A stretch of DNA of 64,000 bases, taken from NCBI GenBank assembly GCA_965235115.1, contig OZ249436.1, forward strand, positions 37,202,001 through 37,266,000. The letters run 5' to 3'. The stretch comes from Laetmonice hystrix. Lineage: Eukaryota. Under the pieces are notes generated by a model that was not told where the DNA came from, searched no databases, and saw nothing but the letters and a program-made list of their open reading frames with translations. A program made the position numbers and the translations under genes. Below are positions 1-64,000 of this stretch, one piece after another; within the stretch, counting starts at the first letter, position 1; every line of letters starts with the position of its first letter.

Positions 1-189
1 GACATTCTCGGATTGTCTATCAACTGTGCTATCACTCAGAGCAAAACTATCCAATGTCCTTTCAATGGAGACCCTTCGTACTCCTCCGTTTTCAAAGGGC
101 ATAGACAGTCACTCTACACCATGTTAAGCCCTGTTTTCCATGTCTGCTTTTCCGTTATCCGTTTCCGATTCGATGGTTTATGCCTATTT

Positions 190-1059
190 CATACGGGAGC
201 GTTTCCATGTATACGTTTCATAGTCCGAATGTACACGTGGAAACGCGCCCATAGTAACGGATAACGGAAACGTACACATAGAACCCGGGTTTTACTGTCC
301 TGCAATCCCTATCAGGTCCTGTCCATACAACTTTAAATAACAGAGTATAGACATGTTTTAAATATTTCTTATTCATTTCCAGCACATGCCACAAATAACA
401 TAACTTAGAGAGTACGTTCAGGTTAACGAAGAGAGTGCTCCCTCTGTAGGAAAGCTTCCTTTCTCTTCCTTTTCTTTACTCATACTTTAGTGTCTTTTAT
501 AAAGAAAATGTACTAAAAGGGGTATTGAAAGGCCTGAGAGGGGTATCGAAAGGCTAGGCGATAGGCTACTCGCTAAGACAGGGTTTGACAGCATTTTCTA
601 GCCGTGCCAGAACACAAGACTTTGCGCATACGGGAGCGTTTCCATGTATACGTTTCATAGTCCGAATGTACACGTGGAAACGCGCCCATAGTAACGGATA
701 ACGGAAACGTACACATAGAACCCGGGTTTTACTGTCCTGCAATCCCTATCAGGTCCTGTCCATACAACTTTAAATAACAGAGTATAGACATGTTTTAAAT
801 ATTTCTTATTCATTTCCAGCACATGCCACAAATAACATAACTTAGAGAGTACGTTCAGGTTAACGAAGAGAGTCCTCCCTCTGTAGGAAAGCTTCCTTTC
901 TCTTCCTTTTCTTTGCTCATACTTTAGTGTCTTTTATAAAGAAAATGTACTGAAAGGGGTATTGAAAGGCCTGAGAGAGGTATCGAAAGGCTAGGCGATA
1001 GGCTACTCGCTAAGACAGGGTTTGACAGCATTTTCTAGCCGTGCCAGAACACAAGACTT
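190..1059 (+). repeat. Direct tandem duplication of about 433 bp (190-622 and 627-1059)
   Basis: Both copies start catacgggagcgtttcc and end aacacaagactt. They differ by only a few substitutions and are joined by 4 nt (tgcg). Confidence 0.95.
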
Positions 1060-2109
1060 GGAAAATGGCGGTTTCATACATCCCGATGTGACCTAGAAAC
1101 AACCAATCAGAAGCAGCCCCGGTCGTTCCGAGTGCGGCTTGGCTATCGAGACAGCACGCACGTGTTGACGGGTGGCTGCAGCCTTTCGTAGTGAGTAGGC
1201 CTACGTATGGTGGCTCAAAAGTATCATCTCGTACTTAAAGTGTGACAAAGCCTTTTCTTTTAAATGATAGGGAAGCTGTGGTTAACATCACTACGCACGT
1301 TACTGTGAGGGCATCAATAAACAGCGAACTGAGCGAACTGAGATCGATTAGTCGTGCTACAAGCCCGTGACTTCAGGTATGACGTTCCATCAGTTTTGTA
1401 ATAAAGTACACATTAAATATCTGATCGAATTATATGCACAGTTTAACATGCAGAAACTCTGCTTGAAATACCAGAGAAAAATAGAGAACTATATAGTCGA
1501 AAAGTAACAGAAAATCAAACCGAACAGAATTATATCCCTCGGTGATGGCTACGACGGGAAAATGGAACAACCATATTGGTCGCACTGCCAGCCAACATCA
1601 GTCGTTCTCTAACTGGTAAGTCTGGCACGTTTCTGTATCCTCACAAACAAAGCCATGCGTATTCCTACCCCCTCCCCTTTATACCAAATATTCATAGAGT
1701 AGGCGTTGCGGGATTAAATGATAATCAGCAAGTAATGAGACACGCCGCAGATTATTGTGATGATCCAGCAATTTCCCTTCGAACATCTACAGAAAGGCCG
1801 TTTCTTCTGTTACATCAATTAGCCTTTCCATTAGAAACGTGACTCGCCACTGCTGTCCGACACGCCCATTGTGATCGGGGGAAATTGGTCGCTCTCTTCG
1901 CCTCGCGTCACCTTCTCTGGCCACCTTGAATGGAAGTCTCCCGAATGAGAACATCTCCAAAAGAAACACGTCCACCTTGTAAGCAAATCATCTAACTGGT
2001 AGGTGTAAAGTAGTATTGAAAAGTATAGGACTAGCTTTTCTAAACAGAGTTGAAAAGACACAAAATTTAAATAAAACATGAAGTGGCATCGACACTTAGT
2101 CTAGTCTAG

Positions 2110-2235
2110 TGGTTTGTATGTCTGCTTGTTTCATTCTGTAGCGGATGTGTCCGTTCTGTATGGTATGTATGGTTTGTCTGTCTGCTTGTTTCATTCTGTA
2201 GCGGATGTGTCCGTTCTGTATGGTATGTATGGTTT
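2110..2235 (+). repeat. 60-bp tandem repeat, about 2 copies
   Basis: tggtttgt(a/c)tgtctgcttgtttcattctgtagcggatgtgtccgttctgtatggtatgta recurs at period 60. Confidence 0.9.
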
Positions 2236-3062
2236 TGTCTTTAGAGAATGGTATGAAATATTTCCAGCTACAAGCTTTTAACCCCCCCCCCCCCCAACCC
2301 CCCAACCCCCGCCGATGATTCACGTAGGATACACCATTTTGTCATGCATAATTTATGTAAGAACAAATGGGGATTTTGGGGATTATGATAAAAATGGAAG
2401 AGAAAATGCGCTGAGATAAACAGGCCATCTGGCCGTCCCATGATTCCCCGCAACTGTGTGCAACGTCACTTTATCGTCTGCCAAGTCTAGTGGGAATTTC
2501 CAGAAAAGCTTATTTTCTGATGGAAAACGAATATAGTCTTGCGCCCTTGGTTTATCAATCAATTCCACGAAAGATCGCATCACCGAAACAAGTTGTTTTT
2601 GTTACTTTCTTACTGCCTCTTTAAAACCATGAAATACATCGTATGCTGCATGGCAAGAAGTAGTGTTTAAACTCTTTTTTTCAGTGTGAGTGAGTGATTT
2701 TTAAGGAGAATAGGAATAGGACTCTATTTCCACTTCGGGGAGTGAGTGAGTGAGTGGGGTGCGTGAGTGAGTGAATTGGAGGTTTTAAGGCCTGTCGGCT
2801 GTATTTCAGCCATATTCAGGGCGATAGGAATTACCATTTAATTCAGTCAAGGGGCATATTGTAGCGCCGGGTCTTTTTTTCACTGATGCAGTAAATGATG
2901 GCGTCGACTTGTTGGCGACCTCAGGGAGTATTAATGTGGTCTAGTCCGTCAAGGCGCTCGATGTACCATATCATTAAACCATGGTTTCAGGCGGACTATA
3001 GCTCAGGCGACATGTAGCGTGTTCAAACAGAGATGCGCTGGTGAAATATCGGTTGCTGACTA

Positions 3063-3620
3063 TACGGTGGCCGGTTAGTGCGAACAACAAATACAAAAAA
3101 AAAAAACGCGTTTGCAAATTCAAAACGACGAATTACACAAACGCAAAAGCGAAAACGTCGATTACAAAACAGAAACGACAAATTCAAAAACAGAAATACA
3201 AAATAGAAAGCACAAATACAAATTAGAAAACGCAAATACAAAATCGGATTTTATGGTCTCGAGTTTGTCAATGCCTCTTTTTGCTGTTGTATTTGTGCTT
3301 TCGAAAAAGTATTTCTGTTTTTGAATTTGTATTTGTCGTATCTTTTTTTGTATACGCCATTTTCGCTTTTGCATTAAATTTGCAATCGTCCTTTTGTATT
3401 TGTGCTCATCGTTTTGCTTTTACATTCGTCGTTTTGCTTTTGTATTCGTCGTTTTGCTTTTGCGAACACCGTTTTTCTCTGTTTGCATTCGTCGTTTTGC
3501 TCTTGTGTTCGTCGTTTTGCTCTTGTGTTCGTCATTTTGCTTAAATTGTGAACGCCGTTTATGTATTTGTATTCGTCGTTTCCTATTTGCGTTCGTCCTT
3601 TGCCCTAACCGGCCACTGTA
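3063..3620. mobile_element. MITE / foldback-like non-autonomous DNA transposon
   Basis: Terminal inverted repeats tacggtggccggttag (3063-3078) and ctaaccggccactgta (3605-3620). The interior is made of A-rich short subrepeats on the left mirrored by T-rich ones on the right. Confidence 0.75.
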
Positions 3621-4231
3621 GTAGACAGATTATATTGCATGCAGATTGGGTCCCTCTTTTAGAAGACTCTAGCCCAAAGCAACATGCTAATTGAACAGGT
3701 ATGCATGAAGGTTTCTTTGGTTAGCCATGAAACGAAAAAGTCTTCCTGTGCCGTCTTGGGAGTATCGTGCATTTCTACTGTTGCCATCTTTGATGATAGG
3801 TATTATGATGTGCTCTGGCGTGTTATAGTATCAAACCGGTATGTGTTACATCTCGACGTTCTAGAACCGCATCGCTCATGTAGGGAGGGCACTATTTTCG
3901 GGGACTGCATCTTTTTCCTTAAAGTTATATAACGGCATCTAATATTTTCGGCGATTATTTTTATACGCCCTGCATGTTCCTGAATGTGTGTACTAGCACT
4001 TGCAATGTCGAAAAGTTACAATACGTATGAGTTACCTACTCTAAACTGAATCGATAAAACATAGTTCGACATTATTCCGCCGCGCGCCCTCCGATTTGAA
4101 CTCAAAGTGTTTCAAGTAGTCTCGGTCATTAGCCACTGTGAACAGTATAATGAACATTACGCGAGCCGCGTCTTCGTCCGGCCCACCATTTTAGTGAGAG
4201 CCAGATGGTTATGTCAATCACAGTATATTAA

Positions 4232-4648
4232 TGTTGCGGACCTAGTGGTGAGCTGGCCCGCGCAGCGCGCGGGCCAGTCCCATCACTAGGTCCGGGTGCT
4301 GGCCCTAGTGGTGCGCTGGCCCGCGTGTTGCGCACCACTAGGGCAGCCCTAGTGAAGGGAGATGCGACTCCGCTCTAACTTGCCCATTCCAGTAAATATA
4401 TTTTAGCTGTATCTTCCCTAGCACTCATTAGGGGAAGCAAAGGTAATTGTACATATAGTTTGAACCTTCCAACACGTTTAACTCCAATTTCAGTACCTCT
4501 TTTCCACATGCTTCATGTGTAAAGTCCTATGCAGCACCAGGGCCAGCCATCACTAGGGCCAGCACCTGGACCTAGTGGTGGGCTGGCCCTAGTGAAGGGA
4601 GAAGCGATCTTAAACATCCGGGATAAAAGGAATATATACCGTACTCGG
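4232..4648 (+). repeat. Left TIR of Ginger element
   Basis: Reverse complement of 12644-13060 with about 5 substitutions plus a 3-nt loop inversion. Contains internal ctagtgg/ctggccc subrepeats and palindromes. Confidence 0.95.
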
Positions 4649-5313
4649 AATATATACTGTACCGTATGCCTGCACATATTGTGTACATATTTCACGTATA
4701 TCACTTCAATGATACTTGGCCTATACGTTACATGGACGGTACTACACGTTATATCGCCTCAATACACCGTAGCATCCAAGTCATCAACCCCGCATACTTA
4801 TGAAGGCACCGTATAGCACCGAAGTCAGTACCCCTGACTACTAATTTTACAAAATTAGTAGTCCTGGGGTAATTTGACATTAAATTATATATGTAATTCT
4901 AGTGATTTAGAGTTGCCAGATATCCTTATGTATTACCCGTGGCCCGATATTATATGTATCTCTGTTACATATATAACCCGTTATACACCGTATAGCACCC
5001 AAGTTAGTATGCTACCCTGCAAGGGGCCGGTTTTTCAAAGGTCGATAATAACGACGTCGATAATTTAACATAGAAGTGAATGGTTGCTAGGTCGTTGTTT
5101 TCGACCTAGCAGCCAACAGAAAAAAAACCAGAAAGGTATGGGCCTTGCCATTATTATATGCGTGTATCAGTTAGTAGAGAGCATATAAAGAGCTATGAAG
5201 ACACAAGCATTTATCTCTTCTTTTGTGATCGGTTGTGGCCCTGAAAAGGGCCGTTTGGGAAATTTTGGGTCCTGAAGCTCTAGTGGTCCTTGATGCACCC
5301 AGCGAATATAGAA

Positions 5314-5319
5314 TTTATT
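5314..5319 (-). promoter_or_regulatory. Candidate poly(A) signal AATAAA of the integrase transcript
   Basis: tttatt on the plus strand. It appears to be the first AATAAA downstream of the integrase stop and lies about 11 nt beyond the end of the repeat array. Confidence 0.55.
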
Positions 5320-5329
5320 TCATACTCCT

Positions 5330-8300
5330 ATGCCACCTGATCATCAGGCGAGGAAGATGCTGTTGTCAAGGTGGTTGGTGGAGGATGGCGAGGCAGATGG
5401 TCAGGGTGGTCAGGTGACATGTGCGGGGACCCCGACACATGCCAACTGATCACCAGGTAGAAGATGGTGAGGAAGATGCTGTTGTCAAGGTGGTCGATGG
5501 AGGATGGCGAGGCAGATGCTGTTGTCAAGGTGGTCGGTGGAGGATGGCGAGGCAGATGGTCAGGGTGGTCAGGTGACATGTGCGGGGACCCCGACACATG
5601 CCAACTGATCACCAGGTGGAAGATGGCGAGGAAGATGCTGTTGTCAAGGTGGTCGATGGAGGATGGCAAGGAAGATGCTGTTGTCAAGGTGGTCGATGGA
5701 GGATGGCGAGGAAGATGCTGTTGGTCAGGGTGGTCAGTTGACATGTGCGGGGACCCCGACACATGCCAACTGATCATCAGGTGGAAGATGGCGAGGAAGA
5801 TGCTGTTGTCAAGGTGGTCGATGGAAGATGGCGAGGAAGATGCTGTTGTCAAGGTGGTTGATGGAGGATGGCAAGGAAGATGCTGTTGTCAAGGTGGTCG
5901 ATGGAGGATGGCGAGAAAGATGATGTTGTCAAGGTGGTCGATGGAGGATGGCAAGGAAGATGCTGTTGTCAAGGTGGTCGATGGAGGATGGCGAGGCAGA
6001 TGGTCAGGGTGGTCAGTTGACATGTGCGGGGACCCCGACACATGCCAACTGATCATCAGGTGGAGGATGGCGAGGAAGATGCTGTTGTCAAGGTGGTCGA
6101 TGGAGGATGCCGAGGAAGATGCTGTTGTCAAGGTGGTCGATGGAGGATGGCGAGGAAGATGCTGTTGGCCAGGGTGGTCAGTTGACATGTGCGGGGACCC
6201 CGACACATGCCAACTGATCATCAGGTGGAAGATGGCGAGGAAGATGCTGTTGTCAAGGTGGTCGATGGAGGATGGCGAGGCAGATGGTCAGGGTGGTCAG
6301 TTGACATGTGCGGGGACCCCGACACATGCCAACTGATCATCAGGTGGAAGATGGCGAGGAAGATGCTGTTGTCAAGGTGGTCAATGGAGGATGGCAAGGA
6401 AGATGCTGTTGGTCAGGGTGGTCAGTTGACATGTGCGGGGACCCCGACACATGCCAACTGATCATCAGGTGGAAGATGGCGAGGAAGATGCTGTTGTCAA
6501 GGTGGTCGATGGAGGATGGCAAGGAAGATGCTGTTGTCAAGGTGGTCGATGGAGGATGGCAAGGAAGATGCTGTTGGTCAGGGTGGTCAGTTGACATGTG
6601 CGGGGACCCCGACACATGCCAACTGATCATCAGGTGGAAGATGGCGAGGAAGATGCTGTTGTCAAGGTGGTCGATGGAGGATGGCGAGGCAGATGGTCAG
6701 GGTGGTCAGTTGACATGTGCGGGGACCCCGACACATGCCAACTGATCATCAGGTGGAAGATGGCGAGGAAGATGCTGTTGTCAAGGTGGTCGATGGAGGA
6801 TGGCGAGGAAGATGCTGTTGTCAAGGTGGTCGATGGAGGATGGCGAGGAAGATGCTGTTGTCAAGGTGGTCGATGGAGGATGGCGAGGAAGATGCTGTTG
6901 TCAAAGTGGTCGATGGAGGATGGCGAGAAAGATGATGTTGTCAAGGTGGTCGATGGAGGATGGCAAGGAAGATGCTGTTGTCAAGGTGGTCGATGGAGGA
7001 TGGCGAGGCAGATGGTCAGGGTGGTCAGTTGACATGTGCGGGGACCCCGACACATGCCAACTGATCATCAGGTGGAGGATGGCGAGGAAGATGCTGTTGT
7101 CAAGGTGGTCGATGGAGGATGCCGAGGAAGATGCTGTTGTCAAGGTGGTCGATGGAAGATGGCGAGGAAGATGCTGTTGTCAAGGTGGTCGATGGAGGAT
7201 GGCCAGGAAGATGCTGTTGTCAAGGTGGTCGATGGAGGATGGCGAGAAAGATGATGTTGTCAAGGTGGTCGATGGAGGATGGCAAGGAAGATGCTGTTGT
7301 CAAGGTGGTCGATGGAGGATGGCGAGGCAGATGGTCAGGGTGGTCAGTTGACATGTGCGGGGACCCCGACACATGCCAACTGATCATCAGGTGGAGGATG
7401 GCGAGGAAGATGCTGTTGTCAAGGTGGTCGATGGAGGATGCCGAGGAAGATGCTGTTGTCAAGGTGGTCGATGGAAGATGGCGAGGAAGATGCTGTTGTC
7501 AAGGTGGTCGATGGAGGATGGCAAGGAAGATGCTGTTGTCAAGGTGGTCGATGGAGGATGGCGAGAAAGATGATGTTGTCAAGGTGGTCGATGGAGGATG
7601 GCAAGGAAGATGCTGTTGTCAAGGTGGTCGATGGAGGATGGCAAGGAAGATGCTGTTGTCAAGGTGGTCGATGGAGGATGGCGAGGAAGATGCTGTTGTC
7701 AAGGTGGTCGATGGAGGATGGCAAGGAAGATGCTGTTGTCAAGGTGGTCGATGGAGGATGGCGAGGAAGATGCTGTTGGCCAGGGTGGTCAGTTGACATG
7801 TGCGGGGACCCCGACACATGCCAACTGATCTTTAGGTGGAGGATGGCGAGGAAGATGCTGTTGTCAAGGTGGTCGATGGAGGATGCCGAGGAAGATGCTG
7901 TTGTCAAGGTGGTCGATGGAGGATGGCGAGGAAGATGCTGTTGTCAAGGTGGTCGATGGAGGATGGCAAGGAAGATGCTGTTGTCAAGGTGGTCGATGGA
8001 GGATGGCGAGAAAGATGATGTTGTCAAGGTGGTCGATGGAGGATGGCAAGGAAGATGCTGTTGTCAAGGTGGTCGATGGAGGATGGCGAGGCAGATGGTC
8101 AGGGTGGTCAGTTGACATGTGCGGGGACCCCGACACATGCCAACTGATCATCAGGTGGAGGATGGCGAGGAAGATGCTGTTGTCAAGGTGGTCGATGGAG
8201 GATGCCGAGGAAGATGCTGTTGTCAAGGTGGTCGATGGAAGATGGCGAGGAAGATGCTGTTGTCAAGGTAGTCGATGGAGGATGGCAAGGAAGATGCTGT

Positions 8301-8500
8301 TGTCAAGGTGGTCGATGGAGGATGGCGAGGAAGATGCTGTTGTCAAGGTAGTCGATGGAGAATGGCAAGGAAGATGCTGTTGTCAAGGTGGTCGGTGGAG
8401 GATGGCGAGGCAGATGGTCAGGGTGGTCAGGGGACATGTGCGGGGACCCCGACACATGCCACCTGATCATGAGGCGGAAGATGGCAAGGCAGTTGTCAGG
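5330..8500. repeat. Composite tandem array: 40-bp units interspersed with 14 hairpin-containing units of about 79 bp; 319-bp higher-order period
   Basis: 40-mer gatggcgaggaagatgctgttgtcaaggtggtcgatggag. Hairpin core cagttgacatgtgcggggaccccgacacatgccaactg near 5411, 5570, 5735, 6013, 6178, 6297, 6423, 6588, 6706, 7025, 7344, 7790, 8108 and 8428. Confidence 0.95.
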
Positions 8501-8580
8501 GTATTGTCGTCAGGACTCGAGGTGACCGACGGCATCCCCGGGATGGAAAGGGCGTCAGGTGGCCCACCTTCATTGCGTTG

Positions 8581-9945
8581 CTAACGTGACGTCGAACTCC
8601 AGTGTAGCTGAGGGTCGTCGGGTCTTCTCGGTGAACCAGGGATGTCGCAAATGCCAAAGCATAGCATTGGAGTTGCCACTTTGCTACATAGTTCCTGGAA
8701 CGACTTGAAGCCAGGAGGTGGTGGGGTGGTGTCTACTGGTGACGCAGGGGCGGTGGGACACTTGCTTGGTTGAGGGCACACAGGGGGCGGAGTAGAAGGC
8801 AACATTTCCATGGAGGAGGTGTCGCCAGGAGGTGGTGGGGTGGTGTCTACTGGTGACGCAGGGGTGGTGGGACACTCGCTTGGTTGAGGGCACACAGGGG
8901 GCGAAGTGGAGAACATTTCCATGAGGGAGGTGTCCCGTGGTGCTGGTTCAGGGAATGGACGAGGCCGTTCGGAGAGCGGTGCCCTTCGCCGAGGTGCGGG
9001 GACTGGCTTTCGTCGAGGCTTGGGTACCGGTGGGGCAGTTGGTACCTCCTTGGTGGCAGTTTCAGTTGCCAGGTCGGGCTCGCAGACGTCCTGGAGGGAT
9101 TCTTCGGTCAGGATGTGCTGCGATGCACCTGGGAATAGGCTTTTGGGGGGAGGTTTGCCGAATACGACCTCATAAGGGCTGCACTTCGTCGTTTCATGTA
9201 GTTCCGTATTCATCGAGTACATGATCCGTGGCAACCAGGACGCCCAGGGACATTCACCTTCTGCTTCAGCTTTCAGGGCTGCAATTTTCTTTTGGACCGT
9301 CCTGTTTCCACGCTCGACCACACCTTGTGACTGGGAGTGGCGGGGACGCCCACTGACGAAGGTGACGTCGCCGCTCCACCTGGTGAACAAAGCCTGTACA
9401 ACTTTGTTGACAAATTCGCGTCCGTTGTCAGAATGGAAGATCCTGGGGGGACCAACGTAGGCCAGGACACGTTCTTCGAGCATGGTTGCCACCTCATTGG
9501 CCGACTTGCCTTTTAGGGGGAAAAGCACGTGAAACATGTAATGGAACTCCCCGTCTGGAGAGTGCCTCATGTCGATGAGGTCCACTTGGATACGTTGGAG
9601 GAAGTCCTCCGTGATGATTGGCTTAAGGGGGGGCCTTGCAACTTTTAGTGCGGACAACTGGCAGGTGGGGCATTCCTTGCAGAAGGCCTGGACATAGGGG
9701 CGAAGGATCCCGTAGTAGCTCTTCCGGATCCACTCATAGGTCTTCCGGTACCCACTGTGCTGCAGCTCGTGCACGTGCACCTGCTGCACAATGTCGTAGA
9801 TTTGGGATTGTCGGGCTACGCGTTTGAAGCGGGATCCATCCTTTTCATCAGATGGAACCACGAGCGCGTCATGGAGTCCAAGGGCCGGCAAATTCACAAG
9901 CTCAAACTTGCGCTTCTTGAGGTAGCCCTTGAAGCGGTGTGACAC
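8581..9945 (-). CDS. Ginger integrase/transposase exon 2 (HHCC zinc finger, DDE integrase core, Pro-rich tail; SCAND3/KRBA2-like family)
   Basis: HHCC motif HELQHSG...CKECPTC. Catalytic motifs QVDLID, FHSDNGREF and SQGVVERGN; SPYEVVFG motif. Acceptor attag|GTG at 9946/9945. The tail has a duplicated 39-aa PPVCPQPS..TTPPPPG unit. Confidence 0.9.
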   Translation of the reverse strand: MSHRFKGYLKKRKFELVNLPALGLHDALVVPSDEKDGSRFKRVARQSQIYDIVQQVHVHELQHSGYRKTYEWIRKSYYGILRPYVQAFCKECPTCQLSALKVARPPLKPIITEDFLQRIQVDLIDMRHSPDGEFHYMFHVLFPLKGKSANEVATMLEERVLAYVGPPRIFHSDNGREFVNKVVQALFTRWSGDVTFVSGRPRHSQSQGVVERGNRTVQKKIAALKAEAEGECPWASWLPRIMYSMNTELHETTKCSPYEVVFGKPPPKSLFPGASQHILTEESLQDVCEPDLATETATKEVPTAPPVPKPRRKPVPAPRRRAPLSERPRPFPEPAPRDTSLMEMFSTSPPVCPQPSECPTTPASPVDTTPPPPGDTSSMEMLPSTPPPVCPQPSKCPTAPASPVDTTPPPPGFKSFQELCSKVATPMLCFGICDIPGSPRRPDDPQLHWSSTSR

Positions 9946-9964
9946 CTAATAATATTAAAATGAA

Positions 9965-10013
<49 letters not shown>
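9965..10013 (+). repeat. (AAT)n microsatellite in the integrase intron
   Basis: About 16 AAT units directly visible next to the acceptor. Confidence 0.95.
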
Positions 10014-10016
<3 letters not shown>

Positions 10017-10492
10017 TTTCATGGTGCCCTTTACACTGGTCATTGAATAGCTTATTTTGTGCTCCAAAATGCATCAGATTTTACCAAATTACACCTTGAA
10101 TTTCAACATTTTCCTGGGGGACATGCCCCCGGACCCCCCCCCCCCCCCCCAGCAAGGATGCGACCCCCGCTACTTGAAAAAGCTGGATAGGCCGAAATGC
10201 TGTGAGAAACTTCACAATTTATATATCTCCAAATACCAAAAAATAGCAGGGGGATTTGCCTTCTAAAATCAAAAATTTTCTGGGGAAGGTCCCCGAGACC
10301 CCTGCGTATGTTTGCGCTGTTCACTTTCCCTCAGACCCCCCGACGCCGGGCTTCCTGTCGGTCCCCCTTTGGCCCTCCAACGAACCAGCCCCTCTGGATA
10401 GCTGCCTACGGGCAGCCACCTGTGCACACAAAGATTTCTTGGAGTCTTGCTGTAAATGAATGACCATAGCAGCAATGAGTACATCGACTTAC

Positions 10493-10660
10493 TTTGTCAC
10501 TTGGATCTTTCAAGTAGTCAACGACCGCGTCGAATTTTGCGTCGGAGAGGACCATGGAATTGGGCGCCTCTATTTGCTGATGACACAAATCATTCATGAC
10601 TTGTCGATGACGATCTGATGAGGTAGACGTAACGTCACCTTTGCCGTGAGACTGCTTCAT
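10493..10660 (-). CDS. Ginger integrase exon 1 (MKQSHGK...VVDYLKDPSDK)
   Basis: ATG at 10660 and donor AAA|gtaagt at 10493/10492. A phase-0 join to exon 2 gives DPSDK-VSHRFKGYLKKRKF, about 510 aa in total. Confidence 0.75.
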
Positions 10661-10777
10661 CTTTATCAATGTGAATTGGTCAAGTAGAAATCGCGTTGAA
10701 TGCAATAGTGTTTCGCTCAGAGTTGTTACAAGTAACAAGCTAGAGAGAATGTGGAAAGAACCCCTGGCTTCTGTCGC

Positions 10778-10784
10778 TTATATA
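10778..10784 (-). promoter_or_regulatory. Candidate TATA box (TATATAA) of the integrase gene
   Basis: cctatataag on the minus strand, about 120 nt upstream of the ATG at 10660. Confidence 0.45.
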
Positions 10785-12643
10785 GGCCTGGTTAGTGCAT
10801 GACGCTGCCTGGAGGCTAGGGCAAAGGACACACGTAAAGTGGCTTCCGACGCCAAGGTGTGGGGTCTGGTAACGGGGAAGTCGTTCTTGCTACACCGCCG
10901 ACATTAGGCGCTATGTCTACATATATCTGTAGTGGCATCCTCAAAGAAATTAAACAACCATTCATATTTCTGCTAAGTGACAAAGTTCACACCCATGTCT
11001 CCAGCCGATGCCTGACGTCTTTGAAGAAGCCACCAAATAAAATGACACCTTTGGCCGCCGCGCTTTGCAGTTGCCTAGCGAGTCATTTTCAAAGAATGAT
11101 ATGACTTATTGAAGTGGCCTCTTTTTCTATAGCTCCATGATGTTAACCCGAACCCTGAAACCCGAACATTTATACTTCGCTATAAGTGCTACTAAAACGG
11201 ACAGAAAATATAGGCCTATAGGCCTATACTGTAGACTATTCAACTATATAGGATCGACTTGACATCTGTTCAGCAATATGGAATATGCCTAGCCGGTATT
11301 CTTTTCGCTCGCGGTGGCAATAATGAATCAAGTCACATGGAAATTATTGCAAAAGAAACTAGACATATTTGGCCTTTGTTCAGTATGAAATTTAATAAAT
11401 AGATTCAATGATTCTTTTTCGTACGACCATTTCAAATCATTAACAAAAGTAGTATTAAAACCTGAAAGTTTGTGACTCTTCCACCTAGCAGCGCTTACCA
11501 AGCAAAATTTGTCGCGACGACATTATACAAAAAAGAACCAAGAATTATTCCCCACGTCAAAGGTCTCCGCCGATGTCTTTGTTTTAGCGAGACTCCTGAT
11601 AGTTATGAATACAGCGAGCTTTGTTTGGTAATTTAATAGTTCTCAAAACTTTGATAATGACGTTAAATATCATGCACAATAGTCATGCCAGGTTGCAAAC
11701 TATGCTCTGTCGGATCAGGGTCATGCTGGCGCACACATACGGCACTCCACCTTCGGTGTCGTGCCGTATCCATGCGCCAGCATCTCGTTCCATACTTCGC
11801 GCTGTGAAGGCGCCTCGTCCCGTGTTTGTATATCCTAAGGGAGATGATAAGAATATGTGAAAAGTTTTCAGTGCAGTTTATGATATATTTAATGATATAT
11901 GTTTTGATAAAGGGGCCAAATATTTGGAGCCTACTGTGTTTGTGAATGGAGAAAGGGTGGAGAAAGGGATATGAACTTATTGAAGTGGCCTCTTTTTCTA
12001 CAGCTCTTTGTTTGACAAGGGGTATAAAAATCGGAGTGGCATGATATTGTTTGCATCTCTGCGTATACGAAATAGTGCATGTAGCTACACACACTTCAGG
12101 GAAAGAACATAACTGTATTTTTATATTTTGTTCATTTAGTCGCCCTTAAATCGACTCTCGTATTACTAGGGCCAGCGCGCCACTCTAGGGCCGATGCCTG
12201 GCCCGCGTGGTGCGCTGGCACTATATAGTAATGTGCGGGTCGGGACTTCGTATGTAGTTACCTAGGTATGTATCAGGTATTGTGAATCGGATATATTTGC
12301 GCGCCAGAGATGGTTCTGACCAAGGCCCGTGGAGGGGCAGTCAGTATATTACGCTGCCTGGGACTTGACAGGAACCAATCATTTACAATAGTATAGAATG
12401 AATATTATGTCCTGAAATGAAACAAAGGGGTATGTGTACGCCTATTATAAATAGGTCTATAGACATAAATAATTGTATCTGCATATCCTAGGTCTTAACG
12501 TAAAATAAAATTGTTCTGTTGGAATATTCGCTAGATTATAATTAAGGGCCGGCCCATGATTTCTAGGTGAATGGTGAAAGGCCGTGGTGGGATCCATCCA
12601 ACACAGATAGAGGTAAAAGGGCTGGATCATTGCAGCAATGGTC

Positions 12644-13060
12644 CCGAGTACGGTATATATTCCTTTTATCCCGGATGTTTAAGATCGCTTCTCCCTTCAC
12701 TAGGGCCAGCCCACCACTAGGTCCAGGTGCTGGCCCTAGTGATGGCTGGCCCTGGTGCTGCATAGAACTTTACACATGAAGCATGTGGAAAAGAGGTCCT
12801 GAAATTGGAGTTAAACGTGTTGGAAGGTTCAAACTATATGTACAATTATCTTTGCTTCCCCTAATGAGTGCTAGGGAAGATACAGCTAAAACATATTTAC
12901 TGGAATGGGCAAGTTAGAGCGGAGTCGCACCTCCCTTCACTAGGGCTGCCCTAGTGGTGCGCAACACGCGGGCCAGCGCACCACTAGGGCCAGCACCCGG
13001 ACCTAGTGATGGGACTGGCCCGCGCAGCGCGCGGGCCAGCTCACCACTAGGTCCGCAACA
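12644..13060 (-). repeat. Right TIR of Ginger element
   Basis: Inverted copy of 4232-4648, ending ccgcaaca followed by ttaa. Confidence 0.95.
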
Positions 13061-15712
13061 TTAATACTGACATCACATAGGTCACTTTACTGATCTAGAT
13101 AGATCACTGAGTTGTAGCCGTATCCCTGATAGGTTTTCTGAGAAGTCCTCTCAATTTAGAAAAATATTGAAAATTCGAATCTCGCGCCTCATCACAGTCT
13201 CACTCCTGCCTATTCTTTACCATTGCCCCTGATGACGTCACTAGGGGAATTGGTCTTTAAAACGGCTTACACACAGTTCATATTCTTGTACAATAACCGC
13301 TCCTTTAAGTTAAACAACAACAAATTACATTTATTATCAGGATCTGGCACTAAATTTCATGTAAATTTTGATGTCTGTTGGACTTTAAACCGCCGCGACA
13401 ATATTAGATATCTGCAGTTAGAATCAGATATACCAGCTTGAAACTTAAATCTGAAATACGCCGCCAATGCTTAAGAGGGCCAAACTAAGATGAGTCTTAA
13501 ATGCCAATGGAAACCATAATAGAGAAGATTTGAATGTATGAGCAGTCGCCATTGAAAATATATTTAATCCCCAACTGAATGATTACTTCAGTGGTTTATT
13601 CATGTGCGATATCTATTGCCAGAAATTCAAACTACTGAGGTTCTGGGGGGTTGGAGACTGATAATGAAACAAGCCATTGAGAAGTTTATATAATTGCATA
13701 TTCTTACACAGAAGCGTCTCCTTTTGTCCGGATTCCCACATTGTACCTATTGAGAAGATCTCAATATGGATGTATGTGGGTTGGTGTGAATATAGTCATA
13801 TAATTCAATCAGCTCTGGGAATTGAATACAGATGATTTCAGCAAGAAGATCTATCTCGGTTCTATTCTTCACAAAATGGCTGAGGTATCGTCCAAAGCCA
13901 GACAGCATCACAGTTAGAAAGCACAATAATGTTTCCATTGTAATCAAGGTCTATTCACTGTGAATTTCTCTGCAAGAGGCAACCCCACCAAATTAATTAT
14001 GCGACTGACAGGAGCAGGCTTCATAGCTATTCATTTTATATATATCATATCAAATTCTAAGTCTTTTCAAAATCTTTTGCCCATGACAGCTTCTGGTTTA
14101 TGCTCATCCTGAAGCCACAGTTGAGCACAGCTGACATCATTCTATTGACAGCAGACAGGAACATGTGTTATTAAGTTTCTGAACTGCTGGATTGGGTGTT
14201 CGGCCTCAACAGTTTTATTTCTGCGAGGTTGTATTACAACCAGTGCGGACCGGAGTTTTACACCACGTCGACAGTATTTCAGTCATATTCGGAAATATAT
14301 CAAACCATTTAATCCAGTCAAGGGACCTATCGGGTCCCCGAGTCCCAGGGCAATGGCGAGGTTAAAGTGAGGAAGAAATCTACCCCAAGCAATTCCCTGT
14401 TCTTTTGGGGATCGCTCAGACACGGCCGGACATACTAAAGTCGTTGATGACCCAGTTGCAGAGCACTGGGGAGGGTCAATTAGAAAAATGGACCACATCA
14501 GCCCTCGCCCGATTTGTCGCTGTTTATGGTTGAGCTGAGGATCATTCTTACCCCTGATCCTTAAGGGGGTGTTTTTATAACCGCGAAATACTAACGTGAG
14601 TAACTTTTAGTTGAACAGTCAGAAATCCAATAGTCTAACATGTGCGGCATGTTCTACCTGCCCACCCATGTTAATAGAAAACACATTTTAATATGTAAAA
14701 CATTTGATTCAAGACAAAAGAAACCCTCAGAATAATTTATTTTTAGTAATATTCAATTTTAATAACGGTTTCCAATAAAAGAACCTATTAATGGCGCCTT
14801 TTTCATATAACCTATTGGGTCTATTGGACAAGTGAGAAGTCCAGAATCCTATAGCTGAGGAACTGAAAGTAACTTTTGGGCCCAACAACAGTGCAGTGGC
14901 TTAGAATTCCAATTTCCGAGTCAGCCTTCGATGCACAACATGGTCGCTTTCTTCCTTTCACTAAGTAGACATTTTAAAGTTGACATTTTAAACGGTTAAC
15001 AATAGGACTGCGGCATTATGACAACCAATGCTTGGAGAAGTGTTCATTGTACGATGGACAGATAACTGTTGGAAGGGTGTCTCTGATTACATATGACATG
15101 GCTTCTACTTGACCACAGAATGAAATCCAACGTGAGTCAGCAAACATTGACAGACACATTTACTTGCACTTGGACACGTGTCTCAGCGGCCAAAAAAACC
15201 TGGCTTCACAAAGGATAGCCGTGGAACGATTTCAACAACTCCTTACAAACAAGACGTGATGACTGACAATGTATAGATCGATAACGTAATGTTTGCTGCA
15301 AAGTCCCCATGTAGAAAGTCGTCCAGTTCACAAAATCGGACCTAAATCTTGTCTTTTCATCACAGTATTGAAACAAATGTTGAAAGAGACTCTGTATCTT
15401 CAGGGTGCAATAGTGTGTGAGTGGGTAAACTGGAGGCAATATGTCATTGGCCATATTCAGGGCCATTCGAGGTGCAATATGAAAGTCATGTATTGTAGCA
15501 TTTTTTAGGCATACCGTATACACTAGAGCAAGTATATTTAAATAAAATAATTTATAAAATGTGTAGCAGATTAAAATAAATCCATGAAAGCCCATTATAA
15601 TATATTCAATTTGGATATTTTAGGAACATAATTATTATCTGGATTTTCCCCTCGCACATCGTAAGAAAGTAATGCTGACAATCAGTCATTATAAAAGAGA
15701 ACTGTGTTGTGA

Positions 15713-15868
15713 GGGCCCAGTTTGTCAAAAATTCCCAACTTGAGTAAAGCTTACTTACCCAAACTACCAGGCTTCTGATTGGTTGGTCTGCTTAGGCCAG
15801 CCAATCAGAAGCCTGGTAGTTTAAGTAAGCTTTATACTCAAGTTGATAATTTTTGACAAACTGGGCCC
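15713..15868. mobile_element. Palindromic MITE of about 156 bp
   Basis: gggcccagtttgtcaaaaatt...aatttttgacaaactgggccc; nearly the whole element is an inverted repeat. A possibly related, more degenerate element lies at about 20692-20801. Confidence 0.8.
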
Positions 15869-16734
15869 AGATCAAGAATCACGGTGGTCATGCGACTATC
15901 ATGGCATCATTCTGGCAGTAATACAGTGTCTCCTCTCATACGTTATCAAGACATAGATTTATAACAGATCCGCAGCGTTACTTCTGAGCTCATAATAATT
16001 GTTATACCATTCTTTGCATCACCATTATAAGCAGAACAAAGTATTGAAAACACACATTTTATAGTTCCTTACATTTTATAGTTCCTTCACGTCATTATAT
16101 TAGAATAACAAGCCCGGAGCCCCGGGATAAGAAACTTAATCACAATCAAATACTCTGGTGGATTACACCCCAGGACATCAGCTTATTCACATCAGCTGTC
16201 AGAATTCTCACGCTGCTTTATAATCATCCAACACATTTTAATAGGGTTCCATATACTGTTACGTTTAAATATTTGTTTGTTTCCATCGTCCAAGTAATAC
16301 GAGGAATCTCAGACGCATGCTTTGTTGGTTCAATGTTATCCTTTTTTAAATCCGACTATAGAGTAGGTATTTACCTGTGAACAGTGAAGCAAATATTAGA
16401 AGGCCCATCCGAAATGCGTGTCACTACTACCAACCAGATTCTGATTGTTTAATGATTTCTGCTTGAGTCATGATCATTACGGGTACTACTTATACTGCCT
16501 AATACTAACCTGACTTATTTTTAAGTACGTAAATTGTTATAACTACAGCATGGCAACATACAATAAATTATGTTAGTTATAAATGTGTCATTAAATTGAT
16601 GTCCGTCGTTGGGCAGTAACCACTGATGAAAGCATTTGGTTTTATACCCCGTGCACATAGACATACAATTATTATGAGATCCAAACAAAATGAAAGCCGT
16701 ATTTTTCCTGGAGTCTAAGGTGATGAGACGTTCT

Positions 16735-17018
16735 TCAGACCGATACGACCACAGCTATATCTTGTCCAATGACATTATCTCTTTCATCCTCACACCTATA
16801 ATTTCCCGAATGACCGAAGGTAGCTGATTTGACACTTAGAACGCTAAGTACCCCGCTCTCAGTAGGAACATCCTCGATAACGAAGTTCGTTCCGCTTTGC
16901 AAACGATTCCCGTTTCGTTTCCAGATTGGTCGGAACCGTCTTTCTCCCTTGCACCGTAAAGTGAACGATTTGCCAAGCCGAGCGATCCGCAATGCTGTAT
17001 TTTCCTCTATATACAAAC
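16735..17018 (-). CDS. Secreted multi-Ig protein, exon 11 (Ig9, terminal)
   Basis: Acceptor tttag|GT at 17018. FTLRC..PIWKRNG..SGNYRC; the stop codon follows the G strand directly (IAVVVSV*). Confidence 0.85.
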
Positions 17019-17274
17019 CTAAACGAACACAGAATTGAAGGATATATTAGTCCTTTGTCCAGGGTGCATTCGGCCGGTTTTGTATAGAAATCTATCGCAC
17101 ACGAATCATCTTCGTCTTCTGTTGTCCACTCACTGGCTGCTGCGAAGTGTTTGTACATAGAAGATTGGGTTTTTTTTCTCTTCACAATCATCTACGCTTT
17201 CAATAAGCTCTGGACTACCAGTATGTACACAAGTAAGATGATGCACGTATAGAGGAGAAAGTAATGTTACACCC

Positions 17275-17305
<31 letters not shown>

Positions 17306-17814
17306 AGTATACAAACTTTCTTTTCTTTCGTGGTCTATTACGAGACGTCCACATCGCTAACGTTACTCTTGCCCGGAATGAAAGGCCGCATTTTGGGAAA
17401 TTCTTAACAGTAACAGTAAACTCCTTGGCCGCTGACGGGTGTGAAGTTCTTTTTTTTTCTTTTTTTATGCTTGTTTTTATGTTCAATACCGGAAGCAGCC
17501 TTTTGTTAATTGTAACTCGGTAAAAGCACGCTCTTATCGGATCATTTACATTTGCAAGTAGACATCTTGTGTAACATTAACAATTTATCGCAATCAGGAA
17601 CATATCACATTCGGGGGGGAAAACACTCCTTGACTAATAGTTTCTATATAGAGCGCCGTCAGATTGACAAATTCGACTTTGATTCATTGTCGCTGCAGTC
17701 GACATTCTGTCTAATTACAAATCTATAATTTACACACATAGTTAACAATTAATAGCAACGATGACGTATTATCACATGGACACATGTCAGGGATGACAAG
17801 CTTGTGAAGCTTAT

Positions 17815-18714
17815 GCTTAGGTCCCACTGGGGAAAATCATCGGCGATGTAGAAATACACAAATTGGCTCCCGATGGCACCCGATGCTCCCGAAGTACAAC
17901 GGAGCAGTCCCATTACAGATGGCACGCATTAGGCATCGGGGATGGTCCAGAGAACGTCCCCCGAACAATGGCCATGAATCATCGGGGATGGCTCCCGATG
18001 GCCGGGAAAGCCCCGGTGCATCTTCGCCGATAATCGGCGAAGGTGCCCCGGAGCTACCTCGAATTTGAAACACCATCGGGGAAATATTCCCGTAGATTAG
18101 GGAAAGCATCGGTGAGTACTTGCGAACCATCCCCGGTGCCTCCCCAATAACCCTTCCCCGAGGCACCGGGGATGGTTCGCAAGTACTCACCGATGCTTCC
18201 CCGGTGCCTCGGGGAAGCATTGAGGAGGTATGGGAAGAATGCACTTTTAATCATCACCGACATTTCGGCGAATATTCATAAATACAACCCCACATCGGGA
18301 ATGTATCACCGACAGGTCGCTGAGAGGTCGCCGGACATGCGGCGGAGATCAAAATATCCCCGGAGGTTCCCTGATCCTTCGCCGAAACAACACACGCGGT
18401 TCGGGGGGGCCAAGGTTTCGCGGAAGCTCAGGGGAAGCATCCCCGGGGCTTCCCCGGGGCTCGGGAAAGCTACGGGGTTGCCTCCCCGGCCTGTTTTACC
18501 GACAAAACGTCGGGAACACATCAGGAAAAATTTCAAGGCAGGCATTGAAATTTTTCGCAGTTCTCCCGATGCCTTCCGATGGTTCCACATGGCTCCCGAC
18601 GCTCCCGAGGCTTCCTCGAAACACCGGGGAACCTGTTCCCGATGCCTCCCGAGGCTCTTCAATTTAGATCGGGAGAACATCCCCGAGGCCAAAAATGCCC
18701 AGTGGGACTGAGCC
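17815..18714. mobile_element. GC-rich non-autonomous TIR element of about 900 bp in an Ig-gene intron
   Basis: Terminal gtcccactggg / cccagtgggac. Internal perfect 39-bp inverted repeat (18104-18142 vs 18160-18198) and many atcggg/cccgat subrepeats. Confidence 0.7.
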
Positions 18715-19299
18715 TATAAGGCTATAGCCCCCAACAAGAGCTACGAAATCTTGAGGAAACGATGTACCACTTCGATTGACTTTTCAAGGTCCTGCCCCTG
18801 ATCATTGTGTAATCTTTCATGCAAAATTATATCGTTATTTTCAAATGTTTTGGAGATACAGGCCATAAAAAATATGCATGACCTTGATTCACCTTTCAAG
18901 GTCATGGGAAATTCAGCCAAACGAAAGGCCATATACGACTTCCTATTCTGTCACTAATAGTAACTATTGTGTTATCTTGCACCATTTTGGAGATATCAGC
19001 CAAAACAGTCTCGCTTGGCATCAGTTTCCATGACCTTGAACGACCTTGAAAGGTAAATCATGAGACGTTTGCAGCAATAACTTCAAAATTGTCTGGATTT
19101 CTTTCTTGATGAGAAGAGAAAGCATAATGACGGGCAAGAAACGTGCCAAAAGTACCATTGTTCCTGAACCCACAGATAATTAGTCCCTATACCCAGTTGG
19201 GCGCTGTGACTCCGACGGGGTCTTGTTTTTTTTTTTTTTTATAATTTTCTTTATCTAAAGACACACACAATGTTCACACCCAGTTTGCATTCAACTCAC

Positions 19300-19611
19300 C
19301 TTCCGGCTGATTGCTTACTGACGCGACGTCAACTCGAACGTCGTCTGCGTTTTCAAAGTTGTTCATGTCACGACACGTGTAGATACCGGAAGCGTTTGCC
19401 GCTGGAGAAAGACGTGACAGAATCAAGGTCAGCTTGTCGGTGACGACGTCGACACTACTCGACATGATGACGTTAGGCAGGTAGCCGACTGGGTGGTCGT
19501 TATGGTACCAGGCCGGACGGGTGGTCGTTGGTCCGGAGCAGATGAGCGAGAAGGGCTGGCCGTCATCGAGTGAGATTTCGTCGTCTAGCGGGTGGAGAAT
19601 GGTGATCGGGT
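19300..19611 (-). CDS. Multi-Ig protein exon 10 (Ig8)
   Basis: cag|AC...GAA G|gtgagt, 312 nt, phase 1-1. PFSLIC..PAWYHN..SGIYTC. Confidence 0.9.
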
Positions 19612-21485
19612 CTGAAGATGACGAGGAGGGTGGCTATACACACTGTCGACTTTTGTTGTGTTCTAAAATGTCTGGTGCTGTTTTTAAACGTTTATAAATT
19701 ATATAAATTCCCAGAAGGTATGAATAAAAAAACATGATAGATAGGGCTATACTATAGTGAACCATGGCCCGGTTACGATCAAAACTACCCAGTCTTCACA
19801 TAATTTCACTTTGAAGTTGATCTGTTGCAAACATCGGGTCTTAGGGTCGCATGTACGCTGTAGCTTGATAGAGATTACCATAATAGAAGGTGTTAATGTT
19901 TTACAATATCGACACTTTGATATGAAGCTTGTTTCGATCATACATTTAAAGACCTTGAAAAGAAACGTTTTAAAATCAGCTTAACATGCACTAAGCACAA
20001 ATAGTCATTACCTTTCACTGACAGTATAGGTTTTGCATGACGTTCAGATATCTACAGTATGCCCATGTTGTATGGGACTCCTAATTCTTGCACTTTAACT
20101 ACATTTCGTGTTAAAATATCGACAAAGCTATAGTGAGTCTTATATCATAAATAAGTTGACCTATTTACAAGTATCAGAGCATGCCCTTGAGTGTTGTAGA
20201 TCTAGAGCCTTAAAACCAAGCACCCGACTCAATGTTTCCTAACAAGCCTTTTTAACTGATGCTTTCATAATAAGCCCCAAAAAGCAGCTGCATTCATAAT
20301 TATTATTCCGCCAGGTCAAGCCGTAACTTAATATCTTGTAACAAGCCATTAACAATTAACCCATCTTTTCTGGCTGGTATCACAAATGCAACAATAAATA
20401 ACACTTCAGTGCTTGTTTTAATACCTCCAGGAGTGCGTCGATGGATTAAACCCGTTCTGAAAGATAAGCAGTTAAATTGTTCCAGTGGCCTGCCGACCAG
20501 AGCATAATGCAGATCATTCATCACAAGGCAATATCTCTTCCAGGAAATAAATCTTGTTGACGAATGGGAAACCACGTTTTGGGGCATCAGCTTATTGAAA
20601 AGGTTCAAAAATGCTATACCACATATTGATACCATAGTCAGTTTTCATCAGATTACTTTGCAAACTACCACTACAGGGTGATCAAAATACATGGGTCCAG
20701 TTCCAAAAATCTTAAGATCTTGCTCAAGATTAAGCTTAACGATACCAACCAATCAGAAGCATTAAGCTTAAGAAAGATCTTAAGTTGTCAGGAACCGGGC
20801 CGCGTTAATCTTCACGCATTGTGCTGGCGAGTCCCTTTTGATGATGAGCAATTACAGCGTGAGGGATAGAATATTTATGGCTGCATACCAATTTGGACAG
20901 CTGCGAAGCTCGTTTATCTCCGATGGCCATATCATCTTTCATAAACGCCCCCATACGAATATAATTCGTCCAGTTTAAACCTGCTTTTCGAGGGTAATTT
21001 ATATCGGCACATCCCTCCTTTGAAAGCTTCCCCCGGATCTAATATCATGTGAACCATACAATGTAGAAGGCTTGCGAGGTAAACTGCATGGGTCCTGTCT
21101 GTAAAGGGCACATTCAGAATATTCCGACTTTCTGACCTTTAAAAGCGGCTAAGACATGCACACGATGGCCTCTTGGCCTTTTATAGATAATGTGAGACTA
21201 GTGGTTAATACCGAAGTGGCCATATAATACTATCTGAACAGCCATACATTTTCTGACTATTTATTGTTTAAAATATACACCATATAATTCAATGTTGAAG
21301 CGTTACAAAAATAGATATATTCAGGTGTTGATTTCTTTATCCTTGCTGGACATGGGACTTCTGGCGTGTCGGGCTAAGGATGAAGGGCCTGCCTCAACAA
21401 GAGGTCTCTTGGGGTCCTGGGTCAAGTAGAGGTCAACTCTACGGCCGGGTTCTCGGCCTCCGAACTCGTATTTTGCGTAATTTAC

Positions 21486-21788
21486 CTGGATGTCTCTCCT
21501 GTACTCGGACGCGCACCTCATCGCGGTTATAATAGTCTAATTGGTCTCCACAGACGTAGCTGCCCCCAGAGTCGGGCGTGGCTGTCAGCACGGTCACTCC
21601 AGTAATCTGTTCGCCGGAGACGGTCAGCGACGTGACGATTCTGACGTCACTACTCGGCAGCAGGGCCACGCCGCCGTGCGACCAGAAAACGGCAGCGCCA
21701 CTGTTGGCCTGGCAACGCATGCTGAAAGAGCGCCCCTCGCGGACGGTAATCTCTTTACTAGCCGGAAACGTTATCTCAACCCGTTCAC
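21486..21788 (-). CDS. Multi-Ig protein exon 9 (Ig7)
   Basis: ccag|GT...CCA G|gtaaat, 303 nt, phase 1-1. SFSMRC..VFWSHG..GGSYVC. Confidence 0.9.
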
Positions 21789-22208
21789 CTGGGGGAGTAA
21801 ATAGGAAGAATCATGAACAGTTGTTGTTGTTGTTGATGTTGTCCGTGAATAGTGATGGAAGAAAACGAAACACAAGACTTTTTACTGGACTGAAATAACC
21901 TCTGAATCGTCTCTAATGAAACCCACTGCACTCCAGAAAGTCCAACTACGCTTAATCCCATTCTGCAGCAGAGCGCAAACACTACATGAAAAAAAATCTC
22001 GGATTTAAGAAATCGATTTATTTAAAAAAAACGGAAAAGTCAACATCAATATATTGATAACTTATTGTCACCGTGGTGGAATTGACGGAAAGAATATTAT
22101 CACCAAAGTTGTCAGGAGGTAACAGCAGTAACGCTTCTTAGATATAGGAGTGGGGTAGGCAACAGAAAGTACTAGAATCGTGCTTTTAAACAGTCCTGAA
22201 CCACCTAC

Positions 22209-22358
22209 GTCTCTGCCGCTCGACTTGTACAGCAACTCTGACGGCCACGGTGTCGGAATTCTCGGGGGTCATTTTGTCGCGACAGGTGTAGTTGCCAAAC
22301 ACGTCACTTCCGGCCTCCACTCGCAGAATTCCGGTCACTTTACCGGTCAGAGCATCCG
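22209..22358 (-). CDS. Multi-Ig protein exon 8 (C-terminal half of Ig6)
   Basis: ttcttccag|CG...AGA C|gtaggt, 150 nt. DALTGKVTGILRV..FGNYTCRD. Confidence 0.8.
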
Positions 22359-22690
22359 CTGGAAGAAACACAACAAAGTCAGACGCCACCTCGTGTAAAT
22401 CACTGTTGTAGCTATTTTTAGACGACATAAACAAAGACTGCACCTACTAAAATGACTTTTGAGCGTACTAGTCGAGATTATATTTTACTTTGCATTCTTT
22501 GCAATTGACAAGAACCCTATGGCGGAGATGGGTCATCTGACTTCTTGAAAAGAGATCATTTTCGCGCGACACAGTGGCGGTTGAATCACTGCAATCACCA
22601 TAAGCCTGGGAGCTGAAACATGAAATCGGAAGCCTGTGCCCCTAAGTTAGGTGCAGTCGTTATGTACCAGACAAGCTGTAGGCAACCTAC

Positions 22691-22843
22691 TTAAAAGGGA
22701 AGTGCTGTAACTTTCCGTCTTCCCGTTGACGACGGTTCCTTGGAAGAGCCACTCAATGGGTGTATGGTAGTCGGCAACACAGTGCAGTTCGACCCCAGAA
22801 TTCAGGTGCACTGTTTGATCCCCGCCCGTGATGTTTACAAAAG
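22691..22843 (-). CDS. Multi-Ig protein exon 7 (N-terminal half of Ig6)
   Basis: tttctcag|CT...TTA A|gtaggt, 153 nt. FVNITGGDQTVHLNSGVELHCVADYHTPIEWLFQG. Too short for the ORF track; translated by hand. Confidence 0.8.
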
Positions 22844-23123
22844 CTGAGAAAGTATGACACTTTTTATTATTGTTAAACGTTCCTGATTTTTAAAAGCGAT
22901 ACCATGATTGTTACAAGAGAAGTGTCATTTTATTCACCAAAAGAATGCTGACTTTTACGTAAAAGATTAGGCTAATTATTAGTAGAGCAAAATACAGAAA
23001 GCTCCCGCTAGTTTTACAAAGGACGACATAAATTAGTCTCAAACCGGTAGCGATGTCATAATGGTTGCTAAGCATACAGCCTATTCCATTCTTGTTCCTA
23101 AACAACAATTTTTACAAACTCAC

Positions 23124-23423
23124 ATGGAACTCGCACTCCAATCCTGTCACTGTTGAGGTAGTCGGCGGCGTCTTCACAAGTATAAACTCCAGAATGCCAT
23201 TTGTTGATGTTTAAAATCGTCAACATGGACGCCACGGTTTGACGTCGTACGTCTACGAGTGACGTCAGAACGTAGCCGGGCCGTTCATAGACGTCAAGAA
23301 TGATTCCGTTGTGGCGCCACCTGAAGTCGGTGTTGCGTGCGCCGACACACCTGATAACGAGGTAATGGTCTGGGAGAACGGTGGCGTAATTACCGACGGG
23401 CTCCTCAATGGTTAGTGTCATCG
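23124..23423 (-). CDS. Multi-Ig protein exon 6 (Ig5)
   Basis: ttttcag|CG...CCA T|gtgagt, 300 nt. LVIRC..FRWRHNG..SGVYTC. Confidence 0.9.
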
Positions 23424-23671
23424 CTGAAAAACATTAATGAGAGGAACTTGTTTGAGGTTATCTCAGTAACTCATTCCGGCAGCTTTTCATTTGTTTTAAT
23501 TTCTTTTTTTAATTTAATGGCGAGCCATTTGGCTTGGTTTTGGCCCAGCACCTTATCAAATACGGATGGGAGTATGATACATCAGAGAGGTATACATTTA
23601 ATTATTATTATATTTAATATATATTTATGTATGATTATTTGCATGCTTTATGACCCTCCACATAGACTCAC

Positions 23672-23977
23672 GCGAAGTAACTGGAGACAATAGAATCTCG
23701 ATGTCATCGTAATTAAAGTAGTCCCTTTCATCGCGGCAGACGAACCGCCCGACGTGGTCCGAGTCGGCTTCCATAACAGTCAGCAGACTGCTGACCTTGC
23801 GTTCTCGCCTGTCGCGAGATGGCGTGATTATGACGGAGGAGGTGGTGTTGACGGGCGCTCCGTTCAGCTCCCATCGGATCAAAGCATTCCAGCCGGCTTT
23901 ACATTGGACGGTGAACGAACCGCCCACTTTGACTGACGTCTCGTTGTCCAAGGGCGTAGTTATCATAACCTCCACAC
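23672..23977 (-). CDS. Multi-Ig protein exon 5 (Ig4)
   Basis: atag|GT...TCG C|gtgagt, 306 nt. FTVQC..IRWELNG..VGRFVC. Confidence 0.9.
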
Positions 23978-24384
23978 CTATACGTATGGGTGACCATCAA
24001 TACGAATTATCCGATGACGTGTAGATGGCAGGCCCGTATACAGTGGACTTCGTAAAGGGGAGAGGCAGGGTCATTAGGGAGCGGGGGGGGGGTTGATGGA
24101 CATGGTTTTTTTCAGCAGTGTTTTGCAAGGAAAGGGTTTTTTTTAAATACTATTGGTTTTTTTTCTTTTTGTGTGTGTATGGTGTGTGTGTGTGGGGGGG
24201 GGGGGTCCTGAAAGTGCAAACCGCCGAATGCGTGCCTCCTCCCTTCTCAGCTTTATGAACTTCATATAAATATAGAAATGATATCGATCGCCCAGATTAC
24301 TGTTATAATAATGTTGTCATGATTCAAGTGTTAACCCTTTGTGAACAACTTACACATTTATTAATAAACTCTGATATTCCTAAC

Positions 24385-24690
24385 CTTTTCGTCCGTTGAT
24401 GATAAAAACCTGTATATGATCTCGGTTGAAGTAGTCCTGCGTGTCCTGACAAGTGTATATTCCGCTGTCAGTTGTCGAGGCGTTATGAATGATTAGGACA
24501 CTCTGGACAGCACGACCTGCTGCGATTCTGGTAGTGGTTATCCTATGACTGAGACTCGGCATGACGGACAGGCCTCCATGACGCCATTCCACCATGTCGT
24601 TCCCGCCGGCTTCGCATTTCATGGCGAATTTGGTACCCTTTGGTACTCGGACGAAATCACCCCTAGGCTCAGTGATGAGTACGTCACGGC
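24385..24690 (-). CDS. Multi-Ig protein exon 4 (Ig3)
   Basis: ttgcag|GC...AAA G|gttagg, 306 nt. FAMKC..VEWRHGG..DSGIYTC. Confidence 0.9.
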
Positions 24691-24854
24691 CTGCAATTTG
24701 TATGTTCCATTACCGTAAGTCGATTACCTTGTGGAATGTCACTACGAATGATTGTCAGCACAAGACCTAACGATTAAGCAGTAAATGGGAATGACATAAG
24801 GGCATGATCTTGTACAGTAGTCCATATATCTACAGTCTAAATATTTATACGTAC

Positions 24855-25151
24855 TGGTATTGGCTGGGGACACAATGAGTTCGATTTCGTCCCTTAGGAA
24901 CGTGTCTATTTTGTCCTGACATCGATAATGGCCAGAGTCGCCCTGACGAACGTTCAGAACGGTCAGCAGGCTTGTCGACGTACTCTCGGTCGAGTCTCGC
25001 GAGTACGAGATGATCACTCGAGAAGATGGCGTCGCAGGTCGACCTTTGTGGAACCACGTCAGCTCGGCGGAGTCGTTACCGCTACATTTTATGGTGACTG
25101 CTCCACCCTCTCCAACAACTGTCATGTTACCGTCCGGCTGTGTTATCTGAA
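24855..25151 (-). CDS. Multi-Ig protein exon 3 (Ig2)
   Basis: tgcag|TT...ACC A|gtacgt, 297 nt. VTIKC..LTWFHKG..DSGHYRC. The acceptor has a weak pyrimidine tract. Confidence 0.85.
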
Positions 25152-25789
25152 CTGCATTTTTTATGAGACCAATGAAGGAGCAATTTGGAGAACGACGATT
25201 CCATAGATGTTAAGGACACCAAATGGTCCCATGCACATATCTATCCAGCACATGTTTAATTAATATGTATCATTAGTTAGTGGTCAACCATGCCTAGAAC
25301 ATTCTAGAACTGTCATTTCTGTAAATAGTTTCAGCTAAATCTGCTTAACAAGACAGACTTCATGTCAAGTAGGCTATATCTTGGGCTATATGATACAGGG
25401 ATGTATCCACTAAGCCGGCCAGTCAGGCGGCCACCCGGTGTCAAAATCTTAACATGGTATAGGCTAACTTTTATGGTTGGCTATAGTATACAAAATTAGT
25501 CATACATACTGCATTATATTTGTATGTGTTCACATTAGGAAACTGATATTAGAGCCGTGCATGTTTTTGGACTCGGGTATTGAATACGGCCTTGGTATTA
25601 CGACAGCATTGGTCTCGTCAGAATTACACGAAATAAATTACCTTGAATCGCGACCGAACTAACCATTGTTTGCATGAAATACAAGTGTAATGTCCATAGT
25701 ATTAGTAAACAAAAAGCGATGTTATAAAGCAAAGATTCCCCAAATTATCACCGGATCCATTATATAAATAACTTTAATCAGGTCCGAAC

Positions 25790-26150
25790 CATTGGTTACC
25801 ACAAAATGTCATCGATGATACAAGACGTTCCTTGAATCATTGCCGAACCCAGTATAGTATTTCTAACCATAAAATATGTCCGGTGCATGATACAAGAAAT
25901 ACCTTTAGTCAATACCGAGCCCAGCGTATTGGTAACCGTATTATGTCCGGTGTACCAAATACCATGAATCATTACCGAGCCCAGCATAGTGTTGGTAACC
26001 ACAAAATATTTATTATGTACATTTTGTATACGGTGATACGAGAAGTGCCTTGAATGATTACCGAATTCAGCAGAATATTTCTAACTATAAAATACGTCCC
26101 GTAACACAAGGAATATCTTGATCATTGCCGAATTCAGCAAAGCTAAAACC
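25790..26150. repeat. Degenerate tandem repeat of about 65-80 bp
   Basis: Recurring (a)atcattaccgagcccagcatagt...taaccataaaata variants, about 5 copies. Confidence 0.6.
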
Positions 26151-26677
26151 TACATCCTATAACCCGAGAATATCTCTCTGATTCAATACTACCATGTTGT
26201 GATGGTGAAAGTGCTTCTGTAATCCCAGGCCTATACTGCTTAATTATAAAACCTATATGCTAAGCTAAACTCCTGAATATTGTTTGAAATATCTCAATAC
26301 GCCATTTACATGTCCCCTAGAATTCATGCAGCCGGATTATTTTAACCCTTCCCATCTTGTGCAATGTATTTTGAGCAGCCAGTTATTTGACTAAGAAATT
26401 GAAGTTTGTCTGGAATTACCTGCATAGTAATATCTTATTTACTCTCTCTCTCTGAGTGAACTAAAAAGCAGTTAAAAGTACAGATGATCAGAATAGAATA
26501 ATCTCGACTCGAATAGTAATGGAGTGTTTCTCCCTTGTCTTAAAAGGAGCATCAGTACGTTTCATAAAAAAGGCTGAAGCTCATTTAGTTTTGAGTCCAA
26601 ACCAATTCCACCATTGCTGTGAGGATTTTCCATTTAATACAAATGTTTAGAACGTAATGATGAGCGTGTGACGCCGA

Positions 26678-27216
26678 AAGGGCCTTGTCCACTGAGCTTG
26701 CGGTCCTGCGATTTACCTTGCGGTGCGGCAGTCGCAGAGCCTTTGTGTCTCCGTAACCAGACGCACCACAGTCAGTGGACAAGGCACTCGCATCGTCGCA
26801 GCGGCGGCTTGCGGCAATATCAAAAAGTTTTGATATTGCAATACATCTTCGACGGCCGCAAGGAAAAATTAATTATCCTGTGATTTTAACATTTGAATTT
26901 GGCGCTGACGTTTGTGTGCATCCTGTCATTTTTCTGTCATTTGTGTACGACCGAGGGCCTCTGATCACATGACAGACCTGAGGCCAGCTAGGTCCGAACA
27001 CGATCATTATTTTTTGCTTGCTGCCGTCGCAAATGTATGCTGCAATATCTTTGTTTTATATTGCCGTAGGCCACCGCTGATACGATGTCGACTGCCTTGT
27101 CCACTGTCTGGGAGACGCCAAGGCTCTGCGACTGCCGCACAGCAAGGAAAGTCGCTAGACCGCAAGCTCAGTGGACAAGGACCTTTAGGACCGCAAGCTC
27201 AGTGAACAAGGCCCTT
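26678..27216. mobile_element. MITE with long TIRs and a duplicated right terminus
   Basis: aagggccttgtccactgagcttgcggtc...gaccgcaagctcagtgaacaaggccctt. The terminal 31 nt or so occur twice (27158 and 27189). Confidence 0.8.
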
Positions 27217-28330
27217 AAGGACCAGCCTGGGTGTATTGACTGAGAGCGAACGAGTTTACTGCCTGGTCGGTAAAATTCATATTTTCGGGGCTAGTAGGCC
27301 TACATTTTAGAGCAGCATAATTATCTCCAATTTCATGTTTCAGTCCATGTGTCATAATAACGAGTGTATAGATCTATTATATGAAGAAGAAATCCGGAAA
27401 CCAGGATATGGTGACCCATTCCTTTCCATGAACCGGAATAGTTTTTTTCAGCGCCATGCCCGACCGCCACTCAACTCTGGAGTACCCTGAAAACACCGCC
27501 CTCCTCAAGTAAGTATATTCGACACGAGACACGAGAATCCATTTGTGACCGGCTATGTGATCGCCCCGCCTATCTCAGACAATATCCCCCTCTATAAATC
27601 ATTACGAATTAGAACCTCCAACGTCATATCTGCATGTCGACCCCAAGGAGGGTTGTGGATGTTTAGGTTGGACCATCAAAGTCTAAATAGTATGCAATCT
27701 GAAGAGGTAAAAGGGAGTTGCATCTCAAATAGTGCAATAACGGCCCCTAGCCCCTAGCCTCACCCCACCGCGCCCCCGGCCCCACCCCCACCGCGCCCCC
27801 GGCCCTTGGCTTCGGCTATACTACTGGAACCAGACAGTCGTGGTAATCGGAAATTACCTGACAGCGTGGCGGTCAGGTAATATTACACTGGCGCCCCCTG
27901 GTGGGAAAACCCGAAACCAACTCTCGTACGACGGTAACTCCCCTCGTTAGATCCAGTTTTGTGGTTTATCAGTGTTATGCCAACCGGAGTTATTTCAGAA
28001 CCCCCCGAAAAGGAAGGTCACTTTTTAGTTCATCCACAAAACGATGTCGTCATAGACTTTTCCGTGGCTTATAACCACTGCCTTTATAACCTCTTTATGA
28101 GGACTCCTTTATGTGGCACGACTGACCAAGGCTAGCTATTAATCTGTAGGCCTACTATACCTAACTGCTAATTATTATCACGGTTCCAGTAAAGTTCTGA
28201 CTTAAAGAAATAACTAATGAGACATCCGTCTGAGCAGGGTCATTAAGGCAGTACTGATCAAAGCATTATAGCAGGCACATAATGACGCCACGTCTCCGCC
28301 AGGGGGCGCGTCAGTCTCAGCCCGTGAGAT

Positions 28331-28954
28331 ACGTTCGTATTACGGAACCAATCTCATATAACGGGTTACCACGAGTACATATCATGGCCAGATGGAGCAA
28401 TCAGAAAGCAGCATAGTTACTGGAACTGTGATAAACGTTCGTATTACGGAACCAATCTCATATAACGGGTTACCACGAGTACATATCATGGCCAGATGGA
28501 GCAATCAGAAAGCAGCATAGTTACTGGAACTGTGATAAACGTTCGTATTACGGAACCAATCTCATATAACGGGTTACCACGAGTGCATATCATGGCCAGA
28601 TGGAGCAATCAGAAAGCAGCATAGTTACTGGAACTGTGATAAACGTTCGTATTACGGAACCAATCTCATATAACGGGTTACCACGAGTACATATCATGGC
28701 CAGATGGAGCAATCAGAAAGCAGCATAGTTACTGGAACTGTGATAAACGTTCGTATTACGGAACCAATCTCATATAACGGGTTACCACGAGTACATATCA
28801 TGGCCAGATGGAGCAATCAGAAAGCAGCATAGTTACTGGAACTGTGATAAACGTTCGTATTACGGAACCAATCTCATATAACGGGTTACCACGAGTACAT
28901 ATCATGACCAGATGGAGCAATCCGAAAGCAGCATAGTTACTGGAACTGTGATAA
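28331..28954 (+). repeat. 104-bp tandem repeat x6 (amplified right end of a TIR element starting at 28175)
   Basis: Copies start at 28331, 28435, 28539, 28643, 28747 and 28851. Each ends ttactggaactgtgataa, the 17/18 inverse of ttatcacggttccagtaa at 28175-28192. Confidence 0.9.
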
Positions 28955-29208
28955 AATCAGATTAACTAAATGTGCGACGAGACGCCAGACGTACGGCCTT
29001 CTCGTTTCGAGTGCCACTAAAGCCAATGTTTTTACGACGTTTCGGCAACTAAAGCCATCTTCGCGACTCTTGTGAAGAATTCTATGGAATGAAGTAAGGA
29101 TCTATAGCTCTCAAACAGCAATGAAACTCTATCCAGTGGACAGCCGTACTTCACAACACGGTTCTAGGCATACAACTCCACACTTTCCAGTCAACATTCA
29201 AATACATG

Positions 29209-29443
29209 TAATTACTACTGTTTAAGATACAGGGAAATCGGTTAAACATCGCCACTGAGAGCCTATAAACCACCATGGCTCCGATTCAAGTAAATTACTA
29301 CTATTTGAGAGATAGAAAAGTCGGTTAAACCTCACCCACTGGCCTAACCACCATGGCTCCGATTTAAGTAAATTACTACTATTTAAGAGATAGAAAAATC
29401 GGTTAAATCTCACCCACTGAGGGCCTAACCCACCATGGCTCTG
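29209..29443 (+). repeat. Degenerate tandem repeat of about 80 bp x3
   Basis: taaattactactattt...tcggttaaa...ccactg...ccaccatggctc recurs three times. Confidence 0.8.
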
Positions 29444-30463
29444 ATAGAGGCCAGATAATAAATTATAGGGTTTCTTACTCACGCCGACATTACTCGTGGC
29501 TTGTGCCAGTTCTTCCCATTCCGTTATTTTTAATGTTTGAAGGTATTTTGTGGATTAGGTTGCCTAGATTCCACCTGATAAAGTCGTGTTTATAATCATA
29601 GACGCCATATCGACGCGTGCTGCTTTGACTTATTCAAACAACACCAGATTACACCACTGCTGTCAGTGTGTTGTTCCAGTAACAGAGCTGCATTATTAGT
29701 TATCGCGAGTGGCACTCTGATCTAGGCGACAGTTTATAAAGAGGTCGGAAAGAGAAATATTGAGGAATAATCTACCGCTAAGGAATATAAATCCACAAAA
29801 AAAATATTTTGATTACAGTTTGTACTTCGGTAAGAGCAAGCGTGTACGTGACACACAATATTTTCTTTTCCTTCAAGATGTTACCTTTTCCATAATAACT
29901 TAGGCCGCGTTCACATTGGAGGCTTGTTCCGACGCCTACCCGCTATTTCGGGTGGCCACCTGTAGGCCTATATGAACGCAATCATCCGACATAACTTACG
30001 TCGAGTAAGCCCCCGAGTTACATCGGGTAAATTGGGGGCATAGCTATGTCGGTAGACTACTTACGTCGCGTACCTTCAATCTGAACGCTCGCTTGCCAAC
30101 ATAGTGCACCATAGTGCACCATTTTTTCTTAAAAATCAATCTTGAAATGACCTTTTCTCTGCAAAATAGATTCCGTCTAAACAAACCCCCTATTTAGACT
30201 CCAACATATATATACGTTTGACATGTAAAATTACTTTTGTCTACGAAATAAGGTATGGCTAACACAGCTCTAACTTTGACTTTCTTACGCCGCATAAGAA
30301 GATAAAGACCCCACAAAATTAACGAAACACGTATAGACCCTGTTGGGTTGTTCACATTAATTGTTTCTTGGTAGGCCTGCCTAGATAAGGTAATTTCTTT
30401 TCAGCTGTCAATCACTTACCAATCAGCTGTTAATCACGTACCAGTCAGCTGTTAATCACTTAC

Positions 30464-30781
30464 CAGTGGGCAAAGAAGTCGGACCTCCAGGCAAGCGCAC
30501 GCGAACGTGATCATAGTCGTAGAAGTTGGCCGTGTTACTGCATTGATACCTGCCCGCAGCGCCATCTGCCGCCCGGCGCACAGACAGCACGAGCCTGGCG
30601 CCACCTGGAGTGTTGAAAGGTAACAACCTCCACTGCGGCCCACCGTTTGTCACGCGCCGTCCATTGCGGTACCACTGGAGAGGCTCGTCACTGTCGGACG
30701 AACACGTCAGTGAAAACCCCCGACCACGCTGGACTAGGATCGTGCCCGCGCCCTTGTTGGCAATCGTCACCTTTCCGTGGA
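30464..30781 (-). CDS. Multi-Ig protein exon 2 (end of signal peptide and Ig1)
   Basis: ttttacag|TC...ACT G|gtaagt, 318 nt. VHG-KVTI..FSLTC..LQWYRNG..AGRYQC. Confidence 0.9.
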
Positions 30782-32340
30782 CTGTAAAATATAGGGCATT
30801 CCACGGATGGCAGGGATGGTTCAATAGCTGGGACTTTACAAAATGACTGTAGATCATGGGATGTCCCTGTTGTGTCATAAATAGGCTACAGAAATGGGCT
30901 AGGCTATAGACTCATCAGGATAGCCTAGATGTAGGCCTATAAATTATTGGTAGGCCTAAATCACAACATTATAAAATAATTAGGCCTAGACCTCTCTATG
31001 TTTGTTTGGCCTTTTTATAGGGAACCTATTTGATTGATTTATTGAAAAGTAATTAGGGCTAGCCTAGATCTAAACGGGCAACAGGCCTAGGCCTAATTAG
31101 GGCCTAGAGAGTCTAGGTTCGTTAGGTCGCCAGAATTCTAAATGTCACCCCTCCCTTAGGCTATCTTCAAAAGTTAAACAAGAAATGTGCATAAAATTAA
31201 TGTAGCAAGGTCCATTTGGTTAAGGTAAATGTCCGAATAAAAACTTATATGTCGAAACGCTGGCATCAGAGCATGCTCGCGTCCCCTTAGATCTATTGGT
31301 CCGCATTTAGCTCGGAAGTATAGGCCTATAGGCCTACCCCTCCATATCCTGACCACGATACTTCCGGGCCTGATAGCTCATCATATAGGCCCACTGGGTG
31401 TACACTTCAGATCATCTCATGGTTACAAGATCTCTTACGACATTTCAGACATTAAAATTTATATATATTGATCTATAATAGACTCCTCCCTATCAATGTT
31501 GGTGACCGAGAAGAAACATATATAGGGGCCTAATGATCGACTGTAGGCCTATAAAATATACAAATTCTAATTTGTTGTTTGTGTTGACTTTATAATAGTT
31601 CTTGACTTTTAACTTCACCCCCTTCCCCACCCCCATTTTAAAACGAGCGTTATACCTCAATTCTAAACGTTAAACTCTTACAATCATTCAATTCCATCAG
31701 TCGTAAAATCAAGAAGTTGTCTTCCTATAGGAGGAAAGTAAAAAGGGAATGCATGCGATGGTCCATTCCACTGACAAGGCCCTTGATGCCTCTTAACCAT
31801 ATGTTTATGGCATCAGATTTAGTGATAATAAACATTTTGCAGACTCGGACTTACTTTAATGACATCGGGTCGCATACATGTGGAGGGCGTCCAGTCAAAA
31901 AGAGCTCAGTGTCCGGACTCCGGAGTATAGAACATTCTGAGGCGCACCTATAGGTGAAGGTTCGACCGGAGGGGGGGGGGGGGGCTGGCGCCCATATAGT
32001 GGCTTTTTATGAGCAGATGCCATTTTAAGTTGACAGAAATGGGAATAGCTCATCAACGTTCCCTTGCGAAACTCGGTCTGCCCCCTCCCCCAACAATAAT
32101 GTACCCTCGGGCATGTTGGATCTAGGCGTTTTGAACACGATGTCGTGTTGAAGCCCATGACAGTGTCATAAATGGACGGATCCTTTCTGCCTTAGGGTCC
32201 TCCAAACCTTTATAAACTCGAATTAAACTCTAGCGGTTAACTTTGCCCTCGTTTAAATGACAAGGCAGAAAAGATTCACGTCATGCCCGTTTAACCATTG
32301 ACCATAACCAATTTCGAAAGAAAAAGAAGTTTCAACTCAC

Positions 32341-32407
32341 CGACGCAAAGAAATAACGCCTGGAGCAAAACAAGATTCGCCCATGCTCTCCAACACGTGA
32401 ACTTCAT
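32341..32407 (-). CDS. Multi-Ig protein exon 1 (signal peptide MKFTCWRAWANLVLLQALFLCV)
   Basis: ATG at 32407 and donor G|gtgagt at 32341. The phase-1 join gives LFLCVVHG-KVT, a plausible cleavage site. Confidence 0.8.
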
Positions 32408-35400
32408 GTTCTAGTGACTTTTGCTCACGAGACGAGAAGACTGAAGGAAGTGTGTACTCGTGAAGACAATGGGACGAAGTGATCGTCAACATCGCATGGT
32501 ATCCAGTGTCGATGGAGGGAGAAGTGGGAGGTGATGCCAGTGGCCCAGTTTGGCGGTTGAAGGCCGTGGCGAACGGTTGCCACGAGACCGGCGGCGGGCG
32601 GGCCCGAGTGCCGGCGGGCATCCTGTTACCAACGTTTGTTTACACCCAACAGTTGTGAGTGCAAGGCATGCGGATACCGGCTGCTGAGCTGGCCGTCGTC
32701 ACCGACGTATGGCCAGCTAACTAACTACGGCCCTCCATGATGAAGAACCTCTGATGAGCGTCCCAACCTTAATACACTATTAGTCATGATAACCTAGAAA
32801 ATCGCCCAAGGGTATAGAACGTGTTAGATGCGGACAACTGCCCGAATTCGGTAGAATCCTGTTGGATATTGCGTCTGCTTATATTACGTTTTTATTTCCC
32901 ATTTTTTATTTATCTTTTATTTTCGGTTTTGCTCACCGGATGTAGAGTCTATTATTGAAGGAGTAGGTACTAGACCTATAATATGTCCCAGCGCTGAAAA
33001 GAACGGACCAGGGAGCGAACAGGTGGTAACTGTTTCTTTTCTCAACAGATTTATAGCCATGGTTACAAGAAAAACAAGAAAAATAACTCTAGGATGCTTC
33101 TAAGCTATCCGTGTTTTTCCGCACGCAGAATTTTTCTGGGTATGTGTCGGAGTAATATTACAAAATGTCAATGCAAGGCAGACGACAGACGATGCCCTAA
33201 GAGCACGGACCACGCAATCGTACAAGACATCAGTCTGGGCATTTATATCAAAGGAAGTGAGACCATTTCCTGGCATCTCAAATGCACCTACTTATATTTT
33301 CCCCCAAAAAAGAACAGAACACAATAGGGTAATAAGGAATAACATGGCGGGGAAACGACCCCCGATTTCTTATCGCCGATTCCATGACAACCACACAATT
33401 GTATAAGTAAACCCGCAGAAATAACTCATGACGAAGAAAAAACGAAACAGACCAACGTACGTTGACGAGTGGCACGTATAGTCGGTCGTTCTATACGGTG
33501 GTAGGCCGATATATCCCCACGGATATTCACACAACACTAATCTGTTTTTCTCCTTTCGTTGCACAATGGTGACACAGAATGGGGCTATTTCTAAAAGTCG
33601 AAGAGTGGATGTTATATACATTTATAAGATTATCACTGCATGATATAATAAGGAAGACATATACCATGAACTGCATATGTTTTCCAAGGCGTTGCATACA
33701 GCGAATACTTATAGCTCCTAGCGCCGTAACAGTGCCAGCTAAATATATTGCGCTTGGTCTGAGGATGTGACAGTGTTTGGGTAATGGTTTAAATAACACC
33801 GTACATCTCGTACAGTATGGATGTGTAGTGTACACCCTACCCCTCTCTAAAGTTATCCCACCCCCTCGAACTCTTAAAACAGTTTTTACAAAAGGTTCGT
33901 GTTATTTGGTTTTAGTCAGTACCTTAGACATTTGTAAGACGGGTGAAAAACGTTCAAAGAGCTAGGGGTTCTTAGACTATATCATGTTGGGGGGGGGGGG
34001 GGGCATGAGGTAATCAACATTTAGGAGTTCGCTACCATTATATTTTGTCCTGACCTTTTTTACTTTATGTTTATTTTTTTTTTATATATACATGTATATT
34101 TCCATTCTTAAATTTGTACAGTTTTCCAAAATCACCACAATCCAAGGGAAAAGTATATCTGCCCCACCGGTACCCAGAACATTCCCATGTTCCCTTCCAT
34201 TGTCACATCCCTGGATTTGTATCACACAACAAGACACGTTGAAATCGGGCTTATCAGAAAACCTTTAATTTTCAACATACTGACATCCATGTCTATACAG
34301 AAAGAAAAAATTTTCCTAAGTGGTTCTGTACACTCTTTTCAGACGTATTACTGTAATTTGCACTTTCTTTTGGTAAAAACCGCAAATGTTATTTACAGTA
34401 ACTGGTGTGGAACACACAGTGGTGTGTGTTTCTACATGCATGGACCGTGAACAATGTGTAGAAGATATACGATGATCAGGATGATATCTTGGCACATAAG
34501 AAAATCCCACACCATTTCACAAGTATCACATTTCGTGGCTTGTCGATCACTAATACTGTGTAGAAAATGAGTTAGGGCTCCTTCTTGAATCAGAAATTTA
34601 TTTAACAAACACGTGGTGTCTTTGTACTCGGGTAAAATATTTTATTTTTTTTTTGTCTTCATTTAAACATTATTCTCCTCAATCAGAAATGAATTTCTCC
34701 CAAATATTTTCACTCACTGTCCTAAACAAACGCCGCTGGGATACAGACCCCGCAAGTAAAGAGAAAGGTATTACCGTCTAAACACACATAAATACCCCCC
34801 CCCCCCCCCATCCCGCCCAACATATCATGGACTTAAAAATAGCTTTAATGGCAGGTTGAAATTTCGTTCTCTGAGACCAGAATCATAACATACATACAGA
34901 AATATAGGTTGATAAGATGTCGACTTATAAATACATGGTCCGCTTGCGGCGGAATTTACTGAAATCAAGTTTTTTGAAACTCTACCCGCTGTCATATACC
35001 ATTCGTGCCGCTTTAATTTGATCTGACATTTAATGGGGGAAAGCGATGGTTCCATGCAATTGTTACTCTAGTCTGTGGCAATGATCTAAACTGCCGTGTA
35101 GGTAGGTAGTGGTGAACGTACACGTTGTGCTTTCAAAGTCTAAATATATACATTAAATGACTTCTCCATGTTGATCGTTTGAAGGTCAGCGAATTGTTCC
35201 CAACCAACGCCCAAATGAGCTCCTATTGTTCATTTCTACTGTGCATTTCTAATTACTATAATTATACATGGGTGAGAGTAGGAAAACTCCCCTGCTCAGG
35301 TGATATTTAGTCTACGTGATAACCCCTGCCAACGTTTTAAAACTTCTTATTCTTGCAACTCCTCTTTTATATTTCTCTCCCTCATTTTTTTGAATTTCAG

Positions 35401-37338
35401 CTTTGCAAACGGAAGGCTGCTGTAAGAATTTTGTCGGTGAAATATCCTAGCATTACGTGGTCAGACTTCGTCGTAGTCTCTTAACTTCAGGTTACCATTT
35501 GTATATCACTAACTTAACCAACTGCTAATCGACTTCTTCCAGGTGAACGTAACAACAAAACATTTCACTCGGCCCGTTTAACAAAAAAACCTGTCCCATA
35601 CAACAGTGCTCAACCGGTCGCAACCGTTAGATGTGCGGCCAAAAGACAATGTGACATTAGGGGGAATCCCTTATTATTATTATAATATGATTATCACTCT
35701 TTCATATCAAAGCCATCACATAGACAACTGGGGTTGTGTTATTCATATTACCTAATGGATGGGGTTCACACTGAGGAATTGGACATAATTCTTCTTGGAC
35801 ATCATAAATATTTAGTCTCTGCATTACTAATAATGCAGTGTGCACAACATATTAATATTCATAAGTTAGGAATAAGGAAACGGAATCACCGGATAAATGC
35901 TAACATCTGCAGTAAAATGGAAAAAGGTCTTGCCTCTTGAAAATGGAAAATAAAATATACCGAGCCTATACGTATTTATTGTAATAATAATATGTAGCCT
36001 ACATGAATTATTTATCACAACACAAGTCAAAACGGAGACCAAACACAAACATATCAAACACAGACCAAAATTGGAAGAAAAGATCTACTTCTTAATGTGC
36101 AAGATTTATACAAAACCTTTCGGATGCGGATTGCAGCAGTCCAAATCAGGCGTCCAGAACAGCGGTACAATTATATACCTTCCTGCCATACCGTTGCTGT
36201 GCACAGTGCATAATTACAGGGGAAATGGAAAAGGGGCAATTAAAGGGAGGAAATATGGATCTAGGGTTGAACTTTACCGGGGCTAAGTCGTCTTGGCTTT
36301 CTATGGGTGCCGAGTTTTCTACGGGGAGCTATCGGGTAATCTCATTTGGTAATTCTTGAACAACATGCGAGACATAACAAAGGTGTACATAAAGATAAAA
36401 ATGTACATGTTTGTAACAAATAAAAATTATTATTTCATTTTTTTGTATTGCTTTTTTGTATACCACTGTCAGTCTAAACTGACCAATTTGGCTCAACCCT
36501 TTCGGAGTCTTTAGATCAACTAAAGAGATCGGTGCATTTCGGTGAGATATTGCTCTACGGGTATGTATAGAGCGGAAACAGTAATACCTCTTGATCCATC
36601 TGCACTTGACTCGCTTGTTTTATTTATTTTTTTCTCTCTCTCTCTTTTTTTTAATGATTTCAGTACTGCAAAATTTAAGTTCTGCAACAAGACTGCATCA
36701 TCGTAGTCGGTAGGAACCCCTCCATAGGGGTCATCTTCTGTTTGACGTTATAACCTTCCACATGCACTTAGTTCCATAACACTTCAAGTGTATTTGTCGA
36801 AGAGAACCACAGTTCCTGAGCTAACATCAGAACATATACAAACACATCGTGCAGAAGATACTGTAGATCACGAGTGACGTCAAGCTCTACGTATAAATGT
36901 ATCACATTTTGTCCTCGTCCACCATGCTGGATCCAAGTCTCAAGACTTATACAAAAACATTTCATTAACTCTTTCCCTCTTTGCTTTTATGAAAACGTGT
37001 TGGGTGTTTCCACAAATCCTTACAAAATCTGACGTCTACTAGTAGCACTACTTTTTCTTCAACCGTGAATCGGATAAAATGTCCAACTAAAATAAGAAGC
37101 AAGTGAAGATGGTTATGGGGATTAATATAGACTTTGGCTTTAGTGGTTCTATTGGCATCGTTTGTGATGATAATGGTAACATGGAAGTTGACTTAACAAA
37201 GTCTACTTCTCGCATAGTTTAACGTTAAAAAGGTCTAGGGACTATCTTGGCTTGCTCGCAACTACAGAAATGCCGTGATATGAAATATATATTATTATGC
37301 ACTATATTTTCTAACATTCTCCTCTTTATGTACAATTA

Positions 37339-37733
37339 TCACACAAGTGACTCTCGATCTTCCTTAGTCCCTCCTACGTAGCAGTCTGATTTAGATTTTT
37401 TCAATGAAACCCCTTTGTCTTTGCTGTTGCTTTTCGTCGTCAAGGCGTCCGCAAGCGACATTTCCGAGCCGCTAGATGGCAGTGGCGTCGTCTGCATGAT
37501 GAGTTCGTTAACTGTGTTGATGTCCTCCTCAAGTTCGGCGCGGTTGCTCACTATGCTCGGGTTTTTACCGATTTTGTTCAGGCGTTCTGCTGCCACACTC
37601 TCCATGGTTCTACGCATGACTGGATAGTGTTCCAGGACGGCGTTGAAATGTTCCACGGACAGTGAGAACAGGTTACAATACGTCTCAGCACGCACGCTCG
37701 CAACTCGTTTTGCATTGGTCAATAAACAAATCT
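37339..37733 (-). CDS. HCN: HCN channel terminal coding exon (end of CNBD and C-terminal tail)
   Basis: ttccag|AG completes [32 protein letters not shown] (phosphate-binding cassette). Ends ...DRESLV*. Confidence 0.95.
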
Positions 37734-39368
37734 CTGGAAAGAGGAATATATAACAGAGGGGACATTACATACAGGGTTTGGTACTGAAACGTTAATAGAA
37801 AAAAAAACAATTTTATTGTTGTAAACACAATTGTACATAAAATTTATGTCAAAAAGCTGTACACCCCGTTTGCTACTCCTACAACAATCCGACGAATTTA
37901 AAGAGAAACGTGACGTATATCTTTCAATTTGGGGAAGAGTAACTGTTTACCCTAGTAATAGTGTTTATAAAAGATATAAAGATAATCACTTAGCAACTGG
38001 CTTTTTCGGAAGATTCTCTCCACTGTTCTCTCCTTCTACTCGCCTCAGTGAGTATCATAATACCCCCAACATTTTTATGACGCCTGAGGAGCCCCTGAAA
38101 CCCCTTGAATTTGGACCCCCCCCCCTACTCTATTTAATAGTGGAAACGTGGGGTTAACTATTTTAACTAACGATCTGTGTGGAATCATCTTCTGGACACT
38201 GTGACGTCACCACAGTGACCATGGCATGTGGACCGCCCTACACAATTCTTGAAATTGTTGATCAGTCCCTGTAGTAACGTCGGACATGTAATTGGAACTT
38301 GACATTTCACGCACTCAGGTAAAAAACATTAACCGTGTCATTCATTCAAGGTAGCATCGTTGGGTGGTATAGAAGGTTCTATGTCTCGTCTCTCATATAG
38401 CATTCAATGACCTACAAATAATGGCTCAATCGTAGCCATATTTATGAATACGTTCGCATGCATTGTTAGTCTGGCAATTTTCTTTAATCTGTATGAAAAA
38501 GGGTATCTAAATGTAATGTATGAAGCAAGTGCATAAACCTACACTGGCTGTGTTTTATTTTTTATATTCCATTTGTCTCCAGTTTGTGGCCACGACATAT
38601 ATAATTATGCGCACGTATCCATTCACGTAAATTGGCTAGGATTGCAATAGTTACATATTATAATGAACACTGTGGCTAAATTAGTCTGCCATATTGCTCT
38701 CTCCAGTGGTTTGAGAGGCTTCCGTGTTCGGTATGTAATGTGCGACGTGATCGAGCAATGTAACCTTGGTAACACAGACCAAGGTCGTATTGGAAAAGCT
38801 TTGGCCCCTTCAAGGCTAATTGGCCTTTGGTTATATTTTTTTAGCCGTACCACGGTCTGGCATTGACAAGATACGCGAGGGGGCGGAGTACTTGGTCATT
38901 ACACTATAGCCACCAGATGGCGCTGTCCTACCATATGGCTATACTGAGAGAAGTCGAGGAGTTGGGAGTACTGAACTAGCAGATCCAGGTATATGAGAGC
39001 AAATTTGTCCATGTAAAGAAGCTCAATTATCAAAGTATTCCTTCACCATTATGGGAGGAAAAATCACTATCAAATTGTGTCCTGATTGCGATTTTTATAG
39101 TCTAGACATGATAATCAATAATCATCATGTTCGTGATGATCGGACATCGCTTCGGGCCATCTTCGAGGGAGGGAATATAGATGGAAGAATCACTAATACC
39201 ACACTGCACACAACTGTCGGAAAATATTAACCAAGACATAACTGTGACATACGATTACATCGCCTAAACGTGTCGTCGTATAAACATTCTAGCAAACTTC
39301 ACTTCGATATCTTAGGCTATTGGCTTACAAAATATAATAGAAAATTACAACTAGAGAGGGCGAGAAAA

Positions 39369-39399
39369 AGAGAGAGAGAGAGAGAGAGAGTCTGAGAGA

Positions 39400-39454
<55 letters not shown>

Positions 39455-39575
39455 AGAGAGAGAGACAGAGAAAGAGAGACAGAGAGACAGGGAGAGACAG
39501 AGAGAGACAGACAGAGAGACAGACAGACAGAGACACAGAGAGAGACAGAGAGAGAGAGAGCACCAGACAGACAGA
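39369..39575 (+). repeat. (GA)n/(GACA)n microsatellite in HCN intron
   Basis: Directly visible. Confidence 0.95.
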
Positions 39576-39697
39576 TAGACATACAGATATAGACGATTTT
39601 TTTAAAAGTCAGTGTGATATGAGTGAGTGAGTAGTGGTGTAATTGTGTACCAAAAAGCACCGATGAACTGTAAGTGATTTTCACATCTAAAACTCAC

Positions 39698-39941
39698 CTC
39701 CAAAGTATGACCCGTCGGAGAGGCTAGTGGCTACCTCGCCATTCTTCGTGACAACATCAACTATGCCTTCTTGAATGAAATACATTTTAGTTCCTATGAC
39801 ACCTTCCTTGATAATATAGTCGCCCGGTTGGAATACCTCGTACTGGAGTTTTGTGACCACCTCCGACACGAAATTCGGATCAGCATGGGTGAAAAACGGC
39901 ACCGAAGCGACCAGTGCCCGACAATTATAGTTGACGATTTC
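39698..39941 (-). CDS. HCN: HCN exon: end of C-linker and CNBD beta-roll
   Basis: ctatag|GAA...GGA G|gtgagt, 244 nt. [25 protein letters not shown]...KMYFIQEG...DGSYFG. Confidence 0.95.
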
Positions 39942-40129
39942 CTATAGAAATAAAACATATCATTTAATTGGACAGTAATACATTTCATGTTGAATGAAAA
40001 AGCACATCGTATACAAATACCGTTATTCTTGCTTCAATAGTCACCAGTTATATTCTTTCTCTCTCGTTATCAAATCGGCACAAGCCACCTCCTAAAGGTT
40101 TACTTGGTTGTTTTGATTTCAGCCAATTG

Positions 40130-40416
40130 CAGGTGTGAAAGGAATCCAAGTCCCCCTGAAATGTAGGTGCGACGGACCTGTCATCCCTGAAGTATAAGTC
40201 CGACGGACCTGTATTCCTAGGACTTAAGTCCGTGATGTTGTATTATTTAAATACTTCTTCATAATCCTATCACTATATATCCTAACCTTAACCATAATCC
40301 ATTTTCTTAATTCTATTGTCTTATACGAGGAAGTTGATGACCTAGGACCTGTATAACCAAGGAATCCAGGTCCGGCAGACCTCCATTCCGGCGGATTCAC
40401 ATTCCATTCACACCTG
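40130..40416. mobile_element. Small TIR element
   Basis: caggtgtgaa...ttcacacctg termini with internal ggacctg/ggaatcc subrepeats. Confidence 0.55.
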
Positions 40417-43400
40417 TGGTCTTATGAAGGCAAGACTCTGCCTGATCGGCTAAAACCGATTGCAATCAATTTATTACAGTGGCCTGTGTCAGTACGGTAA
40501 ATATATAGCCAGAAATTGGTTAATTGTTTGATGTGAAGATGCATAGTTAAATTTTTATGTAAAGATGAATGCGTTTGTACATGTAGGAGCTGATCTGGAA
40601 TTATTCCTTCTTTTTTTAATTTCCAGTTTCTCTACCAAAAGGGCTCACCCATGCCGAGTTCCCGATGATAACTTAACTTCGTGAAAAAGCTCCCTTAAGG
40701 CCTAGAAAATAATATACTGAACGGCATTGAAAACGTATAGGTCCAAATGTATTATATATTTTCATCACTAGTTGGATGTGCTTTGGTTGAGAACAGGAAT
40801 GTTGTTTTCTGAGTAGTCTATTCCGTTGAGTTACCCGATAGTCGGATACTGACCTGGCTTCTGGTCAAATATCAAATCTGTCTGTTCCTTTCAAATAATA
40901 TTTGAGCTATATTTCCAGCCTATGGTGTTTTTATTGCCGTTCAGTATATAAAAGGAGATATGATGCCTACCATAATATAACATCCCGCCCTGGGCTTACA
41001 TAAATGAACTACTGGCGAAACTACATATCCCATGGTCATAAAAGGTGATATCGCTAATATTTGTTTTCCGGAAAGATGGTATTAGCATGCCATGAACGAT
41101 AATTGCCGCGAGGACCAAGGATCGAAGGAAGACGGGCATTCCGATAAAAAAAACATGGGTCAGCTCGGAAAAAAAATCAAGGACATGAGAGACAGACAAT
41201 CGAAGGGAGCAGGGATTCATCTCCGTTTTCTTTGATCTCGATGATCTGAGAGTCCTGCCCAGGGTCACAGAAGAGAAGATTATTTGCCTTCCTGTCCGTA
41301 CAAACAGCATCTACTTCCAACAAGACACAGCTTCAGCCGTGGGGCAATTAGGGAGTGAATGTGCCCCTAGTGATCAGCTGCTGATAGGACGGGCGATTCT
41401 CTATGGCCGGCGGCAGGACTACAGACATTACTATCGGCAAAACGAATCACCACGAAATATACACACTCTGATTGGAAGACAGTCGGGGTCGCCCTGCCGC
41501 CGTCACCCATACCAAGGGGTTGCTGACGCAAAGACAAACACAAGTCTCTCTGGTCCTCTCCAGGTGGAGTCCTCTAAACAAAACGCTGTGTTAATTTCAT
41601 ATACAAACGCCCTACAGAACCGCGGCCAGTAAAATTAATGTTATGCCCACTTGTGTGTGGACAATTGCTATGGACTCAGAAATCCATACCCAGGGATTGC
41701 TATCGGTGGGTTCTATATTTGTCAAACGTTACAGTGACCCCTCCCCCCCCCTCCCCCCAACTTCTCCCCGCCGCCACATCCACCAGTGTTGAATGATGTT
41801 ATCGCTTTCATCAAGAGGCAAGAGTCAAATCATTTTCCGCTACTGCTGGCACGGCAGGGCGCTTTTGCGACCGAAATGTGCGTTGATTCGGGCATTTCCG
41901 ACGACTTCCAGCGTTCAATATGCAATTCCATGTCTCATCCTCGGTTTAAGACCCGTCCTCCCCGTGCTTAAATGTCTGGAAACCGTTCTTCGCCAAACGT
42001 CACAATCGCCCGTCGGTGATAGAAGTCAAACAAGTTTCGCTGTCGACGTCATATTGAATGCTGACAAATTGCTTCTCTGCCTGCTCGTTTCTCAGCGCTC
42101 GCCATTTTTTACAGCCATGAGAAAATAACGTTTTCCATTTCACTGAAAACGCGCTGCTTTCCCCCTTTAAATTCACTTCAATAACCGTGATTACAGTTGT
42201 GAGAACGTTGCAATCAGCTAATAGGTCGAAATGCTACTACCATCTGTGTGGGAACGGCCACCTGATTTCAACAACGAAATAAATCAGGCAACTCCTTTCA
42301 ACGACACAACTGGAGCTCTCCTTGACAGGTCTATACAAATTTGCATTCAGGTGAGATTAAACGCCGATATTTAACCCCTCAGTATCCGACGTTGTATCTG
42401 GGACAAGGACAATTCGAATCCTATTACAAAAATCGGGGAGATTTCCTCCTGTGATATCATTACCGACCTGTGGTCTGGTTCGAATCGAGACAATAAAACT
42501 TGACAATCACGCCGTATCGGCAGTTTCCCACTCCACCCACCCGACTAAGTTATCGATGCATAGTCACCGCAAACGGCATCTTTTATGTAAACTTGCCTGA
42601 TTGCGTAAAGCTCGCAATCCGAAAAAGCTAAATTACATTTCGTTGCGGCACTCCATCTGGCGGAAAGGCAGGATTCCATATTTTTCCATATAAAAATGTT
42701 TTTGACAATAAAATGGAGAAATCTCATGAATACTGAACAATTTATTCCGACACATCGTTTGAATAGCGCGGAGAAGAAAACACGCATTCAATAGTTCTCA
42801 GAACCGTGGTCTCCCACCAAGTTTCTGTCATTTAGTTTGGAATAACTCAAGTGACACTTTACTTTAACCAATCAACGCAGCCTGATTGTCTGCAGCCCAA
42901 TCAGCAGAAGCAATTTTCAGTTCACTATACAACTTGAACAAGCTTAAGAAAAAATACTTTGGTTCAATTCTTTCGTTTCCGTCTTAACTCCATGCATAGA
43001 ATACAGTAGTGGTCGAGGTAGGGGGGTATACGGTGGGGGTACGCCCCCCTCTATGAGTTCCAGCAGAAGTGTTCAATATGTACACTTGGTCCAGGATTCT
43101 AGGAGGGGGCGGGCGCACGGGGAGGAGTCCAACAAGGTCTCAGAAACGAAGAATAAAGAGCACCCCGAAACCCGCCCCTGTGCGAGACATCTACGCTTTT
43201 TCGGGTCTGGTCAGCACATTTCCGAACACTGTGAACAACAAATCGGGGGTAAAAGGGTTAGAGACCATACAAAAGGTCATGACCCGACATCATTCCGAGA
43301 CTGGAACACCTACAATACCCCGCGGCCGGCCTTGTTTGACTGTGCACCCACGCCGCATCCTTCAAAGCCTTCACATGGCCTTGAAGACTTCAAAAGACTA

Positions 43401-44403
43401 CTGTATTACAGGTAAAATTTCCATAGAAAAGATTAACCTACCAGAGTGCATTTTGCCTCACCTTCCAGCCAATATTACAGCTAGGTGTGCCTTTTAATGT
43501 TATTTCTGTAGAAGGACGTATTCTTATGTTGTCCGTGATGATTTTCAAATATTCTGAGCGAAAAAAAACAACAAAGAATTACGCTTCTGACACGAACATG
43601 ATGCCATGCCTGGTAACCTTCACACTTCCGAAAGCGCCCGTGTATAATCCCACTAGTCACTTCCATTTGGGGGTTCTGGGACGGGTACACTTCCGGTTGG
43701 ACTTCCGGAAGGTCGGTGGAGACTTCCGGTTGGACTTCCGGAAGGTCGGTGACACTAACTGTCATGGCTGCCTCCACATGAGTGAGTCCGGAAGTAAAAT
43801 CTGGACCCGTTCATACTAGCCTAATGACGCAAACATTTGGTAATTTGAAGGCCTTGAAAGATGCTAGGTACCATCAACCCAACCAAAGCTTAATTCCCAC
43901 CGTAGTGGTTCCAGTTAGAATAGGATTCTATTTGAATCAACCCCACTTTTGCGCTTTCTGATGGTCTGTGTCGGTATTGGTAAATCGGGTCAGATTGAGA
44001 AATTAAGTAGGCCTACGAGCCAATCAGAAGCCTGTGCTATAGACATGGACCATATTTTCTAGCCTGAGATCTATAGCCTAGGTCCCACCTGCCCGGATAT
44101 CTAGGACGATCCTCCCAGTAGCACGCGGCAACGACCGCTCGCACGAAATGATACTAAAAGTCAATTGCACGTCCGTCATCTTTTAATCGGTCCAATGGAT
44201 TTTCAATGGTACCATGCCCGCTGTCCCAGCACAGCACGTGCGTCGGATAATCTGTTTCAAGTCGTGCAGCAAAAATCGCTCCCCAATGCGATTCTCGCGG
44301 CGTGCTGCATGGGTCTCAGCCAATAGGATAACAGCTAGTAAGTTGCTGGCGATGGCTTGACCTCTTTCCAGAGGGGTCGCGATCAGTAAGCACGTGGATG
44401 ACC

Positions 44404-44600
44404 ATGAATGAACAGCTTATCATTGAAGTGCAGAAATACCCGGAATTGTTCGTTCCTCAAGTCATCCATGACCAAATCGAAGAGTTCATTGAACTGAGAT
44501 CTGGCCATCCTGAAGTAGGCTGCCCCTCAAATCTCTCATTGAAATTCTCCATATTGTGTCCTCAGTATTAAAGCTTGTCGTGAAACCAAAACGTTCTTGG
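44404..44600. pseudogene. Decayed PIF/Harbinger relic (MADF-like start on plus, transposase N-terminus on minus)
   Basis: Plus strand: MNEQLIIEVQKYPELF. Minus strand: RTFWFH..RTQYGEFQ*..*..YFRMARSQFNELFDLV, with stops and a frameshift. Confidence 0.65.
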
Positions 44601-46592
44601 GTCCATGTCCATGTGTGCATAGGCCTTGACCCGACGTCACGGAATGCGGCATGAGATGACGGCGCGGCATGATACTAACAGGCCACCATAGTATGCACAT
44701 ATACCTCAGATTACCTGTGTATCTCCCTCCCACCGCCATCCCTTCCCATGCACCACAGAAAGTGGGCCCAGATTCTGCAGTCACTGCATGCGTCTGATAA
44801 AAGAACGTGGATCTATAATGCTCCAGTTAATGAACTCCCTTAGCCTTCGCTTTACAGTTCTTCAGTCACAGCTAGAACCTCCATTACCCATAGGGTACAC
44901 GATTAATACACGATACGATTCCCATGGGTACAACTATAGTTAACTCTAGGGACATGGCTTGGTGAAAACACAACACACACCAAGAGGGACTCGGTTATAC
45001 TACACCACTCTAAACGGTAAAACCTGATGAGGGCAGTGCCACTCCAACTCAAATTTTATGAGCTCACCAGGGAGACGTGTAACCGCCTATAGTTTGTGGC
45101 CAGTTAATGAGACCGTTACAATTAAAGCCAGTCGCTTACCATCCCCTATGTCGACTTTTTAGCAAATCAAGCGACACCTGGGACCCGTCAGCGAGAGGCT
45201 TCTGTCGACATCATCATATTATGAAATATCACGCAAATTAAGGCCGATATTTTCTTCACTATGTAACTGCCCACCTAACTGTCACATTAGAATGGTCAAA
45301 ACTTGGTCTGCTGGTCATCATGCTCCAGCTAGCTGATGCGTAAGCTGCAGGACAGAGGATGGTGTTTCAAATGTACACTTTAGTTCTATGTCCTCAGGTT
45401 ATTTTGAGATTCGGTTTATAGATTATAGTCAATGCGAGGACCCATAGCTGTACAGCACCTTAATCTCCGTCGGTTGTAACATAATCACCACAGAATTCCC
45501 GTCTTAGTCGTATTCCATGCCACATTTGTATGGCACTTACAAATTCTGCCAAATATTAACAACAAATTAACCAAATTAAGTCAGTTAACTTAGATTTCAA
45601 AATGCAACAAAATGCATTCCTTTTGACCGAAAAGAAACATCGAAGTAAAGAAACTCATTACCAAACAATTTAGAGTTCAGAGTTCAGAAAGGGGAAATAG
45701 TAATTGTGTAAGTCGAGGTCTTTCACCGGTAAGTTTTCGTTTCTTGGACATCAAACAATCATCCAACTGAACACAGCAGCTAACGGCAGCCTTGCATGCC
45801 AAAATTATATACAGCGACGGCAAAACAAGGTATGACGTCACAATATCAAAGCGAGGTGGCGTTTGTGAGGACCGTTGCTGCAGGGTTGATTGTTTCCCAC
45901 TGCTCTCAAATTATCTGCTTGTACGTGACGACCGTTCTCATGAGAGTCAGACATGCATTACATATCAGTCTTGGATGAAAAAAAAAGAGAAGACATATGC
46001 CTTTAAATATGAATGTGATTTTAATGGGTCACGTTTATCATCCTACCTTTTACCCCCCACGTACTGTTAGCTGCCAACCTTCCAGCTGCATGTCCCAGGG
46101 TTCACAAAGGCTGCCAATTTCTGAACCTGTTCCTTATATCTCTGTCCCTTTTATGCTCCGGACGACTGACCGGAATGCCCGGAATGGTCTAAATGATTCA
46201 TTGCACTGAAGCAGGAAAGTAAAGGCACGTTTGGCAGGAAATATGGGTGTCCCCTTGAACTTGCCACATTTCCACGCAAACACACAGGGCACAAAGTCGG
46301 TCAACCCCCCACCGCTAATGGGCAACCTTTCGACTGATAGGTGGCACTCCCGGCGCTACCATGTTACATGACGTATTCGCAATTCCAAGACATGAACCAT
46401 TATAATCACAATGAGATTTCATTTTTGATTTGGCAGGTTTCTGGTTAGATCTACATTCTATCCCGATACCTTACGTCAACTACCGCCCCTAGCGGCAGCT
46501 GCTGCCTGAGCGGGACATCAAAGCTTGAGGACAGATTAGCCAATCAGGAGAAGCCTTACTCCTCCTTTGTTCAACCTGCCAGTAACAAGTTC

Positions 46593-47029
46593 TCCAGCTC
46601 CACCGGAGTTATGCCTATGATGGAGCGATGGTGGGTTGGAATCCCCCAACTTAGCTAAATGCATAAGTTAATTATTAGAACCCCCCCAGCTCCACCAGAG
46701 TTATGTCTATCATGGAGCGATGGTGGGTTGGTATCCCCCAACTTAGCTAAATGCACAAGTTGTTATTAGAACCCCCCCCCCCCAGCTCCACCAGGGTTAT
46801 GCCTATCATGGAGCGATGGTGGGTTGGTATCCCCCAACTTAACTAAATGCATAAGTTGTTATTAGAACCCCGCCCCCCCCCAGCTCCACCAGAGTTATGC
46901 TTATCATGGAGCGATGGTGGGTTGGTATCCCCCAACTTAGCTAAATACACAAGTTGTTATTAGAACCCCCCCCCCCCCAGCTCCACCAGAGTTATGCCTA
47001 TCGTGGAAATGCACAAGTTGTTATTAGAA
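46593..47029 (+). repeat. Tandem repeat of about 95 bp, about 4.5 copies
   Basis: ccagctccaccagagttatgcctatcatggagcgatggtgggttggtatcccccaacttagc...attagaacccc, with a variable poly-C tract. Confidence 0.9.
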
Positions 47030-48852
47030 TTACCTGACCATACCTTAAAAGGGGTTGTCCTAACCTACATTCTCTTGTGCCTATTCCATTTAACACTGGT
47101 CAGGAACCACCCGTTATTACATTGTTTAAAAGCCCAACTCTGTACCTTATTCAGTCATTATTGACTTGACATTAAAGACCTTTTTCAACCAATGACTTGT
47201 TGTCCTTCCCTTCATTTAGCTAACGAGCTGGGTTGCTTCCCTCACCGGACAAGGTAAAATATTAGTACTTGAAATAGAGAATTTGCTACTGAATTCTATT
47301 TAACATTGTCTGTTGCATTTATGACATTTAATTTAATCTAAAAGACGTCCTTTCGTTGTCTTTTTAATAGCAGAGCTATGCGGAGGGGTGTTTTCTTAAA
47401 ATGAAACAAGCGGGAGTGGGTTTTTCCACTGTAGCTATGTCAGGAGCCTATGCTCATTTGTCTGCGGTTGCGTCACTCAAAGTGGGCCAACTAGAAGCCA
47501 CACCTCAGTTACATGGCTTAGCTCATTAGGCTTCCCAGTGGCACCATCAATCTGATGACTTGGCATGCCAAACAGGGGAGTTTCACATGCATACACGTAC
47601 GCTGTGCTAGACTTCTTCATTATCAACTAAACCTTCATAGCCTGGAGTATCTTATGATCAGCCGGGGTATCTTATATATATTAATGGGGGGTTTATATAT
47701 TTTCCACCCATGTTTGAAGGTCGGAATCCGTATAGATTTGCCTCTCCTTTTGCGAAGCCTTCGCCGCCTTGCTTGGTTGACCAAGCAACTGAAGCTAGCA
47801 AAGCATTGTAACATGTTTAATGACCGAATTACGGGTATTCAAGTTTTATGGGCCAAACGACGACGATAATGAAAGCGGTGACAGAGGCGCCCGCACGGCT
47901 GGCTCTAATCTGATCATGATTAGTCGACTGGCAGTCGGCAGCCCTTTCTATACACGTCAAAGTGTCCGCATGGGGCGCTGCAAGTTTTGCCTGCAATCTT
48001 GACGTTAACGACGCTACTTGTGCCGACCGCCCGTTTACGACTTGTCTAGAGCAGGGATTGACAATATCGACTAGGTGACCATGTGCAGGACAAGAAAGTA
48101 CAACGTCACTAGTCTTTTGAAATACATGTGCAGACATAATTTCCCTCCCTCACTTTCTTCCCCTTCCTTCTGCTAGCCAGCCGACTAGCATAATGATCTC
48201 TTCAGAAAATAGAGTTACAAAATGCTGACTCTTTCTCTCTTTTCATACGACTCGCATCGTCGCAAGAAAAAAAACCGTCATGCATCGTAGGTGGCTTTTA
48301 TGTTTCTGACAAAGTTGGTTGCTGTAGTGTTTGTAAACTGTAGGATGCTGGTATTATTTGGTTACTTCATCTGCCTGATGGGCAGCACTCGAGCAGTCCG
48401 TCACCAACTCCGCCCGGCTGATGGTCGCCTGTCTGACTGCCTCTGTTAAAATCTCTCAAGTGTTTAGATGTATAACATCTATACATCCCAACTGTCCCGT
48501 CCCTCCACTTATAACCGTGCCTCCGATCCTCCCCCGTCCATTAGGCGACATTCACGCGCACCTAACACACGGGATTCAATTCATCGACGCTAATCAACAA
48601 TCAGGGAGTACTTATTCACATACAACGCCAAATGACCCAATCGCAACTAATGATCAGGAGTATAATGTGCATAATGCACGCGTGCATGTACGGATGTGTG
48701 AATGGATATGTGTAGGCTTGTATGAATATAAATGTTTGTGTAGGTATGTAATTAACATGTATGCATCTTTGCTGGTGAAATCTGCCAACTTAATTAACCA
48801 TACTGGTCTTCTTTATATTGACAGGGGGGATATAATTTAGCGTTTTACTTAC

Positions 48853-48999
48853 CTCTCTGAGACATTCATTGAGTTCGCCTAGAATACTATCTTCGTCAAA
48901 CATCTTTCCTTGGTATCGGTGCTCATAATAATCTGATATCCGCTGGCGGAGATTTCTGGGGAGCTTTCGGTACACCATGTATTCTTCAACTTGTTTAAA
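48853..48999 (-). CDS. HCN: HCN exon: C-linker
   Basis: gacag|TTT...GAG|gtaagt, 147 nt. [14 protein letters not shown]...[13 protein letters not shown]...ELNECLRE. Confidence 0.95.
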
Positions 49000-51959
49000 C
49001 TGTCGAAACAAAACCGGAATAGAGCTAGACATGAGTAAGTGAATTGATGGTCTGCAATGTCAACAGTATAACATATTCAGAGCGAGAATATACAATGTGT
49101 ACCTGGTTCAGTCAAGGCGAGTCCTATTTTCCATAAGGAGTAATATAGGTAAGAAGGAACGTTCTGGTTGTTATGTAAGTAAGCGATCGTCAGAACAACA
49201 ACAAATGTAGCATTGGTGTTTTAAAAAAGACACATAAGTGATGATGCCTAATTTAAAGCACTACAAAAATTAGAGCGCACGTTTCCAGTATTTAGTCCGT
49301 TCACCCTAAGAAGTCATTAATTCATTGAGATCAGTGGTAACGAATGGGGTGACGGCACCACTTGTGAGTGGTAACAAGCTCCGATGTTCCAGGCCACATC
49401 TCTGGCGTCGTGAAGCCTACATCATTGTCTGGGCTGGGAGTGGGAGCGGGATGAGCGGCAAAAAGTGCCAAACATTTGGGGAATTTTTGTACATTTACAA
49501 TCCATTTTACGATTTTCGCCATTTTCAAGGAGAGTCTCGGCCTTGAATTTATTTATGCAAATTCAGTTCGCGCCAGTTTTTCGAGTGAATGAACTATAAT
49601 AGGAGCATCGGACGTTAGCCTTCATTATAGTGTCGCTATTTTTGATGCCCATTTCATCTCGCTCTCATGGCAGAGTTTCTGGTAATCCCACCCAGAACAG
49701 ATCCCGGCAGACGCGAGCGGAGGCGTCAGCATTTTCAATACCGACACCATGGGGTTGGTATAACAGGAAAGCGGGCCCTGAAAATATCTCAACAGTATCG
49801 GTTGAACACAAGGTGTTTGGACGGATATCAACCTGTCGGCGACCGAATAGGAGAAAGGCGAATCTTTTGAATGAATATAAAACTCCCACGGGTTGCCATG
49901 CCCAGATTAAACCTGGGACGTGAACGTCTGAGGACAGTATGGGGGCGGGGAGCGATCCTAATGGCTGGTGTAAAGCCTTTTGTTGTTATCGATGGAAACC
50001 CGATCCGGCGAATGGCACCAAGATAGCAGTAAGAATTGACACTGGGGATTCTACAGAAACTATCTGCTCGGGTTAGTCCCAACGGAAGGGGATGAGGGCT
50101 TTGGAAATTAGCAAAATATATCGTATTTCTGTTCTTCTGCGACAGGGGGGTCCTATAAGGGTCAGGGGGCCGCCTTACCAAAGTCACGTTATTAAAGCAA
50201 CCACCGACTATGTCTTATTTCAATGACTCCGAAATGCAATCGCCCAATGAATTTTATTGGCTGTTCAAGTCAAGGCCAGCCATGAGACGATCGCTTCATA
50301 GCAACAACAGGCAACTGGAATGTTGAATTTCATTAGATTTCTCCATTTCTGTGGGTATACATTTATTGATTTATGTAGTCTAAGACCTTATCTAATCCAA
50401 CAGCCCACGTCTGCATTTTGTAGTCATTAAAATAAGAGATTGCGGTGTTTGCTTTATAGTTAATAACCAGTTGGTCTGTCACTGACTCCTATGTAAATAA
50501 ACGATAGCGTTAATAACCAGACCTTAGTAAGATGGGCCCTAAGTCCGATTGAGACCGGTGGGGAGAATTTCCCTACAAATTTGCAAGAGGAAAACCGAAG
50601 GACGAACCTTCCTGAAGTAAGGTGTAAACGCTGAGGAATAAGGCCACAATGGTGACTGAATTAAAACGTCAACCATTCTTGATATTCCACTCATTTTAAA
50701 ATAGATTCTCACGCTCTTGGCTTCTTAAAGGAGAAATATATAATAAAAAAAGAATAAAATTTTAAAATAACAATGTATCAAACTATAATGATGCAATCTG
50801 GTTTAGAACCCCAACGCGATGTAGCGGCTTATTCTAATACTCTTTAACAGTTACCTCATAACAAAGGATTTGCAGCGTAAAAAAAATCTATGAATGTGAT
50901 TGTGAAAATATTCTATACCACTGTTCAAAGAGTGAATGGTTTTTCGCCCCAATTAACCACACGTTTGGTCCTTCATTCCGACAGTACATTGCCTCTAGTA
51001 GAACTGACGCTACTGGCGCTTACAGAGAAGATAGCAGCTAGGTCCATTTCATTGTGGAAAGAAGCGGCGATATGCAACGTCTTTCAAACCATCTGTTATC
51101 GCGTCGGGAACATGCGGTGAGGTCACACTCGAATATCCTTGTGATATTAACTGAAATAACCGTTCTGGTGACTCGATTGGCACCTTTCATGGTTATTGCC
51201 CAGTCACAATGAGGCCATAGACCATAGACTGCAGCAGCATTAGCATCAATATCAGCAGCAGCCCTATCCTCACTGCTCACCACCACAGGTATGCTGAGAA
51301 ACAGAAATAGAACTAGAGAATGTAAAGAAGGATAAAATAAAAAAAGAAATGACCCCCCCCCCCCCCCATTAGCAAAAGAGGCATAATATTGTTTTATAAA
51401 AAGAAAGTCTGGTCAGATTTCCTTTGGTTTCTTAGCTCCTTCACAAATAATCATAAACATTCCCATACTAATTTCCGACGCACGCCCTCTACGTGCCCTT
51501 TTACCTTAGCTCGACTACAGACAATACCCAGGAAGCCTTTGCAATGCCTTGCTTGAGCGTTACACAATAGACTTGGTAGACAATACATTTAGTGCCACCC
51601 ACACAACGACAACCATCCCTGTTATAATGCCGTGGGCACCCATATGAGGGAGATCCACAAGGCCCAGTTCATCTTGATTCAAATACAACACGCGACATCT
51701 TAAGGCGGGCTTTCCCTTTCGCCGCCAAACTGACCGTCGTCGCCTTTCATTTGTACGGATGCACAGGAAGGTAGCCAAGAGGCCGTATTGACAGGTGCCA
51801 ACCAAGGGACCTCGGTAACAAAGATAGCGAGTCGGGTTTTTATTGATTACATGTAGCCACGGACGCCGAGACAGGTGTCAGAATGCCACTCAAAGACACC
51901 GTTCTGTCTGTCCACAGTGAAAATGACGTCCTCTGTGCCGCCGCACAGAGATACGGCGG

Positions 51960-52627
51960 ATGGTAGCGAGGCTATTTATGGTAGCGAGGCTATCAATGGT
52001 ACCGAGGCTATCAATGGTACCGAGGCTATAAATGGTAGCGAGGCTATCAATGGTAGCGAGGCTATAAATGGTAGCGAGGCTATCAATGGTAGCGAGGCTA
52101 TCAATGGTAGCGAGGCTATCCATGGTACCGAGGCTATCAATGGTACCGAGGCTATCAATGGTACCGAGGCTATCAATGGTAGCGAGGCTATCCATGGTAC
52201 CGAGGCTATCAATGGTAGCGAGGCTATCAATGGTAGCGAGGCTATCAATGGTACCGAGGCTATAAATAGTACCGAGGCTGTCAATGGTAGCGAGGCTATA
52301 AATGGCACCGAGGCTATCAATGGTACCGAGGCTATCCATGGTACCGAGGCTATAAATGGTAGCGAGGCTATCAATGGTAGCGAGGCTATCAATGGTACCG
52401 AGGCTATCCATGGTACCGAGGCTATAAATGGTACCGAGGCTATCAATGGTAGCGAGGCAATCAATGGTAGCGAGGCTATCAATGGTACCGAGGCTATCAA
52501 TGGTACCGAGGCTATAAATGGTACCGAGGCTATCAATGGTAGCGAGGCTATCAATGGTACCGAGGCTATCAATGGTACCGAGGCTATCAATGGTAGCGAG
52601 GCTATAAATGGTACCGAGGCTATCAAT
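51960..52627 (+). repeat. 18-bp minisatellite, about 37 copies, in HCN intron
   Basis: atggta(g/c)cgaggctatca units. Confidence 0.95.
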
Positions 52628-53039
52628 AGTAACATACCATTGTATCTTAAAGAGGCCGAGCAAATGTTTCCTATCAACCAGCCCCCATTTAGCATTTAAG
52701 AGGGAACCACTGTGCTAATGTATATCCTATACATTGACTGCTGACTGGGCGTTAAACACCAACTACTCACTCACTCACTCCTATACATTGATACAATAAT
52801 TACTGATGGTGGCCCCCAGCCTTGAGGAAAATACGATGCTCATTCCTTCAAATTCGGTCTGAACTGGTCAATATTTACAAACGCAGCCACAACTATGTAC
52901 TTGTATTGTTTACATTCCGAAACTTAGCTCCTCTATTTCTCATATTTGCAGCTACTGACAGACTAAATATATATGCTAACGTAACATCAGAGCTACTACT
53001 GAGACGCCAGCTACTTTTACGGGGGTGGGTTTAAGGATA

Positions 53040-53450
53040 TCTTTTTTATGTCCCTTTCATCCACATAAACGGCCCGGTTTCCTTATATTTAACCACAATA
53101 TTTTCTCCCATACTTGGCCATTCGTAGTTTAGTGATAACTTTCGATCGTGATTGTACAAAACCTCTCTTCACCAGACAGAATGTTTTTGGTATATTGGCT
53201 GCCGAGACCACCAGATTTACTTTCAGTGAGCAGAATGCTTTGGCTAATCTGAGAAATATGGCGGCTGAAACCCAAAACGTCATTGTTCATTGGACACCCT
53301 CCTTTGATGGCACCGTGCTCGTGCGGGAAAACTATGTCTCTTAGGATCCATTACTGTGAACGTTAAAAGTGCATGCTGTAAGAGTAATCCAAGTTTTGTC
53401 TGTATCCCTTCTGCCAAATGACACTCTTGACTATCGGCATACCCCATATG
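53040..53450 (-). pseudogene. Probable decayed LINE (L1/Tx1-like ORF2 post-RT) fragment
   Basis: Frame-broken minus-strand peptides ISQSILLTESKSGGLG...QVWEKILW resemble the GGLG region of L1/Tx1 ORF2. This rests on recognition only. Confidence 0.4.
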
Positions 53451-55501
53451 CCTCATTCGCATCACTGTTGCCCCTATTAAGTCGAGTATATGAAGGTTGC
53501 ATTTGCGCCAGAGCTGCGGCTCTCCAGACTGGGCTACAGGCTGTCGGTGTACATTACTTTCCTCACGGCGTACCATACAATTCCATTTGCTATATTACCA
53601 GGTTTAATGTATCGCATAAAGAACTAAAAAGGGCAGGGCGACCCCTCAGCGAGGCGCCTCATTGCAGTGGGCAGGTTTCAACAGAACCAACTGGGACCGA
53701 TGGAGACGTGACAATAGCGATTATTTGCGTTGTGAATACAATTTTTAGTGCACATGGATTCTGTAATGGCGTGCGAAGTATTTTCTAATCATATTGGTCA
53801 TAAAATACAAAATGGCTTAGTGTATTTTCATACAGTATCGAGATGCAGCAGCATAATGTAATTATTTTTTGCTTGACCTTGACTGAATAACGGAAACGTA
53901 CGGCGACGGCAGAGGCTAAGTAAGGAGGAGAAAGAAAGTTCATAAAAAGGTACAGGGAAGCCGACAAATAATCATTTATTTTTCATAGTTACATCAAATG
54001 GAGCGCTTCCATCAAATCCACCAAATATATGCATTAGGTCGATGCCATTTTGGCTACTCCAACCCGCAACGTTTAAAAGATGGATCACCTCGAGGTCAAC
54101 AGCTGCCACGATACTATTTTCATTGTTCCAAGAACAAAAGCATCTAGATTGAAACAATAAGAGGCGGGGAGTGGGGGGTGCAACGCCACATGCAACATGT
54201 AGGGCATGGCTATTTATACCCAAACCGAGCGTGCTCCAAACTGGTTTTATAAACCACAACTTTCTCAGGACACTCCCACTCCCTCCACCACCCCCGTTAC
54301 TGACGCTTGTATCCTTATACCGGTTGGGAGTAGAAAAACGGGTAGAAAAACGGGTAAACGCTCTCGTTATAATGTATAGGCTGTAGACTGTTTAATTGTG
54401 TATGTTAGACTTGTTATTATCATCGTTCTCTAGTTCATTCCAGTTATAATCTATAATATGTCTTTTTGTTGTGGGTTTTACTTCTGCAGGCTCTATGCGT
54501 TTTATCGAAATACAGACGGTTTAACGAGAAAGCTAATTAGGTCGCGGAGAGATTTCTTACCCGCTACTTGTCATACTATTCAATAAAACAGTATAATTTC
54601 CCTTCCAGACAGGATCCACAGGAAATGAAAAAAGGAGAGAGGAAAAAGAAAACTGGTAAAAAAGCAGAAGCAACAATCTGGTTCAAAGTTAACATCACCG
54701 CGGGCGTCGCGTCACGCCGAGACCATTGTGTGTTTTGTTTTGTTGATTGATTTGTTTGATTGATTTGTTGATTACTTGGCGATTCGTAGTTTGATGTTAA
54801 TGTAATTGAAGAATACGGGGTGAGGGTGGTACGGGTCAATGCAATGATTGTGTAATCATTAATTTTGTGATTTTTTTCTCCACCTAAGTATTATTGCTTC
54901 ATTTAACAGTGTTTCTTTTGTCGTCTACGTTTTTAACACATTGACACGTCTGTTTTTCTCACATATACATCTCAAACAGAGCTTCCTTTAGTCACATTAA
55001 CGGGCAAGAGGAAGGAGGAGGGGCAGGAGCAGGAGAAGAACGAATTAAATTGAAAGGCCTCCCAGAGTATAAATAAATACAGTCGCATACTCCCCGAACG
55101 AGACCTCACTGGCCCTAATTTGACTGCCCTTTACCCGTTTATTGCACACAATCACTTTTGTAAGAATTCATTTTGGACGCAGCTGCACGAGCAGTTCCTC
55201 GATATTGAAATATAATAGAAACTATTGGCTACCTCTTTCCGGTAAGTAATAAGAAAGGGTCTGGAATGAGGTGGGAGTGGTATTGCTGAGGTCATTTTGC
55301 GTTTGGACATTGCAGTCGTACGTGACACGACGACTGCAATGGGAGAGCCCATACTCTATTACCGTGTAGAGAGTGGCCAAATTTCAAATTCACTCAATCT
55401 GTACTACCCCCTAACAAACAATGCCAAGTAGTATCTCTTAAAATATTGGGAATGATGATATTATGATGTTGTGATGATGTGATTTTCTACGTAGTCAATG
55501 T

Positions 55502-57190
55502 CAGTGACCCCTGGAACCGGTAAATATTTGAGTAGGTGGGCTGGCAGTGATCTCTGAAACCGGTAGATATCTGAGTAGGTGGGCTGGCAGTGATCTCTGG
55601 AACCGGTAAATATTTGAGTAGGTGGGCTGGCAGTGATCTCTGAAACCGGTAAATATTTGAGTAGGTGGGCTGGCAGTGATCTCTGAAACCGGTAGATATT
55701 TGAGTAGGTGGGCTGGCAGTGATCTCTGGAACCGGTAAATATTTGAGTAGGTGGGCTGGCAGTGATCTCTGGAACCGGTAAATATTTGAGTAGGTGGGCT
55801 GGCAGTGATCTCTGAAACCGGTAGATATTTGAGTAGGTGGGCTGGCAGTGATCTCTGGAACCGGTAAATATTTGAGTAGGTGGGCTGGCAGTGATCTCTG
55901 AAACCGGTAAATATTTGAGTAGGTGGGCTGGCAGTGATCTCTGAAACCGGTAAATATTTGAGTAGGTGGGCTGGCAGTGATCTCTGAAACCGGTAAATAT
56001 TTGAGTAGGTGGGCTGGCAGTGACCTCCCTAAAACGGTTAAACCGGTAAATATGTGGGTCGGTGGGCTGGCAGTGACCTCTAGAACCGGTAAATATGTGG
56101 GTCGGTGGGCTGGCAGTGACCTCTAGAACCGGTAAATATGTGGGTCGGTGGGCTGGCAGTGACCTCTAGAACCGGTTAAATATGTGGGTCGGTGGGCTGG
56201 CAGTGACCTCGGGAACCGGTAAATATGAGGGTCGGTGGGCTGGCAGTGACCTCGGGAACCGGTTAAATAGGTGGGTCGGTGGGCTGGCAGTGACCTCTAG
56301 AACCAGTAAATATGTGGGTCAGTGGGCTGGCAGTGACCTCTGAAACCGGTAAATATGTGGGTCGGTGGGCTGGCAGTGACCTCTGAAACCGGTAAATATG
56401 TGGGTCGGTGGGCTGGCAGTGACCTCTGAAACCGGTAAATATGTGGGTCGGTGGGCTGGTAGTGACCTCTGAAACCGGTAAATATGAGGGTCGGTGGGCT
56501 GGCAGTGACCTCTAGAACCGGTAAATATGTGGGTCGGTGGGCTGGCAGTGACCTCTAGAACCGGTTAAATATGTGGGTCGGTGGGCTGGCAGTGACCTCG
56601 GGAACCGGTAAATATGTGGGTCGGTGGGCTGGCAGTGACCTCTAGAACCGGTAAATATGTGGGTCGGTGGGCTGGCAGTGACCTCTAGAACCGGTTAAAT
56701 ATGTGGGTCGGTGGGCTGGCAGTGACCTCGGGAACCGGTAAATATGAGGGTCGGTGGGCTGGCAGTGACCTCGGGAACCGGTTAAATAGGTGGGTCGGTG
56801 GGCTGGCAGTGACCTCTAGAACCAGTAAATATGTGGGTCAGTGGGCTGGCAGTGACCTCTGAAACCGGTAAATATGTGGGTCGGTGGGCTGGCAGTGACC
56901 TCGGGAACCGGTAAATATGTGGGTCGGTGGGCTGGCAGTGACCTCTGAAACCGGTAAATATGTGGGTCGGTGGGCTGACAGTGACCCCTGAAACCGGTAA
57001 ATATGAGGGTCGGTGGGCTGGCAGTGACCTCTAGAACCGGTAAATATGTGCGTCGGTGGGCTGGCAGTGACCTCTAGAACCAGTAAATATGTGGGTCGGT
57101 GTGCTGGCAGTGACCTTTGAAACCAGTAAATATGTGGGTCGGTGGGCTGGCAGTGACCTCGGGAACCGGTAAATATGTGGGTCGGTGGGC
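55502..57190 (+). repeat. 43-bp minisatellite, about 39 copies, two variant blocks
   Basis: Block A (atatttgagtaggtgggctggcagtgatctc) runs to about 56025; block B (atatgtgggtcggtgggctggcagtgacctc) follows. Confidence 0.95.
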
Positions 57191-58651
57191 CAGGAATAGT
57201 ATTTAAAACTAATATAATAATACTACTTTTGGCGGATTTTAGTGATGGAGATAACTTAAAACAAAAATTTATCCGAAACACAAAACAAAACATGTTGTTT
57301 GTCACTATTAAAAATTTTAAAAAGTGAATAAATATACTAAGCGTGACACATAACGTGGAAGCCGTGATGACAATCATCATAGTTCATTCTTTACTCTATC
57401 ATTGACTGAACGCGGAGCAGAGTGTCATCTGTTAACCTAATTAAATAGCTTCAGGCCGTTAAATTAACGTAGAAACGAGTCATCTACTGATAATCTAAGT
57501 AAATAATCTAAGAGGGGCCATACTTAATATCAATATAAATCGCATTTTCTAACATATATTAAATATAGCCGTATTTTCACTGATTCATTATATTTTCCTA
57601 TCGTGCGAAACCTCCTACAAAGCTGTATACCTTGATGAACAGGATGTTTTTCATTGACATCCTACCATGCTCTGCGGGCTCATACACGTAAATGCTTTTA
57701 GCGTCCTGTATGTCTTTGATGGTATGTCATCATAGACTACACGGAGATAGTCGATAGAATGGTGCAACAAGAAATTATATAGATATACCTCACAAAGAGG
57801 CCAAGAGCAGTTAATTCTCTAATTAATGTCACTAGGTCTCGGGTTTGCGCGCATACTCTTGACAGCCTTTACAACTTTCCTCTCTCTCTTGGAAACAGCG
57901 GGGGAATACACGTGCCTGATTAGAGTGATAATGCTATATTCGCGCGGGCGATTCCAAGCAAGTGAATCCTCTTTTCTTTGCCTTACACCTAATATATAAC
58001 TACATACAGGTGGGCTTTACCCGTCAGTATAATGGGGTTAATCAGGCATCCGTTGTACCCTGTCCGTGCCACTTTCATCTTCTCTTCGCTTTCATCTGAC
58101 TACCTTGATTTAGCTCCGAGCCCTGTCCCTCACCCCCACCCCACCCCCACCTTACCCGTCTCGTATCGAGTGGGGGCGTTCACAGTACTACAGGTCAGTG
58201 TCAAACGACTACCCCATGCCTACTCCTAGCGGCGATGTCGTGCCCCTAAATCTGGCCAATCTGTATTTGTCATGGTTTTCCTGAGGCACTCCCACCAGGC
58301 ATGACAAATCGATGATTTTCAGCTTGCTGGAATGTCCCCTCCCCCACCCTAATAATTTCCGGTGTCCCACTATTTAACGTCTCCCAATATTTCGTGTCAA
58401 ATATTATCATCCACATGGATGAGTCAATATCCGACCACAAAGACAGGCGTCGTGTACTCGTCCCCAGTAATAACCCCTTCCCCTAAAGTAAAGGCCCCCC
58501 TCGCCCCAGAAAACGGGCCACCAGATGGGGTACTTGAACAGCCCAACGTGACTGTGCTCAATATTGGCAGTACCTCATGATCACCCCGCACGGGACCAGT
58601 TGATGACACACAGAAAGGACATGAACCTGAACATAGAGTTGAGGGAATTGC

Positions 58652-58940
58652 GAACCGAGTGTCAGTAAACATGAAAATGAAGGTAAACTCGTTGATAAAA
58701 ACAACTTACAATTCCGAAAAAAAATTCATGAACCGAGTGTCAGTAAACATGAAAATGAAGGTAAACTCGTTGATAAAAACAACTTACAATTCCGAAAAAA
58801 AATCATGAACCGAGTGTCAGTAAACATGAAAATGAAGGTAAACTCGTTGATAAAAACAACTTACAATTCCGAAAAAAAAATCATGAACAGAGTGTCAGTA
58901 AACATGAAAATGAGGGTAAACTCGTTCAAGAAAACAACTC
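58652..58940 (+). repeat. Tandem repeat of about 77 bp, about 3.7 copies
   Basis: gaaccgagtgtcagtaaacatgaaaatgaaggtaaactcgttg at 58652, 58730, 58807 and 58885. Confidence 0.9.
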
Positions 58941-58995
58941 ACAAGGTGGAACGAAAAGGTATTATTATTATTATATATGATACATAATTATTTAC

Positions 58996-59214
58996 CTTCT
59001 CCCTGTAAAGTCGCTTGGATGTATCGAAGGACTGGATGAGCGTTGTGGCGTGGCCGACGAACAGTGCATAGCATGTGGCGCCCGTCAGCATGCTGATCAT
59101 GGTGAGCCACACGTCAGTGGTGCTTTGCGGGGGGTAGCGTCCGTAACCGATGCATAACATGTGCGATAGTGCCTTAAATAGGGCCCACGTGTATTGGTCC
59201 GTCCATTCGGCATT
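58996..59214 (-). CDS. HCN: HCN exon: pore helix, selectivity filter and S6
   Basis: tgcag|AAT...AAG|gtaaat, 219 nt. [21 protein letters not shown]...[29 protein letters not shown], containing the HCN-type CIGYG filter. Confidence 0.97.
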
Positions 59215-61873
59215 CTGCACTAGCACAAAAAGAATACGTCAAATAAACTTCCCACCCGGAAGAAACTAACAACTGAGAAACTTGGCCGAAATCGTCGAAA
59301 TTGCCTTAAATTAAAAGGATGTACCTTGCATTGTGCACGGTGTTTTCCCCGTTTCACAGTATATAGTATAAATTATTCATATATCATATAAGAACCCTTT
59401 TTGTGACGATTGCACGTTTATGAAATGATCTTCAAAGGATTCAAACGCTATTGGTGTGGCTGGCGGTATACTTTCTGATCAAGTAAAACAGAATACAACG
59501 CTATACCTTCGGTATACCAAATGATGCATTGTTGCTTCCGCCATTGATAACTTGTCCAAAATTTCATCTCATCTCAAACTTGTTATTTTAATCTATACGA
59601 CGAGGATCCAAAATGGCATTGATCTGTCATTTTACTCCACGCTGTATCGAACCCAATTTCTGACATCACATCCCCCAGCTATCCATCCCTAGGAAACCCT
59701 AGGGCATGATGATGGCAATGGTAAGTTTAGGCGGCAGTGTTATCAAGCCAACAAGGCTGTGTTCTGTGTTGGTTAGAGATAATGCGCCCTGTACAAGCGC
59801 CGACACGTATGGTTCGGGAGGCTAGTGTCCAAAACGAGGCTCGAGGTTACATGAGTGACGCGGCCGGCATCCGTTCACCGGAAGCGTGACAAGTCTCTCT
59901 CGGCGTTCGAGGTCATTCGTTGAAGACGCCCCCGTCGCACTGTTACTTGTAGGCACGATTTTGGCCGGCGAATCGATCGCTCTGGCCACCCTGACCAAGG
60001 TCGAGCGGGTCCACTTTTAGCGTTGAGCATGATACGGAGGAATATCATCTAAAAGCGGACTGGTATTATGGGATAGAAAATGTTGGCACCCAAAACGTTG
60101 GGAGTTTGTCTTTGATTTCCGCACGAGTTCAAACCCCGAAAGCAGGACATACTATGAAAGAAAAGGAAAGAAAGAATGCTGCGGGCGAAAAAGGACGACA
60201 CATTTAGAGGGCAGCATAATTTTAATTAATTTAATAATTTAAATAACAAAAATATTATGCATAGTAATATCATGCACATAATAACAATGTGCTATACAGT
60301 TCAAAGTATGGTTAGCTCCTAGTCGAGGCTACACCTATGACCGCGGATCAATAGTCTGCACATTACAGACTCAATAACAGTATTCGGTTTTATACTTTAC
60401 ACTACCGCCTGGTTTACCAGAGGAAGGGGGCACTGAATCAGAAATCTAAGTGCTCCAGCTTGGGAGGAAGTTATAAGCGCACGAGGACTTGCGACCGAGT
60501 TGTCTACTTAATAAAGGAAGGGAAGGGAGTTTGAGGGTTGGCGCACAAGATGGCCATGCGCTATATACCGGCGACATTCAGAACTAGCGGCACGCTTAAA
60601 GCTTAGCTTGCATGGGAATTCAACCGCTGTTCAGTTTCAACTGCGCCAAGCAACAATACATCATTGAGCCGTGTACACACACCATTCAGTATCCTTGCCA
60701 CGAATTGAAGAGCAACTTTTTATACACTCAAATAAAATCGAGTGCCGATCGATACAATCTTATTTCCATTAAAGACTCTGGAAATATCGATCTCTTTTCA
60801 ACTATCTTCCCGTATCAATACCACGTTGGACTTACCATAGTTCTGGCTGTATAAACAAATCACAGTAGTAGCAGTGGCAAGGTATGAATGTTAGAGGGTT
60901 GGTCATGTTGAAGCGGTATAAACATTTGCAGCAGAATAGACAAGAAGGTAATGATAATTATATGCTAGTACATGATGGCGTTAAATATCAGGTTAATTTC
61001 AAACACTGGCACGATCTGTCATGATTGGGATCACATACAGGAAGTGTCAATTATAAACTGACAAACACATTGTCGCACGTGAATTTTCCCCCGTACCTGA
61101 TCTGGTGTTAACAAAAAGATTTTAAAAGTTCTTTTTTTAAATTACCATGTATCTAACTTCTTTTGATGGAGTGACCACAGAAAGATCGTTATTTCACGTA
61201 CGACTGCAATGTGCCTGTCGAACAGTTAAACTCACAAGCAAACACTGAGATTAAGGGTTATACCAACCGGAAGAAAATTTAAAAAAGATTTTAAAAACTA
61301 AAAATTCCGGGACGGTTGGTAAAACAGCAACCCATGCCCGACAAAAAAATGTGGGGTGAAATAAGATTTCTTAGGTTTGACGTCAGGCTACAAGCAAGGT
61401 CAGTATTGTGAGGGGATAAACCTGCATGTGGAATCATGCATATTTGGTATTGAAATGAGACTTTGTGGATTGGGAGGAGGGGGGGATTCAACTATAAAAG
61501 TCAAGCGTAGTCTGATCGTGGCCATGCTGATCTTTGCATCATCCTTCCGTGTAACAGTCCATGTTCCTCATAGTCATGTCCCATGAAAAGATTTAACACG
61601 TTCAGGGGAAGTATCAATGCCGCATTGTTCCCCAATCAAAGGCTGCACTCGACATATCGTCACCTCGCCTTGGTGTTTTCAATGAATGGTGGAGTGAATG
61701 CGTATTTTAGTGCACAGCCAGTAGATTGATGCGTGTGAAATCTTTATAAATCGGTTGCCTTTGGACGGAATGAATGGAAACTGGATCTGGATGTGGTTAG
61801 AATGCTCTTTCATGCTGAAAATAAACGACCTTGTCTATGGGGCCAATGTTCGGATCTTATTCCCTAGCCATAC

Positions 61874-62023
61874 CTGTAGTTCGTTTATTGCTATCCACGA
61901 GTTAGATGGAAAGTCTTGAAGCATTGGCACCAGGTACTGGAGGCAACCATTCCAGTGTCCTAACAGCAGCATCAGGCAGCACAGATTAAAAATCCGCATA
62001 AACATCCCGGCTACGTTGAAGAA
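61874..62023 (-). CDS. HCN: HCN S4-S5 linker/S5/turret exon, variant B
   Basis: ttttcag|TTC...CAG|gtatgg, 150 nt, phase 0-0. [50 protein letters not shown]. Confidence 0.93.
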
Positions 62024-63122
62024 CTGAAAAGCAAAAAGATTCAAACGAACCTAGTATTCGATTTCAAAAGGCAGGTTTGAATAGAACTGGCCCAGCACTG
62101 ATCGTCAGCACACGAGCTCGGAAGTGGACCGTGGTGCACACACAGTACTGCAGCTTTTCTCTCCCTTTTTTAAAAATATGACTTACATAATTTGATGTTT
62201 CGGATGGGATAATTACATCTTTTGACAGAAGGGCTTCGTTTCACTGCCTGTCATCTGACCCACCAGGTGCTTCGGTTTTATGCCTTCTTTCAGTTCCACG
62301 TGCTGCATACTGTACATGTGTTTTTTAATCAGTGAATTCTGATGTGAAAAATTAACATGACACAATAGAATGCACATGTGTATTCACCGAAACGTCGAGT
62401 CTTATACACAACTGTCTGCAAGTTCTTCCTTGAAGCAGAAAAATACATCGCCGGTGCTGACGAGATGCAGAAAACCGTTGGCATGACGACTTCGACTCCG
62501 GGGAATGTCTTTTTACAACGAGGGTTGAATTGAGAAGAACAGTAGTTTTTGGGAGTAGGAAGGGGGGGGTTGTCTACGGAGAAGGATCGTGCACCTCTGA
62601 CGAGACATGCTGCGTAAAAGATGAATGGAAAGGAAGCATGAATCTGCACACCTCTCAATGGCAATGTGATGATTGGGAGCGGTATTTGGAAAGCAGGAAA
62701 GTTTCTCCAGCTTAACCAGCTTGTCCATCTCACAATTCCCATTTTTTTGCCAATGCCTTCCGATCATGTTTGCCGTCGTGATCTGTATGCTTGAGAGTAA
62801 AACGGGAGAGAATACGATGTTAACGCCCGTTATATCACTTAAACGTAATTGTAGGGATAAATAGGAGAAAATATTGACTCGATCATGACGCAAATCAGAT
62901 TCGAACATTTGCGCGGAGGGAGTGTCCATTCCTGCGTCAGGTATAAAAAAAAGCAACCAAAAAAAAACAACTCTGGACTAGTATTGAAAGGAGGATGCAC
63001 GCCATCCGTGGTCTTTGGAGGGGGGAAAACACACTTAATACTAGCCGCGTTAACGGCACAACTGAACTGCATGTTTGACGCAAGCACATGACCATCCCTT
63101 TACCACACTGAGGTAGGCATAC

Positions 63123-63272
63123 CTGTAATTCATTAATCGCTACCCAGCTATCGCTTGGCACGTCTTGCATCATTGGAACCAGCCACTGCAGACAGCCATT
63201 CCAATGGCCCAACAGCAGCATGAGCGCTACCAGGTTGAAGATTCTCATAAATTTACTAGCCACCGTGAGGAA
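63123..63272 (-). CDS. HCN: HCN S4-S5 linker/S5/turret exon, variant A
   Basis: ttgcag|TTC...CAG|gtatgc, 150 nt, phase 0-0. [50 protein letters not shown]. Confidence 0.93.
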
Positions 63273-64000
63273 CTGCAACCAACAGAGCAGAATGCTACAC
63301 AAGGTCCAAGCACACACTCAGCAAACACACTTTTTCCTATCGTTATCTTGCATCATTCTGTGTCTCTCTTAGGCTAGTAGCGGGTTTTCTGAGACAAAAC
63401 GGGTAACACACGCACTTATCTATCAAATCATCCTTTCAGACCCCATGCCATTCACAAAATGCAGGCCTAATAGTATTTCATTGATTTTCTTTTCCACTGT
63501 TCTTTTCTTTGCCACCGTTAAACAATTTGATTTTTTCACCAAAAAAAAAGTGCATATCCGAATGACATGGAAACGGCTGCCAATAACGTGACATGTATAA
63601 AGGCATGGGCCCCTTGGGATAGGAATTATAACTTATCCTCATACCTGCTTCAGCCGATCAGTTGATGCCTTCCCATGGATTAGGCTTGCAGTGAACTAAA
63701 GCCGCATTTACATAGGGTTTAAATGTCCCATTAGATTATATAACATATAAATCAAATCCCCTACTCCGCTTGTCTGTCTGCCTGTCTCTCTCTCCCTCTC
63801 GCTCTCTGTGGTGGGCATCGCATGAACTTCAGAGTGTTTCTATATCTGGTGTCAGCTACATACTAAAACATGCGCTGTCTTATCTTAACCATAATGGTGC
63901 AGTGGGAAATCTCGCGACCTTTTTACCAAGAGGTCTTAGTAAAATAAAGAACAAGTGTATATGTATACCATAACAGTAAATCATAAACTCAGTAAGTCAC

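Follow-up and report, generated by a model that had tools for sequence, protein, structure and literature searches.

Tandem S5 exons, putatively mutually exclusive, in an annelid HCN channel gene

We analyzed 64,000 nucleotides of the genome of the annelid Laetmonice hystrix (contig OZ249436.1, positions 37,202,001 to 37,266,000; hereafter, the window), which lie within a 73.8-Mb contig of a 627-Mb genome. The minus strand of the window carries these parts of an HCN channel gene:

63123..63272, minus strand: exon A, encoding the last part of the S4-S5 linker, S5 and the beginning of the turret, with Lys-7 and Trp-30
62024..63122, minus strand: the A-B intron (1099 nt), with the closest upstream AG 27 nt ahead of the B acceptor and without an element conserved across independent lineages
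61874..62023, minus strand: exon B, encoding the same segment as A, with Met-7 and Tyr-30
58996..59214, minus strand: single-copy exon for the pore helix, selectivity filter (CIGYG) and S6, common to both forms
48853..48999, minus strand: C-linker exon, single copy in this genome
39698..39941, minus strand: first exon of the cyclic-nucleotide-binding domain
37339..37733, minus strand: last coding exon, with the stop codon

Exons A and B are each 150 nt long, in phase 0 at both ends, free of stop codons and bordered by AG before and GTATG after, and they lie 1099 nt apart between the S4 exon and the pore exon. These coordinates and this anatomy reproduce the original prediction, as does the protein identity of 39/50 (DNA identity, 103/150). 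Both exons match HCN1 residues ~289-336 (E ~1e-15), from the end of the S4-S5 linker through S5 to the start of the turret, and the structures matched by each were exclusively those of HCN1, HCN3 and HCN4 (15/15 per exon). We followed the gene 120 kb past the window and mapped ten coding exons, all of them open; 14,083 nt separate the end of the S4 exon from A downstream. In profile scans of each exon, S5 appeared twice between the S4 and pore exons and the other eight coding exons scanned appeared once each, in agreement with the earlier view that the downstream exons are single-copy and that the whole gene had not been duplicated. The guess that further variants lay past the window edge failed, because the scan, 120-kb extension included, revealed only these two S5 copies between the S4 and pore exons and no third copy or other duplicated exon in this gene.

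A tree of the channel backbone, built without the S5 exon, placed the gene among annelid sequences (100/99), with Capitella, Ridgeia, Helobdella and Intoshia. Its S1-S6 core exons are open, and a Logan open reading frame (ORF) with 96% backbone identity (P0158) contains the Ion_trans_N, Ion_trans and cNMP_binding domains. The gene appears to be the annelid's canonical HCN gene, for which membership in the family predicts opening by hyperpolarisation and modulation by cAMP. A compact and divergent HCN-like paralog (L007, G000:C1:19856076-19859207) shares this exon layout; its one S5 exon matches A and B at 20/50 positions each and carries Lys at position 7. Three tandem HCN matches at G000:C4:23345722-23357437, with long open frames (481-641 aa, 28-31% identity), are apparently intron-poor HCN/CNG-like genes. 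Within the window, the neighbouring gene downstream of the channel has immunoglobulin-domain exons on the minus strand (24745-25209 and 30459-30911). A 454-codon open frame (8584-9945, minus strand) matches an integrase zinc-binding domain and, weakly, an integrase core; it is probably a transposon and adjoins a 3-kb tandem repeat (5456-8428), and the intron after the pore exon holds two minisatellites (55502-57190, a 43-nt unit repeated 39 times, and 51960-52631, an 18-nt unit repeated 37 times).

A and B differ at 47 nucleotides, 28 of them at third codon positions (dN 0.21; pS 0.81, which is saturated), and their flanking introns are unrelated. Among 42 loci fetched with B as the query, five (L020, L021, L029, L044 and L045, from approximately three independent lineages) carry an A-then-B pair with AG/GT sites, although the A exon of L045 is cut by the contig edge; the A-B introns of the paired loci span 813-1587 nt. 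The same arrangement was seen in siboglinid records (Ridgeia and Lamellibrachia) and in P0005, so that the pair recurs in annelids. Nonsynonymous divergence was low between A exons (dN 0.07-0.11, four comparisons) and between B exons (0.06-0.09, five comparisons) and reached 0.13-0.25 in cross comparisons, with pS at 0.65-0.94 throughout. Exon B is identical to its orthologs at 43-45/50 positions (42/50 for one of them), and a tree that groups the A and B of this species as a clade was rejected (p-AU 0.034). The orthologous pairs in the same order, the low dN alongside saturated silent sites and the rejection of the A-plus-B clade together indicate that the duplication is old and that both copies have been maintained under purifying selection, as originally proposed. 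The pair could even predate the annelids, as nemertean protein models carry a Met-type exon and mollusc protein models a Lys-type exon, a pattern that such an origin would fit. The 50-column exon tree is mostly unresolved, however (87/79), and the earlier origin stays a lead because an annelid-only origin of the pair was not rejected (p-AU 0.22).

Indirect evidence for either/or use of the two exons came from relatives. The ORF P0158 reads from S4 through B to the pore, and a second Logan ORF (P0025, the sister row to this gene, 100/92) reads from A to the pore, its S4 junction being absent; neither contains intron sequence, from which we infer an RNA origin, and they derive from different animals. 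The leech-like loci L028 and L031 have B alone across the S4-to-pore span, L056 has an A-like exon alone across the same span, and L049 has a mixed Lys/Phe exon alone from S4 to the pore. L046 and L047 pass from A to the pore with no B between; most other loci with one copy do not extend far enough to rule out a second. On the pore and C-linker exons, L028 groups with the B-type Helobdella 63471 (97/91) in a tree from which L053 dropped out and which left out Intoshia and L051/L058 (identical to L056), and three of the four Helobdella paralogs examined as protein models are A-type and one is B-type. That the leech-like paralogs keep one exon each indicates that either exon alone would suffice for a channel gene. 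These paralogs are a case of splice isoform separation, in which each retains a different ancestral exon. Gene models with S5 copies in series exist for Ridgeia, Bulinus and Macrostomum and in an older model for Tigriopus, yet the current RefSeq annotation resolves the latter into either/or isoforms of equal length. We read the in-series models as putative prediction errors.

On these sequence comparisons, we judge it highly probable that A and B are tandem-duplicated, mutually exclusive exons of the annelid's canonical HCN gene. The two exons very probably exclude one another, and both forms are very likely made in this species. In each transcript, either A or B would be spliced between the S4 and pore exons, and the two resulting subunits, equal in length, would be the same outside the S4-S5 linker, S5 and the turret; mixed tetramers would also be possible. 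The earlier proposal that one gene makes two isoforms by an exon swap has therefore gained support from the single-exon forms of relatives, whereas the difference in gating that it attached to the swap is a matter of inference from the residues discussed below.

Other fates for the pair were weighed against this reading. Exon B, the likelier of the two to be vestigial or silent in this species, does have a few unusual residues (Phe-2, Asn-3 and Cys-15), but such a loss is improbable given its intact splice sites, its 42-45/50 identity to orthologous B exons, its dN of 0.06-0.09 at saturated pS and the S4-B-pore ORF of a close relative (P0158). Frequent inclusion of A and B together, to give a non-conducting or dominant-negative subunit, would be compatible with the open A+B frame and with the in-series gene models. 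In the architecture of HCN channels, however, an additional S5 helix in series would invert the topology of the pore. The RefSeq revision in Tigriopus and the single copy held by both annelid Logan ORFs (P0025 and P0158) also speak against joint inclusion, which we regard as very improbable. An assembly artefact or a recent segmental duplication has a negligible chance of being correct. A single 5,085-nt DNA contig reaches from 59130 to 64000 at flat depth and includes both exons, although the three runs of reads examined share a single sample, possibly the one from which the assembly itself was made. The variants listed (at least 40 SNPs and at least 12 indels) include none within an exon, and we set them aside as evidence. 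The saturated silent sites and the unrelated flanking introns argue against an artefact or recent duplication as well, and the existence of orthologous A-B pairs in other annelids effectively refutes this reading.

The original prediction also held that neither reading frame nor simple crowding of splice sites could enforce exclusivity, and both parts stood. The A and B forms are open frames of equal length and the A+B and skip-both products are likewise in frame, so that all four outcomes are available and frame-based decay cannot act. Features of steric exclusion were absent from all six loci: the A-B introns measure 813-1587 nt and the AG-free zone before B is short, with the closest upstream AG 14-57 nt from the B acceptor. 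The position of this AG argues against a distal branch point for B, and none was found in the six loci by the measure of the AG-free zone. In Dscam-type exclusion, conserved and competing stems between intronic docking sites and a selector flank the exons. We considered pairing between intron segments, for which the strongest candidate in this genome has two arms:

63083..63098, minus strand: arm of a candidate RNA stem, 25 nt after the A donor, pairing with 60547..60562
60547..60562, minus strand: second arm of this putative stem, on the downstream side of B

This 16-bp stem would loop out B; it was matched by 1/60 shuffles and was one of 18 tests. It has no counterpart in the five other loci, whose introns are too diverged or truncated for covariation. 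Two of the 18 targeted tests stood out (the stem in this genome, 1/60, and one upstream of A in L044, 0/60), but they lie at different places and are thus not conserved, and the best stems overall were near shuffle levels. The interval 62024-63122, proposed earlier as a place to map conserved pairing, and its flanks yielded no stem conserved across the five orthologous loci, and the introns of this genome had no significant match to those of the same five loci. Among the orthologs, L020 and L021 have one intronic block in common (E 8e-12) and the L020 and L044 introns share a weak pyrimidine-rich AG motif (E 0.045). An acceptor-like, pyrimidine-rich AG occurs at ~62933, approximately 190 nt into the A-B intron, and similar AGs lie 175-300 nt after A in several loci (L020, L044 and L045), perhaps by chance, or possibly as a decoy site or small exon. 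An active splicing switch between A and B is plausible, and an A+B product could be removed by protein quality control. Our best guess is that exclusivity would come from regulated choice of splice sites combined with loss of any A+B product.

Comparison of eight exon pairs separated the residues that define each class from those peculiar to this species. Position 7 is Lys in 6/6 first exons with data and Met in 8/8 second exons, and position 30 is Trp in 8/8 first exons and Phe or Tyr in 8/8 second exons. Position 3 is also fully class-specific (Thr/Tyr versus Ser/Asn) and position 41 nearly so (Asp in 7/8 first exons versus Asn in 8/8 second exons). The HCN1 equivalents of positions 7, 30, 3 and 41 are A294, F317, D290 and D328, respectively. 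Among the differences that had been listed for the pair, Lys/Met and Trp versus Tyr thus proved to be conserved by class, whereas VA/CC, L/F and V/F are confined to this species among the eight pairs.

Several of these positions fall in a segment that has been studied in other HCN channels. In HCN1, D290 contacts K412, W281 contacts N300, and R297 contacts lipid and S6 (PMC10317503). The same study places the earlier cysteine bridges of PMC3434101 on Y289, L291 and A294. Among those bridges to the C-linker, the ones formed at position 364 locked the channel open or closed with the clearest dependence on state; the sequence in which the three positions occur led us to equate 364 with HCN1 A294. 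The linker also shapes the cAMP response in HCN4 (PMC8294335), and roles of PIP2 have been raised as a possibility for its basic residues (PMC4640657). We think it rather likely that the A and B forms differ in gating, in which case the difference would most likely come from Lys versus Met at the foot of S5. This residue would face the C-linker and inner-leaflet lipids, while the coupling residues equivalent to R297 and N300 are kept in both exons. The charge change at position 7 is thus a plausible gating dial.

Either/or use could also serve, with a lower but appreciable probability, a difference outside voltage gating. Contact with lipids or auxiliary subunits, trafficking, stability and sensitivity to drugs are candidates, with the Trp or Phe/Tyr residue at the outer S5 end as one possible route; the difference might also be nearly neutral. 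The identity of the R297 and N300 equivalents in both exons is in keeping with this alternative, as is the distance from the gate of one of the two sharpest differences. Furthermore, molluscs pair Lys-7 with Phe-30 and arthropods have Val-7, so many combinations work. On the other hand, Lys versus Met is fixed (6/6 first and 8/8 second exons) at a gating-sensitive position, and the long retention of both exons argues against near-neutrality. We favor a difference in gating. The coupling of sensor to gate in HCN channels is still debated, and a deeply conserved either/or swap, confined to the coupling segment while the rest of the subunit stays the same, amounts to a natural controlled experiment and directs attention to two residues, the equivalents of HCN1 A294 and F317.

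On the features tested, the pair belongs to the tandem duplicated exon substitutions of ion channels, which are enriched and convergent in voltage-gated channels (PMC9741552). Like those events, it consists of homologous tandem exons of equal length, is ancient, resides in an ion-channel gene and is convergent across animal lineages. HCN is absent from the main text of that study and from its supplement text (15,271 characters, possibly incomplete), and the ten Cav events described there all hit different exons, whereas in HCN it is apparently the S5 exon that was duplicated time after time. Among invertebrates, the nearest analogue is the 12a/12b pair of Cav3 (PMC7382465; see also PMC9694082). 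In this protostome channel, too, mutually exclusive exons lie close to S5 and the pore, are used in a tissue-specific manner and have a lysine as the key switch. However, 12a and 12b are of unequal length, change an extracellular loop and alter ion selectivity (PMC7382465), unlike the HCN exons, which are of equal length, contain S4-S5 linker sequence together with the whole of S5 and have a predicted effect on gating. Tandem exon substitution is an established principle in ion channels, and the HCN S5 case is an addition to it, made more notable by the apparent recurrence of duplication at this one exon and by the partition of its two versions among leech paralogs. We found no report of alternative HCN S5 exons in a search of the literature outside subscription journals, although isoforms of this kind are present, without being named as such, in the database annotations of Tigriopus and Elysia. 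Ouyang et al., in 2007, reportedly described splice variants of the crustacean (lobster) Ih channel (PIIH), an instance of one invertebrate HCN gene diversified by splicing. The decapod isoforms examined share one S5 exon and vary instead in linker inserts and the pore exon.

Splice isoform separation after gene duplication was defined in vertebrates (PMC4494069); the leech-like paralogs resemble those cases in retaining one ancestral exon each, and the accessible text of that study does not mention HCN. Capitella has been described with one HCN gene and leeches with 7-8 that differ in expression, and the passages available do not link the leech genes to an ancestral exon pair (PMC7992859). 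Our reading suggests that annelids described with one HCN gene would have two core channel types, and it offers separation of old splice forms as an explanation for part of the leech expansion. The leech paralog enriched in P/N neurons best matches Helro1|98055 (PMC7992859), which carries an A-type exon in its protein model. The connection of the A-type exon to the P/N-neuron paralog and to sag current is testable but weak, because three of the four Helobdella paralogs examined are A-type.

Duplication of the S5 exon appears to recur in other invertebrates. The Tigriopus RefSeq isoforms X2 and X3 (XP_059081373/4, both 1180 aa) have alternative versions of this exon, as do the annotated isoforms of Elysia crispata (KAK3766088 versus 089/090). 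In the exon tree, the two Elysia versions pair with the two copies of Bulinus (95/86 and 97/82) and the Tigriopus pair groups among arthropod sequences; the Tigriopus and Elysia pairs apparently arose by separate duplications. Among the best 150 matches of a profile search, 17 have two matched stretches, and nine of these are arthropod-like ORFs that read through spacers of 8-44 codons between the copies, with the canonical and divergent copies in two different orders. Introns this short would favour steric exclusion in those genes. Macrostomum models have three S5 copies, two with Lys and the last with Val. Ixodes P0041, with two identical copies, was discounted as a duplication.

A tentative synthesis, which we consider possible though doubtful, is that evolution has repeatedly used the S5 exon as a dial for tuning invertebrate HCN channels, with at least four duplications (in annelids, heterobranch gastropods and two arthropod-like arrangements) and a triplication in Macrostomum. 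The Lys/Met pair would perhaps descend from a spiralian ancestor, with molluscs keeping Lys and nemerteans Met; the residue at the foot of S5 would reset voltage or cAMP gating by cell type, and leeches would have turned a choice of splicing into a choice of paralog. Bivalve and copepod isoforms (P0171-P0204, P0239 and P0255-P0268) optionally carry basic inserts immediately ahead of the S5 exon, for which no homologue was found in this gene. A search of the S4-to-pore interval for homologues of 17 S4-S5 linker inserts from molluscs, nemerteans and arthropods gave only short chance matches, mostly on the wrong strand. The C-linker, the surface contacted by S5, provides a second candidate exon pair: its exon is single in this genome and in 9/9 other loci checked, but is tandemly duplicated in L021 (9637-9783 and 9852-9998), as two copies of 147 nt with AG/GT sites separated by a 68-nt intron.
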